In this document: positions 1-63,980 of the stretch, piece after piece | Layout of the letters: each line of letters begins with the position of its first letter | How positions within the stretch are numbered: the first letter of the stretch is position 1 | Source of the DNA: Candidatus Woesearchaeota archaeon | GTDB lineage: Archaea; Nanobdellota; Nanobdellia; SCGC-AAA011-G17; GW2011-AR20 | Direction: 5' to 3' | DNA length: 63,980 nt | Assembly (NCBI GenBank): GCA_018302465.1 | Contig: JAGVZQ010000003.1 | Location: 1 to 63,980 of the forward strand | Position numbers and translations under genes: made by a program | The notes under the pieces: generated by a model | What the model was told of the DNA's origin: nothing | The model's database searches: none | The model's input: only the letters and a program-made list of their open reading frames with translations

Positions 1-1037
1 TAATGCATAAGCTTTATTCTTCCCATGTTTGAAGTGCAGAACAGAGAACATGGTTTCTCCTTTGTTAATTTTACTCTTTAACCTGACAGAAAAGACAACC
101 CCTGGATGCTCTGCTTTTATTTCCTTTACAAAATCCTTCTCAGGATCATACAATGTTGCTATAACCTCTCCTTCATCAACTGCATCTCCCAAATTAACCT
201 TTACATCAACCAATCCTGAAAACGGAGCAGCATAACCATGTCTATAATCTAAAATAAATTGCCTGATAGGAACATCAATAATGCCATTAATCATTTTCTT
301 ATAAACAAGAATGTTCATTATTCCCTTAACACCCTCTTCAACAAACTCATCCCAGATCTTCACACCTCCCCCAATTTCAATTGTCAAAACAGGCACTTTT
401 AATTTTCTATAAGCTTCAATAGCAAGCATTCCTTTTTTCCCATTTCTTTCCATTATCAAGTCAGTTCCAAATATCCTGCTTAATGCTGTAACTTCAGGAG
501 CTTCATTATTGCTTAATATTCTAGGATGTGTTAACAAAACATTTTCAGCATTAGAATCATGGCAGTCTATTCCAAAATCACATTTTTTAACAACTTCATC
601 AAATATAGCCTTTGCTACTTTTTCTGAAGGAAAATTTACATTTTTCTTTCCAAATTGCCTGTTTAAATCTTTATTATCCAAAGGAAAAAGCCTTGAGCAC
701 TCCTTAAAGCCTAGAATATTTATAGCAGGGATAAATATAATTCTGCCGCTTAAAGAATCAGGATTTATCATATCCCTCAAAATCTTTACAACCTGGATTC
801 CGTTAAGCTCATCACCGTGCATTCCTGCAGAAATAAAAGCAGTAGGCCCTTCTTCTTTACCAGATACTATAAAAACAGGAATCTTTAATTCATTATTTAA
901 TTTAACAACTATACTCCCTTTAGTTATCTTCCCTATTTCTTCCTTGCAGTTTCCAAATTATTTAATTTAACAACTATACTCCCTTTAGTTATCTTCCCTA
1001 TTTCTTCCTTGCAGTTTCCAATTCTCAAAAGTTCCAT
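1..1037 (-). pseudogene. AstE/AspA-family (succinylglutamate desuccinylase/aspartoacylase-like) Zn deacylase. The 3' end runs off the window and the 5' end is frameshifted by a 65-bp tandem duplication.
   Basis: Reverse-strand translation gives ...PVFIVSGKEEGPTAFISAGMHGDELNGIQV...FGIDCHDS...LTIEIGGG..., typical of this family. The ATG at 1037-1035 reads MELLRIGNCKEEIGKITKGSIVVKLNN, then shifts frame and stops. The main frame has a TAA directly upstream and no ATG/GTG/TTG before the GMHGDE motif. Confidence 0.6.
892..1021. repeat. Perfect tandem duplication, 2 x 65 bp (892-956 and 957-1021)
   Basis: Nucleotide comparison at offset 65 shows identity across all 65 positions. The flanking positions (891 vs 956, 957 vs 1022) differ. 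Confidence 0.9.
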
Positions 1038-1077
1038 AAAAATTACATTTAAAAATCCATATAATAACCTTTTGCTT

Positions 1078-1782
1078 ATGAAATTAGACCAGCATTTTAT
1101 GATTAATGAAGAATTATGTGAAAGAATAGTTTCTCATCTAAAAATAAAAAAAGATGAAACTGTGCTTGAAATAGGCCCCGGAAAAGGGGCATTGACAAAA
1201 TACATAATAAAGAAAACTGATAAATTAGTGGTAATAGAACTAAGTTATAAATTATCATCAGAATTAATCTCGAAATTTAAAAATGTAGAAGTCTTAAATG
1301 AGTCAATAACTAATTTCAAGGAATTAGATTTTGATAAAATAATAGGAAACCTACCTTATTCAGTGATAGAATCTTTAGTAAGGCCTTTAATTATAAGCAA
1401 GTTTAACCTAGCAGTATTTACAGTTCCAAATAATTTTATGAAAAAGGGCATGTTAAAACTATTGCTTCCTATGTTTTTTGAAATAGAAACATTAGAGGAA
1501 GTAAATAAAGACGCTTTTTTTCCAAAACCAAAAATAAAATCTAAAGTTATATCAATAAAGCATAAAGAAATGAATGAAAAAGAAAAAGTAATAAGGAAAA
1601 TTTATTTACAATCAGATAAGAAGCTAGAAAATGCTGTTCGTGAATCTTTCTGTAAAATATTAAAATTAACTAAAAAACAATCAAAAGAAAAAGTTCCAAA
1701 ATTAAGCTTTTTAGATAAAAGAGTTTATACTTTAAATTTAGATGAATGGAAGGAAATAGTTAAAGAAATTGAAAAAGAATAG
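1078..1782 (+). CDS. rsmA: 16S/18S rRNA (adenine-N6,N6)-dimethyltransferase KsgA/Dim1 (RsmA)
   Basis: LDQHFMINEE...VLEIGPGKGALT...IGNLPYS motifs. Start placed at the ATG at 1078, because the longer ORF-track start at 1009 lies inside the duplicated repeat. Confidence 0.8.
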   Translation: MKLDQHFMINEELCERIVSHLKIKKDETVLEIGPGKGALTKYIIKKTDKLVVIELSYKLSSELISKFKNVEVLNESITNFKELDFDKIIGNLPYSVIESLVRPLIISKFNLAVFTVPNNFMKKGMLKLLLPMFFEIETLEEVNKDAFFPKPKIKSKVISIKHKEMNEKEKVIRKIYLQSDKKLENAVRESFCKILKLTKKQSKEKVPKLSFLDKRVYTLNLDEWKEIVKEIEKE

Positions 1783-1800
1783 AGTTAGGTTAAACAACAA

Positions 1801-1887
1801 GCGCCAATAGTCTAGGGGTCAAGATAGGGCCTTCCCAATAATTAAAGGAATCAGGCTCTGACCGGGGTTCAAATCCCCGTTGGCGCA
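1801..1887 (+). tRNA. tRNA-Gly(CCC) with a 15-nt canonical 37/38 intron (1838-1852)
   Basis: Acceptor GCGCCAA/TTGGCGC, T-arm CGGGG-TTCAAAT-CCCCG, anticodon stem GGGCC/GGCTC, loop TTCCCA|..|A. BHB: TTCC(32-35) pairs with GGAA, with 3-nt bulges CAA and TCA. Confidence 0.85.
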
Positions 1888-1925
1888 TTCAAAAGGTTTA
1901 TAAACAAGTTATACTTAGTATAACT

Positions 1926-2141
1926 ATGATAGAAGCCAAATTAAAAATAAAGAAATGGGGAAATTCATTAGGAATAATCCTTCCGACTAATATAGTCAGA
2001 AAAAAGAATCTGAAAGAAGGAAGCACAATAGAATTTCTAGTTCCGGAAGGTAAGAATGTAGATTTAGAAAAAGTATTTGGAACATTTAAATTTAAAAAAT
2101 CTGCCCAACAAATGAAAGATGAAATGAAAGAAGGATGGTAA
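1926..2141 (+). CDS. AbrB/MazE (SpoVT)-family antitoxin
   Basis: KIKKWGNSLGIILP motif. 71 aa. Overlaps the downstream PIN gene by 7 nt. Confidence 0.65.
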   Translation: MIEAKLKIKKWGNSLGIILPTNIVRKKNLKEGSTIEFLVPEGKNVDLEKVFGTFKFKKSAQQMKDEMKEGW

Positions 2142-2512
2142 ACTACTTCTTTGATAGCTACGCATTAATAGAAATAATAAATGGTAATGAAAACTATAAA
2201 GGCTATACAAAATCGAAAGTAATAATAACAAAAATTAACCTAATTGAATGCTACAATAGTTGGATTTCAGAAATGGGAGAAGAAAAAGCAGACTACTATT
2301 TCAGTTTTTTCAAGCCCTGCTGCATAGAGATTTTAGATAAAGATATAAAAGACGGAGTTAAATTTAGAATACATTTAAAAAGTAAGAATAAAAAGATTAA
2401 TCCAAGTTATATAGATTGTATAGGATATGTAATCTCATTGAGATTAAACATAAAATTCCTAACAGGAGACAATGCATTTAAAGATTTACCAAACGTGGAG
2501 TTTGTAAAATAA
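2135..2512 (+). CDS. PIN-domain toxin (VapC-like)
   Basis: N-terminal YFFDSYALIEI, about 125 aa, translationally coupled to the antitoxin. Confidence 0.55.
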   Translation: MVNYFFDSYALIEIINGNENYKGYTKSKVIITKINLIECYNSWISEMGEEKADYYFSFFKPCCIEILDKDIKDGVKFRIHLKSKNKKINPSYIDCIGYVISLRLNIKFLTGDNAFKDLPNVEFVK

Positions 2513-2528
2513 ACTTAAGGTACTGAAT

Positions 2529-4367
2529 ATGAAAAAATTCTATATCACAACAGCAATTGATTATGTTAATGGTCGCCCGCATATAGGCCATGCATATGAA
2601 AAAATAATAGCAGATGTTTTGGCTAGATGGCATAGGATAAAAGGAGAAGATGTTTTTTTCTTAACAGGAACTGATGATAATGCGCAGAAAAATGCAGAGG
2701 CTGCAAAAGAAGCAAGGAAGCCAATAAAACAGTTTGTAAATGATAACGCTAAAATCTTCCAGGAGTTATGTAAAGTTTTCAACATCTCAAATGATTATTT
2801 CATAAGGACCACAGAAAAAAGACATATTAAATTCTCACAGGAAATATTCAGCAAATCATTCAAAAAAGGAGATATCTACAAGGGCAAATACGAAGGGTAT
2901 TACTGTCTGGGTTGCGAAGCTTTCCTGACAGAAAAAGATTTAGTAGATGAAAAATGTCCAGAGCACAATAAAAAGCCTGAATGGAGAGAAGAAGAGAGTT
3001 ATTTTTTTAAACTAAGTAAATACAAAGATAAAATAATAAGTTTAGTTTCTTCAAAAGATTTCATAATTCCAAAAGATAAAAAAAATGAAATATTAGCAAG
3101 ACTAAAAAGTGAAGAGTTAAAAGATCTGTCAGTTAGCAGGAAAAACACTGAATGGGGTATAATCACACCAATAGACAAAGAGCATTCAATCTATGTATGG
3201 TATGATGCCTTAGGGAATTATGTTTCTGCATTAGACTATCCAAAAGGCAAAAAATTCAAGAAATATTGGCCTGCAGATGTACATGTGATAGGAAAAGGAA
3301 TTAATTGGTTCCATTCTGTGATATGGCCTGCAATATTATTTTCAGCAAATATAACTCAGCCAAAAAGAATTTTAGTGCATGGTTATTTAACAGTCAATGG
3401 AAGTAAAATATCAAAATCTCTTGGAAATAGTATAGATCCAATTGAACTGGCAACAAAATATCCTGCCGATTCTATAAGGTATGTATTATTAAGAGAAGTA
3501 TCTTTAGGCGATGATGGAGACTTCTCAGAAGAAGCATTAACCTCAAGACACAATAATGAGCTGGCAAATGATTTAGGAAACTTAGTCAGCAGGGTATTAA
3601 CTTTAGCAGAAAAAAATTTTTCAAAAGGTCTAAAAAAATCACAAGTAGATAAAAAATTATTCTCAAAATTAAATATTAAAAAAATAGATTCTTTAATGGA
3701 GAACTTTGAAATAAATAATGCATTAAGCGAAGTATGGAAATTCATAAATGAATGCAACAAGCACATAAACCAGGAAAAGCCTTGGGAGATGAAAGGAAAA
3801 GAATTAGAAAAACATATTTATTCTTTATTAGAATCAATAAGAATCCTTTCAATCCTATTAAGTCCTTTTCTTCCGGAAACTTCAAATAAGATATTAAAAC
3901 AATTAAATCAAAAACCCGGAAACTTAAAAGAAGCAAAACCAGGTTTAGTAAAAATTTATAAAGTAAAGAAAGAAGGAATATTATTCAATAAAATAGAGGA
4001 AAAAATGCTTAAACCGGATAAAATAGAAAACAATTTGGATAAGATAGATATAAAAGAATTTAGCAAATTAGACTTAAGGGTAGCAAGAATAAAAGAAGTA
4101 GGAGATCATCCTGATGCAAAAAAACTCTACATTCTAATATTAGATTTAGGGAAAGGGGAGCATGAACTGCAGGTTGTCTCAGGTTTAAAAGAAAATTATA
4201 AAAAAGAAGAACTAATAAATAAAAGAGTCATAGTCATTAGAAATTTAAAACATGCAGTTATCAGGGGCATTGAAAGTCAGGGCATGTTATTAGCCGCAGT
4301 ATTCAAGGATAAAGTCAGTTTAGCCCAGCCAGATAAAGACATAGAAATTGGAGCAAAAGTAATGTAA
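2529..4367 (+). CDS. metG: Methionyl-tRNA synthetase with a C-terminal tRNA-binding (Trbp111/EMAP-like) domain
   Basis: HIGH motif (RPHIGHAY), KMSKS-type motif (KISKSLGN), Zn knuckle CLGCEAF..CPEH, C-terminal DLRVARIKEV..HPDAKKLY. Confidence 0.95.
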   Translation: MKKFYITTAIDYVNGRPHIGHAYEKIIADVLARWHRIKGEDVFFLTGTDDNAQKNAEAAKEARKPIKQFVNDNAKIFQELCKVFNISNDYFIRTTEKRHIKFSQEIFSKSFKKGDIYKGKYEGYYCLGCEAFLTEKDLVDEKCPEHNKKPEWREEESYFFKLSKYKDKIISLVSSKDFIIPKDKKNEILARLKSEELKDLSVSRKNTEWGIITPIDKEHSIYVWYDALGNYVSALDYPKGKKFKKYWPADVHVIGKGINWFHSVIWPAILFSANITQPKRILVHGYLTVNGSKISKSLGNSIDPIELATKYPADSIRYVLLREVSLGDDGDFSEEALTSRHNNELANDLGNLVSRVLTLAEKNFSKGLKKSQVDKKLFSKLNIKKIDSLMENFEINNALSEVWKFINECNKHINQEKPWEMKGKELEKHIYSLLESIRILSILLSPFLPETSNKILKQLNQKPGNLKEAKPGLVKIYKVKKEGILFNKIEEKMLKPDKIENNLDKIDIKEFSKLDLRVARIKEVGDHPDAKKLYILILDLGKGEHELQVVSGLKENYKKEELINKRVIVIRNLKHAVIRGIESQGMLLAAVFKDKVSLAQPDKDIEIGAKVM

Positions 4368-4368
4368 G

Positions 4369-4755
4369 ATGAAAAAATATTCAACTTTAATATTAAGATT
4401 AGGATTAGGCATCGTAGTATTATGGTTCTCAATAAACCAGTTTATGAATCCAGATTCCTGGACAAGACTAGTTCCTGGATATATTTCTTTTTTAACTCCT
4501 GCAACAGCAATCTACATAAATGCTGCAATTGAATTAATAATTGGGATTTTATTAATTCTAGGTTTGTTTACAAGAATAGCAGCTTTAATCTTTTCATTAC
4601 ATCTAATCCCAATAATAATCTCATTAGGTTATGGTCCAACAGCAGTTAGAGACTTTGGATTATCCTTAGCTTCACTATCTCTTGCTTTATCAGGAAGCAA
4701 TTACCTAAGTTTAGATAGCAAAATAAAAAAGAGTTTTTTTACAAAAGAGAATTAA
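4369..4755 (+). CDS. DoxX-like small membrane protein
   Basis: About 4 TM helices, N-terminal LILRLGLGIVVLWFSINQF pattern. Confidence 0.45.
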   Translation: MKKYSTLILRLGLGIVVLWFSINQFMNPDSWTRLVPGYISFLTPATAIYINAAIELIIGILLILGLFTRIAALIFSLHLIPIIISLGYGPTAVRDFGLSLASLSLALSGSNYLSLDSKIKKSFFTKEN

Positions 4756-4756
4756 A

Positions 4757-5200
4757 ATGAAAAAATTAATTTTTTTAATTCTTGTATCATTACTAATAAC
4801 TAGTTGTGGGTCAGATAATCCTCAGAATATTAAAGAACAGGATAACTTAGAAATAATTGTTCCAGAAACTACAGAAGTTGGTAGTGTAGATATAACTATT
4901 CCTGAAGCAGAAACAATTGAAGTAAGGAATATGATGAATTCCAACAAGGGAACAGGGATGATGACTTTATTAAACATGGAAGAAGTTAAAAAACATAATT
5001 CAAGAGAAAGCTGTTATTCAGTAGTTGATGATAAGGTATATGATTTAACATCATGGATAGACCAGCATCCTGGAGGAGCAAGTAACATTCTAAAAATATG
5101 TGGTATAGATGGAACTTCCGCCTTTAGGGGAAAGCATGATAACAACCCCAAACAAGCGAATCAGTTAGAAGAATTCTTTATTGGTGATTTAGTAAAATAA
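4757..5200 (+). CDS. Lipoprotein with a cytochrome b5-like heme/steroid-binding domain
   Basis: Lipobox LLITSCGS. CYSVVDDKVYDLTSWIDQHPGG motif. Confidence 0.7.
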   Translation: MKKLIFLILVSLLITSCGSDNPQNIKEQDNLEIIVPETTEVGSVDITIPEAETIEVRNMMNSNKGTGMMTLLNMEEVKKHNSRESCYSVVDDKVYDLTSWIDQHPGGASNILKICGIDGTSAFRGKHDNNPKQANQLEEFFIGDLVK

Positions 5201-5203
5201 GTA

Positions 5204-5325
5204 TGGGCCTGATCAGATTTGAATTCGTCGATAATTTCTTACCTCTGACGACCCCCACCTTATCAGACTCACCTTCTCTTTATCTAGGAAAATGTGGTGC
5301 TCTAACCAGGCTGAGCCACAGGCCC
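5204..5325 (-). tRNA. tRNA-Ile(GAT) with two non-canonical BHB introns: 30/31 (26 nt, 5268-5293) and 53/54 (21 nt, 5224-5244)
   Basis: Acceptor GGGCCTG/CAGGCCC with A73, D-arm GCTC-AGCCTGGTTA-GAGC, loop CTGATAA. Intron 1 BHB: CACC/GGTG, bulges ACA/AGT, inner helix TTTTC/GAGAA. Intron 2 BHB: CGTC/GACG, bulges AGA/AAT, inner helix GGTAA-GAAA-TTATC. The spliced product is a 75-nt cloverleaf. Confidence 0.8.
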
Positions 5326-6129
5326 ATAGTAAGAATTAATATCAACAACACCTTTTAAAATCTTTCGCCTTTCAATTATATTTGTGTTAGGCGGACAAAA
5401 TCCAAATTTCTTCCATACATCATATTTAGTAAGGTGTTTAGATGAACTAAAACCAATTTTATCCATCCAAATATCCAGATTTTTCCTACCACTAATATCA
5501 ATCTGGTGTTCGAAATTTATCTTTCCATTTCTATAGTTTCTTAAATTATAACATACACAAGAATTTATTTTTAAATTATCTAAAATGAACTTGACAAATA
5601 TAATTAAACTTTTACTCTGACTATTGATCCCTATAGAGGGATAGTAATTCCTTCGTTTGTATCTTTTCTTAAAGCTTATGCAACCATCCGTGTCAGTTAA
5701 ACCTTTCAAAAAAGCCTTCTTAATTCTAAAATTTGAACTTTTTATTAGGCTAGGAACATTCATATCTCTTTTAGAACCAGCAGGAAGGCCTATTACCCGA
5801 TTTAAAAAATAAAAAACAGCTTTTGATCTAAAACTAGTTCTTATTGTTGTTTTATTTCCAGCGTAAACCCATACTTTAATATTAAATAAATCCTTGATTA
5901 AGGGTGCTATGTAATCTTTATGAAATTCTGCTTCGTCAATTTCATGTCCATAGTATTCAACATTGTAATCAATAGTATTACAGGTTTTCCGTTTATACGC
6001 ATTAAGACAACCATCGCCAACATGGACACCAATAAAATAAGCCAATTTTTGAGTCATTTTAGTAGGAATAGTAACTTTTCTGTTAATATCAGATTTATTA
6101 AAATCAATCTTAGGAATATCCAGTTTCAT
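5302..6129 (-). CDS. Free-standing double-motif LAGLIDADG homing endonuclease-like protein
   Basis: LAYFIGVHVGDGCL and FLKGLTDTDGCI motifs. The C-terminal region is homologous to ORF 29480-30169. The last 8 codons (YGPVAQPG*) are read from the tRNA-Ile 5' exon. Confidence 0.85.
   Translation of the reverse strand: MKLDIPKIDFNKSDINRKVTIPTKMTQKLAYFIGVHVGDGCLNAYKRKTCNTIDYNVEYYGHEIDEAEFHKDYIAPLIKDLFNIKVWVYAGNKTTIRTSFRSKAVFYFLNRVIGLPAGSKRDMNVPSLIKSSNFRIKKAFLKGLTDTDGCISFKKRYKRRNYYPSIGINSQSKSLIIFVKFILDNLKINSCVCYNLRNYRNGKINFEHQIDISGRKNLDIWMDKIGFSSSKHLTKYDVWKKFGFCPPNTNIIERRKILKGVVDINSYYGPVAQPG
5353..5360 (-). promoter_or_regulatory. Candidate TATA box (TTTTAAAA) of tRNA-Ile, embedded in the LAGLIDADG coding sequence (codons I-L-K)
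   Basis: 27 nt separate the box from the mature tRNA 5' end. The same octamer sits at the equivalent codons upstream of the tRNA at 30185. Confidence 0.5.
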
Positions 6130-6150
6130 AAAAAATTAACAAAATTAGTA

Positions 6151-6193
6151 TTTATAAGTCTCGCGCGAGAGGTTGTCCGATGGACTAGTGAGT
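6151..6193 (-). promoter_or_regulatory. Conserved promoter module, copy A: 28-nt core (6166-6193), 7-nt spacer, TATA (6151-6158)
   Basis: Minus-strand reading: ACTCACTAGTCCATCGGACAACCTCTCG-N7-CTTATAAA, with 21 nt to the ATG. Near-identical to the copies at 22148 and 29415. Confidence 0.7.
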
Positions 6194-6257
6194 TGAATAT
6201 ATATTTTAAATTATACAAAATGAGATAGACTTTTTTGTTTTAAAATACTATTCATCA

Positions 6258-6869
6258 TTATGCTTCTTTTTCAGGAGTTTCTTCATCCTCTCCAATTTCT
6301 TGATTTATTGAAAGAGAATATATACTATAAGGTATTCTGATGAAGAATTCTAGCAGCACTACAACAAGTAAATAATTAAAAATTTTGCCTAAAAACTGGG
6401 GAACCTCATTGAATCTGGTGATTATATCAGGTACTGATATTGTAGGTGAATTTATCAATAAAACTCCAAGAACAGTAAATGGAATAACTCTTGCAAGATC
6501 CCTTGCTAGCTCTCTGTTAAAATAAGCAACTATCCTTGTAGATGCAACAACAGCCATAGTCAATAATAATATTTGGTTTAAACTTTGCTCTCCGCTTAAA
6601 AATAATACAAATAGAGATAATGCCCCAAACCAGATAAAAGTCAGCAATGGAAATATAACTGCATAAGTATAGATATACAATCCTATTGTAATGCTTTTCT
6701 TAAGCAGAAGATGAGAACCCCAGTAATATTTGCGTAAATCAAGAGCAATTAAATCCCTTTTTGAAAGAGAATTGCAGAGATAAAATATAAATATCCCATA
6801 AAGAACAATTCCTAGTGTATAAAGCAATAATGGATAAACTGTAGCATATCCTCCGAATAAGCTCACCAT
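6258..6869 (-). CDS. Polytopic membrane protein, function unknown
   Basis: About 6 predicted TM segments and an acidic C-terminus. No recognisable motif. Confidence 0.4.
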   Translation of the reverse strand: MVSLFGGYATVYPLLLYTLGIVLYGIFIFYLCNSLSKRDLIALDLRKYYWGSHLLLKKSITIGLYIYTYAVIFPLLTFIWFGALSLFVLFLSGEQSLNQILLLTMAVVASTRIVAYFNRELARDLARVIPFTVLGVLLINSPTISVPDIITRFNEVPQFLGKIFNYLLVVVLLEFFIRIPYSIYSLSINQEIGEDEETPEKEA

Positions 6870-6956
6870 AAATCTATAGATTATTTAATCCTTTATAATG
6901 TTTTTGAAGTAGATGTTAGAAAATAAAAAAGAACTAAAAGCTTAGAAAAGATAAGT

Positions 6957-7029
6957 CGCCCCAACGAGGACTTGAACCTCGGACCTTTTGGTTAACAGCC
7001 AAACGCTCTACCAACTGAGCTATTGGGGC
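6957..7029 (-). tRNA. tRNA-Asn(GTT), intron-less
   Basis: GCCCCAA-TA-GCTC-AGTTGGTA-GAGC-G-TTTGG-CTGTTAA-CCAAA-AGGTC-CGAGG-TTCAAGT-CCTCG-TTGGGGC-G. Confidence 0.9.
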
Positions 7030-7067
7030 ACATCAATATAGAGTTAGAATACAATTTAAAAGAATTT

Positions 7068-7598
7068 CTATCTCTTCTCCACAACAACTTTTCCAGCTTT
7101 ATCTGGGTTTATCGTTAATTTAGAGTCCTTAAATTTGTGGTCAAATTCTTCTCCATTTTTCAGCATATGTAAAAAAACAGCCAATGCAGCCACTTCACTA
7201 TGTGGTTGATTGGTAACACTTACGTTATAATCAGATAATTCATAAAATCCAGGTTCAACCCTCTCGCTCCCAATTATTATTAAAATGTTTTTAGAGGCTT
7301 TTATTTTGTTAATAACACCATCCAGTTTTAAACCATACATGGTTGTGTGGATTATAAGGAATCCATTTTCCTTTCTTTTTTTAACAAACTTTAAAGCATC
7401 CTCAACATATAAAATTTCAAAAGGCCCTCCAAACCTGTTAACAGTGTTGTTTATTGAAGATTCAAATTTGCTGTCTCTATCGCCAGAATAATATATTTTA
7501 TCAGCTAAAAAAGCTCTTGCAGTCAAGGCAACATGAGAACTTAATCTGGGATCTCTTCTTATTCTATGGGTTAATCTTAAAACTTCTATCATAGCCAA
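7068..7598 (-). CDS. tRNA (cytidine56-2'-O)-methyltransferase aTrm56 (SPOUT)
   Basis: VLRLTHRIRRDPRLSSHVALTARAF...TMYGL...NQPHSEVAALAVFL matches my recollection of the aTrm56 family pattern. Confidence 0.75.
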   Translation of the reverse strand: MAMIEVLRLTHRIRRDPRLSSHVALTARAFLADKIYYSGDRDSKFESSINNTVNRFGGPFEILYVEDALKFVKKRKENGFLIIHTTMYGLKLDGVINKIKASKNILIIIGSERVEPGFYELSDYNVSVTNQPHSEVAALAVFLHMLKNGEEFDHKFKDSKLTINPDKAGKVVVEKR

Positions 7599-7643
7599 AT
7601 TTAAACAATAAACTATTTAAATGCTATTTTAAGCTAATTTAAC

Positions 7644-8519
7644 ATGGGAGAAAATGTAGAAAAATTTTATGATATTCATTATAAGAAATTAATGATAATT
7701 CCTATTTTAATCTTATTATTGAGTATAGGATTTCTAACTTTTAATTACATAAACACAGGAGAAATAATCCAAAGAGATGTAGAGCTAAAAGGAGGTATAG
7801 AAGTAACAATTGACAAACCCGGTTTAACATCAACAGAAGTAGAATCCATTCTTGGAACAAAATATGAGGATTTTTCAGTAAGAGAGTTAAGTGATTTTTC
7901 ATCCAGAAAAAGTTTAGGAGTTACAATAAAGATAAGTAATGTAGATGAAGATGAATTAAAAGAGTTTCTAAGTTCAGAGATAGGTTTCGAAAATTCTCAG
8001 TATAATACAAGAATAATAAATGCAGCATTTGCAGAAAGCTTCTATAAATCTCTAATAATAGTATTAATCATCTCATTCATTTTAATGGCTTTAACAGTTT
8101 TGATATCTTTCAGAACTTTCATACCTTCTGTTGCAGTAATAATCGCAGCATTAATAGATATAATCTCAACATTGGCAATTGTTAGTTTTTTAGGAATGAA
8201 ATTAAGCGCGCCAAGTATCACTGCATTTCTTTTAGTTATAGGTTACAGCATAGATACTGATGTTTTATTGACAACAAGAATGTTAAAAAGGCAGAATTCA
8301 AATTTATTGTCTAGAATGGTGGGAGCAATAAAAACAGGCCTTACCATGAGCATAACAACAATAGCAGCAATGATAGCAGCAATCTTATTTGCTGTAAATC
8401 CAGTATTAAAAGAGATTTTCCTTATCATTGCAATAGCTGTAACAATAGACATAATAGCAACATATCTTGGAAACGCTCCAATATTGATGTGGTACGCTAA
8501 GAAGAGGAATATAAAATGA
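7644..8519 (+). CDS. secF: Protein-export membrane protein SecF
   Basis: 291 aa with an N-terminal TM, a periplasmic domain and a C-terminal 5-TM RND-like block. Overlaps secD by 4 nt. Confidence 0.8.
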   Translation: MGENVEKFYDIHYKKLMIIPILILLLSIGFLTFNYINTGEIIQRDVELKGGIEVTIDKPGLTSTEVESILGTKYEDFSVRELSDFSSRKSLGVTIKISNVDEDELKEFLSSEIGFENSQYNTRIINAAFAESFYKSLIIVLIISFILMALTVLISFRTFIPSVAVIIAALIDIISTLAIVSFLGMKLSAPSITAFLLVIGYSIDTDVLLTTRMLKRQNSNLLSRMVGAIKTGLTMSITTIAAMIAAILFAVNPVLKEIFLIIAIAVTIDIIATYLGNAPILMWYAKKRNIK

Positions 8520-10054
8520 ATTGGACACTTCTGAAAAGGCCCAGAATATTAATCTTATTATTTTTCTTGCTCATAGCCTTATTATCAATAAATCCAAGTT
8601 TTGGAAGAGAAGGCATTGCAATAAAAAGTATTGAACCACTTAGTGATGCAGCAAATGCAGGAATAATAGTGCCTGCAAACTTAAATCCAAAAAACAGGGA
8701 AATTATCCAATCTATAAATAATGTTGAAGTAAAAGATATTGATTCATACCTTGCTGAATTAGAAAAAGTAAACTACAATAAAACTGTAAGGTTGACAACT
8801 GATAAAAATTCTTACATCATTGTAAAAAATTCTGAACATTTAGGAATATCAATTGATAAAATAGTCAATTCAAACATAAGAAAAGGTCTTGATCTAGAGG
8901 GAGGAACAAGGGTAATTCTGGAACCAGAAGAAAAGTTGACAGATGCAGAATTTACAACATTAATGCAGGTAATGGAGAACCGTCTTAATGCATATGGTCT
9001 GTCTGATGTTCCAATAAGAAAAGCATCTGATCTCTCAGGAAATAATTTTGTCATAGTTGAAGTTGCAGGAGCTACAAGAGAGGATGTTGAAGATTTAATA
9101 GCATCGCAAGGAAAGTTCGAAGCTAAAATAGGAAATGAAACAGTCTTCACAGGAAGTAAGGAAGATATAGTTTCAGTATGTAAAGATGATGGAACCTGCT
9201 CTGGCATAACCAACTGTAGACAGGCAGAAGGTGCTCAATATCAATGCACTTTTGAGTTTGCAGTTCAGTTAAGTCCTAAAGCAGCTAAAAGCCATGCAGA
9301 AGTAACTTCAAAGTTAGAAGTAAACTCAACATTTGCTAATTATCTAAGCAAACCCCTAGATCTTTATGTAGATGGAAAATACATGAGCAGTTTGCAGATA
9401 GCCTCCTCACTTAAAGGAGTGGAAGCTCCAAGGATAAGCATTAGCGGCCCTGGAGCTGGAGCAACAGAAAAAGAAGCTATAGACAACACAATAAGAGAAA
9501 TGAATTCTCTCCAGACAATATTATTGACTGGCTCTCTGCCGACAACATTGAAGATAATAGAAATAAAATCCATAAGTCCGTCTCTTGGAGAATCTTTCTT
9601 TAAGAATGCATTACTGGCAGGATTAGCAGCATTGGTTACTGTTTGCATTGTAATCTACATAAGATACAGAAGAATAAAAGTAATAATTCCCATGATAATT
9701 ACATTATTATCCGAATTATTTATAATAGTTGGTTTAGCTTCCTTATTTAAACAAAGTATTGACGTGGCAGCAATTGCAGGAATAATCGCTGCAGTAGGAA
9801 CTGGAATAGATGACCAGATAGTAATTGCAGATGAAATAATAAAAGGAGACCAGACTCCATTAAAGCAGAGTATAAAGAAAGCATTCTTCATAATTATGGT
9901 TGCTTATGTAGCAACATTTGCTTCAATGTTCCCATTATTATGGGCTGGTGCTGGCTTGTTAAAAGGATTTGCTTTAGCCACAATTGCAGGGGTTACAATA
10001 GGGGTATTCATAACTCGTCCTGCTTATGCAGCAATGTTAGAAGAAATTATGTAG
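8516..10054 (+). CDS. secD: Protein-export membrane protein SecD
   Basis: 512 aa. LDLEGGTRVILEP motif, large extracytoplasmic domain, C-terminal TM block. Confidence 0.8.
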   Translation: MNWTLLKRPRILILLFFLLIALLSINPSFGREGIAIKSIEPLSDAANAGIIVPANLNPKNREIIQSINNVEVKDIDSYLAELEKVNYNKTVRLTTDKNSYIIVKNSEHLGISIDKIVNSNIRKGLDLEGGTRVILEPEEKLTDAEFTTLMQVMENRLNAYGLSDVPIRKASDLSGNNFVIVEVAGATREDVEDLIASQGKFEAKIGNETVFTGSKEDIVSVCKDDGTCSGITNCRQAEGAQYQCTFEFAVQLSPKAAKSHAEVTSKLEVNSTFANYLSKPLDLYVDGKYMSSLQIASSLKGVEAPRISISGPGAGATEKEAIDNTIREMNSLQTILLTGSLPTTLKIIEIKSISPSLGESFFKNALLAGLAALVTVCIVIYIRYRRIKVIIPMIITLLSELFIIVGLASLFKQSIDVAAIAGIIAAVGTGIDDQIVIADEIIKGDQTPLKQSIKKAFFIIMVAYVATFASMFPLLWAGAGLLKGFALATIAGVTIGVFITRPAYAAMLEEIM

Positions 10055-10787
10055 TCCAGCTTTTTATTGCTTCATTATATGTAAATTCTGTGCCAATATC
10101 AAACCATTTATATGCTTCTCCATAAACATAAGAAAAAACTTTTTCTCTGCCAACTATCCAGGAATTAAAATCACCCATCCTGTCAAGGTTATTTCCCTCT
10201 TCTTTATATTCTTTAAATTTATGCAAAAGATGTTTTGGGAATAAATAGATACCTATAGATGCCAATGTAGACTCAGGATTTTCAGGTTTTTCTTTAAGCT
10301 CAGTAATAACATCATCATTAACCTTTACAACACCCAAGGTTTTTGCTATTTTTTTATCTTTAACGTCATAACAAACAAGTAAAGGGGCTTTTAATTCTAA
10401 GAATTTTGATATCATATTTCTTAATTTAAAATTATGCAGATTATCAGGAAAGAAAATTCCAACATCATCATTGATTTTCTCATCTTCAATTACTTTTAGA
10501 ATATCCCCGACCGTTCCTAACCTTTCTTCTGGTTTATTTGTTCCATTGTTAATTAAATGGATTTGTTTTTTAAAATTTCTAGAATCTAAATATTCTTTAA
10601 ATAAATTAAAAAAGAGATTATTTGTCACAAGATAAATTTCCATTACTTCAGGGACATTATCTAGTTTTTCTAAAGTAAAATCAATAAGCGGTTTATCATT
10701 TATCTTTAAAAGGTGTTTCGGAAGCCCATTTGTTATATTATTAGATAATCTTGTACCATAACCTGCACACCCAAGTATCACCTTCAT
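10047..10787 (-). CDS. Sugar-phosphate nucleotidyltransferase (G1P thymidylyl/uridylyltransferase-like)
   Basis: N-terminal ILGCAGYGTRL (GxGTRL) signature. Confidence 0.75.
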   Translation of the reverse strand: MKVILGCAGYGTRLSNNITNGLPKHLLKINDKPLIDFTLEKLDNVPEVMEIYLVTNNLFFNLFKEYLDSRNFKKQIHLINNGTNKPEERLGTVGDILKVIEDEKINDDVGIFFPDNLHNFKLRNMISKFLELKAPLLVCYDVKDKKIAKTLGVVKVNDDVITELKEKPENPESTLASIGIYLFPKHLLHKFKEYKEEGNNLDRMGDFNSWIVGREKVFSYVYGEAYKWFDIGTEFTYNEAIKSWTT

Positions 10788-10832
10788 GTGTATTATAATT
10801 AACAGAAATAATTTAAATGTTACTTAAAGATT

Positions 10833-10941
10833 CGCGGGGACTGGGATTTGAACCCAGATATCCTAATGGAAACCGGTTTTCACAACCCAATTCGAGATTC
10901 GCCTATAAATCCGGCGCAGTACCGAGTTGTGCCATCCCCGC
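10833..10941 (-). tRNA. Class II tRNA-Ser(CGA) with two introns: 30/31 (13 nt, 10898-10910) and 37/38 (12 nt, 10879-10890)
   Basis: Acceptor GCGGGGA/TCCCCGC with G73, T-arm CTGGG-TTCAAAT-CCCAG, 15-nt variable arm (TCC-ATTA-GGA). After removing the two segments the anticodon arm is CCGGT-CTCGAAA-ACCGG. Intron 1 BHB: CGCC/GGCG with bulges GGA/AAT. Intron 2 has bulges AAT/AAA and a central helix with a U33 mismatch. Confidence 0.65.
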
Positions 10942-10974
10942 TTGTTTTTTATAAATTTCTATAATCTTTTAATC

Positions 10975-11379
10975 ATGGATATATCCAAGCATTTGATAAT
11001 ATGTATAATTTTAACTATTTTATTATTTCCTTCTTACAGTTATTCCTCTTTTTTAGTTTTCCTCTTAGGCTTATTAATCGATATAGACCACTATTTATGG
11101 TACTCTATAAAATATAAGGATTTCAACCCCAAAAGCACTTATTTTTTCCACAAAAAAAGATTAAAATTAAAAACAGTGGACAGATTGCATATTTTCCACA
11201 CATCAGAATTCTGGTTAATAATCTTAATTTTAAGCTTAAATTACTATATTTTTCCATTAGTCATAGGTTTAGTATTCCATTTAATCATGGATTTTTCAGA
11301 AATGCCGTTAAATAGCAAAAACCTAAGATCTACATCCTTTATTTTTTGGATATACAAGAACAGCTTTAGAAACCTTTAA
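10975..11379 (+). CDS. Small polytopic membrane protein (possible YdjM/DUF457-like membrane hydrolase)
   Basis: TM-rich, LIDIDHYLW motif. Start moved to the ATG at 10975 because the track start overlaps tRNA-Ser. Confidence 0.35.
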   Translation: MDISKHLIICIILTILLFPSYSYSSFLVFLLGLLIDIDHYLWYSIKYKDFNPKSTYFFHKKRLKLKTVDRLHIFHTSEFWLIILILSLNYYIFPLVIGLVFHLIMDFSEMPLNSKNLRSTSFIFWIYKNSFRNL

Positions 11380-11403
11380 AAGACACAAAACAAGATAATT
11401 AGT

Positions 11404-11733
11404 ATGAAAAGACCCACTATTGGCTTGTCTGAAAAAGTCAAAATCCAAGGCAGGGAAGTGGCAGCTAAGGTCGATACAGGAGCAAGCAGATGTTCTATAG
11501 ATCTTAATTTAGCCGCAGTGCTTCACCTAGGTCCTATAATAGGTATAAGGGACTATAGAAACGCTCATGGCACAACAACAAGGCCTGTTATAAGGGCTAA
11601 ATTAGAAGTAGGGGGAAAAAGGTTTAATGCAATCTTCAATGTTGTGGACAGGAAAAGATTAAAATATAAGGTGTTAATAGGGGAATCTATCATAAGAAGG
11701 GGAAAATTCATTATTGATCCAATAAGAAAATGA
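11404..11733 (+). CDS. Retropepsin-like aspartic protease (RimK-associated, Zn_protease/DUF785-like)
   Basis: AKVDTGASRCSID motif. Overlaps rimK by 4 nt. Confidence 0.65.
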   Translation: MKRPTIGLSEKVKIQGREVAAKVDTGASRCSIDLNLAAVLHLGPIIGIRDYRNAHGTTTRPVIRAKLEVGGKRFNAIFNVVDRKRLKYKVLIGESIIRRGKFIIDPIRK

Positions 11734-12806
11734 AATTAGCAATACTAAGTCTTACTAGCATTAGCAGCCAGATGGTGGCTGAAAAAGCCAAGTCTTTCTT
11801 CAAAGAAGTGGATATGTTAGATATAAGAAAAGTAGAAGTCCATTTAGGCGATAAAAAAGGACCTCAAGTCATATATGACGGGAAGCCTTTAGAAGAATAT
11901 GATTGTATTTATTGCAAAGGTTCCTATAAGTACGCACTTTTAGGCAGAGGAATAACAGCAGCATTAAAAGATAAATGCTATATGCCTCTTTCTCCTGAGT
12001 CTTTTACAGTAGGCCATGATAAATTTCTTACATTAGTTAATTTACAGAAAGAAGGAATCCCAATGCCTAAAACTTATCTGGCAGGAACTGTAAAAGAAGC
12101 TAAAAAACTTATTGAAAAATCCCATTTCCCAGCTATAATAAAAATTCCTTCAGGAACTCACGGGAAAGGTGTCATGTTTGCAGATTCTGCAGAGAGCGGA
12201 AAATCAATCCTAGATGCTTTAGAGGTTTTCAAACAGCCTTACATTATTCAGGAATATGTAGAAACAGGAGCTACAGACATAAGAGTTCTGGTTCTCGGAG
12301 ATCATGTTGTTGCAGCAATGCAGAGAAAAGCCCAGAAAGGGGAGTTAAGGGCAAATATCCATTCAGGTGGAAAAGGGAAAAAAGTAAAATTAGACGCTGA
12401 TACAGAGCACTTAGCTGTAAAAAGCGCAAATGCAATTAATGCAGACATCTGCGCTATTGATGTTCTAAAAGGATTAAGGTCTTATGTTATTGAGGTTAAT
12501 GTCTCTCCAGGAATACAGGGATTAACACAAGCAACAAAAATAGATATTGCTGGAAAAATAGCAGAATTCCTCTTTGAAAAAACAAAAGAATTTAAAGCCA
12601 TGAAAACAAATAAAGATTACAAGAAAGTTATCTCAGACTTAGATGAAAAAGAGGATGAATTCTTAGCAAATTTAAACATCAAAGCAGGAATAATTAAACT
12701 GCCTGAATCCGTTACTAAAGCTACAAAGTTCAAACCTGATGACGAAGTGGTTATCAAGGTGGATAAAGGCCAGGTTATAATAAAAAAACATGATATAGGA
12801 AACTAA
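11730..12806 (+). CDS. rimK: RimK-family ATP-grasp alpha-L-glutamate ligase
   Basis: ATP-grasp pattern: PAIIKIPSGTHGKGVMF..QEYVE..DIRVLVLG..EVNVSPG. Confidence 0.8.
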   Translation: MKLAILSLTSISSQMVAEKAKSFFKEVDMLDIRKVEVHLGDKKGPQVIYDGKPLEEYDCIYCKGSYKYALLGRGITAALKDKCYMPLSPESFTVGHDKFLTLVNLQKEGIPMPKTYLAGTVKEAKKLIEKSHFPAIIKIPSGTHGKGVMFADSAESGKSILDALEVFKQPYIIQEYVETGATDIRVLVLGDHVVAAMQRKAQKGELRANIHSGGKGKKVKLDADTEHLAVKSANAINADICAIDVLKGLRSYVIEVNVSPGIQGLTQATKIDIAGKIAEFLFEKTKEFKAMKTNKDYKKVISDLDEKEDEFLANLNIKAGIIKLPESVTKATKFKPDDEVVIKVDKGQVIIKKHDIGN

Positions 12807-12807
12807 G

Positions 12808-13497
12808 ATGATCTTAGAAAACCTTAACGTCAAAATAAAAGAAATAAAAGAAGTAGCAGAACTAACAAAATCTTTTGTTCTTGAAAAGCCAGAAAACTTT
12901 GTTTATGAACCCGGCCAGCATGTTTTTATTGAGTTATCAATAGATAATGGAAAGCCTTTTTCTTTAGCTTCTTCGCCTCATGAAGATGTTTTAGAATTTG
13001 CAACAATTATAAGAGATTCAAGTGAATGGAAGCAGGAATTAAACGATAAACAAGAAGGAGATGAATTAATATTATCTGGCCCATATGGGGCATTCAAGTA
13101 TGAAGATTCTGAAAAGGATATATCTTTCATTGCTGGCGGAATAGGCATTACGCCTTTTATAGGAATTCTAAGATACTTAACAGAAAAAGAAATGGATACA
13201 AAAGTTGTCTTGCTTTATTCCAATAAAAACAGGAAAAGAACCGCTTTTAGAAAAGAGTTAGATGATTTATCTGAAAAAAATAAAAATATAAATATCATCT
13301 ATACAATGACAGATGATCCAGAATATGAAGGGAATAAAGGAAGGATTGATAAGTCATTTATTAAAAAGCATGTAGAGAATATAACCAATAAAGTTTGGTA
13401 TATTGCTGGCCCGCCTTTCATGGTTGATTCTTTTAAATTAGTGTTGAAAGAGCTTGGTGTCGAAAAAATTAAAATAGATTCATTTAAAGGCTATTAA
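12808..13497 (+). CDS. Ferredoxin-reductase-type FAD/NAD(P)-binding oxidoreductase
   Basis: PGQHVFI..FSLASSP..GGIGITPF motifs. Paralog of 25949-26641. Confidence 0.7.
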   Translation: MILENLNVKIKEIKEVAELTKSFVLEKPENFVYEPGQHVFIELSIDNGKPFSLASSPHEDVLEFATIIRDSSEWKQELNDKQEGDELILSGPYGAFKYEDSEKDISFIAGGIGITPFIGILRYLTEKEMDTKVVLLYSNKNRKRTAFRKELDDLSEKNKNINIIYTMTDDPEYEGNKGRIDKSFIKKHVENITNKVWYIAGPPFMVDSFKLVLKELGVEKIKIDSFKGY

Positions 13498-13911
13498 GAT
13501 ATTTTTGTTCAAAACCTCAGGATGATAGATATAGCCCGTAAAATTATTCTCTTTTAATTCATCTTTCTTAAAACTAAAGCTATGTAAATAATATTTATTG
13601 TCAAAAACTCCAATTCTCTTGTTTTTAATTAATTCTTTTCCTAAAATCAAGCCAATTATCTGCATCCCAGCGCAAATTCCTAAAACGGGTTTTTTAAATT
13701 CTTTCAGCCATGAAAACTTATCTAAATTTTCTAAATAATCATTATCTTTCAAAGCAGTTCCGCATATTATCACTTTATCACATTTATCTAAATCCTCTTT
13801 CTTTACTTTTCTATAATCAACAACTTTAAAGTTTTCTAATAGATCCGTAACTGGTCTGACAAACTCTTCATCATGCAGTTTCATCTTATTTACTTTAATT
13901 ACTAGTATCAT
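13480..13911 (-). CDS. Class I glutamine amidotransferase-like protein
   Basis: PVLGICAGMQIIG nucleophile-elbow motif. Confidence 0.6.
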   Translation of the reverse strand: MILVIKVNKMKLHDEEFVRPVTDLLENFKVVDYRKVKKEDLDKCDKVIICGTALKDNDYLENLDKFSWLKEFKKPVLGICAGMQIIGLILGKELIKNKRIGVFDNKYYLHSFSFKKDELKENNFTGYIYHPEVLNKNILIAFK

Positions 13912-14150
13912 TCTACTCCGCTCACCCCAAACAAAACCTTGATTTTATTCTTATTTCTGTTTCTTAAAATAAACCCCTTATTGGAAGATATAATTAATTC
14001 TTTTTTTAAAACCCATATCCTGATATAAATTCCTGTTACTAGTTTAGGGAGGAAAAATCGCTTTATCCTAATCTCCCTATTTTTATCTTCTATTTCTGTC
14101 GAAAAGAAGCTGTCATTTCCAATACCAATCTCAGTATAAATTTTTTTCAT
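13908..14150 (-). CDS. Hypothetical small protein
   Basis: ORF with 4-nt overlaps to both neighbours. No recognisable motif. Confidence 0.3.
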   Translation of the reverse strand: MKKIYTEIGIGNDSFFSTEIEDKNREIRIKRFFLPKLVTGIYIRIWVLKKELIISSNKGFILRNRNKNKIKVLFGVSGVE

Positions 14151-14740
14151 TTTCTAAACAAAGGAGATTCAACAACTTCAGATTCGTACTCTCCCCCTTC
14201 TCCATTTATATTTATTCCATACTTTTCTTTTAATTTAATCAATTCCTCAACAGCTTTTTTGTCAATTATCCTGTTAATCCACAAATCATCAAGACCATCA
14301 GCAGCAACTTTCACAATCTTAAATTTAAATCCATCTTTAATTAAATCTCTCAATAATTTTTCCTGATCCATCTGCCATAAAGGATTAAAGCACCATAAAT
14401 CTAATTCATCGCAAATTTTTTGAACTCTGGAAGCCTGATAAGTAGAAGCCACAGCTCCAGTAACAACACCTTTAATCTTAAACTCTTTCTTTGCTTTTTC
14501 TATAGTCTTTTTTAAATCCTTTAATTCCTCTTCTTTTTCTCCTTTTGTTTTAAATTTGATCAAAGAAATTTTCAATTTCTTAGCTTGTTTCTCAACTGCA
14601 TTAATTGGTGTATGAAACATATAGCTTTCTTCATTCTCAGAATCCAAAGTAATTAACACTTGAACTTCATCAGTCTTATCAGCCTTATACAAAGCATAAT
14701 TACTATCCTTCCCACCGGAAAATAAAACACCTAGTTTCAT
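14147..14740 (-). CDS. Dph6-like ATP pyrophosphatase (diphthine-ammonia ligase / MJ0570 family)
   Basis: MKLGVLFSGGKDSNYAL PP-loop motif. About 197 aa. Confidence 0.75.
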   Translation of the reverse strand: MKLGVLFSGGKDSNYALYKADKTDEVQVLITLDSENEESYMFHTPINAVEKQAKKLKISLIKFKTKGEKEEELKDLKKTIEKAKKEFKIKGVVTGAVASTYQASRVQKICDELDLWCFNPLWQMDQEKLLRDLIKDGFKFKIVKVAADGLDDLWINRIIDKKAVEELIKLKEKYGININGEGGEYESEVVESPLFRK

Positions 14741-14830
14741 AATATATTTTATAGAAGATACTTTTTTAAATCTAACTCTAGAAGTAGGTGTCTACATTTT
14801 ATATAGTTTTTGTTTTTTGTAGACCCCTAT

Positions 14831-15475
14831 TCAAACACCTAAAAACTCAGGCAATTCAGCAACAGATTTCAACACAGCAACAGGGTTATATTCTAGTAAA
14901 CTCTTCTTGCTATAATGCCCTGTTAATACTCCTATAGATTTAACTTTTGCATGTTTGGCAGCCATTAAATCATAAATAGAGTCTCCAATCATGTATTCTG
15001 GTTTATGTTTCAATAGTTTCTCAACTTTAATAATTTCATCTGGATAAGGTTTTGAATGCTTGACTTCATCACTTCCAACTATTAATTTAAAATACCTAGA
15101 GCTTAATCCGCTCCCCTTTAATAAGTAGTTAATATCCTTATGTCTTGTATTTGAAAGAACCGCTATATTATACTTATTTTTTATTATATTAAGCATCTCT
15201 TCAACCCCATTAACTTTTTTTGCATATCTATAGGTTTTCCTTACAAGATGGCTATGATGCAGTTTCAATAGCTCACATATTTCTTCAGTAGACTCCCCCT
15301 CTGTTAAAAGTTTAGCTATCTCAAATTTAGGCCTTCCAAATAACCTGACTAGTTTAGCATGCTCCCACATCTTATACCCCATTTTTCTTAAAGCATAATT
15401 ATAAGCTTCCATATGGGACCTATCAGAGAGTATTAATGTGTTATCAAGATCAAAACAGATTAATTTCTTAGACAT
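14831..15475 (-). CDS. HAD-superfamily hydrolase (phosphatase)
   Basis: CFDLDNTL motif I. ..GDSIYD motif. Start set at the internal ATG (MSKKLICFDLDNTL). Confidence 0.8.
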   Translation of the reverse strand: MSKKLICFDLDNTLILSDRSHMEAYNYALRKMGYKMWEHAKLVRLFGRPKFEIAKLLTEGESTEEICELLKLHHSHLVRKTYRYAKKVNGVEEMLNIIKNKYNIAVLSNTRHKDINYLLKGSGLSSRYFKLIVGSDEVKHSKPYPDEIIKVEKLLKHKPEYMIGDSIYDLMAAKHAKVKSIGVLTGHYSKKSLLEYNPVAVLKSVAELPEFLGV

Positions 15476-15509
15476 TTTATATGGATAGAATCTAATTAAT
15501 ATATAAACC

Positions 15510-16361
15510 TTAGTATGTAAGTATAAAATTAATAACACCTAATGCAAATAAAATCAATAATACTCCAAGAGCAATCATAACTAATCCAGCAGCAAGTCTC
15601 ATCCATTTCTTTCCTTCCTGCTTCATTTCCTTTATTTTTTTAATATTCATTCCAAAATAAACTAAAGCCAGTATTACAATTAAAGGCAGTACAAATATGA
15701 AGTTATATAATAACAGATAAGATACAATAGTGGCATCAAAGCCAATTTTAGATAATAATGTTGTAATGGTTAAATAAGGTCCTCCAGTACAGGGCAGTTC
15801 AACTCCAGCAACAAATACCCCTAAGAAAATAGTTCCAGGTATAGTTAAATGCTTCATAGATTTTTTTATTTTTTCAGCGTGTTTTGGAGAAATACTCAAT
15901 GAAAATCCCTTTCCATACCAGAAAAAATCCTTAACCTCTATCAATCCCCCAATTATGACAATTACAGCAACAATAATCCCAATTAAATTCGCTACTGCTA
16001 TAGACCCTAACAAAGGCAAATCAATTATAGAAGCGCCTATATTCTGTAAGAAAAATAATAGTCCAATACCCGCTAAGAAATAAGTGACATAAACAGCTAT
16101 TATGTATATAGATCCAGTAAACAACATCTTTCCTTTGTCTTTGGATAAAAACAATAAAGTTCCAATCAGCAATATCAAAACACCAATAGCGCAGGGATTT
16201 ATACTGTCTACTAAAGCAGTCAAAATAACAACAGGTAAGGTAGGTAATTGTATGTTTGTTATAGCATTACCAGTCAATCCATTTATGCTATTGCCTAATA
16301 AGAATCCAAAAAATGCAAGAACCATCCCTATTACATATTCTGATTTATTCATAATGTACAA
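15510..16361 (-). CDS. ccdA: CcdA/DsbD-family thiol-disulfide electron transporter
   Basis: Polytopic. DSINPCAIGVL and ELPCTGGP motifs. Confidence 0.75.
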   Translation of the reverse strand: MYIMNKSEYVIGMVLAFFGFLLGNSINGLTGNAITNIQLPTLPVVILTALVDSINPCAIGVLILLIGTLLFLSKDKGKMLFTGSIYIIAVYVTYFLAGIGLLFFLQNIGASIIDLPLLGSIAVANLIGIIVAVIVIIGGLIEVKDFFWYGKGFSLSISPKHAEKIKKSMKHLTIPGTIFLGVFVAGVELPCTGGPYLTITTLLSKIGFDATIVSYLLLYNFIFVLPLIVILALVYFGMNIKKIKEMKQEGKKWMRLAAGLVMIALGVLLILFALGVINFILTY

Positions 16362-16714
16362 CCGCTCTTTTCAGCTAAAACTTCAAATTGCTGAACTCCA
16401 ATCAGTCTTTCTCCATTAGGAAAATCCCATGTAGGATATTTATCCACTTCTTTTTCAATACACAACTCTGCCTGTGAATCATCCCCTCTAGGATCGCATT
16501 CTACATAAACTCCATCTTTTATAATATCATAAGAGCTTCCAAACATCTTTTGTTGCTTGGCACAGTTAGGGCACCAAAAAGCTCCATACTCCTTAACTCC
16601 TTTTTCTTTTAAACAGGAAGCTAAACCATCTAATTGCTCTTTTGTATAATCACTCCCACTACATCCAGAAATAACTAAGATTACAATTAATAAGATTCCA
16701 AGTAAAACTTTCAT
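16349..16714 (-). CDS. Secreted thioredoxin-like lipoprotein (CxxC)
   Basis: Lipobox VISGCSG, YGAFWCPNCAKQ active site. Its ATG overlaps the VKOR stop (ATGA). Confidence 0.7.
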   Translation of the reverse strand: MKVLLGILLIVILVISGCSGSDYTKEQLDGLASCLKEKGVKEYGAFWCPNCAKQQKMFGSSYDIIKDGVYVECDPRGDDSQAELCIEKEVDKYPTWDFPNGERLIGVQQFEVLAEKSGCTL

Positions 16715-17190
16715 TTCTTCCCCCCTTTCATTAGAATGTATGAAACTACCAATGTTGTAATTATTAATATATCCCCCATTAAACAAAAAATACAAAAACT
16801 ATACAATACAAATGCTTCAATATAAATTAAATATAAAGCAAACAACAAGCTAGCAGCAGAAATCCAGAATATAAGTTTAATCATTAATTCACTATTTACA
16901 CTTAAACTATTTATTTTGGTTTTAAAATTATTCAAGGATAAACTGCTCAAAATCAAAACTCCGATAAATGTCAATGCTCCTAACAAAGAAACTGGAATTC
17001 CAATTATTTCAGAGTATATACTCTTGTTAACAATATCGCAGTTAAAACCTTCTCCCAAATTACAAAACTTGCTATCTGTAGGCTTATAGTGCAAGTACAA
17101 TAGATAAGAAAAAACTAGCACAGCTAAAATAGAACAAGCTATAATAATTTTCAAACCCTTTTTCTTATCCATAAATTTATAGTGATTCAT
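16711..17190 (-). CDS. Vitamin K epoxide reductase (VKOR) family protein
   Basis: 4-5 TM. Loop cysteines CNLGEGFNCD, SEIIGIPVSLLG, C-terminal CIFC. Confidence 0.75.
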   Translation of the reverse strand: MNHYKFMDKKKGLKIIIACSILAVLVFSYLLYLHYKPTDSKFCNLGEGFNCDIVNKSIYSEIIGIPVSLLGALTFIGVLILSSLSLNNFKTKINSLSVNSELMIKLIFWISAASLLFALYLIYIEAFVLYSFCIFCLMGDILIITTLVVSYILMKGGKK

Positions 17191-17249
17191 TTATTTAAAT
17201 AAGTTCTTATAATCAAAACCAATATAAAACTTGTTTATTATCTAATCTC

Positions 17250-17618
17250 ATGAAAAAATATTCTCAAATCTTAAAATCAAAGAAGTATAAAAGAGGTAAA
17301 GATTTATGCGGTTACAAGCCCATTTACATAATTAAAAATATAAAAACAATAAAAGCCAGATCCTGGAATGAAGATGATATAAAACTCGATCCAAAAGGCT
17401 ATTTTTTGATAAGAATCCATAAAAACAGAATCCAGGTAGGATTAGTAAATAAAAAAAATGAAATGATCAAGATAATAGAAGGAAAAAAAGCAACAGATAT
17501 CCTTCATGAAATAATAAAAAGAAAAATGATTTCAAGACTGGACCATGCATATTATATGGGTATAAAACTGGAAAGAGCTGAATATTGCTTAAAAAATAAA
17601 AAGAATTTTATTCAATAA
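17250..17618 (+). CDS. Conserved hypothetical protein (DUF4346-like?)
   Basis: DPKGYFLI...LDHAYYMGIKLERAE resembles DUF4346. This is a weak call. Confidence 0.3.
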   Translation: MKKYSQILKSKKYKRGKDLCGYKPIYIIKNIKTIKARSWNEDDIKLDPKGYFLIRIHKNRIQVGLVNKKNEMIKIIEGKKATDILHEIIKRKMISRLDHAYYMGIKLERAEYCLKNKKNFIQ

Positions 17619-17649
17619 ATATATAAACTAAAAAGAAATCTAATTCTTA

Positions 17650-18474
17650 ATGGTTTTAGAATCTTTAATAGGGCCAGTAAAGGCAGAGAAAAACAAGAAG
17701 TGGTTATTTGTCTATGGCTTAGTTTACGCAGTAATTGGGGTAGTAATGGCACTATGGGTTTTCAGATCTCAAGCTTCAATGGTGATGGTGTTTCTTACAG
17801 TAATAGCAGCCTTCCCGCTATTTTATAAAACATTAAGATATGAGGAAAAAAAAGATTTAAGAAAAAATATCACAGAGAGTGTTTTAATAAAAGAGCACGG
17901 AGAAGCATTAAAATATCTGATGTTTATGTTCATGGGATTTGTAGTTGCCTATACTTTATTATTCCTTGTTCTTCCTAAAGATTTGACTCAGTCTTTATTT
18001 TCCTCACAATTAACAACAATAGAGTCTATAAACTCAAATATAACAGGTAATACAGCAAGCTTAGATATATTTTTTAAAGTTCTTGCAAATAATCTCAGAG
18101 TGATGTTCTTTTGTATATTCTTTGCATTCTTCTATGGAGCAGGGGCTTTGTTTATTTTAGCATGGAATGCTTCTGTGATAGGAGCAGCAGCAGGGGGTTT
18201 TGTTCAGAGTAAAGTATCAGAATATGGGAGCTATCTGTTAGCATTTCCTATTTCTATTATGAGGTATATGACCCATGGAATATTTGAAATATTGGCCTAT
18301 TTTATAGCAGGACTGGCAGGAGGAATAATCTCGGTAGCTGTAATAAATCACAAAACAACATCAGAGCAGTTTAAACATATAATAATAGACAGTTTAGACT
18401 TGATGTTGCTAGGCTTTGTAGTTTTAATATTCGCAGCATTTGTAGAAGTTTATATTACTCCAATATTTTTTTAA
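17650..18474 (+). CDS. SpoIIM/DUF95-family membrane protein
   Basis: YGAGALFILAWNASVIG...HGIFEILAYFIAGLAG motifs. Confidence 0.65.
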   Translation: MVLESLIGPVKAEKNKKWLFVYGLVYAVIGVVMALWVFRSQASMVMVFLTVIAAFPLFYKTLRYEEKKDLRKNITESVLIKEHGEALKYLMFMFMGFVVAYTLLFLVLPKDLTQSLFSSQLTTIESINSNITGNTASLDIFFKVLANNLRVMFFCIFFAFFYGAGALFILAWNASVIGAAAGGFVQSKVSEYGSYLLAFPISIMRYMTHGIFEILAYFIAGLAGGIISVAVINHKTTSEQFKHIIIDSLDLMLLGFVVLIFAAFVEVYITPIFF

Positions 18475-18475
18475 A

Positions 18476-18760
18476 TCATTTTCTTCCAGGCTTATATCCT
18501 ACCACCTCTTCAATAACTTTGGATAAATCTATTCTTGTCCATTCTCCTGTTGCAACTCTTTCACGAAACTCACATTTTCTAGGTTTATCAACGGGTTTTA
18601 AGCTCTTAAGCCACATACCCCACAAACATACTTCCTCAATATCTATCAATGAAGCCCCCCTATATCCACTCACATCTTCAAGATAAGGGCACCCATCACA
18701 ATCCTTTGTTCTTTGTTTTACAATCATTTTATACATAAAAAATAAGAATATAAAAAGCAT
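18476..18760 (-). CDS. Small 4-Cys protein, paralog of 18760-19062 (start uncertain; internal MYKMIVK possible)
   Basis: DCDGC...C...RKCEF pattern shared with the upstream ORF. 1-nt overlap. Confidence 0.45.
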   Translation of the reverse strand: MLFIFLFFMYKMIVKQRTKDCDGCPYLEDVSGYRGASLIDIEEVCLWGMWLKSLKPVDKPRKCEFRERVATGEWTRIDLSKVIEEVVGYKPGRK

Positions 18761-19062
18761 TAAAATAATTGTGTTTGAAGACTTACAGCCTCTCTTCTTT
18801 CTTCTCTTCTAGATTCTGCTGCTTCAATTTGAAATAATTCTGCACTAATCTCATCATCAGACCATGTTCTGGCAGGTCTAAGTCTATGGTTAAAAATCTC
18901 ACAATGCCTTCTATGGTAGTTTAGATTTTCATCCAGAAGTTTTAACCCTTTACCGTATACACAAAGAGGAACATCAGAACCATGATAAGAACCAATCCTA
19001 CGCAAGTCACATTCTTCACAATCAAGTGTTGGTTTTTTAGGCTCAAGGCTTTTGTACGTCAT
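18760..19062 (-). CDS. Small 4-Cys protein (putative Zn-ribbon-like), unknown family
   Basis: DCEEC...C...RHCEIF pattern with a charged C-terminal tail. Confidence 0.45.
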   Translation of the reverse strand: MTYKSLEPKKPTLDCEECDLRRIGSYHGSDVPLCVYGKGLKLLDENLNYHRRHCEIFNHRLRPARTWSDDEISAELFQIEAAESRREERREAVSLQTQLF

Positions 19063-19080
19063 AAAAACTAACTTTAAAAA

Positions 19081-20823
19081 TTATTCTAAAACAGCCTTTA
19101 TCCTTCTAACCCCTGCTGCAACGCCTTCCTCTTTAACAATTTTAAACCTGCCTAATTCAGCAGTATTCTCAACATGGGGTCCAGTGCAGAATTCCTTTGA
19201 AAAATTTCCAATGGAATAGACTCTGACCTTATCAGGATACTTCTGGTCAAAGAAATGCAGTGCCCCGCTTTTTTTAGCTTTCTCAAAAGGCATTTCTTCA
19301 TAACTAACTTCTATTTGATTTTTAATTTGCTCATTTACAATATTCTCCACTTTCTTTATTTCTTCATCTGTCATCTTGCTATCATGAGAAAAATCAAACC
19401 TTAATCTTTCAGGAGTTATATTTGATCCTTTCTGCTCTACATGCTCTCCTAATACTTTTCTCAGAGCCTGATGCAATAAATGAGTAGCAGTATGCAATTT
19501 TCTGGTATCATGAGATTGATCAGCCAAACCAGAAGCAAATCTTTTCTCGCTTGAACTTCTGCTTAACTTCTGGTGCTTTCTTAATTCTTCTCCAAATTCA
19601 TTCTCATCAACTTTTAGATTATTTTCTTTTGCTAAATCTTTTGTTATTTCAATTGGAAATCCAAAACTCTGGTATAAGTCAAAGCTTAATTTTCCAGGAA
19701 TTATTTTCTTTACATCTTTAATCTTTCTTTCAAATACTCTCAATCCTTTCTCTAATGCAGATTTAAATTTCTCTTCCTCATTCATTATTTCTTCTAAAAC
19801 AAAACTCTCATTAATTTTTAATTCAGGATATATCTCAGAATATGTTTCTATAACAACCTCAGCAACACTTGATAAAGATGTTTGCATTTCTAATTTTTGT
19901 GCATGAATATAAGCTCTTCTTATTAATTTTCTTAAAACATATCCCTGTTCAACATTGCTGGGCATTACTCTCTCAGCAAGTATAAAAACAGAAGCCCTTA
20001 CATGGTCTGCAATAATTCTTTCAGAATTTTTATTTTCCTTTTTAATTAACATACTTATTCTTTTCATTATTGGCAAGAATAAATCAGTTTCATAAACAGA
20101 ACTTTTACCCTCTAAAACAGCAACAGTTCTCTCTACCCCCATTCCAGTATCAACATTTTTTTGTTTTAATTGCTCAAACTTTCCATCTTCATTTTTGTTA
20201 TACTGCATAAATACATCATTCCAGATTTCTACAAATTTCTTGCAATTAGAAGGGTTTTCATCTTTCTTTGGTTTATTATCAGAATTCCAGTAAAACATTT
20301 CAGAATCTGGTCCGCAAGGCCCTGTTTTTCCAGCAGGTCCCCACCAATTATCTTTCTTGCCTAAAAAGAAGATATGATCCTCTTTAATCCCCAATCCTCT
20401 CCATATACCTGCAGCTTCTTCATCTTTAGGAGCATCTTCATCTCCGATAAAGCAGGTAACATATATTTTTTCCTTAGGAATATTAAGATATTTAGTTAGA
20501 AACTCATAAGACCAGCTTAAAGCCTCCTTCTTAAAATAATCTCCTAAACTCCAGTTCCCAAGCATCTGGAAAAAAGTTAAATGAGTTTCATCTCCAACCT
20601 CCGAAATATCAGTAGTTCTTATACATTTCTGGACATTAACTATCCTCTTCCCCTTAGGATGCGGTTCTCCAAGTAAGAAAGGAACTAAAGGATGCATTCC
20701 AGCAGTTGTAAATAGCACAGTAGGGTCATTTTCAGGAACTAAAGGAGAGTTGGGAATAACAGCATGATTTTTACTTTTAAAAAATTCTAAATACTTTTTA
20801 ATTAATTCATTAGATTTCATCAT
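19081..20823 (-). CDS. alaS: Alanyl-tRNA synthetase, bacterial-type, lacking the C-Ala domain
   Basis: LVPENDPTVLFTTAGMHPLVPF..QKCIRT.D..VGD.THLTFFQMLGNWSLGDYFK. Editing-domain motif HTATHLLHQAL. Ends right after the editing domain (about 580 aa). Start set at MMKSNEL. Confidence 0.9.
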   Translation of the reverse strand: MMKSNELIKKYLEFFKSKNHAVIPNSPLVPENDPTVLFTTAGMHPLVPFLLGEPHPKGKRIVNVQKCIRTTDISEVGDETHLTFFQMLGNWSLGDYFKKEALSWSYEFLTKYLNIPKEKIYVTCFIGDEDAPKDEEAAGIWRGLGIKEDHIFFLGKKDNWWGPAGKTGPCGPDSEMFYWNSDNKPKKDENPSNCKKFVEIWNDVFMQYNKNEDGKFEQLKQKNVDTGMGVERTVAVLEGKSSVYETDLFLPIMKRISMLIKKENKNSERIIADHVRASVFILAERVMPSNVEQGYVLRKLIRRAYIHAQKLEMQTSLSSVAEVVIETYSEIYPELKINESFVLEEIMNEEEKFKSALEKGLRVFERKIKDVKKIIPGKLSFDLYQSFGFPIEITKDLAKENNLKVDENEFGEELRKHQKLSRSSSEKRFASGLADQSHDTRKLHTATHLLHQALRKVLGEHVEQKGSNITPERLRFDFSHDSKMTDEEIKKVENIVNEQIKNQIEVSYEEMPFEKAKKSGALHFFDQKYPDKVRVYSIGNFSKEFCTGPHVENTAELGRFKIVKEEGVAAGVRRIKAVLE

Positions 20824-20897
20824 TGTGAAGTACATAAAAGTCTTTAAATATCTTATGCACGGAAACATCTAAATACTTTCTTATCTTATATTACAAA

Positions 20898-22130
20898 ATG
20901 CCTGTTAATCCTAAATTCATATCCAAGAATGAGTTAAGGAAAATAATACAGGAGAATTACATAGGTTTTGAAAAAATAACTAAATTAGACAAGCAGGATT
21001 TCTTCGGCTCTTCCCCCCCTACAATATTTATTGGCTCTAAATTGCGCTATCCTCAGGTAAATGTAGGTATTCTAAGCCCGCCAGAAGAAACAGAAAGTGC
21101 ATGGATTCATGATGCTCAGACCTACTGGCCTCAAACAGATTTTACAATAGGAGATATTATAAAATTAAGATCAGCTTTAATCAATTCAAGGTTCACAACA
21201 ACTGTAAAATCTTTTTCTTCAGATAATAAGTTCTTAGACATAGCCCAGGAGATTGGAATTGGTTCTAAACCTGTAGATATAGAAATATCATTAAAAAAGA
21301 AACCAAAATTTTCCACAAGTTTTGATAATATAAGACTACCCATGGGACCAGGAGTTAGGTTAGAAAAGGTAAGAATCACAGAAAATGTTAAAGTAAATCC
21401 AACAGTTGACAAAATAATCTCTGATGTTGATCTAAAAGCAAATGACGCCTCTAATTATTTATTTTCAAAAGGTATAGATGAGCATACAATTTCTCAATTG
21501 CTTACGATTGGAGTTCTAGGATTAAAAAAGAACAGAAAACTAGTTCCAACTAGATTTTCAATAACCGCAACAGATGACAATATAGGGAAAAATATAATAA
21601 AGGAAATAAAAGATTATAATCCAATAGATGATTTCAGAATTTACGAAGGGAATTATTTTGGAAATTATTATTACATTCTGATGTTTCCGGGCGTTTTCAA
21701 TTATGAATTATTTGAAGGTTATATGCCAAGGAGCAGTTGGAATTCTCATTCGGGAGAGATAAAATGGGCAACAGATTCTGAAACTCATTTTGGGAGAAAA
21801 ACCTACGCTTCTAATACTGTTGGAGGTTATTATGCTGCTAGACTTCCAATTTTACATCATTTAAAACAAATGAAAAGACAAGCATTAGTTTTAGTTATAC
21901 GATTTGAAACAGAGGAATATTATGCTGCACTTGGAGTCTGGGTTGTAAGGTCAGCAGCAAGAAAAGCTTTAAGCAACAAAGAAAGAACTTTTGATTCAAA
22001 AGAAAACATGTTAAAGTATCTAAGGGCAGTTATCTATGGAAAGTTTAATTATGATATTGATATTATTCTTAAAAGAAGTGTTATGATGAATAGTATATTA
22101 AAACAAAAAAATCTTTCCCAATTTATATAA
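20898..22130 (+). CDS. nreA: NreA-like archaeal DNA repair protein (DUF650/DUF651)
   Basis: FFGSSPPTIFIGSKLRYPQVNVGILSPP N-terminal pattern and a size of about 410 aa, as recalled for the Nre family. Confidence 0.55.
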   Translation: MPVNPKFISKNELRKIIQENYIGFEKITKLDKQDFFGSSPPTIFIGSKLRYPQVNVGILSPPEETESAWIHDAQTYWPQTDFTIGDIIKLRSALINSRFTTTVKSFSSDNKFLDIAQEIGIGSKPVDIEISLKKKPKFSTSFDNIRLPMGPGVRLEKVRITENVKVNPTVDKIISDVDLKANDASNYLFSKGIDEHTISQLLTIGVLGLKKNRKLVPTRFSITATDDNIGKNIIKEIKDYNPIDDFRIYEGNYFGNYYYILMFPGVFNYELFEGYMPRSSWNSHSGEIKWATDSETHFGRKTYASNTVGGYYAARLPILHHLKQMKRQALVLVIRFETEEYYAALGVWVVRSAARKALSNKERTFDSKENMLKYLRAVIYGKFNYDIDIILKRSVMMNSILKQKNLSQFI

Positions 22131-22147
22131 TATAAAATATATTTTCC

Positions 22148-22190
22148 ACTCACTAGTCCATCGGACAACCCCTCGCACCAACTTTATAAA
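22148..22190 (+). promoter_or_regulatory. Conserved promoter module, copy B: 28-nt core (22148-22175), 7-nt spacer, TATA (22183-22190)
   Basis: ACTCACTAGTCCATCGGACAACCCCTCG-N7-TTTATAAA, with 23 nt to the ATG at 22214. Confidence 0.7.
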
Positions 22191-22213
22191 CGCCAGAATG
22201 TTATAATCAAAAA

Positions 22214-23013
22214 ATGGATTCAAACAAGGCTCTGGTTGTTTTTCAGGGAAAACAGGTAAGAAGAAAATGGTTTAATGATGAATGGTGGTTTTCTGTAGTT
22301 GATATAGTAGGAGCATTAACTCAAACAGATAGAGCCAGAAAATATTGGTCTGATCTAAAAACCAAGCTTCAGGATGAGGGTTTTGAAGTGTCCGAAAAAA
22401 TCGGACAGTTGAAATTAATGGCAGAAGATGGTAAATTAAGGCTCACCGATTGTGCCAACACAAAAAATATGTTTAGGATTATCCAATCTATCCCATCCCC
22501 CAAAGCAGAACCTTTCAAGATGTGGCTGGCACAAGTTGGTTATGACAGAGTAAAAGAAATAGAAAACCCAGAATTAGCCCAAAAAAGAATGAAAGAAATC
22601 TATAAGCAAAAAGGCTATTCTGATGAATGGATAGAAAAGAGAGTAAGAGGCATAGCTATAAGAGATGAGTTAACAGATGAATGGGATAAAAGAGGAGTTA
22701 AAACAGACAAAGAATTCTCAATTTTAACAGCTGAAATTTCAAAAGCAACTTTTTTAATAAAGAAAATCTAAGAGACCACATGAATGATTTAGAATTAATT
22801 TTCACAATGTTAGGGGAAAGAGTGTCTACTGAAATAACAAGAACAGAAGACAAGCAGGGATTTAAGGAGGCAGAGGATGCAGCTAAAAGAGGAGGAAAAA
22901 TCGCAGGTAATGCAAGAAAAGAAACAGAAAAAGAGTTAAGAAAACCAATAACCTCAAAAGAAAATTATCTTGAAGAGCCGGAAATTTATAAGAAAAAAAG
23001 ATTAAGCAAGTGA
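22214..23013 (+). pseudogene. Bro-N / DinD-like (phage antirepressor-type) gene split into two ORFs (22214-22771 and 22780-23013) by a -1 frame change at a T6 run
   Basis: The N-terminal part, VFQGKQVRRKWFNDEWWFSVVDIVGALT, is a Bro-N domain. The second ORF frame reads ..FFNKENLRDHMNDLELIFTMLGE..KRGGKIAGNARKE, the usual C-terminal half of DinD-like proteins. The frames join at T TTT TTA (22750-22756). Confidence 0.7.
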
Positions 23014-23016
23014 TAA

Positions 23017-23259
23017 TTATTTAATTTCTATTAATTTCTCTCTACTTCTTAATCCAGAAATAATCCTTGCTTTTTTCTTAGTTAATTTGCTTAAAAATTT
23101 AATAATTTCCTTATTTGCTTTATTATCTTCCGCTCTCTCTTTTATATTAAATCTATAAAATTTCTTAACCTCATCGTAAACAATCTCACTCTTTTTAGAA
23201 TTAGCTTTTACAATAATTTTAAATTTATTAGGAAACTCTATATCAAATAAAACAGAAAT
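23017..23259 (-). CDS. DUF167 (YggU/UPF0235)-like protein, with no canonical start codon in the open frame
   Basis: Reverse-strand translation: FDIEFPNKFKIIVKANSKKSEIV...ERAEDNKANKEIIKFLSKLTKKKARIISGLRSREKLIEIK*. Not in the ORF track because it lacks an ATG. Confidence 0.5.
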   Translation of the reverse strand: MSVLFDIEFPNKFKIIVKANSKKSEIVYDEVKKFYRFNIKERAEDNKANKEIIKFLSKLTKKKARIISGLRSREKLIEIK

Positions 23260-23305
23260 CTACTTAAATAAGGTTTCTATAAGGAAATAAAGGGGGTTTA
23301 CAAAG

Positions 23306-23707
23306 ATGAGTCTAAAAAATTTAAATAAGTACAATGACTGGGCTCCTCTATTGTTAAGACTAGCCTTAGGAGCAGTTTTCATAGTGCATGGTGCACAAAA
23401 ACTGTTTGGAGGCATAACAGGAACAACAGGGTTTTTTGACAGTGTAGGAATACCTTTAGCAGGAGTTTTTGCTGTTGTAGTAGCTTTAGTAGAGTTCCTT
23501 GGCGGTATAGCCTTAGTTCTAGGGGTCTTAACAAGATATGCTAGTCTGCTATTGGCAATTAACATGCTTGTAGCATTGTTAGTAGTACATCTAAAAAATG
23601 GATTTTTTGTCAGTAATTCTGGCTTTGAGTTTGTTTTAGTACTGTTAGCAGGATCACTAGCTCTATTGATTAGAGGACCCGGAAAAATAGCAATACAGAA
23701 AGAGTGA
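23306..23707 (+). CDS. DoxX-family membrane protein
   Basis: WAPLLLRLALGAVFIVHGAQKLFG motif, 4 TM. Confidence 0.8.
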   Translation: MSLKNLNKYNDWAPLLLRLALGAVFIVHGAQKLFGGITGTTGFFDSVGIPLAGVFAVVVALVEFLGGIALVLGVLTRYASLLLAINMLVALLVVHLKNGFFVSNSGFEFVLVLLAGSLALLIRGPGKIAIQKE

Positions 23708-23743
23708 ATTTAGCAAAATTCACAAACATTTTTTTTCTTTTTT
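23707..23743 (+). repeat. 37-bp direct repeat, copy 1 (starts at the last base of the DoxX stop codon)
   Basis: AATTTAGCAAAATTCACAAACATTTTTTTTCTTTTTT is identical to 24428-24464. Confidence 0.9.
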
Positions 23744-23788
23744 CATAAACAGAAAGGTTTTTATATGTGAAAACACATTAATCCACAT

Positions 23789-24016
23789 ATGGGGAATATA
23801 ACCTTATCAATACCAGAAGAACTCCAAAAAAAGATGAAAAAACATAGTGATATCAGATGGAGTGAAGTAATTAGAAAAACAATCCAAAGAAGAATTGAAG
23901 ACCTGGAGTTATTAGACAGCTTAACTACAAGAAGTGAATTAACTCAGGAAGGCGCTCTTGAAATAAGCAAAAAAATTGATGCCAGCGTAGCTAAAAAATT
24001 AGGGTTAGTGAGATGA
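23789..24016 (+). CDS. Antitoxin-like small protein partnered with the PIN gene
   Basis: 75 aa, ITLSIPEELQKKMKK... Homologous to 53614-53850. 4-nt overlap with the PIN gene. Confidence 0.55.
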   Translation: MGNITLSIPEELQKKMKKHSDIRWSEVIRKTIQRRIEDLELLDSLTTRSELTQEGALEISKKIDASVAKKLGLVR

Positions 24017-24429
24017 TTGTAGTAATAGATACAAACATTATTATTTCTGCATTAATCAAAGATTCTATAACAAGAGAAATTCTCATTAATTCAAATTTAA
24101 CTTTCAAATATCCAGAAATATCAATGCAGGAGATATTTAAGTATAAGAATTACATTATGGAAAAATCAGGATATAATAAAGAAAAATTAGAAAAAATACT
24201 AAACAAGCTTTTGGAACATATTGATCTCATACCACTAGAACTTGTTAAACCATGGCTGAACAGCTCAAAAGAGATTATGGAAGAAATCGATATAAATGAC
24301 ACAATTTTCATAGCAACATCTTTAGCTCTGGATAAAGCAGTTATCTGGAGTGATGATGCAGATTTTGAAAGGCAAAAAATAGTAAAAATTCTTAAAACAA
24401 AAGATCTAATTCAAATGTTTAAGAAATAA
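24013..24429 (+). CDS. PIN-domain toxin
   Basis: MIVVIDTNIIISALI...IWSDDADF acidic residues typical of PIN. Confidence 0.7.
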   Translation: MIVVIDTNIIISALIKDSITREILINSNLTFKYPEISMQEIFKYKNYIMEKSGYNKEKLEKILNKLLEHIDLIPLELVKPWLNSSKEIMEEIDINDTIFIATSLALDKAVIWSDDADFERQKIVKILKTKDLIQMFKK

Positions 24430-24464
24430 TTTAGCAAAATTCACAAACATTTTTTTTCTTTTTT
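24428..24464 (+). repeat. 37-bp direct repeat, copy 2 (starts inside the PIN stop codon)
   Basis: Identical to 23707-23743. Confidence 0.9.
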
Positions 24465-24538
24465 GTTGATTTTTTTGGTTTAACCATTAAATTCACCCCA
24501 TTAATTTTAAATAAAAGAAGTATAAAAATATTATTCTT

Positions 24539-25267
24539 TTAGGCTGTTAAATCCCATGTAAGTTCTTCAACCACTTCTCCAGTATAAGCATGTATAATAA
24601 GGCTTTTACCATTTTCATAATAAGTCCCGCCAGAACCGCCTTTATCAAGAGTATTGCTTACCTGCCATGTCCAAATATCTTTATACAAGCGTAACTCCGT
24701 CTTATAACCATTTATACCTCCTTCTAATCCGTTCTCCATAGCAATCTTAACAGCTTCTTCCTCACTTATACTGCCCGAATAAAACACAGGAGACAAAGTT
24801 TGATTATTAGGTTCAAATTTTTTTTCATAAATAATAGTTCCAGTTTCATCTTCACATACCATTACTTCTTTAACCTTATATCCTTCAAATAAGAAATTAC
24901 AGGTGTATCCTTCTTCAATTAGGTCTAAACCAGAATATGGGAAATTTTCTAAAATCAAACTAAATGTTGCTGTATAATCTTCTTTAGTATCTTTTAAAAT
25001 TACGTTATATTCATTAAATATACCACAGTCATTAGAAGCACCTTCAGGTAATTCTACATCATTACAATTGATAGGTGTCTCTATAACTACTGCCCTAACA
25101 AGTCGTGCATTTGGAGGAAAAATATCTTCAGGATTCATGTTAGGCAAATCACTTTCTAAATATCCTTTAAGTGAGCTAGGTCCCCCTATGTTATCAATAA
25201 TTTGATAATTACATCCACTAATAACAAAAAGTGAAATTACAAGCATTCCAAATAATATTTTTTTCAT
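24539..25267 (-). CDS. Lipoprotein with a PepSY-like C-terminal region, unknown function
   Basis: Lipobox FVISGCNY. C-terminal EEAVKIAMENGL...HAYTGEVVE. Confidence 0.4.
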   Translation of the reverse strand: MKKILFGMLVISLFVISGCNYQIIDNIGGPSSLKGYLESDLPNMNPEDIFPPNARLVRAVVIETPINCNDVELPEGASNDCGIFNEYNVILKDTKEDYTATFSLILENFPYSGLDLIEEGYTCNFLFEGYKVKEVMVCEDETGTIIYEKKFEPNNQTLSPVFYSGSISEEEAVKIAMENGLEGGINGYKTELRLYKDIWTWQVSNTLDKGGSGGTYYENGKSLIIHAYTGEVVEELTWDLTA

Positions 25268-25373
25268 TTTATCTCAGAAGTAATAATCTTAACAGCTATA
25301 TAAATAATACTTTCACTTCAATCCTACTTGAACAAATAAAAAGTATTTAAAACAATTAATAATTATAAAATTC

Positions 25374-25952
25374 ATGTCTAAATCAGAAAAATACATCCTA
25401 GTAAACCTAGAAGATGAAAAATCAAAGAAAATAGCAGAATCTATTTCAAATAAAACAGCAAGGAAAATTCTGGACTATTTAAGCAATAAAGAAGAATCAG
25501 GAGCAGAGGAAATTTCAAAAGAACTAAAACTGCCAATTTCAACTATAGATTATAATCTTAAAAACTTAAAAAAAGCAGGATTAATAGAGACAAAGCATTT
25601 CGAATGGAGCCAAAGAGGAAAAAGAATAATTCTTTACAGTTTAGCAAGAAAGTTCATAGTCATAGCCCCTAAATTTTCAAATATAAAAAAGGAATTAAAA
25701 AATATCCTTCCATTAGTAGGAATAACAGGAATAATATCAATAATTATACAATATTTAACAAAACCAAGACCAATTTTACAGGCAGCAAAATCAATGCAGG
25801 ATTCAGTATTGGCAGAACAAAGCATGGCATTTGATGCATCACAAACAGATCTAATAGTGCAAAATCATAATTATGGGTTATGGTTCTTTTTTGGAGCTTT
25901 ATTTATCATAGTAATATATTTCTTAATAAAAATAGTAAGAAGTAAAGACTAG
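25374..25952 (+). CDS. Membrane-anchored ArsR-type winged-helix protein
   Basis: ARKILDYLSNKEESGAEEISKELKLPISTIDYNLKNLKKAGLIE followed by 2 TM segments. Confidence 0.55.
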   Translation: MSKSEKYILVNLEDEKSKKIAESISNKTARKILDYLSNKEESGAEEISKELKLPISTIDYNLKNLKKAGLIETKHFEWSQRGKRIILYSLARKFIVIAPKFSNIKKELKNILPLVGITGIISIIIQYLTKPRPILQAAKSMQDSVLAEQSMAFDASQTDLIVQNHNYGLWFFFGALFIIVIYFLIKIVRSKD

Positions 25953-26641
25953 CCCCATCTTTCAAACTTAATGTTTTCTTTGCTAACACCAATAGAGTCT
26001 AAAACTTCTTTTAACCCATTGACCATTTCAGTAGGCCCACATAAATAAAATACAGAATTCTTATCCACATTACAATTTATCATTTCCTCGTTTATCCTTC
26101 CTGTACATCCATTCCATTTCTCTTCAGAAGTCTCAGGTCTTGTTATAGTAATTATATTCTTAATCTTCCATTTACTCATTTCTTCCTTGTAAATAATATC
26201 CTCTGGTTTTTTATAGCAGCCGATTAGTGTTATTTCAGTATCCCATTTATTATCTGCAACAGTTTTTATTATGCTTCTAAACGGAGCAATTCCCGTTCCC
26301 CCATAAATAAGCACTATCTTGTCTCCCATATCTTTTCTGTAATTAAAATGACCAAAAGGACCGTTAATAACTAATATATCTCCAACTTTAGATTTATCAA
26401 GTAAAGGAGAAAATTTTCCATTAGAATAAATCTTGACTGTAATTTCTAAAAACTCTTTATCCTCAGAAGAAGATGATATTGAATAAGCCTTTGCATTCTT
26501 TGGATTTTCTTCTAAAGCAACCATAACAAATTGTCCTGGCAGGAATGGCATGCTCCCTCCTTTATTAAACTTTAACCTAAATGTCTTTACATCACTTGTT
26601 TCTTTAATAATTTCAGATATTGTAACATTTAGCTTAACCAT
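25949..26641 (-). CDS. Ferredoxin-reductase-type FAD/NAD(P)-binding oxidoreductase
   Basis: PGQFVMV..YSISSS..GGTGIAPF motifs. Confidence 0.7.
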   Translation of the reverse strand: MVKLNVTISEIIKETSDVKTFRLKFNKGGSMPFLPGQFVMVALEENPKNAKAYSISSSSEDKEFLEITVKIYSNGKFSPLLDKSKVGDILVINGPFGHFNYRKDMGDKIVLIYGGTGIAPFRSIIKTVADNKWDTEITLIGCYKKPEDIIYKEEMSKWKIKNIITITRPETSEEKWNGCTGRINEEMINCNVDKNSVFYLCGPTEMVNGLKEVLDSIGVSKENIKFERWG

Positions 26642-26777
26642 AAAATGAAAGAAAAATGAAAGTTTTTAAGGGTTATTATTTCTTGAGCTGTAAAGTAAAC
26701 GTCACCCAAAAAGAAAATTTTTTGAAATTTGAAAAGAATAAAAGTAGAGATTAACATCCGTAAGGTATTTAAATATA

Positions 26778-26787
26778 AGAATATTCT
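26778..26787. promoter_or_regulatory. Perfect 10-bp palindrome AGAATATTCT between a TATA-like box and the ArsR start (candidate operator)
   Basis: Read directly. It lies 11 nt upstream of the ATG at 26799 and downstream of TATTTAAATA. Confidence 0.35.
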
Positions 26788-26798
26788 AATATATTATT

Positions 26799-27119
26799 AT
26801 GAAAGAACTATATGAAATCCACGCTGAAATGTGTAAGGTTTTTTCAAATTCAACTAGGTTGGAGATTTTGAACCTATTGAGAGATAAAGAACTTTCGGTC
26901 ACTGAATTGATAGAGAAAACAAAATTAGGTCAAACAAATATTTCCCAGCATTTATCTATTATGAAGTCTAAAGGCATTGTTACATCAAGCAGAAAGGGCA
27001 AGAACATCTATTACAGGCTTACGAACCCAAAAATCATCAAAGCATTTGATATAATTCGTGAGGTTCTAAGCGAGAGATTAGAGAAAAACAGAAGTATCCT
27101 CGCAAAGGTAAAAACATGA
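26799..27119 (+). CDS. ArsR/SmtB-family transcriptional regulator
   Basis: FSNSTRLEILNLLRDKELSVTELIEKTKLGQTNISQHLSIMKSKGIV. Confidence 0.85.
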   Translation: MKELYEIHAEMCKVFSNSTRLEILNLLRDKELSVTELIEKTKLGQTNISQHLSIMKSKGIVTSSRKGKNIYYRLTNPKIIKAFDIIREVLSERLEKNRSILAKVKT

Positions 27120-27682
27120 AAGTAAGAGAAAGTGGTATGCCTGATGAAGAAGTTTGGAGTGAGTTCTTTGAGCCAAAAAGTATTCTTAAAATATTGGGAA
27201 TAAACAAAACAGTTAGGGATATAGCAGATTTTGGTTGCGGTTATGGTACTTTTACTATCCCTGTTGCCCAGACTGTAAGAGGAAAAGTACATGCTATTGA
27301 TATTGAGCCAGAGATGATTGAAGAGACAAAAAGAAAAGCAGAAAAAAGGAAGTTAGGAAATGTGGAAACAATTACCAGAGATTTTGTTTCTGATGGAAGC
27401 GGTCTTGAAAATGAGAGCGTTGATTATGTAATGTTATTTAATATTCTCCATCTGAATAATCCAGAAAAGCTCTTAAGAGAGGCTTATAGAATTCTGAGAA
27501 GGGGTGGGAGACTTGGAATTATTCATTGGAACTATGATTCCACAACTCCGCGCGGGCCTCCAATAGAAATCAGACCAAACTCTGAACAGTGTATTGAATG
27601 GGCAAGAGGTGCTGGATTTAATCATCTTATTAGATATGATCTCAAGCCCTATCATTATGGAATTGTGGGGGTAAAAGAATGA
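27116..27682 (+). CDS. Class I SAM-dependent methyltransferase
   Basis: IADFGCGYGTF motif I. LRRGGRLGIIHW. Confidence 0.8.
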   Translation: MKVRESGMPDEEVWSEFFEPKSILKILGINKTVRDIADFGCGYGTFTIPVAQTVRGKVHAIDIEPEMIEETKRKAEKRKLGNVETITRDFVSDGSGLENESVDYVMLFNILHLNNPEKLLREAYRILRRGGRLGIIHWNYDSTTPRGPPIEIRPNSEQCIEWARGAGFNHLIRYDLKPYHYGIVGVKE

Positions 27683-28230
27683 AAAAGGATTTATTAGTTA
27701 TAGTTGTTTTGCTCTTGACTCTTGGTTTAGTTAATGCAGTTAGCCAAGAAGAACTGAATGAAGCTAAAGCATTGATAGATTCAAAAATAAATTGCGATAA
27801 ATTAACTAATGAACAGCTCGAAGGGATTGGCGAATATTATATGGAACAAATGATGCCAGGAGAATCTCATGAAAGAGCACATGAAATGATGGGACTAACT
27901 GAAGGCTCTAATGCAGAAAAGCAGTTTCATATAGATTTAGCAAGAAGGTCTTATTGCGGTGAAACTTCGGCAGGATTTGGCATGATGGGAAGAGGAATGA
28001 TGGGCAATTATTACCCTGCAAGTTATGATTATAGCAATTATGGATACTTTAATATTTTCTGGATATTGCTTTTTGCAACAGTCATTTTTTTAATAGTATG
28101 GATTATTTATAAATTTGGAATAAAAAATACTTCCTCTGAAACACCTCTTAATATCTTGAGAAAGAGATTTGCTAAAGGGGAAATAACAAAAAAAGAATTT
28201 GAAAACATGAAAAAAGAGATGGAGGTGTGA
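27679..28230 (+). CDS. Secreted/membrane Met- and His-rich protein with a C-terminal SHOCT domain
   Basis: Signal peptide. MEQMMPGESHERAHEMMG and GFGMMGRGMMGN tracts. One TM. LRKRFAKGEITKKEFENMKKEM. Confidence 0.6.
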   Translation: MKKDLLVIVVLLLTLGLVNAVSQEELNEAKALIDSKINCDKLTNEQLEGIGEYYMEQMMPGESHERAHEMMGLTEGSNAEKQFHIDLARRSYCGETSAGFGMMGRGMMGNYYPASYDYSNYGYFNIFWILLFATVIFLIVWIIYKFGIKNTSSETPLNILRKRFAKGEITKKEFENMKKEMEV

Positions 28231-28526
28231 CATTTATGGAAGAAAATAAAAATATTTGGGTCTGGACTCTTGCAGTTATAGTATTATTTTTCCTATTTGG
28301 TAGTTTGGGAATGGGAAGCTACGGTATGATGGGCTTTGGAATTGGCTTTGGATTTATTTTTATGTTGCTTTTTTGGGGAGTTTTAATCTGGCTGGTTGTT
28401 ACTCTTATCAATGCAGGTCAGTCAGGCAGAAAAGAAGAAGACGCATTAATCATACTTAAAAAAAGATATGCTTCTGGAAAAATATCCAAAAAGCAGTATG
28501 AGGAAATAAAAAAAGAACTGAAGTGA
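28227..28526 (+). CDS. Small membrane protein with a SHOCT domain
   Basis: 2 TM with GMGSYGMMGFG. LKKRYASGKISKKQYEEIKKEL. Confidence 0.6.
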   Translation: MTFMEENKNIWVWTLAVIVLFFLFGSLGMGSYGMMGFGIGFGFIFMLLFWGVLIWLVVTLINAGQSGRKEEDALIILKKRYASGKISKKQYEEIKKELK

Positions 28527-28529
28527 GGT

Positions 28530-28925
28530 ATGACAATGAAAACTGATGATTTCGCTTATATTGTTGAAACTAACAAAACTTTCGATAATGCAGTTGTTTC
28601 TGTATTGAAAGCTGTTGAACAAAAAGGTTGGACATTGTTTCAGATTTATGATGTAAAGGAAAGGTTAGCAGCAAAGGGGTTTAACCAAAGGCCATTGAAA
28701 ATAATTGAGATATGCTCAGGCAAATATGCAAATCAATTCCTGAATAAAAATAGGTTAATATCTCTTTGTATGCCATGTAAAATTAATGTTTTGGAAGAAG
28801 ATGGAAAGATAAAAATTATTGGAATGAAACCGACTATGATTTCTCAATTCTTTCCAGAAGTAAACAAGAAAGAAGCTGAAGAAGTGGAAAAAGATATTAA
28901 AGAAATTGTTGATAATGCCAAGTGA
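28530..28925 (+). CDS. DUF302-domain protein
   Basis: About 130 aa, ...FDNAVVSVLKAVEQKGWTLFQIYDV...LISLCMPCKI pattern. Confidence 0.7.
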   Translation: MTMKTDDFAYIVETNKTFDNAVVSVLKAVEQKGWTLFQIYDVKERLAAKGFNQRPLKIIEICSGKYANQFLNKNRLISLCMPCKINVLEEDGKIKIIGMKPTMISQFFPEVNKKEAEEVEKDIKEIVDNAK

Positions 28926-29038
28926 TAAAATGAGATTCCTTTATTATTAATTTTCTATCCTTAAATTCTGCTTCTAATTCTTTAGTAGTCTTTTCTTCGC
29001 TTAATTAAAATCTAATCTGTTGTCTGCTTAACACCCCA

Positions 29039-29188
29039 TTATTTTCCAGCAAACACAGCCTTCTTAATTCCCCACAATATAATAACTAGAGCAAATACAA
29101 TACCTAAGCTGAGCATTCCTATTAAAAGGAATATCCCTAACAGCATCAAAACAACCCCCACAAAGATATCTTCCATGATCTTAGCCAT
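29039..29188 (-). CDS. Possible 49-aa two-TM micro-protein
   Basis: Reverse-strand ORF MAKIMEDIFVGVVLMLLGIFLLIGMLSLGIVFALVIILWGIKKAVFAGK*. Not in the track (too short). Confidence 0.3.
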   Translation of the reverse strand: MAKIMEDIFVGVVLMLLGIFLLIGMLSLGIVFALVIILWGIKKAVFAGK

Positions 29189-29296
29189 TAAAATCCCCCC
29201 TCATCAGTATCTATCTTGTTAACTGTGATAATATTCCTTATTTCTCTGAAGCATTTAAAAAGCTTTTTAAAGATGACTTATTAGATTATTTTGTGT

Positions 29297-29383
29297 GGGC
29301 TCGTAACTCAGCTTGGATAGAGTGCTAGCCTTCTAAGCTAGAAGTCGTGGGTTCAAAATTCAATGAAAATCCCATCGGGCCCG
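29297..29383 (+). tRNA. tRNA-Arg(TCT) with a 12-nt BHB mini-intron in the T-loop (59/60; 29358-29369)
   Basis: Acceptor GGGCTCG/CGGGCCC with G73, anticodon arm CTAGC-CTTCTAA-GCTAG. T-arm GTGGG-TTCA-AAA-TTCAA-TGAA-AAT-CCCAT. Splicing after the 2nd bulge nucleotide yields the T-loop TTCAAAT. Confidence 0.85.
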
Positions 29384-29414
29384 CATTTTTATTATTATTT
29401 AATATATATTTTTC

Positions 29415-29457
29415 ACTCACTAGCCCATCGGACAATCTCTCGGGTGAGGTTTATATA
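29415..29457 (+). promoter_or_regulatory. Conserved promoter module, copy C: 28-nt core (29415-29442), 7-nt spacer, TATA (29450-29457)
   Basis: ACTCACTAGCCCATCGGACAATCTCTCG-N7-TTTATATA, with 22 nt to the GTG at 29480. Confidence 0.7.
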
Positions 29458-29479
29458 TTGAAGGTTAAAGAATACTATT

Positions 29480-30169
29480 GTGAGAAAGACAAATATCTAT
29501 GAATTCATTGGAGTGATAATTGGAGACGGTTCCCTCCTGTATAACCCAAAGAGGAGAGTTTACAGACTTGAAATAGCGGGAAATGCCACAGAAGATTATC
29601 CTTATTTTTTAAAGTTAAAACAGTTTATGGTGAAAAGTATGGGATATACACCAAAAATAAGATTCAGGACACACAAAAAAGGAAGAAGCATTTGCTTATA
29701 TTTGGATAATAAAAAGTTTTTAGAGTTTATGAAGAGTCTAGACTTACCATTTGGGAAAAAAACTTTTACAATAACTATCCCTAGTAATTTTCTTAACTGG
29801 AAATATTCAAAACACATAATAAGGGGAATCTTTGAAAGTGATGGTTCACTTTACTTTTCAAAAAGTAAGATAACTACAAATAAACCAACCTATCCCCGAA
29901 TAGAGATAAAAACTTCAAGTGAAAAACTAGTGTATCAAATAAAAAGTATCTTAAGTGAGAATGGTTTTAGTGTACAAACTATAGCTCCAAAAAGAGATAA
30001 AGCTACTAAGATTTACATTTCAGGGGAAAGAATGTTGAATAAGTGGATTGATGAGATCGGATTTAGCAGTAGAAAAAATTTGACCAAATATCTGTATTGG
30101 GATAAATTAGGATACTACACACCTCGTTCTACACTAAGGCAAAGAGAAACCCTTTTAAAATCTCCTTAG
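29480..30169 (+). CDS. Free-standing double-motif LAGLIDADG homing endonuclease-like protein (GTG start)
   Basis: YEFIGVIIGDGSL and IIRGIFESDGSL motifs. C-terminal ISGERMLNKWIDEIGFSSRKNLTKY is homologous to 5302-6129. Confidence 0.85.
   Translation: MRKTNIYEFIGVIIGDGSLLYNPKRRVYRLEIAGNATEDYPYFLKLKQFMVKSMGYTPKIRFRTHKKGRSICLYLDNKKFLEFMKSLDLPFGKKTFTITIPSNFLNWKYSKHIIRGIFESDGSLYFSKSKITTNKPTYPRIEIKTSSEKLVYQIKSILSENGFSVQTIAPKRDKATKIYISGERMLNKWIDEIGFSSRKNLTKYLYWDKLGYYTPRSTLRQRETLLKSP
30153..30160 (+). promoter_or_regulatory. Candidate TATA box (TTTTAAAA) of the downstream tRNA, embedded in the last codons (L-L-K) of the LAGLIDADG gene
   Basis: 24 nt separate the box from the tRNA 5' end at 30185. 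Confidence 0.5.
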
Positions 30170-30184
30170 TTAATTTCATATAAG

Positions 30185-30322
30185 GGGCACATCGCCAAGA
30201 TGAGTTATTCATGGCAACGGTTAAGGCAGTCGATATTCCAAAAGAATAGCTGAACCTGCAGACCATTTGGCCGAGAGCGACTATCGCAGGTTCGAAATTT
30301 AACGAAAATCCTGCTGTGCCCT
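30185..30322 (+). tRNA. tRNA-Cys(GCA)-like gene with four predicted introns: D-loop (30200-30217), 30/31 (30233-30254), 37/38 (30262-30275), 59/60 (30297-30308)
   Basis: Acceptor GGGCACA/TGTGCCC with U73. Three introns have clean BHBs (GCCA/TGGC, CAGT/GCTG, TTCG/CGAA, each with 3-nt bulges and inner hairpins). The 37/38 intron has bulges AGA/AGA and a central helix with a U33 mismatch. The spliced 72-nt product folds as GCCA-AGCGGTTA-AGGC, GTCGC-CTGCAGA-GCGAC, GCAGG-TTCGAAT-CCTGC. Confidence 0.6.
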
Positions 30323-30334
30323 TTTTTAATTAAA

Positions 30335-30664
30335 ATGAAAAGTCTAAAGTTTCACACTATTTTAATTCCTCTAATTTTATCGAAAAGAAAAACATCAACT
30401 TGGAGATTGTTTGATGATAAGGAATTGAAGGAAGGGGATATTGTAAATTTTATCAACAATAAAACCCTAGGAAAATTTGCAAAAGCAGAGCTAACAAACA
30501 TAAAAATTAAAAAATTCAAGGATTTAACAGAGAACGATTGGAAAGGTCATGAGGAATACAGTTCTGATAAAGAGATGTACAAAAAGTACACTAAATACTA
30601 TAAAAAACCAATAAATGGAGAAACAGAACTAAAAATAATCTCTTTCAGATTAATCACTTCTTAA
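30335..30664 (+). CDS. ASCH (PUA-like) domain protein
   Basis: KRKTSTWRLFDDKELKEGDIV...AKAELTNIKIKKF pattern. Confidence 0.55.
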   Translation: MKSLKFHTILIPLILSKRKTSTWRLFDDKELKEGDIVNFINNKTLGKFAKAELTNIKIKKFKDLTENDWKGHEEYSSDKEMYKKYTKYYKKPINGETELKIISFRLITS

Positions 30665-30763
30665 ACTTCTTCTTATAATTTTCAATGCCTTTCTTCAACT
30701 TAGGTCATGATTTGTAAAACTTACGATAAGGAATAAAAAATAAATAAAAAAAGAAAAAAGTGT

Positions 30764-32749
30764 TTATTCTTTTGCAAAAATTAATCTTGCAAAGAATACT
30801 ATCAACACTAATAGCACCACAATTCCAAGTACCCAGAATATTCTTCCTGAGTCAACCCAGTCTCTATAGAAAGATCCTGATGTTGAACTTGGCTGGAATA
30901 TTGAATTTCCAGTAGCGCCATTTCCTGCTGCAATCTCAGCATTAAATGCTTGTGTAGTAACTACATTACCGCCTTGCTTTAATTCAACAGTACCAGCATA
31001 TTTACCTGTGGTCAATCCTGTATTTGGTGTTACATATACAAATACGGTTGAAGTTTGACCAGGTCCAACTGAAAGGTCTTGTGACTCAGTCTTTCCCCAT
31101 CCTCCAACTGCATTTGCTTCTAATGAATATGTAACAGCTGAACTTCCAGAGTTTTGCACTGTAACTGGAATTGCAAATACATTTCCAACTGCGCCTGTGA
31201 AGGAGCTCTGTAACAAGTTAAGTGAAGTAGTCTTTACTGCTCCACATCCTTGTATATTTAATGTCTTAGTCTCTATCACAGATTTTCCCTTGTTATCAAA
31301 CAATGTTAAGGCCTCTATGTTGTACTCTCCTTCCTTGATGTTATCAGGTATTCTGAATGAAAATGTTTTTACAGCGCTATTATCATTCTTGTCAAACTTA
31401 TCTAGTATAAACTCATTTGATATTAAGTCATTTACACCAAATAAATCTGGATTTCTAACACTCACTTGAACATTTTCTTCTTCTTTCTTACCTATGTTTA
31501 ATACAGAAATTCTGAAGTTTGCATTATCCCCACATGTTAATGTAACTGGGTTTACAGCAAATTCTTGTATCACAATATCGTGATTTTCTCTCTCTACATC
31601 AATAGGTATTGAAGCTTCAGCGCATTGAACATCTTCATCAAAGTCATCAAATACAACCTTCGCAAATATTGCAATCTTGTCACTTGATCCGATTTCATCA
31701 CCTAAAGGAAGAGTGAAGTCAAAATCAACTGTTTCAGTATCGCCATTATCTACACTTACATCAGCATCCTGAGATAGTATTTCATCATTCTCATCAAGGT
31801 TCCAAATAGAAACTTCTACTGTAGCATCTTGATCCTCACCATCTTTATTATCAACCTCAACACTAACTGTTAAAGTTTCTCCAGGCTTGAAATTGTCATT
31901 CTTGTCTGGATCTTCTATCTTGACCTTTATTTTGTTTCCAACTGGACCAACTTCACAAAGTTCAGGAGTAACATCTACTTTAAATGTTGCTGTGTCTGAA
32001 ATTTTTGTAGTCTGTCCTTGGACACTGGATTCAACTGTTAATATTCCTGATTTTGCTCCAAGATCAAATCCGTCATCTACAATTGTCTTAACCTTTAAGG
32101 TCTTTGTTTCTCCAGGGTTTAACACAACTGTTGAAGGATCCTTATCATCTAATTTGAAGTCAAGAACCATTTTGTCTTCATTATCTTTATCAAAGATTAC
32201 AGAAGGACTGTTTTGTACAAAGTCATGTGTTACCTTAAAATTACTTAATACAGCGCTTCCTGTATTCTTTAATGTAAGTTCAGTTGTTTTTGTCTGACCT
32301 TCAAATGTGCTTATTTCAACAGAATCCTGCTCTAAGTTAAATGATTGAACATCACTAACAATCAGAGAATAACTTGCTGTTCCTTTAACAGCAGTATTTG
32401 CTGTATCTGTAGCAGTCAATGTTGCAGTATATGTTCCTTTAAGTACAGTAGGAACTGATGCTTGAACTGCTGCAGTTCCTGTTGCACCTGCTGCAACAGT
32501 TACACTTCCTAAATTACTCACTGGAAACTTATTTGTTCCCTGTGTCATATCAGTGCTTGTCAAAGAAGCAGTAACTGCACTTGCTCCTGTATTCTGCACT
32601 GAAACAGTGTATGTAACTACATCTCCCGGATTAGCAGATGTCTGCGCTCCAGAATATGTAGGGCTTGAGACACTAACTAATAGAGCCGCACTAGCAAAAC
32701 TTAGGCTCAATAGAAAAGCCGCAATAAATCCTAACAATAATTTTTTCAT
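30764..32749 (-). CDS. Large secreted surface protein with repeated Ig/CARDB-like modules and a C-terminal TM anchor
   Basis: Signal peptide MKKLLLGFIAAFLL.., T/S/V-rich beta modules, C-terminal WVLGIVVLLVLIVFFARLIF. Its central module is paralogous to the C-terminal part of 32831-36262. Confidence 0.65.
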   Translation of the reverse strand: MKKLLLGFIAAFLLSLSFASAALLVSVSSPTYSGAQTSANPGDVVTYTVSVQNTGASAVTASLTSTDMTQGTNKFPVSNLGSVTVAAGATGTAAVQASVPTVLKGTYTATLTATDTANTAVKGTASYSLIVSDVQSFNLEQDSVEISTFEGQTKTTELTLKNTGSAVLSNFKVTHDFVQNSPSVIFDKDNEDKMVLDFKLDDKDPSTVVLNPGETKTLKVKTIVDDGFDLGAKSGILTVESSVQGQTTKISDTATFKVDVTPELCEVGPVGNKIKVKIEDPDKNDNFKPGETLTVSVEVDNKDGEDQDATVEVSIWNLDENDEILSQDADVSVDNGDTETVDFDFTLPLGDEIGSSDKIAIFAKVVFDDFDEDVQCAEASIPIDVERENHDIVIQEFAVNPVTLTCGDNANFRISVLNIGKKEEENVQVSVRNPDLFGVNDLISNEFILDKFDKNDNSAVKTFSFRIPDNIKEGEYNIEALTLFDNKGKSVIETKTLNIQGCGAVKTTSLNLLQSSFTGAVGNVFAIPVTVQNSGSSAVTYSLEANAVGGWGKTESQDLSVGPGQTSTVFVYVTPNTGLTTGKYAGTVELKQGGNVVTTQAFNAEIAAGNGATGNSIFQPSSTSGSFYRDWVDSGRIFWVLGIVVLLVLIVFFARLIFAKE

Positions 32750-32830
32750 TTTATTTCTAACCCCCATATATGGTTTATAATTATGTTGCTATTTTATAGT
32801 CATAAAAACATATTTAAACCTTTCGGTGAC

Positions 32831-35800
32831 TCATTTTTTCATTAAAATGTACATTTTAAGCAAATAGGAAAGTATTCCTAACCCAAGCATAGCAGCCAAA
32901 AATGCAGATGTATTTACAAGCAAATTGTTGCTTATTTCTCTCTGGGTTGATTGGATAACCTCTCCATTAATTCCATTATCTTTGCTACCTACTCCAGACT
33001 GTTGTGTTATTGTCTGAGAACCATTCTCATCACATAAAATCATAACTTCCTTATCTAAATTATTCCTTTCAGCGCCTTCCTTATACACCACTTCTAACAC
33101 AAAAGTTGTTTTTTCAACTTCTGTATCGGGAACATCAAACGAGATTGTTTTAGTGATGGAATCTCCATTCTTATCAAACTCCTTAAGTTCAAATACCTCA
33201 GAATTTAGATCTATCCCTAAATCTTGGTTTGTAACCCTAAAATAAACACTCTCATCATTATCCTTTCCAAAATTCCTCGCGCTTAATTTCAAAGAAGCTT
33301 TAGAGTTGCAGATCAAACTTTCCGGAATAACCACACTTGTGACCCTAACATCATTCTTATCTCTTTTTACATCCAGCCCATTGCTTTCAATGATACATTG
33401 AGCATCTTCATCACCATCATCATAAGCTTTTAAGTACAAAACGATCTTATCATTCTCTACATCTTCAGGAACTGTTATTTCAAAATCAAAATCGTCTTTC
33501 TCAGAATCCCCACTATCAAGTTCAACAGAGTCTGCATCTACAGATTCAACTTCATCATTAGCATCAACATTCCATAATACCCCTTCTACTGTAACATCCC
33601 TGGTTTTGCCTTTATTTCTCACAGTTAAATCAACACTTATGGTTTCTCCAGGCTTGAAATCCTCATTCCTGTTAGGTTCATCTACTGTAATAGATATATC
33701 CTCCCCATTTATTCCATTACTACAAAGATCTGGGAAAACTTCAATCTCAACAGGAACAATTTCAGACTGTATATTTGTCTCTATCTTAAATGTGCCTGTA
33801 TAAACTCCAGGTTTAAATTCCGAAGGAACTGCAGTTTTTATCTCTATATCCGAGGATTTAGATGGCAGAATACTTAAAAATGCAGGGAAGTCAAGAGATA
33901 TTTTTTTGTCTTCAAAAGAAATCTCACCATTAAAAATTTGTTTTGTGCCTATTGAACTATTACCTTTATTCGTTATCTTTAACTTAGAGATGATTGAGCT
34001 TCCTTCCTGAACAAGTAGCTTAATTTGGGCTAAATCCAAAGAAAATCCCTCCCCAATACTAGTAGGAGTTTGTTCATTATTCCCATTATCAGAAGTTGTA
34101 GTTGAGCATCCTCTGCCGAAGACATCAGATAAATGAAAAAAATCATCAGCATCGATTACATTATTCCTAACAATATCAAATTTACTGTCAAATCCAGCAT
34201 TCGAACTCCTTAACCCCATCTTCGAAACAAATAAATCAATATCATTCTGGTTTACACATGCATCCCCGTTAAAATCGCCTTTTTCTGTGCATGACTGAAA
34301 ATTCTCTAATGTTTCTGAATTTGAACTTTGTCCATTATTATAGATAACAGTCGCAGTAATATTATGAATTCCAGGAGCATTTGTAAAATCTATAACTTGC
34401 TTGCTGTTTTCACCTGATGAAATCTGGCCTATATTAATTAAAGAGTCTATGTTTAGAGGAAGATAATTAACCCTTAATTGTGCATTTCTTTCTGTCCTCG
34501 TTCCTGAGTTTTGGATACTAACCTCCAATTTGGAATTTGCACTGCATACCTGACCGTCATTAACTCTTATATTTGAAATGAATATGTCATGTCTTGATTG
34601 CTGAACATCAAGCATTAATTCAAACTCTCTGGACTGAGGTATTATAACATCTCTAAAGTTCTCATCGATATCAAATAAATCTCCCTCAACTTCTAGTGTT
34701 AATTTATAAATTCCTGGTTGTAAATCACGAGGCAAAACAAAACTATAATCCAGTTGTCTGGTCTCTAAACTGCTTAATGAAAATCCTGAGTCTATAATAT
34801 CATTAAATACAATATTTCCATTTCTTTCCAGTTTTATACTAACTTCAATATCATCAACAACAATGTCCGTGCCTTCTTTAGCCGGTTGTCTGTTTAATAA
34901 TGTAGGCATGATATTGAACTCAGATGCAGTAAATACCCTCTGTATTGATTGAGTATTATTTACTGAACTCAAACTTCCGCCAGAATAATCAACATCAACA
35001 TTTAAAAATCCAAATATTGGCTGAACATAAATTGTAAAGCTTTGAGAAGAACTTTTTGCATTAGGTACATTATCCCTTACTCTAACCTCTACATTATTAT
35101 TGCCTATTTGTCCTTCATTTGGAATCCATTTTATTAAACCAGTAGAAGAATTAATGCTCATTCCACTAGGCGAGCTTAATAAACTATAATCAATTTCATT
35201 ACCTTCTAAGTCACTAGCATTTACATCATAATTATACTCTAAGCCAGCTACAGCATTTTCAACAGCTGTTGAAATAACCGAAGGAGCATCATTAACAGGA
35301 TTTACAATTATAGAAAAGGACTTATCATCGCTTCCAGAGCCATCGCTTGCGCTTATTGTTAAATCTGCCTTTCCATTAAGGTCTTTTCCTAAACTAGTGC
35401 AGTTCAAAAAGAAAGTTTTAGCAATATCTGTCTCATTCCCTATTAGACCGCATGTTATTAAATTAGAAGTGTTTGCACTAAAACTGCTTATAGAAAATAC
35501 TAAATCATCGTCATTTGTGTCAGTATCAGTAACAAAACTCCTAAAATCTAACAATCTTGACTGTAAATTCTGGTCTTCATTCAAATTAATATTAGGAATA
35601 CTTGAAAAATTCGGAGATGCGCTTCTTCCCTTACCCGGAGAACCGCCTAAACTCAAGCTTTGTACAAAATTTCCATTAACGTCTTTTTCCATAGAATATC
35701 CATTGCTCTTCTGTACAAAATATGTAGGGCCATTAAAATGAGCTTGGAAGAAAACAATATTGACTTCAGAACCACCTCCATCAAGAAGTCTTATTTCTAC

Positions 35801-36262
35801 ATCAGGATTGCCGTCTGGTCCAACATTAGGTGTTTTTATAAAAGGGATATCAGAATCAGCAGCTATAAAACCATCTACATTAGAATTCCATATTCCATCT
35901 TTATTTCCGTATAATGTAGAAAAGCTAAAACCATCAGAATCTTCATCCCCTAGCTGTGTAACAATTACAATATATCCATTAGGCTGAACAACTACGTCTG
36001 AGAAATCATAAACCTCATTTCCATTAGTCTTAGTATTGACTCTAATTTTCCAGGTAGACAAGTCCATAACAGTATTTTCTTTATTATGCAGCTCTATCCA
36101 CTGGCAGCTGGAATCATTCACACATCTAAATGCATCCTTTGCTGCTCCGCTCACAATATTAGTGGGATCATACATTATCTCACTTATTTCCACATTTGGG
36201 GCAGCATAGACTACATCTAATAAGAACAAAAATACAAGTAACAACAATATTTTTTCCCTCAT
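32831..36262 (-). CDS. Giant (1143 aa) surface protein: lamin-tail (LTD)-like N-domain, cadherin-like/He_PIG-like Ig domain, dockerin-like Ca-binding repeat, CARDB-like modules, C-terminal TM anchor
   Basis: NVEISEIMYDP...WIELHN (LTD-like). VNPVNDAPSV..YNYDVNASDLEGNEIDYSL..GLIKWIP. GDFNGDACVNQNDIDLFV. C-terminal TM segment. Confidence 0.7.
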   Translation of the reverse strand: MREKILLLLVFLFLLDVVYAAPNVEISEIMYDPTNIVSGAAKDAFRCVNDSSCQWIELHNKENTVMDLSTWKIRVNTKTNGNEVYDFSDVVVQPNGYIVIVTQLGDEDSDGFSFSTLYGNKDGIWNSNVDGFIAADSDIPFIKTPNVGPDGNPDVEIRLLDGGGSEVNIVFFQAHFNGPTYFVQKSNGYSMEKDVNGNFVQSLSLGGSPGKGRSASPNFSSIPNINLNEDQNLQSRLLDFRSFVTDTDTNDDDLVFSISSFSANTSNLITCGLIGNETDIAKTFFLNCTSLGKDLNGKADLTISASDGSGSDDKSFSIIVNPVNDAPSVISTAVENAVAGLEYNYDVNASDLEGNEIDYSLLSSPSGMSINSSTGLIKWIPNEGQIGNNNVEVRVRDNVPNAKSSSQSFTIYVQPIFGFLNVDVDYSGGSLSSVNNTQSIQRVFTASEFNIMPTLLNRQPAKEGTDIVVDDIEVSIKLERNGNIVFNDIIDSGFSLSSLETRQLDYSFVLPRDLQPGIYKLTLEVEGDLFDIDENFRDVIIPQSREFELMLDVQQSRHDIFISNIRVNDGQVCSANSKLEVSIQNSGTRTERNAQLRVNYLPLNIDSLINIGQISSGENSKQVIDFTNAPGIHNITATVIYNNGQSSNSETLENFQSCTEKGDFNGDACVNQNDIDLFVSKMGLRSSNAGFDSKFDIVRNNVIDADDFFHLSDVFGRGCSTTTSDNGNNEQTPTSIGEGFSLDLAQIKLLVQEGSSIISKLKITNKGNSSIGTKQIFNGEISFEDKKISLDFPAFLSILPSKSSDIEIKTAVPSEFKPGVYTGTFKIETNIQSEIVPVEIEVFPDLCSNGINGEDISITVDEPNRNEDFKPGETISVDLTVRNKGKTRDVTVEGVLWNVDANDEVESVDADSVELDSGDSEKDDFDFEITVPEDVENDKIVLYLKAYDDGDEDAQCIIESNGLDVKRDKNDVRVTSVVIPESLICNSKASLKLSARNFGKDNDESVYFRVTNQDLGIDLNSEVFELKEFDKNGDSITKTISFDVPDTEVEKTTFVLEVVYKEGAERNNLDKEVMILCDENGSQTITQQSGVGSKDNGINGEVIQSTQREISNNLLVNTSAFLAAMLGLGILSYLLKMYILMKK

Positions 36263-36329
36263 TAAAACCCCTCAATAGTGGTTATATTACAGTAAACTAT
36301 TTAAAGTTTATTATAAAAATAACATATTG

Positions 36330-36917
36330 TTAGAAAGCAATCTTTTTTCTATATTTAAAATAAATGTAAAGAACAACAGCTAGGACAAGTATAAGCAAAA
36401 ACCTTGGGTCTAACACGATATTGTCTACCGAGCTTACAACAGAATCACCATAATAGTATACAGAAATAGCAACAGCAAAGAATCTTATTCCTCTTCCTAA
36501 AGTTGAAGCAATAATAAACTTTTTGAAATTAATATAAAAAACCCCTGCGCCTATGGTAAATATTTTGTAAGGCAGTGGAGTCACGCCGGAAATGAAAACT
36601 GCCAATGCCCCATGTTTATCGAATAATTTATGCATTCTTTCTATCTTTCTCTTAGAAAACGTTTTTTCAAGTATTGCTTTCTCACCAATATACCCTAAGT
36701 AATATCCCACCATTCCGCCAAGAACGCTTCCAATCGTAGCCACTGTTCCTATAATCAAGAAATTAGAAGGGTCATTTAAAATCAAAATAGCAATTAGTAT
36801 ATCTGGTGGAACAGGAAAGAAAATAGATTCAATAAAAGATAATGTAAAGAGCCCGAATAATCCGAAGGGAGCAAACTTTTCTTGTGTCCATATTATCAGC
36901 TCGCCAAAGGAAATCAT
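36330..36917 (-). CDS. DedA/SNARE-associated (YqaA-like) membrane protein
   Basis: VTPLPYKIFTIGAGVF motif, 4-5 TM. Confidence 0.65.
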   Translation of the reverse strand: MISFGELIIWTQEKFAPFGLFGLFTLSFIESIFFPVPPDILIAILILNDPSNFLIIGTVATIGSVLGGMVGYYLGYIGEKAILEKTFSKRKIERMHKLFDKHGALAVFISGVTPLPYKIFTIGAGVFYINFKKFIIASTLGRGIRFFAVAISVYYYGDSVVSSVDNIVLDPRFLLILVLAVVLYIYFKYRKKIAF

Positions 36918-37741
36918 TTTTGTGCTTGAAATGCCAACAGGTCATCAGTAGTAATCTTTTCTTTCTTCTTAAGCTTGTCTTCAACTTCCTTAGCCATCTC
37001 ATTTATCTTAGTGACATTTAGAGAATCAATTCTCTTTTTCTCCTTATTTTTTTTCACTTTATCCCTTTTATTTCCTTGATTTAATTTTTTTAGATTATCT
37101 CTAAAACTTTCATTTGCGCCAATATACTCTTTCTTGGTTTCAACAAATTCCTTGTACATCTCTTTATGTTTTTTTCTCAATATAATTATCTCTTTTGATA
37201 GCTTTTTATATTCATCATAACCCCCATCCTTTCTCAGTCCCTGCAGTTTATTGTGGAATTCATCCGCTCTTTTTTTTGTCTCTCTAAGATTTTTGGATGT
37301 CTCTTTTATCTCTTTTGTTATCTTTTCTAAATCGCTGTTCTTTCCAAAAATTTTTTTCAGGTCATTTATTTCTTTCATTACTTTCTTTTCCTGTGAAGGA
37401 GAAAGGGCTTCTGTCTCAATTTTTCTTTCTAATGCTTCTATCCTTTTATGTTCTATCTCAGGATCTTTAATATTGTATTTTTTAAGAATAAGGCTTTTTT
37501 TATCTCTAAGTAGTTTTATTTTTGTTATAAGCTCTTTTACCAGATCATTTTCTTTATCCCTCTCTTTTTTAAGATTCCTGGCTTCATCACCGAGCTTATC
37601 ATTCTCACCCTTCATTGGTTTTATTTTTTCTATCTTTTCTTTGATAGCCTTTCTTATTTCATCCTGTTTTTTAAATAAATCTTCCTTCTTTTCATTAAGA
37701 GAATTAACTTTCTTTTTTAATTCAGATATTATATTTTGCAT
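36914..37741 (-). CDS. Lys/Glu-rich coiled-coil protein (archaeal COG1340-like)
   Basis: Heptad-rich sequence of low complexity throughout. Confidence 0.45.
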   Translation of the reverse strand: MQNIISELKKKVNSLNEKKEDLFKKQDEIRKAIKEKIEKIKPMKGENDKLGDEARNLKKERDKENDLVKELITKIKLLRDKKSLILKKYNIKDPEIEHKRIEALERKIETEALSPSQEKKVMKEINDLKKIFGKNSDLEKITKEIKETSKNLRETKKRADEFHNKLQGLRKDGGYDEYKKLSKEIIILRKKHKEMYKEFVETKKEYIGANESFRDNLKKLNQGNKRDKVKKNKEKKRIDSLNVTKINEMAKEVEDKLKKKEKITTDDLLAFQAQK

Positions 37742-37785
37742 TTTTTAATTTAAATAAAAGAAGAAAAAGAAAAAAAGATAAGGTT

Positions 37786-38088
37786 TCAGCCGAAAAGTGC
37801 GCCAAGACCTGCTGCAGCTTGTTCTTCGCTCTTCTTCTCTTCTTCTGCATCCTTCTTCTCTTCCTTCTTGTCTGCTGAAGGAGATCCTCCGCTGGAAGCT
37901 GCTACTGGAGCAACTGCTGCTTCTTTAATCTCCTTTTCAATATCAACATCTTTCAAAGCAGCTATCAAAGCCTTAATTTTTCCTTCATCTGCCTCTACCC
38001 CCGCTGCTTCTAAGACCTTCTTTACATTTCTATCATTGATTTCCTTTCTAGCTTTATGCAATAAAAGTGCTGCGTATATGTATTCCAT
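37786..38088 (-). CDS. rpl12: Ribosomal stalk protein P1 (aL12)
   Basis: [11 protein letters not shown]... acidic tail ...[18 protein letters not shown]. Confidence 0.85.
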
Positions 38089-38109
38089 TTTATAAACCTC
38101 CAATGAACA

Positions 38110-39123
38110 TTATCTTTTATATTTTTTTTTATTTATATCAGCTTCTTTTAGTTTATTTAAAATTTCTTGTGCCTTTGTCTCTGCTTCTTTTGAAAAAACT
38201 GAGCTGCTCTTTTCTTTCTTTGGCTCTTCAGCTTTTTCTTTTGGCTTCATCTCTGCAGAAGCTTCTCTAATTTCTTCCTTAATCTCTATTTTTAACTCTT
38301 CTGGTTTTTGTTCTTTCCCTTCTGGTTTATCTGCTTTTTCATCCAACTTAATATTTTTTGAAAGGGCAAGCATCTCTCTCTGTGCCTTTCCTAGCAGTAA
38401 TTTTATAGAGCCTATGCTAATGTATGAAACCCCAACTGCAAGTGAAACAGCCTCGAAATGTGCTTTCCTTAGATTATTCAAATATTCTTTCTCATCTACA
38501 TCCAATACACTCTTTTCATAAATTATACCATCATCTATAGCAACCACAACATTAAGACCAACTTCAATAGGCTCAACGCCAAGCTTAGCCAGTATTCCAG
38601 CTGCTTTAGCTGTTATTTCCTGCCCTTCCTTTGCTAGCACAGATTTTCTCTTTATTACAACTTTTCCGCCTTCAACAGCAGCAACAATTCCTGCTTGCCC
38701 TAGCTCTCCGATAATAGGACCAGGTGGGAAATTAGTAGGCCCAGGTTCAACAGTCAAATCACTCGGAGCGATTTGTCCTGGTTTTGCAGCTATATAAGAT
38801 TTTGACTTCTTTATGGATTTGTAAATGGTAAAAGGATCTTCATTTGTTACAAGTAAAGCAGGCATGCATTCGTCTAAATAAGAGTCTAATCTTGTTAAAT
38901 CTTTTTTATCTTTCAGTTGTTGTATTGCTATTCTCATCAATCTTTTTTTTGTAACTCTGATTATCATATCTTTTTTTAACTTCGTCTTGATTGACTGTAA
39001 TTGAGCAGAAGGTAAATTTGTTAAGTCAGCTATAAGAATCACTTTATAAGTCTGCATAAGTTTCTTTATATAATCAACTTCATTCTTCTTATTCTGTGAA
39101 ACATGAGCTGTACGCTTATTCAT
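38110..39123 (-). CDS. rplP0: Ribosomal stalk protein P0 (uL10)
   Basis: Located between L1 and P1, 337 aa, charged C-terminal extension. Confidence 0.8.
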   Translation of the reverse strand: MNKRTAHVSQNKKNEVDYIKKLMQTYKVILIADLTNLPSAQLQSIKTKLKKDMIIRVTKKRLMRIAIQQLKDKKDLTRLDSYLDECMPALLVTNEDPFTIYKSIKKSKSYIAAKPGQIAPSDLTVEPGPTNFPPGPIIGELGQAGIVAAVEGGKVVIKRKSVLAKEGQEITAKAAGILAKLGVEPIEVGLNVVVAIDDGIIYEKSVLDVDEKEYLNNLRKAHFEAVSLAVGVSYISIGSIKLLLGKAQREMLALSKNIKLDEKADKPEGKEQKPEELKIEIKEEIREASAEMKPKEKAEEPKKEKSSSVFSKEAETKAQEILNKLKEADINKKKYKR

Positions 39124-39847
39124 TTTTCATCTCCTTCTTAGTCTCTTTCTTCTTAGGTTTCTCTTTTACTAATCTCTTTTCAATTTCTTTTTTATCTTCT
39201 CCAATTCTTATAGCAGGGCTCATTGTAGTTTTTAATAAAACATTTTTAATGCTCCCTTCTTCCTGAGGCAATGAATGTATAAGGCTGTTATAAGCAGAAA
39301 GTATATTGTCAGTTAAAGATTCATCACACATATCCTCGCTTCCAATAGATGCTTTGATTATAGGCTCCTTCTTTGCCTGCAATCTTACAATTCTCTGTAA
39401 TCTTTGCACCACAGCATTTAAATCAAGACCAGGAGCAATAACACATCCTGCTTTAGGATTAGGCATTAACCCTCTAGGTCCAAGAGTTCTACCAAAAGTT
39501 GTCGCTATCTGCGCCATTATATTTCCCTGAGCCACAAACAAATCATATTTTTTAATTAAATCACTTATAAGTTTAGGATTAGCTTGGTATTTTGGAAAAT
39601 CCCTTTGCAGCACTACTTCATCAAAAACTTTTGCAGAATCAGCTAATTCAGAACCGACTAAAGCGCATATTTTTAATTTCCTGCTCTTAGGATGAGGTAA
39701 AACAACATACTGGTCTATCTGGCTTTCTTGTTTTTTTACATTAATTTCTTTTAGATTAATAACAATATCAACACTCTGTTTAAACTTGCGTATTTTAGAA
39801 AATTCCCTTAAATTCTTTACAGCTTCCAGTATCTTGATTTTTTCCAT
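39116..39847 (-). CDS. rpl1: 50S ribosomal protein L1 (uL1)
   Basis: FKQSVDIVINLK...GRTLGPRGLMPNPKAG motif. Confidence 0.9.
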   Translation of the reverse strand: MEKIKILEAVKNLREFSKIRKFKQSVDIVINLKEINVKKQESQIDQYVVLPHPKSRKLKICALVGSELADSAKVFDEVVLQRDFPKYQANPKLISDLIKKYDLFVAQGNIMAQIATTFGRTLGPRGLMPNPKAGCVIAPGLDLNAVVQRLQRIVRLQAKKEPIIKASIGSEDMCDESLTDNILSAYNSLIHSLPQEEGSIKNVLLKTTMSPAIRIGEDKKEIEKRLVKEKPKKKETKKEMKNE

Positions 39848-39927
39848 TTATTCCCTCCTACATAAAGTAGTATTAGTGGGTAAGGTAAGCTGAATAAATA
39901 GGATTTATAAAGATTTCTAATTCAATC

Positions 39928-40302
39928 CTACTTTAATCCTTGAGAAACTCTTTCTCTTAAAATAGCATATCTTTCATTAACACCTTCTGGCATGCTAAGT
40001 ATATGTCCTTTTTCCATAATTCTTTCTTCAACAAACACAGTTCCATCTGGAAACTGCCTTCTTGTAAAATCTACATTTCTATATCTTAGTCTGTTAAAGA
40101 AATGAGATTCTCTATCTCCATTAGGCGTAACAGCAAAGCAAAAAACAATATCACCCCCAAAATAATCTTTTACAACTAAAGAAGTAGCAGTGCACTGCCC
40201 TATAGTTGGATTATCCCTGCTCCATTTTTCTCTCATAGGAGAATAACAGGTATCTCTATTCCAAGATCTTTCAAGGCATAATTCTAATTCTCTTAAATTC
40301 AT
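39928..40302 (-). CDS. YunG-like conserved hypothetical protein
   Basis: WSRDNPTIGQCTATSLVVKDYFGG resembles the YunG family as I recall it. Confidence 0.35.
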   Translation of the reverse strand: MNLRELELCLERSWNRDTCYSPMREKWSRDNPTIGQCTATSLVVKDYFGGDIVFCFAVTPNGDRESHFFNRLRYRNVDFTRRQFPDGTVFVEERIMEKGHILSMPEGVNERYAILRERVSQGLK

Positions 40303-40337
40303 AAAAAAATAAAGAAATAAAAATATTTAAGACTACA

Positions 40338-40613
40338 TTATTTCTTTTTCTTATCGTATCTTCTCCAAGATTTTACAGTAGCTTTAGATCTTGTTTCAAG
40401 TCTTCTCAAAACTCTTGTTCTCAGTTCAGAAGCGCTTATAGAACTCCTTCTTTTCAAACTTTCAACAATGCCATTAGCAACATCTTTTACAATTTCTTTT
40501 CTTTTTACTGCAGAAACTCCAGCTTCTTTTGCCGCTTTGTCAATTGCTCTTTCAATCTTAGCCTTGCTAAAATTTTGTCTTTTGCCATTCTTTTTTACAA
40601 CAACATTAACCAT
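40338..40613 (-). CDS. Stand-alone ATP-cone domain protein
   Basis: VVKKNGKRQNFSKAKIERAIDKAAKEAGV. Confidence 0.6.
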   Translation of the reverse strand: MVNVVVKKNGKRQNFSKAKIERAIDKAAKEAGVSAVKRKEIVKDVANGIVESLKRRSSISASELRTRVLRRLETRSKATVKSWRRYDKKKK

Positions 40614-40655
40614 TAAACCACCTCTAAAATATATAGGTTTAAGTAATATATAAAC

Positions 40656-41186
40656 TTAATCTCTGGATATCAGATAAACATACAGTTCCTCAAAAAATAA
40701 TTTCTTCTTCTCTAAACATTCAAATTTATACTTATTTTCTTTTAACACTTCATCAATCTTATTTTTATCAGTTAATGAACTAAAGACAATTAATATTTTA
40801 CCATTCTTATTCAGATAATCTTTGGAGTCTATAATGAATTTCTCTAATATCTCATATCCATTTTTTCCACCTGTAGTTATCCTTCTTGTTTCCTCATCTT
40901 CTAATTCATCCTCAGGCAGATAGGGGGGATTAAATACTATCAAATCAAATTTTTCATCAACACTAGAAAACAAATCAGATAATTTTGCTTTAATCCCTTT
41001 AGACCTGACATAACTAACAACTTCCTTGTTAATATCCACAGCTAAAATATCCATTGCTCCTGATTTTAAAGCAGTCTCAGCCAATATACCAAATCCAGTC
41101 CCCATATCCAGAACTTTTTTGCCTTTAGCTAATTTTTTAATTTGCTTAACCAACAAAAAAGAATCATCATCAGGCTCATAAATCAT
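40656..41186 (-). CDS. HemK/PrmC-related (Mtq2-like) N5-glutamine methyltransferase
   Basis: VLDMGTGFGILA motif I and VFNPPYLP catalytic motif. Confidence 0.75.
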   Translation of the reverse strand: MIYEPDDDSFLLVKQIKKLAKGKKVLDMGTGFGILAETALKSGAMDILAVDINKEVVSYVRSKGIKAKLSDLFSSVDEKFDLIVFNPPYLPEDELEDEETRRITTGGKNGYEILEKFIIDSKDYLNKNGKILIVFSSLTDKNKIDEVLKENKYKFECLEKKKLFFEELYVYLISRD

Positions 41187-41629
41187 TTTATTGCGTTGAA
41201 ATATTCTCTAACTCTTTCAACTATGGAGTTTAAGTAATATCTTTCTATCTTTTCCTTGAATATCTTGTCTAAACTCTCATTCTCGCTAATTCTGTATTTA
41301 TTCTGCACATTTTCAATCAAAAACATGTCTTTTAGCCTTTTTAACTGTCTTCTTATATTAGAAGAAGCAACGCCCCTTGCAGGTAATTTTTTTTCTTTTC
41401 TAAGTTTTATCACAATCTCTTCTACCTGTTTTGAATCCAAAGGCTCATTAGAATCAACAATAGCATGAAAAACATCTACAATAACATCTCTTGAATCCCC
41501 TGGCTGCAAAAGCCCAATAGACAGGCATAACTTTTTTATTAAATCTCTTTTATCTGTATTAGATGGTTTCTCATACTTTCTTAAGGTTATTTCAGCTAGA
41601 GGAGCATCTTTAGAAATTGTCTTAGCCAT
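41183..41629 (-). CDS. Conserved archaeal hypothetical protein (possible wHTH regulator)
   Basis: 148 aa. 4-nt overlap with the methyltransferase gene. Weak HTH-like pattern only. Confidence 0.3.
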   Translation of the reverse strand: MAKTISKDAPLAEITLRKYEKPSNTDKRDLIKKLCLSIGLLQPGDSRDVIVDVFHAIVDSNEPLDSKQVEEIVIKLRKEKKLPARGVASSNIRRQLKRLKDMFLIENVQNKYRISENESLDKIFKEKIERYYLNSIVERVREYFNAIK

Positions 41630-41704
41630 AATCAGAACTATCCTTCCTTATATTTAAATCTTTATTTTAGAAAGTTTTTTAAATTTCTCAGTAAGAGACC
41701 TCAT

Positions 41705-44572
41705 ATGTCAGAGGTTGTCAACGAAAGGCTTGAAAAATTAAAAGGTGTTTTTAGTAATTCTGAAAACAGCTCAAATTTGAGGTATGTGGGTTATTATCTC
41801 TTAGCAGTTTTTATAATCTATTTAGTCTTTCAAAAGCAGTTTGTAGTATGGAAAAACATTCTTTTTATTTTAATCCCGATTGCTTCAATAGTATTAATAC
41901 TGATAAAAAGATATTCAGCAGCAATACTAACAACAGTAATAGGTTTCTCTTCTATATTAAGGATACAGATAATCCCGAATTTAATAGATGCAACAACTGG
42001 AAAGTATATGCCTGCAGATCCTGATGCATTAGCCTTTTTAAGATATGTAAAAGTAATTCTGGAAAACGGTTCATTGCCTTCTATTGATCCATTAAGGTAC
42101 TTTCCTCAGGGTTATAGCAACCTGGCGGAATTCAGCTTTCTTTCTTACGTTATAGCATACTGGTTCAAGATTGTGAGTTTTTTCAGCTCAAAAGTTACAA
42201 TAGAATTGATAGACATTACATATCCTGCAGTTGCTTTTGCAATAGCCATGGTCTTTTTCTATCTTCTGGCAAAACGGCTTACAAATACAAATATTGCCTT
42301 GCTCTCAACAACAATATTATCAGTAATTCCTGCATTTTTATTTAGAACAATGTCTGGCGTTTCAGATAAAGAAGCATTAGGTATGGCATTAATGTTTGGG
42401 GCAATGTACTTTTACATTTGTTCATGGCAAAATAAGAATCAAAAAAAATCATCTTTCTTAGCTGCCTTATCAGGAATATTTACAGGAATGTTAGGTTTGA
42501 CATGGGGGGGAGTTAGTTTCCTGTTCATAATATTTGCTGTCTTTAATTTAACACAAATAATAATAAACAGATTTAATAAAAAGGACTTCTACTCCTATTC
42601 CTTATGGGCGATAGTTTCCATAATAATACTAAATATGTTTTATCCTTCAAGATTCTCATTTAATGTATTTTTAACATCCTTAACAACATTAATCATGATA
42701 GGGGTATTCTTCTTCAGCTTGATCCATTTCTTGTTGATTCATTTGAAACTCTTTGGTTTGTATAACAAGTTCAAAGAAAAATTTCCTCCATGGGTTATTA
42801 GTGGTGCAATAACTGTAGTTTTTGGATTTGCTGCTTTAACCTTAATGTATGGTTCGACATTTATAACAGACAGAGTAGCAGATACATTGCATTCCTTATC
42901 AAAGCCATTTGGAGGAAGCAGATGGGCTTTAACTGTTGCAGAATCAAATCAGCCTTATTTTACAGGAGGTTCATTTTCATTAGTAAATGAACTTAATAAT
43001 AGTAAATACTTTATTGTGCTGTTTATAGCAGGATTAATTGCTATGTTTTATAGTATTATAAAAGATTTAAAGAATTACAAAATAGTATCTGCAATACTCT
43101 TCACATTATTCACCTTAGGAGTATTATTAAGCAGGTACTCAGCAAATTCAAAGTTTAATGGAGAAACCACAATCTCACAAATAACTTATTTTGGATCTTT
43201 AGCTGGATTGTTTATAATGCTATGTCTTGCTTCATTTTTATTATTCAGAAAAAATAAAGAGTTATTTGAAAAATTGCAAAACTCAAACAGGGAATACATG
43301 TTTATCATAGTATTATTTTTCCTTATGGCAATAGCAGCAAGAAGCGCAATAAGGCTGTTTATCGTATTTGCTCCTGTAATCTCATTAACCGCATCTTTTA
43401 TGATGCTGGAAATATATAATTATCTAAAAGAAAAATTAAAAGACCAAAAAGATAGTTTTTTCAAAATAATAATAACAGTAGTGCTTATACTTTTTATCTT
43501 AACAATAACCTGGCCATTTGGTTCAAATGTCTCATCTATTCCTGTTGTTGGCAAATTGCCAATAATAAATCAGGATGGATTAATAATTAAGAGTGCAAAA
43601 ATATCTCTTGGCAACTCTAGAGGAACAGGCTCAGTATTCAATGGTCAATGGCAGTCAGCAGGAGATTGGGTAAGGAAAAATCTTCCTGAAGATGCTGTCT
43701 TTGCTCACTGGTGGGATTATGGTTATTTAGTTCAGACTGGATTTGAAAGAGCTACATTAACAGATGGAGGTAATGCCATAGGGTCAAGGAATTACTTCTC
43801 AGGTAGGCATCTAATGACCGCACAAAATAGTACAGAAGCTCTTGAATACATGAAAACATATGGAGCAACGCATTTATTGTTTATTGCAGATGAGATTGGA
43901 AAATATCCTGCTTACTCTTCAATAGGATCAGATGCAAATTATGACAGGTACTCTCAGATAACTTCATTTAGTCTAGACCAGTCACAAACTCAGGAAACAA
44001 GAGATACAACCATCTTAGTATACAAAGGAGCAGCATTAGTTGAAGATGATCTTAATGTTAACGGTCAGACATATTCCGCATGCACAGCAGGAGTCGCTTT
44101 GGTAAAACTTCCAATATCTAATGATGGGGAATCTATAGGTGCTCCAACAGCAGTAATTGCATATCAGGGCAGGCCTATAGAAGTTCCTCTTGGATGTGTT
44201 TCAATAGGAGATAAAGCCTACAAATTTGAAGATGCCCCATTAAAAGGCTGTTTAAAATTGATGCCAGTAATACAGAATAATAAAGTTGTAGACCAGTTAG
44301 GAAGCGCGTTATACTTATCCCCTAGAGTAGCAAATTCATTATTTGGTAGATTATACTTGCTAAATGAAGATATTGAAGGTTTCAAATTAGTGTATAAAGA
44401 TGAAGGAATTCCTCTATCATTCTATGAAGGCAGGCTTATAGGTCCATTAAAAATATGGGAAGTGGACTATAGCGATGACAATATTAGAATAGTCCCTGAA
44501 TATTTAAGACCTGAATTACCAGATCCAAGAGTAAACCTGGTAAGGAGGGATTTCTGTGAAAACAAGATTTAG
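41705..44572 (+). CDS. aglB: Oligosaccharyltransferase AglB (STT3 family)
   Basis: About 13 TM N-terminal half plus the WWDYG motif (VFAHWWDYGYLV). Confidence 0.85.
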   Translation: MSEVVNERLEKLKGVFSNSENSSNLRYVGYYLLAVFIIYLVFQKQFVVWKNILFILIPIASIVLILIKRYSAAILTTVIGFSSILRIQIIPNLIDATTGKYMPADPDALAFLRYVKVILENGSLPSIDPLRYFPQGYSNLAEFSFLSYVIAYWFKIVSFFSSKVTIELIDITYPAVAFAIAMVFFYLLAKRLTNTNIALLSTTILSVIPAFLFRTMSGVSDKEALGMALMFGAMYFYICSWQNKNQKKSSFLAALSGIFTGMLGLTWGGVSFLFIIFAVFNLTQIIINRFNKKDFYSYSLWAIVSIIILNMFYPSRFSFNVFLTSLTTLIMIGVFFFSLIHFLLIHLKLFGLYNKFKEKFPPWVISGAITVVFGFAALTLMYGSTFITDRVADTLHSLSKPFGGSRWALTVAESNQPYFTGGSFSLVNELNNSKYFIVLFIAGLIAMFYSIIKDLKNYKIVSAILFTLFTLGVLLSRYSANSKFNGETTISQITYFGSLAGLFIMLCLASFLLFRKNKELFEKLQNSNREYMFIIVLFFLMAIAARSAIRLFIVFAPVISLTASFMMLEIYNYLKEKLKDQKDSFFKIIITVVLILFILTITWPFGSNVSSIPVVGKLPIINQDGLIIKSAKISLGNSRGTGSVFNGQWQSAGDWVRKNLPEDAVFAHWWDYGYLVQTGFERATLTDGGNAIGSRNYFSGRHLMTAQNSTEALEYMKTYGATHLLFIADEIGKYPAYSSIGSDANYDRYSQITSFSLDQSQTQETRDTTILVYKGAALVEDDLNVNGQTYSACTAGVALVKLPISNDGESIGAPTAVIAYQGRPIEVPLGCVSIGDKAYKFEDAPLKGCLKLMPVIQNNKVVDQLGSALYLSPRVANSLFGRLYLLNEDIEGFKLVYKDEGIPLSFYEGRLIGPLKIWEVDYSDDNIRIVPEYLRPELPDPRVNLVRRDFCENKI

Positions 44573-46064
44573 AGATAAAGCGCTAATAGTGCCGGTAATT
44601 CTTTTATTTTTCTATTTAGTTTTCAGATTAATAGACACATCAGCAATGATTAATAATTTTCCATTTGATTATGCAAATGATTTATCTGCTCATTTAGCAA
44701 AATTATTTTTTTTAAACAACTATGGATTTTATGATATAATTCCATATTGGTATAATGGATTTAATTACACTTTGTTCCAGTCTTATCCACCAGGTTATTA
44801 TTACGCAGCACTTCCTTTGTTAAAAATTATAAAAGATGTGCAGTTAGCAGGATATATCTCGTTATTATTAATCTACATATTTGGTTTTATAGCAGTATAT
44901 TTCTTGTTAAAGGATTTGAGCAGAATAAGAAGAATCGCTCTCTACTTGTTTTTCTTTGCAAATCCAATATCAATAGGTTATCTTTTAAGACTTGGAAAAC
45001 TCCCGGAGATGACAGGATGGTTGTTAAACTTAATAATATTTGGAATATTAATCTACTATAAAGACAGACCATTAGACAAAAAGTTTCTGTTCTTCATACC
45101 TTCATATGCAGCTTCATTGCTTTCAAACGTATCCTCCTTCATAGTAATGTCTCCGTTAATCTTAGGTTTTTTTCTCATTAAAACAAAGAAGGAAAAAGTA
45201 TACATTTTCTTAAGCATATTAATTTCTTTAATCATAACTTCATTTTGGTGGATTCCTTTTTATAAAAGCTCATTAACAAAAAGTCTGGGAACAGAAGCTA
45301 TATACACTCAATGGCTGATTGAAAACGCGCCAAATCAGTTTTTCACATATACAAATGATAAATTAACTGCAGTCTTATCTTCTTTATTGCTGATAGTTTT
45401 GTTATACTTGTACTGGAAAGGCAATAATTCAAAAAAAGATTTATTATTTTTCCTGCCTATTGCAATAGAAGCATTTTTAATATTTATAACCCCTTTAACA
45501 AAAGCAATAGTTTTCATTCCTGTTTACAACAGGCCGCCAGTAGATACTTTTAATATAGGATTTTTATTAATCTCATCTTATTTATTCCTAAGAACAGAGT
45601 TTCCATTAAAAATAAAAAAAGTCTTGGAGATTTCATTAACACTATTAATAATAATAAGCATAATTGTATCTTTTAGCATAACTCCCATGTACCAAAAAGT
45701 AGGAAATATAGAAAGAGAGACATTTGAATTACTGCCTTTAGTCAAAGGAAATTTCTTAGTCTTGGAAAATAATACTAATACTTATAATTCATCTTATTCC
45801 AGAGCTTATTATTCCTATGCTCCGATTTATTATAATCTTACAACAGTTTCAGGATGGATAGACCAGACATTAACTGTAGAGGATGAAAGAAGGATAAGCA
45901 GATTAACCAGAGATTACAGGTCTTTTACATCAAAAGAAGTATTAGCAATGGCAATGGATCTGAATGTTAAAAGCATTATAATGTATAACGAAGACTGTGA
46001 TGTTATGGAAGAATCTTCCGTAATAATTAAAAAAACACAAAATACCTGTTTATTTTACATATGA
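44556..46064 (+). CDS. Large polytopic membrane protein (possible GT-C-type glycosyltransferase)
   Basis: More than 10 TM. Overlaps aglB by 17 nt and the next gene by 4 nt. Confidence 0.35.
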   Translation: MKTRFRDKALIVPVILLFFYLVFRLIDTSAMINNFPFDYANDLSAHLAKLFFLNNYGFYDIIPYWYNGFNYTLFQSYPPGYYYAALPLLKIIKDVQLAGYISLLLIYIFGFIAVYFLLKDLSRIRRIALYLFFFANPISIGYLLRLGKLPEMTGWLLNLIIFGILIYYKDRPLDKKFLFFIPSYAASLLSNVSSFIVMSPLILGFFLIKTKKEKVYIFLSILISLIITSFWWIPFYKSSLTKSLGTEAIYTQWLIENAPNQFFTYTNDKLTAVLSSLLLIVLLYLYWKGNNSKKDLLFFLPIAIEAFLIFITPLTKAIVFIPVYNRPPVDTFNIGFLLISSYLFLRTEFPLKIKKVLEISLTLLIIISIIVSFSITPMYQKVGNIERETFELLPLVKGNFLVLENNTNTYNSSYSRAYYSYAPIYYNLTTVSGWIDQTLTVEDERRISRLTRDYRSFTSKEVLAMAMDLNVKSIIMYNEDCDVMEESSVIIKKTQNTCLFYI

Positions 46065-46909
46065 AATGCGACAATTGTAGCTCAGAAAATATAAGAAGAT
46101 TATACCATCTTAGTTACATGAATATAAATGAATGTAAAAACTGCGGTTTAAGATTCACAGACCAGGCTACAGTTCCAAGAATAACTTACACAGAAAATTA
46201 TTTCAAAAATACAAACAAAGAATTCTTTAAAGACTCATGGGCAGATTATGAAAATTATATTTCTAAAAGTAAAAAATTAAAAAGATTCAGAACTACATTA
46301 AAAAAACTTGAAAACTATGCAGATAAAGGAAATATCCTGGACTTAGGGTGCGCCACAGGTGTATTTTTAGACATGGCCCAGAAAAATGGCTGGCATTCTT
46401 ATGGTGTGGAAATCTCAAAATTTGCTTCAGACTATGGAAGGAAGAACTTTAATCTGGATATAAAAACTGGAGATTTAATGAATGTAAAATTCAAGGATAA
46501 CTTCTTTGATTTAGTAACCATGTGGGATTTCTTTGAGCATGTAGGAAGCCCTTCAGAAATATTAAAAAAAGTAAATAAAATAACAAAGAAAGATGGAGTA
46601 TTATTCTTATTAACAATAAATGATGCCAGTTTAATGGGTTATTTAGCTCATTTATTCTATAAGTTAAAAATAAAAAAATTCGCTGAATTAGTTCATCCAA
46701 AACACCATAATTACCACTTCACAAAAAAAGTTTTAATTGATATGTTGAATAAGAATGGTTTTGAAGTCATCTATACTAAAAAAAGTGAAATGCCTCTGGA
46801 AAATATACTCCAGGGACCAATTGTAAAAGCCATGGCTTTTATCTTATATTTATTTTCAAATCTACTTAACCAGCAGCATGAAATTATAATAATCGCAAGG
46901 AAAAAATGA
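46061..46909 (+). CDS. Class I SAM-dependent methyltransferase with an N-terminal Zn ribbon
   Basis: CDNCSS..CKNCG. ILDLGCATGVF motif I. Confidence 0.75.
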   Translation: MKCDNCSSENIRRLYHLSYMNINECKNCGLRFTDQATVPRITYTENYFKNTNKEFFKDSWADYENYISKSKKLKRFRTTLKKLENYADKGNILDLGCATGVFLDMAQKNGWHSYGVEISKFASDYGRKNFNLDIKTGDLMNVKFKDNFFDLVTMWDFFEHVGSPSEILKKVNKITKKDGVLFLLTINDASLMGYLAHLFYKLKIKKFAELVHPKHHNYHFTKKVLIDMLNKNGFEVIYTKKSEMPLENILQGPIVKAMAFILYLFSNLLNQQHEIIIIARKK

Positions 46910-47505
46910 GCCTGAAAGAATTCAAAAATAATCTATTGAACACACCTTTATTGTTTAATATAGTGAGAAGCATCTTAGTTGGCGGAAAAAGAAGAATGTA
47001 CAATGAAATAAGAACTGCAGTCAATGCACAATCAGGAGATGAAATATTAGATATAGGCTGCGGAACAGGGGAGTTTGCTTTCCTATTCAATGATTCTATT
47101 AATTACACTGGAATAGATATGAACAAAGATTTCCTGGACCACGCTTCTTCTGTTTACAAAAATAAAAAATTTATATTAATGGATGCAACTAAAATGAACT
47201 TTAAAAAAAATGAATTTGACACAGTTCTATTGTTGAGCTTTATACATCATTTTCCTGAAGATTTGCTGGATAAAATACTAAAAGAAGTAAACAGAGTAGG
47301 AAAGAAAGTTATCATTCTAGACCCAATACCAAGGAAGTATAACCCATTAAGCAGATTATTCTATGCTTTAGACAGAGGAGACTTCATAAGAAAGAAAGAA
47401 GAGCAGTTAAGAATTCTAAGCAAGCATTTAACCTTAGATGATTATAAAGAATTTAAAACAGGATTATATACCCTTTCTATTATCAAATGCTCTCAAAAGC
47501 GTTAA
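46906..47505 (+). CDS. Class I SAM-dependent methyltransferase
   Basis: ILDIGCGTGEF motif I. Confidence 0.7.
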   Translation: MSLKEFKNNLLNTPLLFNIVRSILVGGKRRMYNEIRTAVNAQSGDEILDIGCGTGEFAFLFNDSINYTGIDMNKDFLDHASSVYKNKKFILMDATKMNFKKNEFDTVLLLSFIHHFPEDLLDKILKEVNRVGKKVIILDPIPRKYNPLSRLFYALDRGDFIRKKEEQLRILSKHLTLDDYKEFKTGLYTLSIIKCSQKR

Positions 47506-47553
47506 AATACAAATTCCAAAAAGCTTTAAAAAACCTCTTTCTCTTTTTTATTT

Positions 47554-48276
47554 ATGAAAATCTCAGTAGATATAGTAGTCCCAGTTTATAATGAAGAAAA
47601 AATACTGGAAAAAAGCATCTCTACATTATACAATTTCCTAGAAAAAAATTTCAAATATAACTGGAGCATTATAATAGCAGATAATGCCTCAAAAGATAAT
47701 ACATTAGATGTAGCAAATTCTTTATCTGAAAAATATAAAAAAGTAAAAGTTTTACATTTAAATCAAAAAGGAAGAGGCAGAGCTTTAAGAATTGCCTGGA
47801 CAAAATCAGATGCAGACATAGTAAGCTACATGGATGTAGATTTATCCACAGACCTAAGCTTCTTTCCAATAATGATAGATTCTTTAATTCAGGGTTATGA
47901 TGTAGCAACTGGCTCAAGATTAATGAAAGGAGCAGAAATTAAAAGGTCATTCAAAAGAGAATTATTATCCAGAGGCTATAATGTTTTAGTAAGATTAATT
48001 CTGGGAGTTAACTATAAAGACAGCCAATGTGGATTTAAGGCAGTTAAAAGGGAGATAGTAAATGATGTAGTCCCAGAAGTAAGGGACAATAACTGGTTCT
48101 TCGACTCAGAATTATTATTCAGAGCGCATATGAAGGGATATAAAATAAAAGAAATACCTGTTAAATGGATAGAAGATGAAGATTCTAGAGTAAGAATATT
48201 CTCAACAGTGACAAACTACATAAAGTCAATAGTAGTTCTAAGATTGGAATATTTATTCACCAGAAGAAAAAAGTAA
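47554..48276 (+). CDS. GT2 glycosyltransferase (dolichyl-phosphate hexose synthase-like)
   Basis: VVPVYNEE...IIADNASKDNT...YMDVDLSTD motifs. Confidence 0.85.
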   Translation: MKISVDIVVPVYNEEKILEKSISTLYNFLEKNFKYNWSIIIADNASKDNTLDVANSLSEKYKKVKVLHLNQKGRGRALRIAWTKSDADIVSYMDVDLSTDLSFFPIMIDSLIQGYDVATGSRLMKGAEIKRSFKRELLSRGYNVLVRLILGVNYKDSQCGFKAVKREIVNDVVPEVRDNNWFFDSELLFRAHMKGYKIKEIPVKWIEDEDSRVRIFSTVTNYIKSIVVLRLEYLFTRRKK

Positions 48277-48309
48277 AGCTTTATTAATGATTTTCTTTAG
48301 CTTTATTTC

Positions 48310-48990
48310 ATGTTAAAAGCAGATATGCATATGCACTCAAGAGAAGATCAAAAAGACATTGTGGATTATACAGCAAAAGAATTAATTGATCATTTAGCTT
48401 CTCTAAACTTCAATGTAATGGCCCTTACTTTCCATGATCAAAGCTTTAAATCTGAAGAAGCAGAAAAATATGCTAAATCCAAAGGCATCATTATTATTCC
48501 AGGCATAGAAAGGAGAATAGAAGGAGTTGATATTCTCATCTATAATGTGCCTCATGAAAAAGTAATAGGAATGAAAACACTAGATGATTTGAAAAAAATA
48601 AAAAGCAGAACTTCATTAATCATAACTCCCCATCCTTTTTTTGGCATAGCTTCAATTGGAAAGAAGCTGGAAAAATACATAGATGTTATAGATGGAATAG
48701 AGCATTCTTCATATTACTCTAAGTTAATTAATAGAAATAAACAGGCAGTAAAGATAGCAAAGAAATTTAACAAACCATTAGTTGGAAATTCAGATGCTCA
48801 TTATTTATACCAGATAGGAAGCAATTATACTTTAATAGATGCAGAAAAAACTATAGACTCAGTAATTAAGGCAATAAAAGAAAATAAAATAAAATTAGAA
48901 ACAAATCCTATTCCTATGTCTAAGTTCATAAAAATCTTTGTTAATTTAATTTTCCTTGCCCCATTTAAAGAACTCAAAAGAAAATTTTAA
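48310..48990 (+). CDS. PHP-domain metal-dependent phosphoesterase
   Basis: ADMHMHS...TFHD...NSDAH motifs. Confidence 0.7.
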   Translation: MLKADMHMHSREDQKDIVDYTAKELIDHLASLNFNVMALTFHDQSFKSEEAEKYAKSKGIIIIPGIERRIEGVDILIYNVPHEKVIGMKTLDDLKKIKSRTSLIITPHPFFGIASIGKKLEKYIDVIDGIEHSSYYSKLINRNKQAVKIAKKFNKPLVGNSDAHYLYQIGSNYTLIDAEKTIDSVIKAIKENKIKLETNPIPMSKFIKIFVNLIFLAPFKELKRKF

Positions 48991-49006
48991 TTTAATAGAT
49001 ATCTTT

Positions 49007-49453
49007 TTAATTCTTAGAAGTATAAATAATTTTAACTTTATGTTTTCTCTCTAAAGCTTCTATTCTGCAAGTGTCAAATATCTCAGCATCTAAATTTTCT
49101 CTTATTTTACTTTTGCTATAACCCCTCTTTTCTAGTCTTCTCTTTAATTCTTTTAGATTGCATTTAGTAATTATGCATAATTTAACATATTCCTTGTCTA
49201 AATAATGGCTTAAATGCCCGTCTATAATTAATGTTTCTTTAGAATTCTTTATTAAACCAATTAAAACTTTATTTAATTTTTTTGTATCTACAATCAAAGA
49301 CTTTCTTTTTTTGTCATATCCTTCAGATAAATTATACTTTTTAATTAATTTAGTTATGTCTACATACTTGTAGTTTTTTTCTTTAGAAATCTTCTTAGCA
49401 ATCTTACTTTTACCAGTTCCAACACATCCAGAAACAATAATTGCCTTTTTCAT
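49007..49453 (-). CDS. Fap7/AK6-like P-loop kinase (COG1936)
   Basis: IIVSGCVGTGKSKIA Walker A. IIDGHLSHY. Start set at MKKAII. Confidence 0.6.
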   Translation of the reverse strand: MKKAIIVSGCVGTGKSKIAKKISKEKNYKYVDITKLIKKYNLSEGYDKKRKSLIVDTKKLNKVLIGLIKNSKETLIIDGHLSHYLDKEYVKLCIITKCNLKELKRRLEKRGYSKSKIRENLDAEIFDTCRIEALERKHKVKIIYTSKN

Positions 49454-49454
49454 T

Positions 49455-49736
49455 TTAGTCCACAGTAAATAATTTTGAGTCATGAACATCCCATAACCCA
49501 ATTCTTGCTCCAGCATCCAGCCATCCATGAGCGTAGCTTAAAGCGGCAAATGCATTAACTATATCTCCTTTATCATAAAAATGTCTTGCATCTTTAATAT
49601 ACCTCTCAATCATGTCTAAGCAGTCTTCTCTTTCATTTTTTAGTTTAGTCCTATTTCCAGCCTTCTTAGCCTTTTCAAAAGCCTTTTCAGTAACTAAAAA
49701 GTATTTTTTTATCTTCTCTTCTGTTATTTCTCTCAT
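49455..49736 (-). CDS. DUF357-family protein
   Basis: NAFAALSYAHGWLDAGARIGLWDV motif. Confidence 0.6.
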   Translation of the reverse strand: MREITEEKIKKYFLVTEKAFEKAKKAGNRTKLKNEREDCLDMIERYIKDARHFYDKGDIVNAFAALSYAHGWLDAGARIGLWDVHDSKLFTVD

Positions 49737-49761
49737 TATAGAAAACTAAGAAAATGGGTTT

Positions 49762-50601
49762 TTAAACATTAGCATAAATCCCCAGAACATAAGCCAAAGC
49801 CTGATTCCCTTTCATTGGTTTTACTTTATCTTTTCCAAGGCTAAAAGAAGCATCTAAATCATCTCTTACTTTCTGGCTTAATCCAAATGTATCATTCCCA
49901 AAAATAAACAGTAAATTCTTCTTTCCTTTAACAAATTTAATAAAATCTTTCTCATTTCTTTTAGCATGTTTTGAAAAGCCAATTTTAACATAATTAAGTT
50001 CTTTTAAATCTTTAACAACTTCAACATTAAACTCAGATAATCTCCCTTTAGTTATTTTTTTAGCTTTATTCAGTAAGTTTTCAAATTCTTTTTTATTATT
50101 ATGAATAACTTTAAAGTTTAACTTAAATATTAAGCATAACCTCAAAAAATCACTGATTTCTTCAACTAATCTGGGATTTTCAATTAAAATAGTTATATTA
50201 TTTGTATGTTCAGTTTTATCTTCTTTATAAGAAAATATTCTATATTTTATCTTCCCTTCTTTAAACAGCTCAATTAAAATATTATTCTCAGAATTTTCAT
50301 TTAATTTTTTATTTACCCTAGGATATAATTTCTTCTTTATAGAACCAGCAGGAATCTTAACATAGCTTTTAACCCTTAAATTAAACTCATTAAATTTTAT
50401 TTTACTAATATCTTTCCTTAAACCTTCTAAACTAAAGAAATTTTCATTCTCCAAGACTAATACTTTATCAACTTCCTCTAATTCAACTTTCTCATCTGTA
50501 TTAATTCTTCCAGTTAATTTGTCAATTTCAAAAGATTTTAATTTTCTTTTTAACTTATTTAAGTCAATTTCAAACTTATTCAAAATAAGGCTGTATTTCA
50601 T
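49762..50601 (-). CDS. Hypothetical protein with a SPOUT-like C-terminal region
   Basis: C-terminal LLFIFGNDTFGLSQ...GNQALAYVLGI resembles a SPOUT knot. This is a weak call. Confidence 0.3.
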   Translation of the reverse strand: MKYSLILNKFEIDLNKLKRKLKSFEIDKLTGRINTDEKVELEEVDKVLVLENENFFSLEGLRKDISKIKFNEFNLRVKSYVKIPAGSIKKKLYPRVNKKLNENSENNILIELFKEGKIKYRIFSYKEDKTEHTNNITILIENPRLVEEISDFLRLCLIFKLNFKVIHNNKKEFENLLNKAKKITKGRLSEFNVEVVKDLKELNYVKIGFSKHAKRNEKDFIKFVKGKKNLLFIFGNDTFGLSQKVRDDLDASFSLGKDKVKPMKGNQALAYVLGIYANV

Positions 50602-50667
50602 AATCTAATTAGTATTATTCTATTTTTAATATTATCTCAAAAAGTTTTTCAGCAATAAAAAGTATTC

Positions 50668-51057
50668 TTAATTTAACTTACTGAGCAAATTTTCAATTAT
50701 TTCTTCAATTTTTTCCTTATTAGATTTTATAAAATCTTTTTTTACCATAAAACCCTCATAAGAAATTCTATTCCTAAGATCTCTTAATTGCTGTAAAAAT
50801 CTTCTTGTTTGCTCTGTAAGCTTATACTTTTTAGAAACATAATCAATAAGCTCTTGGTGGGCGCCTTCTCCTCTGGCTTTAACCCCCCATTTAAAAGCAA
50901 TAGCTTCTAATAACTGGTGGATTATCCCATAATAATCTAACAATGTATTTGTAGGATATTCTTCCATATTGGTTTTATTCAATCTCTCTAAAGTTATCTC
51001 AGCCATATTCATTAAAGATTTTGATTTTTCTTTATTTTCTCTAATTTTTATTATCAT
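50668..51057 (-). CDS. HEPN-domain protein
   Basis: 129 aa, RDLRNRISYEG (R-x4-6-H-like region). Paired with an upstream nucleotidyltransferase. Confidence 0.6.
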   Translation of the reverse strand: MIIKIRENKEKSKSLMNMAEITLERLNKTNMEEYPTNTLLDYYGIIHQLLEAIAFKWGVKARGEGAHQELIDYVSKKYKLTEQTRRFLQQLRDLRNRISYEGFMVKKDFIKSNKEKIEEIIENLLSKLN

Positions 51058-51576
51058 TTAATACCCCTCTAAAAAGCCCGATAAGACAATCCCATTTATA
51101 ATATTATTTTTTAATTCTTTACTTAAATCTTTAAAATTCTCCTTGAAGAATAAATGAATTTTCCTGTTTAACATTTTTTCAAATTTGCTTAAGTCTAAAT
51201 CTATATCTTTAGATTCTATAAATAAGTCTATATCACTTTCTTCATCATCCTCACCGATTGAAGCAGAGCCATACAAAACAATTGATTTTGGCATTATTTC
51301 ATCTTCAATATATCTTACACACCCTAGATTAAGAATTAAAACAGTGTTTTGCTGCTTTAATAGCTTAAAATTCTTATTTATATCTGCTTTATACCCTCCA
51401 TATAGCCCTTCTTTTAATTTTAAAACTAAATTCTCTTTTATTAGCTCGTCTAAATGGATTCTTACAGAAGGAGCAGCTAGTTTGCTTAACCTTGAAATTT
51501 CTCTTATATGAAATATTTTCTTAGGGCATTTAAAAAATAATTCAAGTATTTTATATCTGCTATATTTTTGTATCAT
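51058..51576 (-). CDS. Minimal nucleotidyltransferase (MNT) with an N-terminal wHTH
   Basis: LYGSASIGEDDEESDIDLFI (GS-x..-D-x-D). The stop abuts the HEPN start. Confidence 0.7.
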   Translation of the reverse strand: MIQKYSRYKILELFFKCPKKIFHIREISRLSKLAAPSVRIHLDELIKENLVLKLKEGLYGGYKADINKNFKLLKQQNTVLILNLGCVRYIEDEIMPKSIVLYGSASIGEDDEESDIDLFIESKDIDLDLSKFEKMLNRKIHLFFKENFKDLSKELKNNIINGIVLSGFLEGY

Positions 51577-51670
51577 ATGATATATTAATATTACAGGTGA
51601 TATATAAATGTTACTGTTTTATTAAATTACCCCCAAAAGCCTTAAAAGTCTGTTTTTTCGAGTTTCTACC

Positions 51671-52360
51671 ATGAGATATGCAAGACAAGAAAAATTAATA
51701 GGTAAACAGGCCCAGAAAGAACTATCTAAAAAAACAGTAACTATTGTAGGCTTAGGAGCTTTAGGAACTAATGTTTCATCTTTATTAGCCAGAGCTGGTA
51801 TAAACTTAAGATTAATAGATTTTGATAAGATAGATTTAACTAATTTACAAAGGCAATCTTTATACACAGAAAAAGACATAAACAAGCAAAAAGCAATTAT
51901 TTCAAAAACTAGATTAAAAGAAATAAACTCTGAAATCTCAATAACATCTTTTAATGAAAAATTAAATGATTCTAATTTACATTTGCTAGACTCAGACTTA
52001 GTCATAGATTGCACAGATAACTTAACTACCAGGTTTTTAATTAATGATTACTGTTATAATAAAATACCCTGGATTCATACAGCAGCTATTAAAGAAACAG
52101 GTGTTTTATTTAATATTTTACCAAACAAGCCATGTCTAAAATGTATTTACAAAAAAAACATAGACTTAGACAGATGTGAGGAATTTGGAGTCCTAAACTC
52201 AATAGTCTCTCTTATAGCTTCCTTAGCCTTAACCCAATCAATAAAAATATTATTAAATAAAGACCCAGAAGCTAATTTACTAAGGTTTAATATCTGGAAT
52301 AATAGTTTAGAAAAGATAAAAGTAAACAAAACTTGTGAAAAATGCCAAAAGTCTTTATAG
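51671..52360 (+). CDS. E1-like ThiF/MoeB/UbaA adenylyltransferase
   Basis: IVGLGALGTNVSSLLARAG..IDFDKIDLTNLQRQ. C-terminal CLKC..CEKC. Confidence 0.8.
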   Translation: MRYARQEKLIGKQAQKELSKKTVTIVGLGALGTNVSSLLARAGINLRLIDFDKIDLTNLQRQSLYTEKDINKQKAIISKTRLKEINSEISITSFNEKLNDSNLHLLDSDLVIDCTDNLTTRFLINDYCYNKIPWIHTAAIKETGVLFNILPNKPCLKCIYKKNIDLDRCEEFGVLNSIVSLIASLALTQSIKILLNKDPEANLLRFNIWNNSLEKIKVNKTCEKCQKSL

Positions 52361-52536
52361 AAAGAGAAAATAAACATGTAGAAGTAAAAGCTTCCTCAGT
52401 TAGAGAAATACTTCAGAAATTAAAAATTAACCCAGAAGTTGTTATTATATCTAAAAATAATGAATTAGTAACAGAAGATTCAAAAGTTTCTGAAAAAGAT
52501 GAAATAAAATTATTAAGCGTTATTTCTGGTGGATAA
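52342..52536 (+). CDS. Ubiquitin-like small archaeal modifier/sulfur carrier (ThiS/MoaD/SAMP) ending in GG
   Basis: 64 aa, C-terminus ...LSVISGG*. Overlaps the E1 gene by 19 nt and the next gene by 8 nt. Confidence 0.7.
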   Translation: MPKVFIERENKHVEVKASSVREILQKLKINPEVVIISKNNELVTEDSKVSEKDEIKLLSVISGG

Positions 52537-53449
52537 AATGCCATGTAAAAATTGTCAGGAAAAACCCGTAATAAAATTAACCAATGTTAATATTAGCTTA
52601 TGCAAGCAGCATTTTCTTAGATATTTCGAGAAAAAAGTAAAAAAAACAATAAGAACTTTTAACTTACTAGAAAAAGGGGATAAAATTGGGATCGCGCTCT
52701 CTGGCGGAAAAGATTCTTTTACTGTTTTAAGTATTTTAAAGCAGTTCCAGGATAAAAAAATTATAACCTTGGAAGCATTAGCTATAGATGAAGGCATTAA
52801 AAATTACCGGGATTTATCAAATGCTAAAAAATTCTGTAAAGATAATAATATTATATTGCATATTTTAAAGTATGAAGATTTTTTTAATAATACTTTAGAT
52901 AAAATGGTCAAGAAGTTTAAAGATAAAACACCTTGCTCCTTTTGTGGAGTTTTCAGAAGATACTTATTAAACTACGGCTCTAAAAAATTTAAATTTGATA
53001 AACTAGCTACAGGTCATAACTTAGATGATGAATCCCAGTCTATCTTAATGAATCAGTTCAGGAATAACCCGGAAGTTTCAGCTCGTTTAGGTCCAATAAC
53101 TGGGGTAATGCTTGATAAAAAATTTGTCAGAAGAATAAAGCCTTTGTATTTTGTAACAGAAAAAGAAACAACAACTTACTCTTTTTTAAAAAAATTTCCA
53201 GTTGAATACTCAGAATGCCCCTATGCAAGCTTTGGCTACAGAAATTCAGTAAGAGACATGTTAAACGATTTTGAATCAAAATATCCAGGAACTAAGCATT
53301 CAATTATAGATTCTTTTGTTAAAATCCTTCCTTCTTTAAAATCTCAGTTTAAAGAATCTAAAGCCTTGTCTTCCTGTAAATTATGCGGTGAACCTACTTC
53401 AAAAGAAATTTGTCAGGCTTGTGAATATGTTAAAGAGTTAAAAAAATAA
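52529..53449 (+). CDS. NcsA/TtuA/Ctu1-type tRNA 2-thiolation PP-loop ATPase
   Basis: CKNCQ..C Zn finger, IALSGGKDS PP-loop, C-terminal CKLCGE..CQAC. Confidence 0.8.
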   Translation: MDKMPCKNCQEKPVIKLTNVNISLCKQHFLRYFEKKVKKTIRTFNLLEKGDKIGIALSGGKDSFTVLSILKQFQDKKIITLEALAIDEGIKNYRDLSNAKKFCKDNNIILHILKYEDFFNNTLDKMVKKFKDKTPCSFCGVFRRYLLNYGSKKFKFDKLATGHNLDDESQSILMNQFRNNPEVSARLGPITGVMLDKKFVRRIKPLYFVTEKETTTYSFLKKFPVEYSECPYASFGYRNSVRDMLNDFESKYPGTKHSIIDSFVKILPSLKSQFKESKALSSCKLCGEPTSKEICQACEYVKELKK

Positions 53450-53613
53450 AAAATAATAGAAGGAAAAAGAAAGAAGAAATATTAAAAGTAAAAAGACATA
53501 AGTTTGCCACGTTACTATTATTTTCCTACAAAATTAAAATATAGTGTTTTTAATATAAAAAAGTTCAAGTAGAAACATTTAAATATTAAAACGTAATATA
53601 CATATTAAACATA

Positions 53614-53850
53614 ATGGAGGTAATAAAAATGGTAAGCATAACATTATCAGTCCCAAAGGAAATGAAGAATGAAATGAACAACTTTCAGGACATAAACTGG
53701 AGTGCAGTAGCAAGGCAGGCAATAAAGAGTAAATTGTTAATGTTGGAGAGATTTAGAGAATTTACAAAAGATAGTACATTAACCGAGAGAGAAGCATTAG
53801 AACTGGGAAGAAAAGTCAGTGAAAAAGCTATGAAGAGACATAAAATATGA
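53614..53850 (+). CDS. Antitoxin-like protein, paralog of 23789-24016 (alternative start at 53629)
   Basis: VSITLSVPKEMKNEM..INWSAVARQAIKSKL aligns with ITLSIPEELQKKMKK..IRWSEVIRKTIQRRI. Confidence 0.55.
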   Translation: MEVIKMVSITLSVPKEMKNEMNNFQDINWSAVARQAIKSKLLMLERFREFTKDSTLTEREALELGRKVSEKAMKRHKI

Positions 53851-54250
53851 TAACTTTAGTAATTGATGCTAACATTTTATTTTCTGCTTTAATTAGGGAT
53901 AATGTAACTGCTAAAATTATTTTTGAAGATGAAATTATTTTATATACCCCTAATTTATAGTAGAAGAGTTTTTGAAACATAAGGATTTGATATTAGGAAA
54001 AACCTCAAGGACTAATGAAGAATTTATTCAGATCATGCATGCTTTAAAAGACGTAATTGCAATCATTCCAAAAGAGGAATACTCTAAATTTATGAAAGAA
54101 GCTGAGAAAATCACTCCTGATAAAAAGGATGTTTTGTATTTTGCTTTAGCTTTGAAATTAAGGTGTGGAATCTGGTCAAATGACAAGAAATTAAAAACCC
54201 AGAATAAAATTAAAATTTATTCTACTGAAGATTTGTTGAAAAATATTTAA
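53847..54250 (+). pseudogene. PIN-domain toxin gene inactivated by a frameshift (stop at 53958-53960; the frame resumes at -1)
   Basis: MITLVIDANILFSALIRDNV...LYTPNL* then (F)IVEEFLKHKDLILGK...IWSNDKKL. Adding one T to the TTT run at 53954-53956 restores a full-length paralog of 24013-24429. Confidence 0.65.
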
Positions 54251-54329
54251 AAGCTTATACAGAAACAGAAATTTGAACATTTCTACAACCAATAACTAAA
54301 TAAATCAAAACTGTTTTTATAATTAAATT

Positions 54330-54893
54330 ATGAATAAGCACAAAATAAAGTATCCTAAGCTTTTATTGCTTTTACTAACATTTGTAATCTCAATTATATT
54401 GTTCTATGAAGGCAAAACCTATCCTCCATTTAATGGTTTTCTTACATCATTAGGATATATTGGAGTGTTCTTAGGGGGCATATTCTATGCTTATGGATTT
54501 ACAGCAGCGCCAGCAACTGCAGCTTTGTTAGTTTTAGCAAAAGAACAGAATATTCTTCTTGCTGGATTAATAGGTGGTTTTGGAGCTTTAGTTAGTGATA
54601 TTATTATTTTTCTTTTCATAAAATACTCTTTTGCTGATGAAATAAAGAGATTAGAAAAAGAAAAAGTTGTAAAATTCTTAGAAAAAGAAGAAGAAAAATT
54701 CTTCGGCCATCATCATAAATATGTATTAGCAAGCTTAGCTGGTTTTTTAATAGCCTCTCCCCTCCCGTCAGAGATAGGCGTTACATTAATGGCCGCTTTG
54801 AAAAATATGTCAATAAAAAAATTCATGATAATTGCTTATTCACTTCATACAGTTGGGATAATTTTAATATTACTGATTGGTAATTTTATATAA
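54330..54893 (+). CDS. Polytopic membrane protein, unknown function
   Basis: 5 TM segments with a charged central loop. Confidence 0.35.
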   Translation: MNKHKIKYPKLLLLLLTFVISIILFYEGKTYPPFNGFLTSLGYIGVFLGGIFYAYGFTAAPATAALLVLAKEQNILLAGLIGGFGALVSDIIIFLFIKYSFADEIKRLEKEKVVKFLEKEEEKFFGHHHKYVLASLAGFLIASPLPSEIGVTLMAALKNMSIKKFMIIAYSLHTVGIILILLIGNFI

Positions 54894-54900
54894 ATTAAAT

Positions 54901-55365
54901 TTATTTATCAGAGAAATTTATAGTGCTAATATCAGGAAGTTCATCCACTTTCAAAACCTTATACCCTTCTAATTGCAGTTTTTTAACATAAGGATATAAT
55001 AGATTATTCTTTACCGCTAAGCATCTTGGGGATAATAAAACAGTTTTTGATTCTTTTCTTAAAAAAATAGGAAAATCTCCACAAACTTTTGGCCTTTCAG
55101 GATTAGAATGGATTCCACATTTAAAATCTTCTCTTAAACTAGGGCAGGGTTTGCCAGAACTACCTAAAAACAAAGACATTTTACCATTTTTCAGCTCTTT
55201 TATCTCATTTTTATACTCCTCTTTCTTATTATTAACCACAACATCCAGCTGTTTTTTGCTCATAACTAGATAGCCTTTTCTGCAGCAATATGACTTGCAG
55301 TCATTTATACAATAAGAGCTGATGCTCTTCCTCCCTTCATTTGCTATCTTATCTGCTTTATCCAT
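54901..55365 (-). CDS. YkgJ-family (UPF0153) Cys-cluster protein
   Basis: CINDCKSYCCRKG and CPSL..CGIH cysteine clusters. Confidence 0.55.
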   Translation of the reverse strand: MDKADKIANEGRKSISSYCINDCKSYCCRKGYLVMSKKQLDVVVNNKKEEYKNEIKELKNGKMSLFLGSSGKPCPSLREDFKCGIHSNPERPKVCGDFPIFLRKESKTVLLSPRCLAVKNNLLYPYVKKLQLEGYKVLKVDELPDISTINFSDK

Positions 55366-55395
55366 AAAAATATTCTAAAAATCAGGATTATAAGC

Positions 55396-55818
55396 TTATC
55401 TAACTAATTCCAAACAATCAGTTTTCATAGCTTCTATAGTTATCTGCTCGCATAAACCAGAGTCTTTAGAGTTTAAAGCCTTACTTAACCTAACAGAATT
55501 CATACAATTTTCATCAGTACAACTGGTTTCATCTTCATTGCTTAAAGCGCTTTTCAGATTAACATTCCTCAGACATTCATCTCTTTTCTCTAAATTATTA
55601 ATTTTTTCACATTCAGAAGCATCATTATTTAATGTAGCCATATTTGCCCTTATATTCGCGCATTCCAATAAACAGGATTCAACACCATTGCATTTTTCCT
55701 CGCACGTTTTCTCCCCTTCAATTACCTCAGCCTCTTTTGGAGAAAAAGCTATTGAAATTATAAATAGAATAACTAAAACAAAAATAGCTGCAAAAGATAT
55801 AATATACCTCTTATCCAT
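55396..55818 (-). CDS. Secreted or anchored Cys-rich protein (12 Cys), unknown function
   Basis: N-terminal TM/signal segment, repeated C-x3-C-like spacing (CEEKCNGVESCLLEC...). Confidence 0.4.
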   Translation of the reverse strand: MDKRYIISFAAIFVLVILFIISIAFSPKEAEVIEGEKTCEEKCNGVESCLLECANIRANMATLNNDASECEKINNLEKRDECLRNVNLKSALSNEDETSCTDENCMNSVRLSKALNSKDSGLCEQITIEAMKTDCLELVR

Positions 55819-55935
55819 TAAAATTCAATTAATCTTCTACTATTAAAAACATTACTTACCACGAAAAAATAGCAAATTTGCAATTTTACAATATCAAACC
55901 AAAAGTTTATATAAACAGATAGTAAAAAATATATT

Positions 55936-56475
55936 ATGAATAATCAAGCTAGTGTGAACATTACCACTGCAGTTGATTCATTAGTCTCTTTAGTGAATGA
56001 AAGAAAGAGAATCTCCATGGAAGAAGCAGCCCAAACTTTAGGTTTACCTGAAAGTATAATCAATGAATGGGCCTCATTTCTTGAAGAAGAGCATATCTTA
56101 GGCATTGAATATCAGATAACAACACCTTTTCTTGTAGCAGCAGAAGATTCAAAAGTAAAAGAAGAAAGGAGTACAGATGCAGGGATTGAAAAAGATCTTT
56201 TAATCAGAAAAATACAGTTCATGCTGGCTTCATTGGAAAAATTTAAAACAGATCCCACAATGGTTATAAGAAACAAAGAAGAATTATTAAAAGCAATAAA
56301 ATCAGGAGATACTTCAAGGGAAAATAAGTTATATATTCAAAAAATGTACTTACAGATAAAGCTTAAAGAACTCCTTGATGAGATTAGGAACAATAAAACA
56401 GAGGATTTATTCAAGATGAGCCAGGATGTAATGGTCCTGGAAAAAAGAAAAAAAGCATTTGAAAGCAATTTTTAA
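55936..56475 (+). CDS. Hypothetical protein with an N-terminal wHTH-like segment, first gene of the pilus-like locus
   Basis: RISMEEAAQTLGLPESIINEWASFLEEEHILGIEY. Confidence 0.35.
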   Translation: MNNQASVNITTAVDSLVSLVNERKRISMEEAAQTLGLPESIINEWASFLEEEHILGIEYQITTPFLVAAEDSKVKEERSTDAGIEKDLLIRKIQFMLASLEKFKTDPTMVIRNKEELLKAIKSGDTSRENKLYIQKMYLQIKLKELLDEIRNNKTEDLFKMSQDVMVLEKRKKAFESNF

Positions 56476-56490
56476 AAAAAGAGGTGAATA

Positions 56491-59400
56491 ATGGCAATTG
56501 TAGATTCCTATAGTTTCTATTCAGGAAACATACCGGTAAAAATAGCTATAGAAAGCGATAGAAACGAATTTGTTCTAATCTACAAAGTTTCAATTTCTCA
56601 AATAAGTGCAAATACAGATATAGTTCTGGATAAAATAAGGGAAGAGCTGATAGAAAAGGTAAAGCTGGGGATTGGAGACATTACAGATCCCAAAAAATTA
56701 GATTTTGTTAAGGAGAAATTTAAAAAAACAATTATTAACCTGATAAAAAAATACTTCCCAGATATCTCAGATGAAACTTTAGATTTTTTTACAACCTATT
56801 TAATGCACAAAAGCTTTGGTCTTGGAAAAGTAGAAATATTAATGAAAGACAAGGATCTTGAAGAGATAGTAATAAACAATGCAGAAGAGCCTATATGGGT
56901 ATATCACCATAAATACGGCTGGTTAAAAACAAATGTTCTGTTAAAAGATGAAGGATTGGTAAAGCACTATTCAAGTTTAATCGGAAGGAAGGTTGGAAGA
57001 AGTATTACTTTGTTAACCCCATTATTGGATGCAACATTGGAAACAGGAGACAGAGTAAATGCAACACTAAACCCAATTTCATCAAAAGGAAACACAATAA
57101 CAATAAGAAAGTTTTCTTCAGACCCAATAACAATTACAAAATTCATACAGAACCAGGTAATGAGCTACTCAACAGCAGCTTTAATCTGGTTAGGTGTTGA
57201 ATATGAATCCTCAGTTTTGATAAGCGGAGGGACGGCTTCGGGAAAAACGAGTGTCCTAAACGCAGTAGGAGAATTCTTCCCTCCAAATCAAAGAATTATC
57301 TCAGTTGAAGACAGTGTTTCAGGGGATTCTGAAATTGTTTACAAAGATAAAGGAGTAATAAAAAAATCAACAATAGGAAACTTAATTGACAGTCAAATAA
57401 AAATTGAAAAGATAGTTTTGCATGATGGTACGGAAATTGCAGAAAACAAAGATGTAGAAATTTTGAGCATGGATAATTATGGAAAAATTTCTTTAGCTAA
57501 ACCCAGTTCTTTTATAAGGCATAAGGTAAAAAAACCACTTATTGAGATAAGATTGTCAAGTGGTAGAAAAATAACTGTTACCAAAGATCATTCTTTATTT
57601 AGTCTAGTTGATAATAAAATTAAGGAAGTAAGCGGTTCTGAAATTAAGGAAGGAACTTTTTTAGCCACTCCTAGAAAAATAGAGTATGAAGGAAGTTTTA
57701 AAATTATAGACCTAAGCATCCATCTCGATAAATTTGAAGATTGCATGGTTTCAGGAAATGTCATAAAGAGATTAATACAGGAACATGGACTTGATTTAGT
57801 TAGAAACAAAAGTAACAGACAATATTATAGAAGAGAAGGAATAGTCCCTGTTGCAGTTTTTAAGAAATTATTGTCTTATATTAAAGAAGAAGACAAGAAA
57901 TCCCTGAGTATAGTTACAAAGAGAAGCCATAAAGAGGGGAGGACCCAATTGCCTTTGTTGATTAATATCGATAATAACTTTGCAACTATAGTGGGTATGT
58001 GGCTTGCAGATGGATGTTATGATATTAGGTCTGTATTGATTAGTGATCCAGCAAAGGAGTCTTGGGAAATTTTACATAAATTTGCAAATATTTTTGGTGC
58101 TAGAGTAAGGCCACATAGTGATAAGGTAACTGCTGTAATAAACTCAAAGATAATAAAGGTTTTATTTAAGGATATCTTGGAATTAAAAGGAAATGCCTAC
58201 ACCAAAAGAATCCCTATATGGGCATTTAACTTAAACAAAGAACTTTCATCTTCATTGCTTAAAGGATACTTCAGCGGGGATGGTACTGTTAAAAAAAATG
58301 AAATATGTGTAAACAGCGCTTCCAGGGGATTATTAAATGATGTTCAGACCCTATTGCTGAGATTTGAAATCCTTTTAAGGGTTAGTTGGAAGCTAAATAA
58401 AGACAAAACTTATGAATCTAGAATCGGTTGCTCTAAATTTTTAAAGAAATTCAAAATAGATATAGGTTTTGTTCAGAATTATAAAAATGTAAAACTAAAC
58501 AAAATATGCGACAGAAAACCTAGTGATTCCAGCGACATTATTCCCTTAGCTAAGAATACATATTTAAAATTAAAACATATCCTTGGAAAAGGTTTCAAAG
58601 AAAATATGCCATACACATCTTGGAAATCCTGGCATGGAAATTATAAAAATTCACATATTGGGAGAAGTTACTTTTCATTATTAATGAAAACTCTTGATAT
58701 CTCTTCAATTTCTTTTGTGGATTCGGAAATAAAAAATATCGTAAGTTTAAGCAAAAATGATATTTTCTGGGATAAAGTAATAGGAATTAAAGAAATAGAT
58801 TTTGAAGGATATGTTTATGACTTAAGCGTCCCAGAAAGAGAAAATTTTATTTGTAATAATATAATCGCCCATAACACTAGAGAAATAACTTTGCCTAAAT
58901 ATCTCCACTGGGTTCCTATGATTACAAGATTACCAAACATAGAAGGAAAAGGTGGGGTTTCTATGCTTGACTTAATAATTAATTCATTAAGAATGAGACC
59001 TGATAGAATAATGGTAGGAGAGATAAGAAGAAAGGAAGAAGCAGAAACATTATTTGAAGCCATGCATACAGGTCACTCAGTTTATGCTACATTGCATGCA
59101 AATAGTGCAGAAGAAACAGTTAACAGGTTGACAAATCCCCCCATTAATGTTCCTAGAACTCTCCTTCCTGCAATAGGAATGGTATTAGTTATGTACAGAA
59201 ACAGAAGAACAGGAATCAGAAGAATTTTCCAGATAGCAGAGATAACAAATGAATCTAATCCAAACGTGCTTTTGCAGTATGATATCTCTCAGGATAAAAT
59301 TTTAACAGCAAATGAATCTGTGAAATTTATGCCTGACCTTGAGATTCAGACAGGTATGTCAAAGAATGAAATAAACTTGGATCTGACAAATAAAATAAAC

Positions 59401-59514
59401 ATCTTAAAATGGATGGTAAAAAAGAATATCACAGATCTTGATGAAATTGGCAGAGTTATTGCAACTTATTACACAAATAAAGAGGGCTTATTAAAGTTCA
59501 TAAGTAAAAATTAA
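56491..59514 (+). CDS. FlaI/PilB/VirB11-class type IV pilus or archaellum assembly ATPase, interrupted by an intein
   Basis: Walker A ISGGTASGKTS. RIISVED|intein|TREITLP. MVGEIRRKEEAETLFEAMHTGH. The extein is about 486 aa. Confidence 0.9.
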   Translation: MAIVDSYSFYSGNIPVKIAIESDRNEFVLIYKVSISQISANTDIVLDKIREELIEKVKLGIGDITDPKKLDFVKEKFKKTIINLIKKYFPDISDETLDFFTTYLMHKSFGLGKVEILMKDKDLEEIVINNAEEPIWVYHHKYGWLKTNVLLKDEGLVKHYSSLIGRKVGRSITLLTPLLDATLETGDRVNATLNPISSKGNTITIRKFSSDPITITKFIQNQVMSYSTAALIWLGVEYESSVLISGGTASGKTSVLNAVGEFFPPNQRIISVEDSVSGDSEIVYKDKGVIKKSTIGNLIDSQIKIEKIVLHDGTEIAENKDVEILSMDNYGKISLAKPSSFIRHKVKKPLIEIRLSSGRKITVTKDHSLFSLVDNKIKEVSGSEIKEGTFLATPRKIEYEGSFKIIDLSIHLDKFEDCMVSGNVIKRLIQEHGLDLVRNKSNRQYYRREGIVPVAVFKKLLSYIKEEDKKSLSIVTKRSHKEGRTQLPLLINIDNNFATIVGMWLADGCYDIRSVLISDPAKESWEILHKFANIFGARVRPHSDKVTAVINSKIIKVLFKDILELKGNAYTKRIPIWAFNLNKELSSSLLKGYFSGDGTVKKNEICVNSASRGLLNDVQTLLLRFEILLRVSWKLNKDKTYESRIGCSKFLKKFKIDIGFVQNYKNVKLNKICDRKPSDSSDIIPLAKNTYLKLKHILGKGFKENMPYTSWKSWHGNYKNSHIGRSYFSLLMKTLDISSISFVDSEIKNIVSLSKNDIFWDKVIGIKEIDFEGYVYDLSVPERENFICNNIIAHNTREITLPKYLHWVPMITRLPNIEGKGGVSMLDLIINSLRMRPDRIMVGEIRRKEEAETLFEAMHTGHSVYATLHANSAEETVNRLTNPPINVPRTLLPAIGMVLVMYRNRRTGIRRIFQIAEITNESNPNVLLQYDISQDKILTANESVKFMPDLEIQTGMSKNEINLDLTNKINILKWMVKKNITDLDEIGRVIATYYTNKEGLLKFISKN
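57313..58875 (+). mobile_element. 521-aa intein (Ser1 ... His-Asn / Thr+1) with an embedded LAGLIDADG homing endonuclease domain
   Basis: Block A SVSGDSEIV, block B VTKDH, LAGLIDADG motifs IVGMWLADGCYD and LLKGYFSGDGTV, block G VYDLSVPERENFICNNIIAHN|T. Removing it restores the ED-TRE motif of the ATPase. Confidence 0.85.
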
Positions 59515-59515
59515 A

Positions 59516-60325
59516 ATGCTTTACGATAAACTAGCTAAATCCTTCCCAAATTTGAAGCTTAATCTTGCACAAGCAGCTATAAACACAACTCCTGAAAAAT
59601 TTATCAAGCAAAATATAACCTTAGCAACTTATCTTTCAATTGCAGTAACATTTATTGCAGCCTTATTTCTATTTAGAATAAAAAAAGAATTATTAATCTT
59701 CTTAATATTTTTGTTTCCTATAATTTACATTTTATCTTTCTTGTTTTTCATGAATGTACCGGTAGCAAAAGCTAGAAAAGGAGTGAGGGAGATAGACAAA
59801 GAAATTGTTTATGCAGGAAGATTCCTTCTTGTTGAGTTGAGTTCAGGTGTTCCTCTTTTTGATGCCATGACAAATGTTTCTAAAAGCTATCCTGCAATAG
59901 GAAAATATTTCCAGGAAATAATAAACAGGTCAGAAGTTGGAACTCCTATAGATGACGCAATTACAGAAGTAATGGAATTAACTCCAAGTGATAACTTCAG
60001 GAAATTATTATGGCAGATAATGAACTCTTTAAGAACAGGAGCGGATATAAGCTCTGCTTTAGAATCAATATTAGACCAGATTGGCCGTGAACAATTATTG
60101 GAAATGAAAAATTATGGTAAAAAATTAAATCCAATGGTGATGTTCTATCTTATGATTGCTGTAATAGTCCCGTCATTAGGCGTCACAATGTTAAGTTTAT
60201 TAAGCTCCTTTATCGGTTTGAATGTAAGTTTTGGAACTCTGATAGCAATCGCTGTTGGCACTACATTAATCCAGCTAGTCTTCCTCATATCAATTAAACA
60301 GAGCAGGCCAGGTATTGGAACATGA
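59516..60325 (+). CDS. T2SS-F/TadB-like polytopic protein (N-terminal half of a PilC/FlaJ-type platform)
   Basis: 269 aa, TM-cytoplasmic domain-TM layout. 4-nt overlap with the next gene. Confidence 0.65.
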   Translation: MLYDKLAKSFPNLKLNLAQAAINTTPEKFIKQNITLATYLSIAVTFIAALFLFRIKKELLIFLIFLFPIIYILSFLFFMNVPVAKARKGVREIDKEIVYAGRFLLVELSSGVPLFDAMTNVSKSYPAIGKYFQEIINRSEVGTPIDDAITEVMELTPSDNFRKLLWQIMNSLRTGADISSALESILDQIGREQLLEMKNYGKKLNPMVMFYLMIAVIVPSLGVTMLSLLSSFIGLNVSFGTLIAIAVGTTLIQLVFLISIKQSRPGIGT

Positions 60326-61350
60326 TAGAAACCTTAGAAAAATTATTTCTGTCCAGGTCTTTATCTGAAAAATTAAGATATGGCTTGGCAAAATCTGGAA
60401 TAAAAATGCCTTTTGAAGTCCTGTTCAAAAGATCGCTTATAGCTACAATTGTATTAAGCGTTCTTGGTTTGTTAATTTTTGGGGCAGGAGCTGTAAAAGG
60501 ACAAAGTGCTGCTAAAATACCATTGATCCTGTTAAGTACATGGGTCTTATCTTTCTTTTTCTCTTTTCTAGCAGTAGCTTTCTTGTCTTATGCAGTATTA
60601 ACTTATAAGAGATTTCAAAGAACAAAAGCTCTTGAATCTGTTCTAGCAGATTATCTTCAATTGGTCTCAGCAAACCTAGGAGCAGGAATGCCGATTGATC
60701 AGGCATTGTGGTATGCTATTCGTGAAAGATTCGGAGTTCTTTCAGAAGAAATGGAGTTAGTAGCAAAAAAAACAATGGCGGGAGATGATCTAAAAGAGGC
60801 TTTATTCGAATTTACCCAGCAGTATGATTCTGAATTGTTAAAAAGAAGTATGATCTTGTTAATAGAAGGATTAGATGCAGGAGGAGAAGTTGCATCTTTA
60901 GTAAACAATATTGCATGGAACGTAAGAGAGACTCAATTGTTAAACAAAGAAATAAAAGCAGACATAGTTACATATTCAATATTTGTAGGCTTTGCTTCAC
61001 TGGTTGCAGCACCAATATTATTTGCGCTAAGCTTCAGAATTAACATTTTAATGAATACTATCCTGAGCAAAATAGATTTGAGCGATGCATCTTCTTCAGG
61101 AGCAGCACTCTCAGGAGGTATCTCTCTATCCAATATTGGAGGGGGCTTATCACCATCAGATTTCAAAAATTTCGCTTTCATATCTCTAGGTTTAACTTCA
61201 TTAATATCAGCAATCTTAATCTCAGTTATAAGAGAAGGGAGTGCAAAAGCAGGATTTAAATACATCCCTTTATTTGTTATATTTGCAATACTGCTGTTTT
61301 TAACAGCATCCGCAATAATGACAGGATTATTTTCAGGTATGGGACTATGA
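60322..61350 (+). CDS. T2SS-F/TadC-like polytopic protein (C-terminal half of a PilC/FlaJ-type platform)
   Basis: 342 aa with the same domain layout. 4-nt overlap with the pilin gene. Confidence 0.65.
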   Translation: MIETLEKLFLSRSLSEKLRYGLAKSGIKMPFEVLFKRSLIATIVLSVLGLLIFGAGAVKGQSAAKIPLILLSTWVLSFFFSFLAVAFLSYAVLTYKRFQRTKALESVLADYLQLVSANLGAGMPIDQALWYAIRERFGVLSEEMELVAKKTMAGDDLKEALFEFTQQYDSELLKRSMILLIEGLDAGGEVASLVNNIAWNVRETQLLNKEIKADIVTYSIFVGFASLVAAPILFALSFRINILMNTILSKIDLSDASSSGAALSGGISLSNIGGGLSPSDFKNFAFISLGLTSLISAILISVIREGSAKAGFKYIPLFVIFAILLFLTASAIMTGLFSGMGL

Positions 61351-61814
61351 AAAAAGCACAGGCCGCAATGGAATTTTTAATGACCTACGGTTGGGCCGTA
61401 TTAGCAATAGCAGTAGTTGTAGGGTTATTATTCACTCTGGGAATTTTTGATTTGCCTGTTCCATCTACATGTGACATTCCAAACCCTTACATTTGTAGAG
61501 ATATGAAGATTGATTCTTCAACTGACGTCTTTACAATAAAGTTAGAAGCAGTAAACATAGATAATTCAAGAGATGAGAATAGGATAAATAGTATCACAAT
61601 AAATGGAAAAACTTGTACCTTGCTATCTTACTCAAGTCCGTTAAAAACCTCTGCAGATGCTCCAGTAACAGCAACATGTGATTTCAAAAATCCAGGCTGG
61701 AGAACAGATTTTTCAAAAAGTTCTAGATTCGAAGGAACAATAGCTTTAAGCTACATTAAATACGGAGGTAGTGTAAGAGCAGTAACAGGGACTTTCTCTG
61801 GAAAAACAGAATAA
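61347..61814 (+). CDS. Archaeal type IV pilin-like protein (class III signal peptide)
   Basis: MKKA|QAAMEFLMTYGWAVLAIAVVVGLL, with Glu at +5 after the putative cleavage site. Confidence 0.7.
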   Translation: MKKAQAAMEFLMTYGWAVLAIAVVVGLLFTLGIFDLPVPSTCDIPNPYICRDMKIDSSTDVFTIKLEAVNIDNSRDENRINSITINGKTCTLLSYSSPLKTSADAPVTATCDFKNPGWRTDFSKSSRFEGTIALSYIKYGGSVRAVTGTFSGKTE

Positions 61815-61876
61815 AACATGTAATGTAAAGTTAAAGGCAGTATTAATAATAAAAGCTTATAACTGAGGAAAATTAA

Positions 61877-62071
61877 ATGTCTATCTTAAGCACAGTTAAA
61901 ATCTTCTTAGAAGGTTGGAATCCCATAAAAAGAGAGGATGTTCCAAATTGGGTCAAAAAAAGTAAAGGCAACTTTTGGAAAGGAAATGATTTCCTCTATA
62001 GATTAGAAGAAGGAAGGTATTACAGGAAGAATAGGAATTTAACCGATCATAATAAAATCAAAAGAGAATAA
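61877..62071 (+). CDS. Hypothetical small basic protein
   Basis: ORF only. Confidence 0.2.
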   Translation: MSILSTVKIFLEGWNPIKREDVPNWVKKSKGNFWKGNDFLYRLEEGRYYRKNRNLTDHNKIKRE

Positions 62072-62160
62072 AATGGATAAAAGGGAAGGAAGTGATTTAT
62101 ACACCAAAGAGGTTTAGAAATCCTTTTGAACCTTAATCTTTTAAAATGAAAACAACATTT

Positions 62161-62189
62161 AACTTAACAATGCAAATAATCGTTAAGTT
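62161..62189. promoter_or_regulatory. Inverted repeat AACTTAAC-N13-GTTAAGTT just upstream of a TATA-like TTTAAATATT, ahead of the second pilin gene
   Basis: Read directly. 8-bp arms at 62161-62168 and 62182-62189. Confidence 0.3.
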
Positions 62190-62229
62190 TAAATATTAAA
62201 CAAAGTTTAAAAGAATTAATAAAAAATAG

Positions 62230-62703
62230 GTGAAGATTTTGAGATTAATACATAATAAAAAAGCACAGGCCGCAATGGAATTTTTAATGACCTATGGTTG
62301 GGCTATTTTAATTGTTATAGTTGCTATCGCAGCATTATTCTTTTTAGGTGTTTTCAGCGGTTCTGCACCAAATACTTGTCAGATGGATGCACCATTTAAT
62401 TGTATAGACTCCAATTCAGTGGATACTGTAATAGATTTACAAGTAGGAGTATTAAACAGTGTAAAGGAAATAAATAGCGCAGATATCACATTAACCTTAA
62501 ATGGAGATCCTGCTGCTTGTGCTACAACAATGGTTCCTGATCCACTTCCTTCCGGAGGTAAAACAACAATTACCTGTGTTCACAATCTAGAAGTAGATGA
62601 AAAGTTTAATGGAGAAATTGTTATAAGTTATGCCAACAAACAAGGATTAAGTGGTAAAGTAGCCAAAGGAACATTTTCAGGCACAATAAAATCCAGCACT
62701 TAA
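62230..62703 (+). CDS. Second type IV pilin-like protein (start uncertain: GTG 62230 or TTG 62239)
   Basis: ..NKKA|QAAMEFLMTYGWAILIVIVAIAALFFL. The 5' coding sequence is 46/48 identical to the first pilin gene. Confidence 0.7.
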   Translation: MKILRLIHNKKAQAAMEFLMTYGWAILIVIVAIAALFFLGVFSGSAPNTCQMDAPFNCIDSNSVDTVIDLQVGVLNSVKEINSADITLTLNGDPAACATTMVPDPLPSGGKTTITCVHNLEVDEKFNGEIVISYANKQGLSGKVAKGTFSGTIKSST

Positions 62704-63068
62704 TCTTCTTTTATTTTTTTAAATTCTAAAACATCCCCAATACTCACATATTTTGCAGTATCCTTTGGGAGTTCAATAACATACTTTGCCGGGCTTTTAG
62801 GAATAATTAAGGGCGTAAAGGACATCACATCCCTTTTCTTATCCACAACTTTATATTCCTTGTCAAGCCATACAATATCTATAGTAAAGAACACAAAAAA
62901 CATATGTAAAGTAGTCTCGAAAATGCCTTCTTGGTCAGCAACCAAAACTAATGCCTCCCCCCTTTTTAATGGCCTGGAAAACATTAAACCCTTAAGTTTA
63001 GATAGAACATCTTCATTAAACTTTACCTTATCAGCTAATACAACCCCCTTATTGATTATCTCAATCAT
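62700..63068 (-). CDS. DUF192-family protein
   Basis: LKGLMFSRPLKRGEALVL...IDIVWLD pattern. Confidence 0.6.
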   Translation of the reverse strand: MIEIINKGVVLADKVKFNEDVLSKLKGLMFSRPLKRGEALVLVADQEGIFETTLHMFFVFFTIDIVWLDKEYKVVDKKRDVMSFTPLIIPKSPAKYVIELPKDTAKYVSIGDVLEFKKIKED

Positions 63069-63150
63069 TAATAATAGGCTCAGTATTAATCTTTATAAGT
63101 ATTTTCATAGAAACGTTTAAATATACTATTTACAGAGATTTCTATAGAAA

Positions 63151-63980
63151 ATGGAAATAATGACTCTAGGTGGTTACAATGAAGTAGGCAAGAATATGAC
63201 TGCAGTAAAAGTGCAGGATGAAATTGTTGTTTTTGATATGGGTTTATATCTGCCAAGTATTCTTAAATTTCAGGAAGAAGGAGATCCAAGAAATTTAGGA
63301 AAGAAAGAGCTAATAAAAATAGGTGCTATACCTAATGATGCTCAGATAGAAAAAGAGAGCTCAAAAGTAAAGGCAGTAATCTTAGGTCATGCCCATTTAG
63401 ATCATATAGGCGCTCTTCCTTCAATGATTTTAAACTACAGCTGCCCGGTTATCGGAACGCCTTATACTATAGGAATTCTAAAAACATTGTTAAGAGACAG
63501 AAAAATAGACATAGATAATAGATTAAAAGTTCTTAATGTTAATACCCTATTCAAGATTTCCAATAAATTAACTGTTGAATTCGTAAATATTACACATTCT
63601 ACAATACAAACTTCTATAGTAATCCTTCATACTCCGGAAGGTAAAGTAGTCTACACAAATGATTTCAAATTAGATAATCATCCTGTCATAGGCAAGAAGC
63701 CAGATTATGAAAAATTAAAATCATTAGGAGATGGTAGTGTAAAAGTATTGATCTTAGATTCTCTAAATTCAACATCTCAAATGAAAACACCTAGTGAAAA
63801 AGTTGCAAGAGAAATGCTTAAGGATGTAGTTCTTGGAGTTAATACAGAAAATAAAGCAATTGTTGTTACAACATTCTCCAGCCACATAGCAAGATTAAGA
63901 AGCATAATTGATTTTGGAAAACATTTGAACAGAAAAATAGTTTTTCTTGGAAGAAGTCTTGAGAAATATGTTGGAACTGC
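63151..63980 (+). CDS. rnj: Archaeal RNase J (metallo-beta-lactamase/beta-CASP), 3' end off the window
   Basis: MEIMTLGGYNEVGKNMTAV...ILGHAHLDHIGALP... open to the window end. Absent from the ORF track because there is no stop. Confidence 0.8.
   Translation, partial: MEIMTLGGYNEVGKNMTAVKVQDEIVVFDMGLYLPSILKFQEEGDPRNLGKKELIKIGAIPNDAQIEKESSKVKAVILGHAHLDHIGALPSMILNYSCPVIGTPYTIGILKTLLRDRKIDIDNRLKVLNVNTLFKISNKLTVEFVNITHSTIQTSIVILHTPEGKVVYTNDFKLDNHPVIGKKPDYEKLKSLGDGSVKVLILDSLNSTSQMKTPSEKVAREMLKDVVLGVNTENKAIVVTTFSSHIARLRSIIDFGKHLNRKIVFLGRSLEKYVGT

Follow-up and report, generated by a model that had tools for sequence, protein, structure and literature searches.

Three genes in the window, the whole 63,980-nt stretch of DNA analyzed here, are preceded by near-identical copies of a block of about 60 bp. 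We read this block as a lineage-specific promoter module, consisting of a putative protein-binding core, a non-consensus BRE and a TATA box, that would be shared by the members of one regulon; from comparison of the sequences, we give this reading a probability of roughly 0.55. The reading draws on five observations: the architecture of the block, where it stands with respect to the promoter, how well it is conserved, which genes are found downstream, and the replacement of those genes with a breakpoint at the TATA box.

The window is chromosomal DNA of Woesearchaeota (DPANN) and encodes MetRS, AlaRS, SecD, L10, and AglB, in agreement with the original prediction of a DPANN archaeon. Copies outside the window were collected solely as exact matches to a 20-base pattern. 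These scans retrieved 41 further core copies, bringing the total to 19 distinct versions at about 10 loci, and the carriers are a group of tiny groundwater archaea. Related loci are referred to below by their L numbers. The version alignment comprises the 18 distinct versions of this lineage, from about 10 loci and several species. Two bacterial pattern matches (L001, L004) were set aside as chance, as their flanks have no similarity. When a module HMM was run over the window and about 400 kb of related loci, it revealed no weaker copies. As the window is chromosomal and no viral contig carrying the core was found, a virus or plasmid origin was rejected; BLAST matches to phages and plasmids covered the AT-rich flank only, at chance level.

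Architecture and promoter context of the module

The 28-nt core (ACTCACTAGYCCATCGGACAAYCYCTCG) occurs three times in the window, at 6166-6193 on the minus strand (copy 1) and at 22148-22175 (copy 2) and 29415-29442 (copy 3) on the plus strand. Its chance expectation is 0.00, as determined with 100 dinucleotide shuffles and up to three mismatches allowed. All three copies originally described are present with the layout claimed for them, and the pairwise core identities of 27/28, 26/28, and 25/28 were reproduced on recomputation. Each module follows the order of a 14-nt AT box, the 28-nt core, 7 nt, an 8-nt TATA box, and the start codon. In copy 1, all on the minus strand, the AT box AAAATATATATTCA (6194-6207) adjoins the core ACTCACTAGTCCATCGGACAACCTCTCG (an exact match), which is followed by the BRE-position segment CGCGAGA and the TATA box CTTATAAA (together 6151-6165, with the TATA box at 6151-6158). 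Copy 2 (22134-22190) has its AT box at 22134-22147, the 7-nt segment at 22176-22182, and the TATA box at 22183-22190; the corresponding elements of copy 3 (29401-29457) lie at 29401-29414, 29443-29449, and 29450-29457. The gap from TATA box to start codon is 21 nt in copy 1 (ATG at 6129), 23 nt in copy 2 (ATG at 22214), and 22 nt in copy 3 (GTG at 29480), and the core spans positions -65 to -38 relative to the start codon.

Variation among the 18 distinct versions is highly restricted. Core positions 1-21 vary at just two columns, 2 and 10, and the distance from the core end to the TATA box is 7 nt in every version. The AT box, with the consensus aAAATATATwTTyM, likewise stands at a constant distance in 18 of 18 versions of the lineage; it is missing from the distant orthologues L047 and L050. 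The segment between core and TATA box had been described as seven variable nucleotides. Its length holds throughout, but it does not vary freely: it follows a loose consensus, CGCGAGN, its fifth position is invariably A, and its sequence is specific to the locus.

The spacing and the Shine-Dalgarno pattern suggest that transcription of the downstream gene is driven from the TATA box. It lies 21-23 nt ahead of the start in all leaderless copies, and the same spacing is modal in the window (19 of the 36 genes with a recognizable TATA box). The single family with a longer spacing (58 nt) carries a GGAGGTG Shine-Dalgarno sequence. Such a sequence is missing exactly where the start lies 21-23 nt after the TATA box, which points to this box, rather than the AT box, as the working promoter. 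Ordinary promoters in the window are A-rich on the 5' side of the TATA box, with A in 15-22 of 27 at each of the positions -5, -4, and -3. The module deviates from this consensus, being G/C-rich at the BRE position (CGCGAGA, CACCAAC, or GGTGAGG), and the tRNA promoters of the same genomes have an ordinary GAAA-type BRE and TATA box. Consistent with the original view, the core is not a generic promoter of the lineage, as there are three copies per approximately 70 window genes and 35 other TATA promoters lack it. A conserved site directly upstream of BRE and TATA, as found here, is characteristic of activator-dependent promoters.

Modules persist at the same loci across species. At L060, 27 of the 28 core positions are kept and the LAGLIDADG protein is just 68% identical. 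In orthologues at 56, 50, 40, and 33% protein identity, the layout is kept and the sequence is different: GGACA/CGACA-type repeats are followed by a GC-rich near-palindrome and then the TATA box. No second copy of the diverged cores of L044, L047, L050, L054, and L055 was found within their respective 7-20 kb loci. As module versions are locus-specific, their similarity argues for constraint rather than recent copying.

Genes behind the module and their exchange

Twelve different genes were found behind modules, namely eight LAGLIDADG families, a Bro-N gene, a YprB-like exonuclease (RNase-H-fold, RNase_H_2), an Lhr helicase, and an orphan small-ORF pair. The eight LAGLIDADG families are mutually unrelated; six score above the Pfam curated cut-off for LAGLIDADG_3 or LAGLIDADG_2, the one in L035 falls under it, and the one in L023 was assigned to the others through BLAST. 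They are free-standing homing endonuclease ORFs outside introns and inteins, with catalytic residues kept. The association with selfish genes noted originally is thus strong, given eight LAGLIDADG families and Bro-N among 12 downstream genes, but it is not exclusive: in three reference MAGs, the same core precedes the conserved YprB-like exonuclease, the Lhr helicase, and the small-ORF operon, and it precedes host-type genes only. In L003, the Lhr gene starts about 160 nt from the TATA box and may be driven by its own promoter. In Woesearchaeota that are more distant (L056-L059), no module precedes the YprB-like gene, so the notion that the module is kept before this gene throughout Woesearchaeota was rejected. 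Two further candidates were discarded. A 50-aa ORF behind one module does not correspond to a known regulator, being an orphan with only three near-identical matches and no Pfam match, and a supposed nuclease cassette inside uppS (L042) proved to be an intact uppS gene that overlaps the 3' end of the nuclease ORF in another frame. A bystander LAGLIDADG gene in L011 (20-1027) is without a module.

Gene exchange is seen at copy 3. This module stands directly downstream of a tRNA-Arg(TCT) gene with a T-loop insert (29297-29385, plus strand; Rfam tRNA, 29.1 bits), and follows the same tRNA in L015, L021, L022, L032, L036, and L038. Its gene (29480-30169, plus strand) encodes a 229-aa LAGLIDADG_3 protein (Pfam), and the cassette is bounded by tRNA-Cys(GCA) (30185-30322, plus strand), as placed by alignment with L022 and L032, relative to which the window allele of this tRNA has three extra inserts. 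The BRE/TATA of tRNA-Cys (GAGAAACCCTTTTAAAAT, 30145-30162) lies inside the final codons of the nuclease gene. This module stays fixed while the nuclease gene behind it is exchanged: in place of the window gene there is an unrelated LAGLIDADG gene of 283 aa in L022 and of 324 aa in L032 and L038, and the three proteins show no detectable mutual relationship (E>0.2). Homology between the window and L022 stops at 29458, exactly after the TATA box, and restarts at 30274. No empty allele of the tRNA-Arg/tRNA-Cys site occurs among the recovered loci. Close relatives are also polymorphic elsewhere, as seen in the deletion allele of L016 and in L013, where a LAGLIDADG gene lies ahead of tRNA-Gly and the window has none. 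A split-tRNA half, a tRNA-derived element, and a BHB intron boundary were rejected, since both flanking tRNAs are complete and neither D- or T-arm features nor a bulge-helix-bulge could be recognized in the core.

At copy 2, the module begins 4 nt past the stop codon of Nre. The Bro-N gene behind it (22214-23013, plus strand; Pfam Bro-N, E=9e-13) is split in the window into 185 aa (22214-22771) and a 77-aa ORF (22780-23013), and is intact at 278 aa in L043 and L007. In L038, the copy-2 module and its Bro-N gene are replaced together as one unit.

The gene of copy 1 (5302-6129, minus strand; Pfam LAGLIDADG_3, E=5.6e-10) encodes a free-standing, double-motif LAGLIDADG protein of 275 aa. It has 89 homologues, with syntenic orthologues down to 33% identity, and both motifs retain their acidic residues (GDG and DT[DE] are kept). 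Its 3' end holds the BRE/TATA of the next tRNA (GGCGAAAGATTTTAAAAGG, 5347-5365), and its final codons overlap that tRNA itself, a tRNA-Ile(GAT) with two inserts (5204-5325, minus strand; Rfam tRNA, 28.1 bits, E=0.0023). An intron-less tRNA-Ile orthologue follows the copy-1-type gene in L054. Upstream of copy 1 lies an ectopic patch (6213-6270, minus strand), a duplicate of the Nre 3' end that is 100% identical to the Nre/Bro-N locus of L007 and L034 and is missing at the orthologous loci L025 and L041. Positions 6-105 of L007 correspond to window positions 6270-6171 at 100%, compared with just 81-87% identity over the remaining Nre. The right junction of the patch falls inside the core and the left junction at a microhomology, AAAAGAAG. 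Copies 1 and 2 therefore have about 55 additional upstream bases in common, which are the Nre 3' end at copy 2 and its ectopic duplicate at copy 1. A C/D-box sRNA in this stretch was rejected, as it is Nre coding sequence and its duplicate, and an Rfam sR52 match there (13.7 bits) is noise.

Competing explanations

Among the three explanations offered in the original prediction, an operator or activator site fits best with the position, conservation, and downstream gene set of the module, with a homing or recombination target as a further candidate. The core would most likely recruit, or be occupied by, one sequence-specific factor, and a single factor on all cores would switch the genes behind the modules together. 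The TATA box would then drive a leaderless mRNA. We infer that this factor is a protein that activates rather than represses, in the manner of archaeal activators bound just upstream of a weak BRE, and its signal may be tied to DNA damage or recombination. The regulon would contain host genes of DNA-repair type (the YprB-like exonuclease, the Lhr helicase, and a small-ORF/phosphoesterase operon) as well as many free-standing LAGLIDADG genes and the Bro-N gene, although the apparent repair theme comes from three or four host genes. Since every copy has the same ~60 bp, the module would also provide a constant left arm for the replacement of nuclease genes by recombination. Two features count against the promoter module: its 21 invariant, non-symmetric bp exceed what a dimeric archaeal regulator typically demands, and the bystander LAGLIDADG gene of L011 does not have it.

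It is rather unlikely that the module is instead a portable promoter, that is, the conserved 5' end of mobile units of module and gene that land after stop codons, with solo modules before host genes as the remains after nuclease decay. The module and Bro-N are present or absent as a unit between Nre and the next gene, bounded by the Nre stop codon and a point just past the Bro-N stop, and at this same spot L023 has a different unit of module and LAGLIDADG gene in the opposite orientation. However, no terminal repeat, second module copy on the 3' side, or target-site duplication was found, and no transposase or integrase was seen with the copies. The absence of the module from the YprB-like gene in distant lineages implies that modules can be gained, which would fit a portable origin too, and L016 corresponds to the L019 locus with its nuclease gene deleted to a 36-aa stub and its module kept. 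At the tRNA-Arg/tRNA-Cys site, by contrast, the module is constant while the gene alone changes among three unrelated ones, so the originally suggested 5' end of a cassette does not hold in its simple form. The 100-nt patch copied before copy 1 from another module locus is also compatible with mobility, as is the finding that the module adjoins either a tRNA or the stop codon of a gene in the same orientation in eight of the nine loci with a visible neighbor; against this, no nuclease family occupies more than one locus across strains, synteny of the copy-1 type extends from groundwater lineages to marine ones, and module versions follow the locus rather than the family. A MITE, IS, or transposon end is not indicated, with one module per cassette when both strands were searched with the HMM and no junction duplication or terminal repeat, and the 3' ends of the cassettes share no common motif or repeat. 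Nor do the copies form an integron-like array: they are dispersed singly, each has its own promoter, and no adjacent integrase was seen.

Monomeric LAGLIDADG proteins have targets of about 18-22 bp, which the invariant part of the core matches in both length and asymmetry. The 21-bp asymmetric core might accordingly be bound by a LAGLIDADG protein, with the vertically inherited copy-1 type as one candidate. The core would then act either as an operator, comparable to that of I-TevI at its own promoter, or as a site at which cleavage and repair drive gene exchange. We consider this distinctly improbable. The core does diverge along with the copy-1-type protein in distant lineages and is kept at 68% protein identity, but the L050 core is nearer to the window core than the L044 core despite a lower protein identity (40% vs 56%), so similarity of the core is not a simple reflection of protein identity. 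The patch junction inside the core and the replacement breakpoint at the TATA box could be footprints of break repair, the catalytic acidic residues are conserved, and there is precedent in homing-endonuclease autorepressors that act at a homing-site-like operator (PMC2988022). Yet the cores of the reference MAGs precede host genes, no nuclease gene was seen close to them, and an intact cleavage site beside the gene would be self-destructive.

There is a slim chance that the core is a docking site for a nuclease-type protein, either a domesticated LAGLIDADG protein or an Orc1/Cdc6 paralogue, with the module serving as both a switch and a programmed break or recombination hotspot. If true, archaeal chromosomes would possess a promoter-docking system for the exchange of nuclease cassettes, with a constant regulatory arm in front of them; it would be functionally integron-like yet built on homing endonucleases.

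A transcribed element, with the AT box as a second promoter and the core as the 5' end of a leader or small RNA, is highly improbable: the conserved AT box is TATA-like and, at 4 nt upstream of the core, would put a start site inside the latter, and the sequence permits small hairpins (GTCC/GGAC and CTC..GAG), but pair counts are not above those of shuffles, the sole variable position of helix 1 breaks its pair, helix 2 is paired in just 69% of cells, folding energies are as in shuffles (z-scores -0.3 to -1.7), the AT box is missing from distant orthologues that retain core and TATA, and the Shine-Dalgarno pattern favors the second TATA box. With no covariation above shuffles and no Rfam match, a structured RNA or known RNA family was rejected, and the core is best placed, as originally proposed, upstream of BRE and TATA rather than within an RNA.

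Relation to known systems and significance

The promoter module most resembles the sites of archaeal activators, which bind directly upstream of the BRE (PMC5512572). The footprint of TFB-RF1 in Pyrococcus furiosus, at -47 to -70, adjoins a weak BRE (PMC5937170), compared with -65 to -38 from the start codon for the core described here. As with TFB-RF1, EarA (fla promoter), and the Sulfolobus ara-box, a specific site common to a small set of promoters lies directly upstream of BRE/TATA, and the BRE is off consensus. Those sites consist of a short palindrome (TCTG-N5-CAGA) or of repeats of 6 bp (four 6-bp boxes), whereas 21-28 non-symmetric bp are practically invariant in the module and nuclease genes dominate its regulon.

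The nuclease genes themselves resemble the seg and mob genes of T-even phages ('intronless homing'), which also occupy intergenic spacers, are present, absent, or replaced at the same locus in close relatives, contain the promoter of the downstream gene within their coding region, and in some cases lie in tRNA clusters (PMC2988022). The T-even genes are of phage origin and encode GIY-YIG or HNH enzymes, in contrast to the LAGLIDADG genes of a cellular archaeal chromosome. Moreover, many T4 homing genes are promoter-less, whereas at least eight unrelated families here have one dedicated, near-identical upstream element. I-TevI autorepression likewise involves an extended, specific sequence at the promoter of the endonuclease gene (PMC2988022), but every T4 enzyme is served by a separate operator that overlaps the promoter, while the module has one sequence for unrelated enzymes and host genes and its core lies upstream of the BRE.

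The DNA-damage regulon of Orc1-2 in Sulfolobales uses an ANTTTC element at -23 to -55 of damage genes (PMC6061795). The module is likewise a promoter-proximal shared element, and its host members include an exonuclease and a helicase; the core has no similarity to ANTTTC, however, and the link is thematic only. In L017, an Orc1/Cdc6-like gene is followed by a module after about 300 nt. Reading the core as an ORB was rejected, as it matches the mini-ORB TTCCAGTGGAAAC at 8/13 ungapped positions (chance approximately 0.2 per core), and no repeat cluster was found near the cdc6-like gene in L017. The literature searched describes no DPANN regulon.

Gene regulation in DPANN archaea is almost entirely unexplored. 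The 28-bp element provides a bait for a candidate binding protein, and the genes behind it form a defined set that can be checked for co-regulation in metatranscriptomes. The findings also point to an unusual mode of persistence for selfish nucleases in a streamlined cellular genome, where at least eight unrelated LAGLIDADG families would be placed on one host-type switch. These genes are packed between conserved genes, often tRNAs, and because the promoter of the downstream tRNA lies inside the nuclease coding sequence, they would be hard to delete. If the switch answers DNA damage or recombination, expression of the selfish nucleases would be tied to the repair machinery of the host.

The module and its promoter geometry

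The degenerate 28-nt core matches the window exactly at 6166-6193 (minus strand), 22148-22175 (plus strand) and 29415-29442 (plus strand), with no other match in the window within three mismatches and none in 100 dinucleotide-preserving shuffles. Renewed reading of the sequence confirmed the claimed architecture in all three copies: a 14-nt AT box, the core directly after it, 7 nt and an 8-nt TATA box, followed by 21 nt to the ATG at 6129 (copy 1), 23 nt to the ATG at 22214 (copy 2) and 22 nt to the GTG at 29480 (copy 3). Pfam assigns the downstream 275-aa and 229-aa ORFs to LAGLIDADG_3 and the 185-aa ORF to Bro-N, in agreement with the original prediction of two LAGLIDADG genes and one Bro-N gene. 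The window Bro-N gene is split (22214-23013; 185 aa and 77 aa) and looks like a pseudogene; it is intact at 278 aa in two related contigs, L043 and L007. Beyond the module, copies 1 and 2 have a further ~55 nt in common, which are the coding 3' end of Nre in copy 2 and an ectopic duplicate of that end in copy 1. The window is archaeal chromosome. It encodes Nre, aTrm56, MetRS, AlaRS, SecD, ribosomal protein L10, AglB and an intein-bearing secretion ATPase; its tRNAs are intron-rich and its G+C content is ~31%.

Two scans extended the family. The 19 fixed core bases, run against one genome per species, gave four matches in three Woesearchaeota MAGs, plus two bacterial matches rejected as chance; 20 fixed core bases, run against JGI metagenome contigs, gave 37 loci, mostly from groundwater samples of the Ga02095xx and C687J series. 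None of the viral contigs scanned carries the core. Counted together with the window copies, the family, collected through near-exact cores only, comprises 44 genuine instances (46 matches to the pattern, less the two bacterial ones) in 19 distinct 66-nt versions, and the related locus L060 adds a version with a single core mismatch. A profile HMM of the module, run at maximum sensitivity, detected no weaker copies in any of the fetched DNA; the module is an all-or-none element. When 18 versions were aligned, the first 21 core positions showed only two variable columns (position 10, T/C; position 2, C/T), positions 22-28 and the next 7 nt are variable yet locus-specific, and the AT box and TATA box positions are conserved. 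The module is a genuine cis element, non-random and present across the lineage. The literature searched contains no account of it or of free-standing LAGLIDADG genes in DPANN archaea.

When the upstream regions of 72 window ORFs were aligned on their best TATA-like octamer, the prevailing TATA-to-ATG distance was 21-23 nt, that of leaderless mRNAs, and the BRE was A-rich (each of the positions -5, -4 and -3 is A in 15-22 of 27 promoters). The module TATA box stands at 21-23 nt in every family without a Shine-Dalgarno sequence before the start codon, and in the sole family with 58-nt spacing GGAGGTG precedes the ATG. This pattern suggests that the second TATA, 3' of the core, is the working promoter. 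The core then lies at -65 to -38 from the start codon, and the BRE position is taken by the 7-nt segment, whose sequence is G/C-rich and non-consensus. Archaeal activators bind directly upstream of the BRE (PMC5512572), and the TFB-RF1 footprint extends from -47 to -70, beside a weak BRE (PMC5937170); the module, with its core adjoining a non-consensus BRE and TATA, has the same geometry. By this analogy, we infer that some factor would bind the core and activate.

Downstream genes and their neighbours

The first ORF behind each copy was translated and domain-scanned, giving 12 distinct genes at ~10 loci. Eight are LAGLIDADG genes: those of 275 aa and 229 aa in the window, and those of 283 aa (L022), 324 aa (L032), 364 aa (L042), 259 aa (L019, LAGLIDADG_2 family), 315 aa (L035) and 439 aa (L023, assigned by BLAST to the others) in related contigs. 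These eight families have mutual identities of at most 31%, several pairs being without detectable relationship. The remainder comprise one Bro-N protein, one RNase_H_2 (YprB-like) exonuclease gene in three species-level variants, an orphan pair of 50-aa and 32-aa ORFs followed by a metallophosphoesterase (two or three variants), and an Lhr helicase in L003 that starts ~160 nt from the TATA. The proposed tie to selfish-type genes is therefore strong, with eight LAGLIDADG families and Bro-N among 12 genes, but not exclusive, since in three reference MAGs the core precedes host-type genes only. The YprB-like gene is widespread in Woesearchaeota (377 homologues at E<1e-10); in distant lineages it lies within operons or after an ordinary GAAA-type promoter and has no module, which indicates that the module was gained before this gene in the window's lineage. 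In L017, an Orc1/Cdc6-like gene (8794-9846, minus strand; Cdc6_lid and AAA domains) and then a zinc-ribbon ORF lie directly upstream of the small-ORF-pair module; the surroundings of the former showed no cluster of ORB-like repeats.

In eight of nine loci with a visible neighbour, a gene or tRNA in the same direction precedes the module, which starts 13-38 nt past the stop codon. The nuclease gene 3' end reaches right to the next gene. The final codons of the copy-1 gene hold GGCGAAAGATTTTAAAAGG (5347-5365, minus strand), a consensus BRE/TATA ~21 nt before tRNA-Ile, and the ORF runs past it to overlap the tRNA; this dual coding explains the very conserved C-terminal ERRKILKG of the protein family. 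The copy-3 gene ends with GAGAAACCCTTTTAAAAT (30145-30162, plus strand), the BRE/TATA of tRNA-Cys, ~22 nt before that tRNA. Like copies 1 and 3, T4 seg and mob genes embed downstream-gene promoters in the nuclease ORF, which is thought to protect them against deletion (PMC2988022).

The window tRNA-Cys (30185-30322) has three inserts (18, 22 and 14 nt) absent from L022 (about 1028-1135) and L032 (about 10620-10700), so tRNA intron content varies between close strains; a T-loop insert of ~10 nt is common to all three alleles. Both copy-3 flanking tRNAs (29297-29385 and 30185-30322) carry a similar, like-placed T-loop insert of ~10-11 nt (ATTCAATGAAA and ATTTAACGAAA), and ARAGORN detected neither gene. 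The gene after the L035 nuclease (about 5290-5420) reads VLGAGGRD, a 20-nt insert AGAGCTTAAAGTTCCGCGAG flanked by TCGCG/CGCGA, then in frame FQNF..FKDNP; the insert could represent a frameshift or a mini-intron that interrupts a protein-coding gene. L011 carries a 335-aa LAGLIDADG gene without module (20-1027, minus strand), whose upstream region (to 1095), CACGGACCGATAGTTTAGTGGTAAAA, resembles the 5' portion of a tRNA gene. LAGLIDADG inteins lie in a type II/IV secretion ATPase (window 56491-59514), ribonucleotide reductase (L033 512-4144) and MCM (L054 1-2888). These genomes hold many nuclease elements of several kinds.

Gene exchange at the module

At the tRNA-Arg/tRNA-Cys locus, L022 and the window are 98.6% identical as far as 29458, one base past the 8-nt TATA box. 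An unrelated 283-aa LAGLIDADG gene follows, and the match returns at 30274, gap-free only in the 3' part of tRNA-Cys because the L022 tRNA lacks the window's introns. L032 and L038 hold a third gene (324 aa) between the same flanks, tRNA-Arg plus module and tRNA-Cys. In L016, which is the L019 locus, the nuclease gene is deleted to a stub and the module kept. At the Nre locus, module and Bro-N are replaced together as one unit in L038, and in L023 a module-plus-LAGLIDADG unit takes their place in reverse orientation; the replaced unit is bounded by the Nre stop codon and a point just past the Bro-N stop. Window positions 6270-6171 are 100% identical to the Nre end plus module of L007 and L034, although elsewhere the Nre gene of these strains shows only 81-87% identity; L025 and L041, the orthologous loci, lack the patch. 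The patch has its right junction within the core and, on the left, an 8-nt microhomology; this single event looks like the repair of a break near the module from another module as template. Many homing-endonuclease-type genes that are unrelated to one another share the module with a small number of DNA-repair genes, and it is a fixed arm for nuclease gene replacement.

Other differences between strains lie nearby. L013, which shares 99.5% identity with the window around copy 1, has a LAGLIDADG gene reaching into tRNA-Gly(CCC) (1-540), a tRNA that in the window directly follows KsgA (1009-1887), a further presence/absence polymorphism of a tRNA-adjacent nuclease gene. L022 has ~1.2 kb extra (1476-2706; ORFs of 170 and 207 aa) just past the ASCH gene, absent at window 30688-30732, which is another variable spot near the cassette. 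Window 4395-4958 (564 nt), spanning most of a 128-aa ORF (4369-4755) and the start of a cytochrome-b5-like ORF (4757-5200), is missing from the otherwise collinear L013 and L025.

A portable promoter that moves along with nuclease genes, compatible with a regulatory site, explains the unit-wise gain and loss and the arrival of the module before the YprB-like gene, but leaves unexplained why the module stays while genes swap and why any transposition signature is absent. In this reading the module would be the proposed 5' end of a mobile cassette. Less probably, the core may be the recognition site of a LAGLIDADG-type protein, as the 21 asymmetric invariant base pairs and the repair footprints at modules suggest. 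A repeat element, which had been raised as a check, is rejected: the HMM found no second module copy, inverted or direct, at the far end of any cassette, the cassettes have no shared 3' motif and no target duplication at their junctions, and phage and plasmid records have no similarity to the module. A structured RNA is rejected, as had been anticipated, on covariation at shuffle level in two drawable hairpins (none gained; paired cells 81.5% observed vs 81.4% shuffled), a GTCC/GGAC helix whose sole variable position breaks the pair, folding z-scores of -0.3 to -1.7 and no Rfam match over the module at permissive thresholds.

A putative shared regulatory site

The copy-1 LAGLIDADG protein has 89 homologues, on whose contigs the order is tRNA-Asn (or another gene), module, nuclease gene and a tRNA abutting or overlapping the gene 3' end. 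At 68% protein identity (L060), 27/28 of the core is kept. The upstream element is ATCCGACATATCCGACATCCACGCGCAGGG + TTTATAAAG in L044 (56%), the like minus one repeat unit in L046 (56%), AAACGACATAAACGACACGTACGCGTAGCGC + TTATAAAG in L047 (50%), TTGCATGTGCAAACCACCCGCGCAGGAC + TTATAAGG in L054 (50%), ACCACTAGACGCACTGGACAACCCCTCACGTAGGATA + TTTAAAC in L050 (40%) and CACTGGACATATGGACGTCAGG + TATTTAAATA in L055 (33%); none is recognisable in L053 (37%). Under this turnover the layout of GGACA/CGACA-type units, GC-rich near-palindrome and TATA is kept; the AT box is not essential to the unit, as it is absent in L047 and L050. Judged from sequence, such a stable layout with changing sequence is the pattern of a regulatory site co-evolving with a putative factor.

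Most probably the module joins an upstream site for a binding factor to a leaderless promoter, and among the three explanations originally offered a shared operator or activator site is the most probable. One element just upstream of the BRE would serve nuclease and host genes, which accounts for the position and rigidity of the core amid surrounding divergence, and for the locus-specific variants, diverged orthologous versions and host-gene members. Candidates for the trans factor are an activator of the winged-helix type, the copy-1-type protein with its conserved synteny, the Bro-N protein and the L017 Orc1/Cdc6-like protein. The last is encoded ~300 nt upstream of one module; Orc1-2 controls the DNA-damage regulon in Sulfolobales (PMC6061795), but the likeness of the core to mini-ORB is at chance level. 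The regulatory-site and portable-promoter readings are mutually compatible; jointly they describe a regulatory module that would move along with nuclease genes and persist after their loss.

Follow-up and report, generated by a model that had tools for sequence, protein, structure and literature searches.

A tRNA-Cys(GCA) gene with four predicted BHB mini-introns in a Woesearchaeota genome

Analysis of a 63,980-nt stretch of contig JAGVZQ010000003.1 (assembly GCA_018302465.1) of a Candidatus Woesearchaeota archaeon, referred to here as the window and used for all coordinates, indicated that positions 30185–30322 (+ strand) very probably hold a functional gene for tRNA-Cys(GCA), from a groundwater lineage of the Woesearchaeota (DPANN), that is interrupted by four mini-introns of the protein-spliced, bulge-helix-bulge (BHB) type at positions 15/16, 30/31, 37/38 and 59/60. 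As far as the literature shows, it is the first four-intron tRNA gene found in DPANN archaea, and four introns in 138 nt are the joint highest count found for any tRNA gene. Sequence comparison demonstrated the exon–intron structure to the single nucleotide, the occurrence of each intron among orthologs and the BHB geometry of the junctions, which is imperfect at intron 3.

The 138-nt gene consists of five exons and four introns and does not encode CCA; its nine segments, when joined, reproduce the genomic sequence at 30185–30322 exactly. Exon 1 (30185–30199, +, 15 nt) comprises the 5′ strand of the acceptor stem, U8, C9, the 5′ strand of the D-stem, A14 and G15, and has the same sequence in L025, L034–37 and L044. 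The rest of the D-loop, the 3′ strand of the D-stem, A26 and G27–G30 make up exon 2 (30218–30232, +, 15 nt), which is followed by a 7-nt micro-exon, CCTGCAG (exon 3, 30255–30261, +), containing C31 and anticodon-loop nucleotides 32–37 with the anticodon GCA. Exon 4 (30276–30296, +, 21 nt) carries A38, the 3′ strand of the anticodon stem, a 4-nt variable loop, the 5′ strand of the T-stem and T-loop nucleotides 54–59, and exon 5 (30309–30322, +, 14 nt) supplies U60, the 3′ strands of the T-stem and acceptor stem and the discriminator U73. The G + C content is 61% in the exons and 33% in the introns, compared with approximately 31% for the window.

Removal of 30200–30217, 30233–30254, 30262–30275 and 30297–30308 yielded a 72-nt cloverleaf that ARAGORN called as tRNA-Cys(GCA). 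All stems of this product are intact, including a 7-bp acceptor stem without a mismatch, and it has U8, A14, G18G19, U33, G37, the T-loop TTCGAAT and U73. The original prediction of a 72-nt tRNA-Cys with the loop CUGCAGA and discriminator U73 was thus borne out by the spliced cloverleaf and also by the orthologs, since GCA in the 7-nt loop CUGCAGA with U33, together with U73, is kept in 13 of 13 alleles. A putative promoter region (30146–30165, +), consisting of a BRE-like purine-rich stretch and the TATA-like box TTTTAAAA (30153–30160), was recognized from archaeal promoter architecture. The box lies approximately 25–32 nt 5′ of the tRNA start, within the 3′ end of a LAGLIDADG ORF, and A/T-rich TATA-like motifs (e.g., CTTTTAAAATCT, CTTTATAAAATCT and CTTTTAATTCT) occur at a similar upstream distance in orthologs. 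A T-run, TTTTT (30323–30327, +), directly 3′ of the discriminator, is a likely terminator, as judged from oligo-T termination in archaea.

The ARAGORN call on the spliced product is weak when taken alone, and the comparative data therefore bear the claim: when another tRNA gene was excised at arbitrary places, 961 of 2751 trial products passed, and the program was rejected as a judge of excision parses for being too permissive. In the ortholog L025, from a Candidatus Woesearchaeota archaeon with an ASCH gene likewise downstream, the exons match those of the window gene at 72 of 72 bases, exactly the 18-, 22- and 14-nt segments are missing, and the 59/60 intron is retained with one substitution. 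Altogether, 13 distinct tRNA-Cys alleles, several of them in matching gene context, contained from zero to four introns, and all spliced to tRNA-Cys(GCA). Introns are lacking in L046 and L049; intron 4 alone is present in L025 and L034, intron 1 alone in L038, introns 1 and 4 in L044, introns 2 and 3 in L050 and L043, and introns 2, 3 and 4 in L047 and L051. L057 combines introns 2 and 3 with another D-loop intron, and all four occur in the allele of the window and in a variant of it that carries a duplication. With identical exons in close relatives, these 0-, 1-, 2-, 3- and 4-intron alleles of one gene form an unusually clean series for the study of intron gain and loss and for the design of splicing substrates. 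The four positions and eight cleavage sites of the original prediction were upheld by comparison with orthologs, in which each intron is either precisely missing or shared.

Intron 1 (30200–30217, +, 18 nt), at 15/16 in the D-loop, forms a strict hBHBh′ motif, GCCA-AG↓A-TGA(A)...(T)TCA-TGGC-AA↓C (arrows mark cleavage). It is exactly absent in L025 and L034; L044 and L038 carry homologues of 22 nt at this position, and in L038 the central helix (H2) shows a compensatory change from GCCA/TGGC to GCTA/TAGC. Intron 2 (30233–30254, +, 22 nt), at 30/31, is a strict BHB, CAGT-CG↓A-TATTC-CAAAA-GAATA-GCTG-AA↓C, exactly absent in L025, L034, L044 and L038; its homologues of 22–27 nt in L043, L047, L050, L051 and L057 show 4/4 H2 pairs and a strongly covarying inner helix. 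The inner helix measures 4–8 bp in introns 1 and 2. Intron 4 (30297–30308, +, 12 nt), at 59/60 in the T-loop, has the relaxed hBH/BHL motif TTCG-AA↓A-TTTAA-CGAA-AA↓T, with the T-stem as its outer helix. It is absent in L038, L049, L046, L050 and L043; L025, L034, L044, L047 and L051 have it in versions that differ by substitutions or indels. In the window allele and all orthologs alike, H2 of introns 1, 2 and 4 is fully paired (4/4) and flanked by two 3-nt bulges, and the changes within H2 are compensatory or one-sided (GCCA/TGGC to GCTA/TAGC; GCTG to ACTG; and TTCG/CGAA to TTCA/TGAA in tRNA-Arg).

Intron 3 (30262–30275, +, 14 nt), at the canonical 37/38 site, had been predicted to be the weakest BHB, with one U33–C mismatch, and this assessment held. 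Its motif is a relaxed bulge-helix-loop, CTGC-AG↓A...GCCG-AG↓A, with the U33×C mismatch and without an inner helix, and H2 has three of four pairs in 6/6 alleles (mismatch at U33 or C35). The outer helix, which is the anticodon stem, is complete only once intron 2 has been removed. Intron 3 is nevertheless a true intron because it is exactly missing in orthologs (L025 and others); homologues of 12–14 nt occur in five further alleles. Its register is ambiguous in the window, where placements from 35/36 to 38/39 yield one product, but 35/36, 36/37 and 38/39 were rejected because L050 permits 37/38 alone and 37/38 suits all alleles with intron 3. A self-splicing group I or group II intron was also rejected as an explanation of the insertions, which are just 12–22 nt long; no Rfam intron match was found in 28900–30700 at E values up to 10.

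A shuffle control was performed with junctions that had been set beforehand and independently by ortholog comparison, and only then were the introns shuffled. The observed central-helix pairing was reached by 0.5, 0.9, 17 and 1.4% of shuffles for introns 1 to 4, respectively, and in 20,000 trials it was never reached by all four together. The joint result argues against a cloverleaf arising by chance from four freely chosen excisions, to which, as to an assembly artefact, we assign a practically negligible probability. Chance would gain some ground from the permissiveness of a 4-bp rule and from the readiness of ARAGORN to pass many arbitrary excisions that leave the acceptor arm and T arm untouched; however, natural alleles without each segment reproduce the junctions exactly, and the locus was found in at least 21 contigs from differing samples and assemblers. 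The population contigs and ortholog junctions had already refuted both chance and artefact. When 20 contigs, independent in sample and assembler, were compared over 204 nt, the sole difference was a 9-nt tandem duplication within intron 2, which recreates the 3′ half of the BHB. The minimum free energy (MFE) structure predicted for the full precursor shows just two of these elements, the motif of intron 4 and the hairpin of intron 2, and a fold with BHBs 1, 2 and 4 together was approximately 16 kcal/mol above the MFE. The lack of BHBs 1–3 in this modeled fold is treated as a limit of thermodynamic prediction and not as counter-evidence.

The standard tools were blind to the intact gene: unspliced 30185–30322 gave no match by ARAGORN or by Rfam (gathering threshold; E values up to 10). 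At the gathering threshold, the Rfam tRNA model also missed single-intron orthologs; intron-less orthologs scored 67–69 bits with it. This blindness agrees with the incomplete appearance of DPANN tRNA sets noted in the literature, and an apparent absence of tRNA-Cys from such genomes should not be taken as biology. Failure of recognition is also what might be seen if the locus were a decaying, non-functional tRNA-Cys copy with accumulated insertions while an intact second copy elsewhere does the work. The imperfect central helix of intron 3 points the same way, and data that cover the window alone leave room for a second tRNA-Cys. We nonetheless consider decay highly improbable. The stems are intact, and the exon bases match those of three other lineages at 72 of 72 positions, although the adjacent ASCH gene differs by 9–11%; among the window, L025 and L034, the exons are invariant against 89–91% DNA identity in this gene. 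Each insertion falls precisely where a BHB with 3-nt bulges can form, a predicted promoter and terminator are kept, and the sole population polymorphism is intronic and preserves the motif. Furthermore, the tRNA-Cys gene of relatives lies in a syntenic position, and homologous introns in other species are retained with compensatory changes. Synteny with tRNA-Cys is lost in the remoter ASCH homologues L039–L042 (58–59% identity).

Expression of this probably functional gene would proceed by transcription from the TATA-like promoter (30153–30160) to the T-run (30323–30327), trimming of the ends by RNase P and RNase Z, and addition of CCA. An archaeal EndA is expected to make eight cuts, each between the second and third nucleotides of a 3-nt bulge, and an RtcB-type ligase would join the exons of 15, 15, 7, 21 and 14 nt into the 72-nt tRNA. 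BHBs 1, 2 and 4 share no nucleotides and could therefore coexist in the primary transcript. The intron 2 BHB would occupy C25–U28 and G23/G24, and the intron 3 motif would require the anticodon stem (G27–C31 with G39–C43) as its outer helix. Since both need G27 and U28, the two conformations would be mutually exclusive, and the introns would have to be cut and ligated in succession, most simply intron 2 and then intron 3. Such an order would also stop the 7-nt anticodon micro-exon from escaping as a free fragment. Neighboring BHBs that need sequential removal have been described (PMC8450103).

The relaxed, bulge-helix-loop form of introns 3 and 4 leads us to expect a broad-specificity endonuclease. 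The α4 EndA with an L3 loop has been reported in several other DPANN lineages, and the ε2 EndA is known from ARMAN-1/-2 and Mancarchaeum only. Neither EndA nor RtcB was found by Pfam among 50 ORFs of the window that were scanned, and tblastn with an M. jannaschii EndA sequence gave no match to EndA in 495 kb of related DNA.

Introns 2 and 3 co-occur or are co-absent in 13 of 13 alleles, which raises the possibility that they form one twin-intron cassette that is gained, lost or moved jointly and is processed through pairing of the 37/38 intron with the D-arm instead of through a standard 37/38 BHB. We hold this to be a rather unlikely reading. The same layout of 30/31 and 37/38 introns around a 7-nt exon is found in the tRNA-Ser(CGA) of the window and in the tRNA-Arg(TCT) of L030. 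The intron 3 core, TTTGGC(CG), is complementary to D-arm nucleotides 10–15 or 16–23, and the 37/38 intron of tRNA-Ser(CGA) has 10 bp of D-arm complementarity. For 6/6 37/38 introns with three of four H2 pairs, the best exon–intron helix lies in the D-arm (7–10 bp; shuffle fractions from 0/5000 up to 0.1), and two 37/38 introns with a perfect H2 reach only 4 bp, which is at chance level. On the other hand, linkage at a distance of 7 nt and common descent may yield co-occurrence without functional coupling, the five Cys alleles are non-independent, and the pattern is seen in just two independent tRNA families. The twin introns of the L030 tRNA-Arg are without D-arm complementarity, and a D-arm helix alone cannot set cut sites 4 bp apart, so that a BHB-like fold at 37/38 would still be required. 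The window introns 2 and 3 are only approximately 68% identical to those of the nearest allele, L050, by hand comparison.

A more specific proposal, which we regard as doubtful, is that the 30/31 and 37/38 introns act as a coupled module around the 7-nt micro-exon, with the 37/38 intron, antisense to the D-arm, choreographing ordered splicing. The 37/38 intron would then be an antisense copy of its own D-arm, over 7–10 bp in tRNA-Cys and tRNA-Ser. Pairing of intron 3 with the 5′ strand of the D-stem might free the 3′ strand for the 30/31 BHB and also clamp both RNA halves, and an ordered cut-ligate-cut-ligate route would protect the micro-exon. If true, this would represent a new, intron-encoded means of controlling how tRNAs with several introns are spliced, and the module might be mobile among tRNA genes.

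Compared with known systems, four introns per tRNA gene are rare but not unprecedented. In Thermoproteales, at most three introns per tRNA gene have been described (Sugahara et al., 2007/2008, as cited in PMC8450103 and PMC3239211). The original prediction had taken this number as the described archaeal maximum, and the maximum is indeed so stated in PMC8450103 and PMC3239211, but Supplementary Data 4 of PMC11291895 gives four curated introns in Freyarchaeia Arg-TCT, Ile2-CAT and Leu-GAG and in Atabeyarchaeia-2 Trp-CCA (Valentin-Alvarado et al., 2024). The Asgard genomes of that study are intron-rich, with 228 introns in three genomes, and they share with the window gene archaeal tRNA genes with multiple non-canonical introns, up to four. 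The Asgard genes measure 143–231 nt, in contrast to 138 nt here, and belong to the Asgard superphylum and not to DPANN; moreover, the four-intron cases appear in a supplementary table only, without junction-level comparative validation or an allelic series of one gene. The four-intron gene reported here likewise contradicts the "maximum of three" that reviews, as well as the tRNAscan-SE 2.0 paper, still give.

The likeness to Thermoproteales consists of BHB and relaxed-BHB mini-introns, non-canonical sites, successive removal of adjacent introns and a rapid rise of introns in one lineage. Thermoproteales are, however, hyperthermophilic Crenarchaeota with an (αβ)2 heterotetrameric EndA that carries a Crenarchaea-specific loop, unlike the mesophilic DPANN lineage with approximately 31% G + C described here. 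Extreme tRNA fragmentation, known from Thermoproteales and lately from Asgard archaea, would extend to small-genome DPANN Woesearchaeota. Within DPANN, a 13-nt 59/60 hBH intron in the pre-tRNA-Cys(GCA) of ARMAN-2 (Micrarchaeum) was cleaved in vitro by the ε2 EndA (Fujishima et al., 2011, PMC3239211). That gene resembles the window gene in tRNA identity, in the 59/60 position and in the relaxed hBH/BHL motif, but has one intron instead of four. Nuclear tRNAs of Cyanidioschyzon merolae contain up to three ectopic introns, and their ordered removal, with 37/38 last, has been shown (Soma et al., 2013, PMC3728597). Several BHB-type introns (D-arm, 37/38 and T-loop) within one gene are common to both cases; C. 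merolae differs in being a eukaryote, in having no more than three introns per gene and in the permutation of some of its genes.

Other tRNA genes of the window are also interrupted. The tRNA-Arg(TCT) gene (29297–29383, +) contains one 12-nt 59/60 intron (29358–29369) of the intron-4 type, paralogous to intron 4 and carrying the compensatory pair TTCA/TGAA; Rfam misaligned this gene as a 59-nt tRNA. In L025, a possible fourth intron in the acceptor stem of tRNA-Arg (GGGCT↓...↓CG) was considered and rejected, as it forms no BHB in either register and the acceptor GGGCCCG is perfect without it. The LAGLIDADG protein encoded between tRNA-Arg and tRNA-Cys had no PDB sequence match, and a role for it in intron mobility was considered but found no support. 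The class II tRNA-Ser(CGA) gene (10833–10941, −), identified by parsing, ARAGORN and BHB analysis, has a 13-nt 30/31 intron (10898–10910) and a 12-nt 37/38 intron (10879–10890) on either side of a 7-nt anticodon micro-exon (10891–10897), with BHB central helices of 4/4 and 3/4 pairs, respectively. Overall, one BHB rule accounts for all eight introns in the five tRNA genes of the window.

Analysis of the tRNA-Cys(GCA) gene at 30185-30322 (+) demonstrated that its 138-nt sequence, which matched the original prediction letter for letter, can be divided into nine segments on the same strand. The five predicted exons (30185-30199, 30218-30232, the 7-nt exon 3 at 30255-30261, 30276-30296, and 30309-30322) are separated by intron 1 at position 15/16 (30200-30217, 18 nt), intron 2 at 30/31 (30233-30254, 22 nt), intron 3 at 37/38 (30262-30275, 14 nt), and intron 4 at 59/60 (30297-30308, 12 nt). 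The joined exons form a 72-nt sequence identified by ARAGORN as tRNA-Cys(GCA), with perfect acceptor (7 bp) and anticodon (5 bp) stems, a 5-bp T-stem, the conserved bases U8, A14, and G18G19, the loop CUGCAGA, the T-loop TTCGAAT, and discriminator U73. The G + C content is 61% for the exons, 33% for the introns, and approximately 31% for the window. No tRNA match was obtained for unspliced 30185-30322 by ARAGORN or by Rfam (gathering threshold; E up to 10). A tRNA call by ARAGORN after segment removal is non-discriminating by itself: when the window tRNA-Ser gene was subjected to 2751 arbitrary single excisions, 961 of the products were also accepted.

The decisive evidence for the predicted intron junctions is the presence or absence of each segment in orthologs from related contigs (L0xx). 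The closest named genome is L025 (JACQNJ010000013.1), a groundwater "Candidatus Woesearchaeota archaeon" MAG, in which, as in the window, the ortholog is immediately followed by the ASCH-domain gene. All 72 predicted exon bases are identical in L025; exactly the 18-, 22-, and 14-nt segments are missing, and the 59/60 intron is kept with one substitution. With the ASCH gene as synteny anchor and one exon-anchored scan of JGI metagenomes, 13 distinct tRNA-Cys alleles were gathered, all of which splice to an ARAGORN-valid tRNA-Cys(GCA). No introns are present in L046 and L049/L056; intron 4 occurs alone in L025 and, at 11 nt, in L034-37/L048; and intron 1 occurs alone in L038/L054/L055. Introns 1 and 4 are combined in L044, whose exons equal those of the window, introns 2 and 3 in L050 and in L043/L045/L052/L053, and introns 2, 3, and 4 in L047 and L051. 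L057 carries introns 2 and 3 with a different D-loop intron at 14/15, and the window population has all four introns in two length variants. Thus, for all four segments, there are relatives in which the segment is missing precisely and others in which a diverged form occupies the same site. These comparisons support the original intron interpretation at every junction, and the predicted four-intron structure is validated at the nucleotide level by natural alleles. Rfam at the gathering threshold found the intron-less orthologs (67-69 bits) and missed nearly all interrupted alleles.

Once the junctions had been set by orthologs, the bulge-helix-bulge (BHB) rule of the original prediction (4-bp central helix, 3-nt bulges, cut after the second bulge base) was applied. 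Central pairing was complete (4/4) at introns 1, 2, and 4 in every allele, and intron 3 showed 3/4 pairs in every allele carrying it. Sequence changes leave the pairing intact: for intron 1, the window and L044 have the central helix GCCA/TGGC, and L038 has GCTA/TAGC together with a changed D-stem partner; for intron 2, the helix is CAGT/GCTG or CAGT/ACTG; and for the 59/60 intron, tRNA-Cys has TTCG/CGAA where the neighbouring tRNA-Arg has TTCA/TGAA. In each lineage, intron 2 also retains a paired inner helix of differing sequence (TATTC/GAATA, TACTT/AAGTA, TGTTTTC/GAAAACA, and TTTTCTAA/TTAGAAAA). When the window introns were shuffled, the observed pairing was matched in 0.5, 0.9, 17, and 1.4% of trials for introns 1 to 4, respectively, and jointly in none of 20,000. 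The motifs of introns 1 and 2 are of the strict hBHBh' type, and those of introns 3 and 4 are of the relaxed bulge-helix-loop type.

A 204-nt stretch surrounding the gene was compared among 20 contigs of the window population, which came from different samples and assemblers. The sole variation was one 9-nt tandem duplication, GAATAGCTG, which lies wholly within intron 2 and was found in 12 of them (L001-L003, L007, L010, L011, L013, L014, and L016-L019, relative to window 30246-30254). The duplicated intron 2 is 31 nt long, and the GCTG-AA|C motif half is regenerated at its end. The exons are identical in the window, L025, and L034, while the neighbouring ASCH gene has only 89-91% DNA identity. 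A TATA-like box (TTTTAAAA, 30153-30160, +) is located approximately 25-32 nt upstream, a similar A/T-rich motif is found at the same distance in orthologs, and five Ts directly follow the discriminator. The invariant exons, intron-confined variation, TATA-like box, and T-run argue for a working gene rather than a decaying copy.

Based on the established archaeal pathway, maturation would comprise transcription, end trimming, eight cuts by the splicing endonuclease EndA, four ligations by RtcB, and CCA addition. Introns 1, 2, and 4 have motifs that share no nucleotides and could coexist in the precursor, whose MFE fold contains the hairpin of intron 2 and the motif of intron 4. The intron-2 BHB uses C25-U28 for its central helix and G23/G24 for its outer helix, and the outer helix needed by the intron-3 motif is the anticodon stem G27-C31/G39-C43. 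Because both need G27 and U28, the two folds are mutually exclusive, and introns 2 and 3 would therefore have to be processed in turn. Such stepwise removal would leave exon 3 tethered on one side throughout. Removal one after another has been described for closely spaced introns in archaeal tRNAs (PMC8450103), and the 37/38 intron of a three-intron red-algal tRNA comes out last (PMC3728597). The joint fold with BHBs 1, 2, and 4 is approximately 16 kcal/mol less stable than the precursor MFE; thus, protein binding or folding during transcription would be needed to reach it. Neither EndA nor RtcB was detected in searches of the window and 495 kb of related DNA. Alpha4 EndAs with an L3 loop have been reported from several DPANN lineages and are associated with more disrupted tRNA genes, and incomplete DPANN tRNA sets point to unidentified disrupted genes (Kaneta et al., 2018; PMC5829648).

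Introns 2 and 3 are together present or together absent in all 13 alleles, and the same 30/31 and 37/38 pair surrounds a 7-nt anticodon exon in the window tRNA-Ser(CGA) and L030 tRNA-Arg. In all six 37/38 introns with a 3/4 central helix (five tRNA-Cys alleles and tRNA-Ser), the D-arm of the same tRNA, to which the intron is antisense, provides the longest exon-intron helix in the entire tRNA (7-10 bp; shuffle fractions from 0/5000 up to 0.1). Examples are CACAACTCGG/TTGGGTTGTG in tRNA-Ser (10879-10890, -), CTAAGTGGTT/AACTGCTTAG in L043, and TAGCCAAGCG/CGTTTGGTTA in L050; in the window tRNA-Cys, 30262-30275 pairs with 30194-30199/30218-30225. For the two 37/38 introns whose central helix is perfect (Arg L030 and Gly), the corresponding value is only 4 bp, as expected by chance. 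The D-arm-antisense 37/38 introns include those of the tRNA-Cys alleles L043, L047, L050, and L051. Since the intron-2 BHB uses up the 3' strand of the D-stem, a 37/38 intron binding the 5' strand could favour the BHB fold. The pattern, drawn from two independent tRNA families, suggests that this pairing could aid the intron-2 fold and hold the halves together.

The five tRNA genes of the window contain eight introns in total, all obeying the same BHB rule, and the genome is generally rich in tRNA introns. Besides tRNA-Cys, these are tRNA-Gly(CCC) (1801-1887; one canonical intron), intron-less tRNA-Asn(GTT), class II tRNA-Ser(CGA) (10833-10941, -; 13 nt at 30/31 and 12 nt at 37/38), and tRNA-Arg(TCT) (29297-29383, +; one 12-nt 59/60 intron at 29358-29369). 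The tRNA-Ser gene was missed by ARAGORN, and the Rfam alignment of this gene contained one 38-nt insert and mispaired its anticodon stem. In Rfam, tRNA-Arg appeared as a borderline hit of 59 nt (29297-29355, 29.1 bits), since its T-arm is interrupted by the 59/60 intron. Intron sets differ among the tRNA-Arg(TCT) orthologs of related Woesearchaeota, with introns at 9/10, 28/29, and 59/60 (L025, about 1436-1559, -), 30/31, 37/38, and 59/60 (L030, about 265-375, -), and 9/10 and 37/38 (L044); each parse that was checked gave a perfect central helix of 4 bp. Near-identical 12-nt 59/60 introns (A-NNNAA-YGAA-AA), a likeness mostly imposed by the search pattern, were seen in L027, L031, L032, and L033, in tRNA-Pro (Woesearchaeota), tRNA-Gln (Pacearchaeota), tRNA-Ala (Thermoplasmatota), and tRNA-Leu (Thermoplasmata).

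Full-text literature searches gave no mention of four-intron archaeal tRNA genes in a main text. However, the original claim that four introns surpass the recorded maximum has been overtaken by a single supplementary table. In Valentin-Alvarado et al. (2024; PMC11291895), Supplementary Data 4 includes columns headed "intron 4" and assigns four curated introns to the Freyarchaeia genes Arg-TCT, Ile2-CAT, and Leu-GAG and to Atabeyarchaeia-2 Trp-CCA. Therefore, four introns per tRNA gene are not unprecedented, and the window tRNA-Cys is the first such case that we could find in DPANN. A direct experimental precedent for intron 4 is the 13-nt 59/60 hBH intron of ARMAN-2 pre-tRNA-Cys(GCA), which was cut in vitro (PMC3239211). 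The allelic series, DPANN context, annotation blind spot, and twin-intron/D-arm pattern should be of interest to tRNA and archaeal RNA-processing specialists.

The gene content of the window marks it as archaeal (aTrm56, Nre, AglB/STT3, archaeal-type MetRS and AlaRS, and ribosomal proteins L1 and L10), and its proteins recur on many groundwater metagenome contigs, including ANAN16 scaffolds and JGI and ENA assemblies. With L025 as the nearest named genome, the source organism is assigned to the Woesearchaeota within DPANN. A free-standing LAGLIDADG endonuclease-like ORF (29480-30169, +; 229 aa), without a sequence match in PDB, separates tRNA-Arg from tRNA-Cys, and the predicted tRNA-Cys promoter sits within its 3' end. 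A second free-standing LAGLIDADG ORF (5302-6129, -) and a LAGLIDADG-domain intein in a secretion ATPase (56491-59514, +) were also identified. In L046, tRNA-Arg and tRNA-Cys are separated by 3 nt without an ORF, and L034-37 carry a longer LAGLIDADG ORF (283 aa) at the same place.
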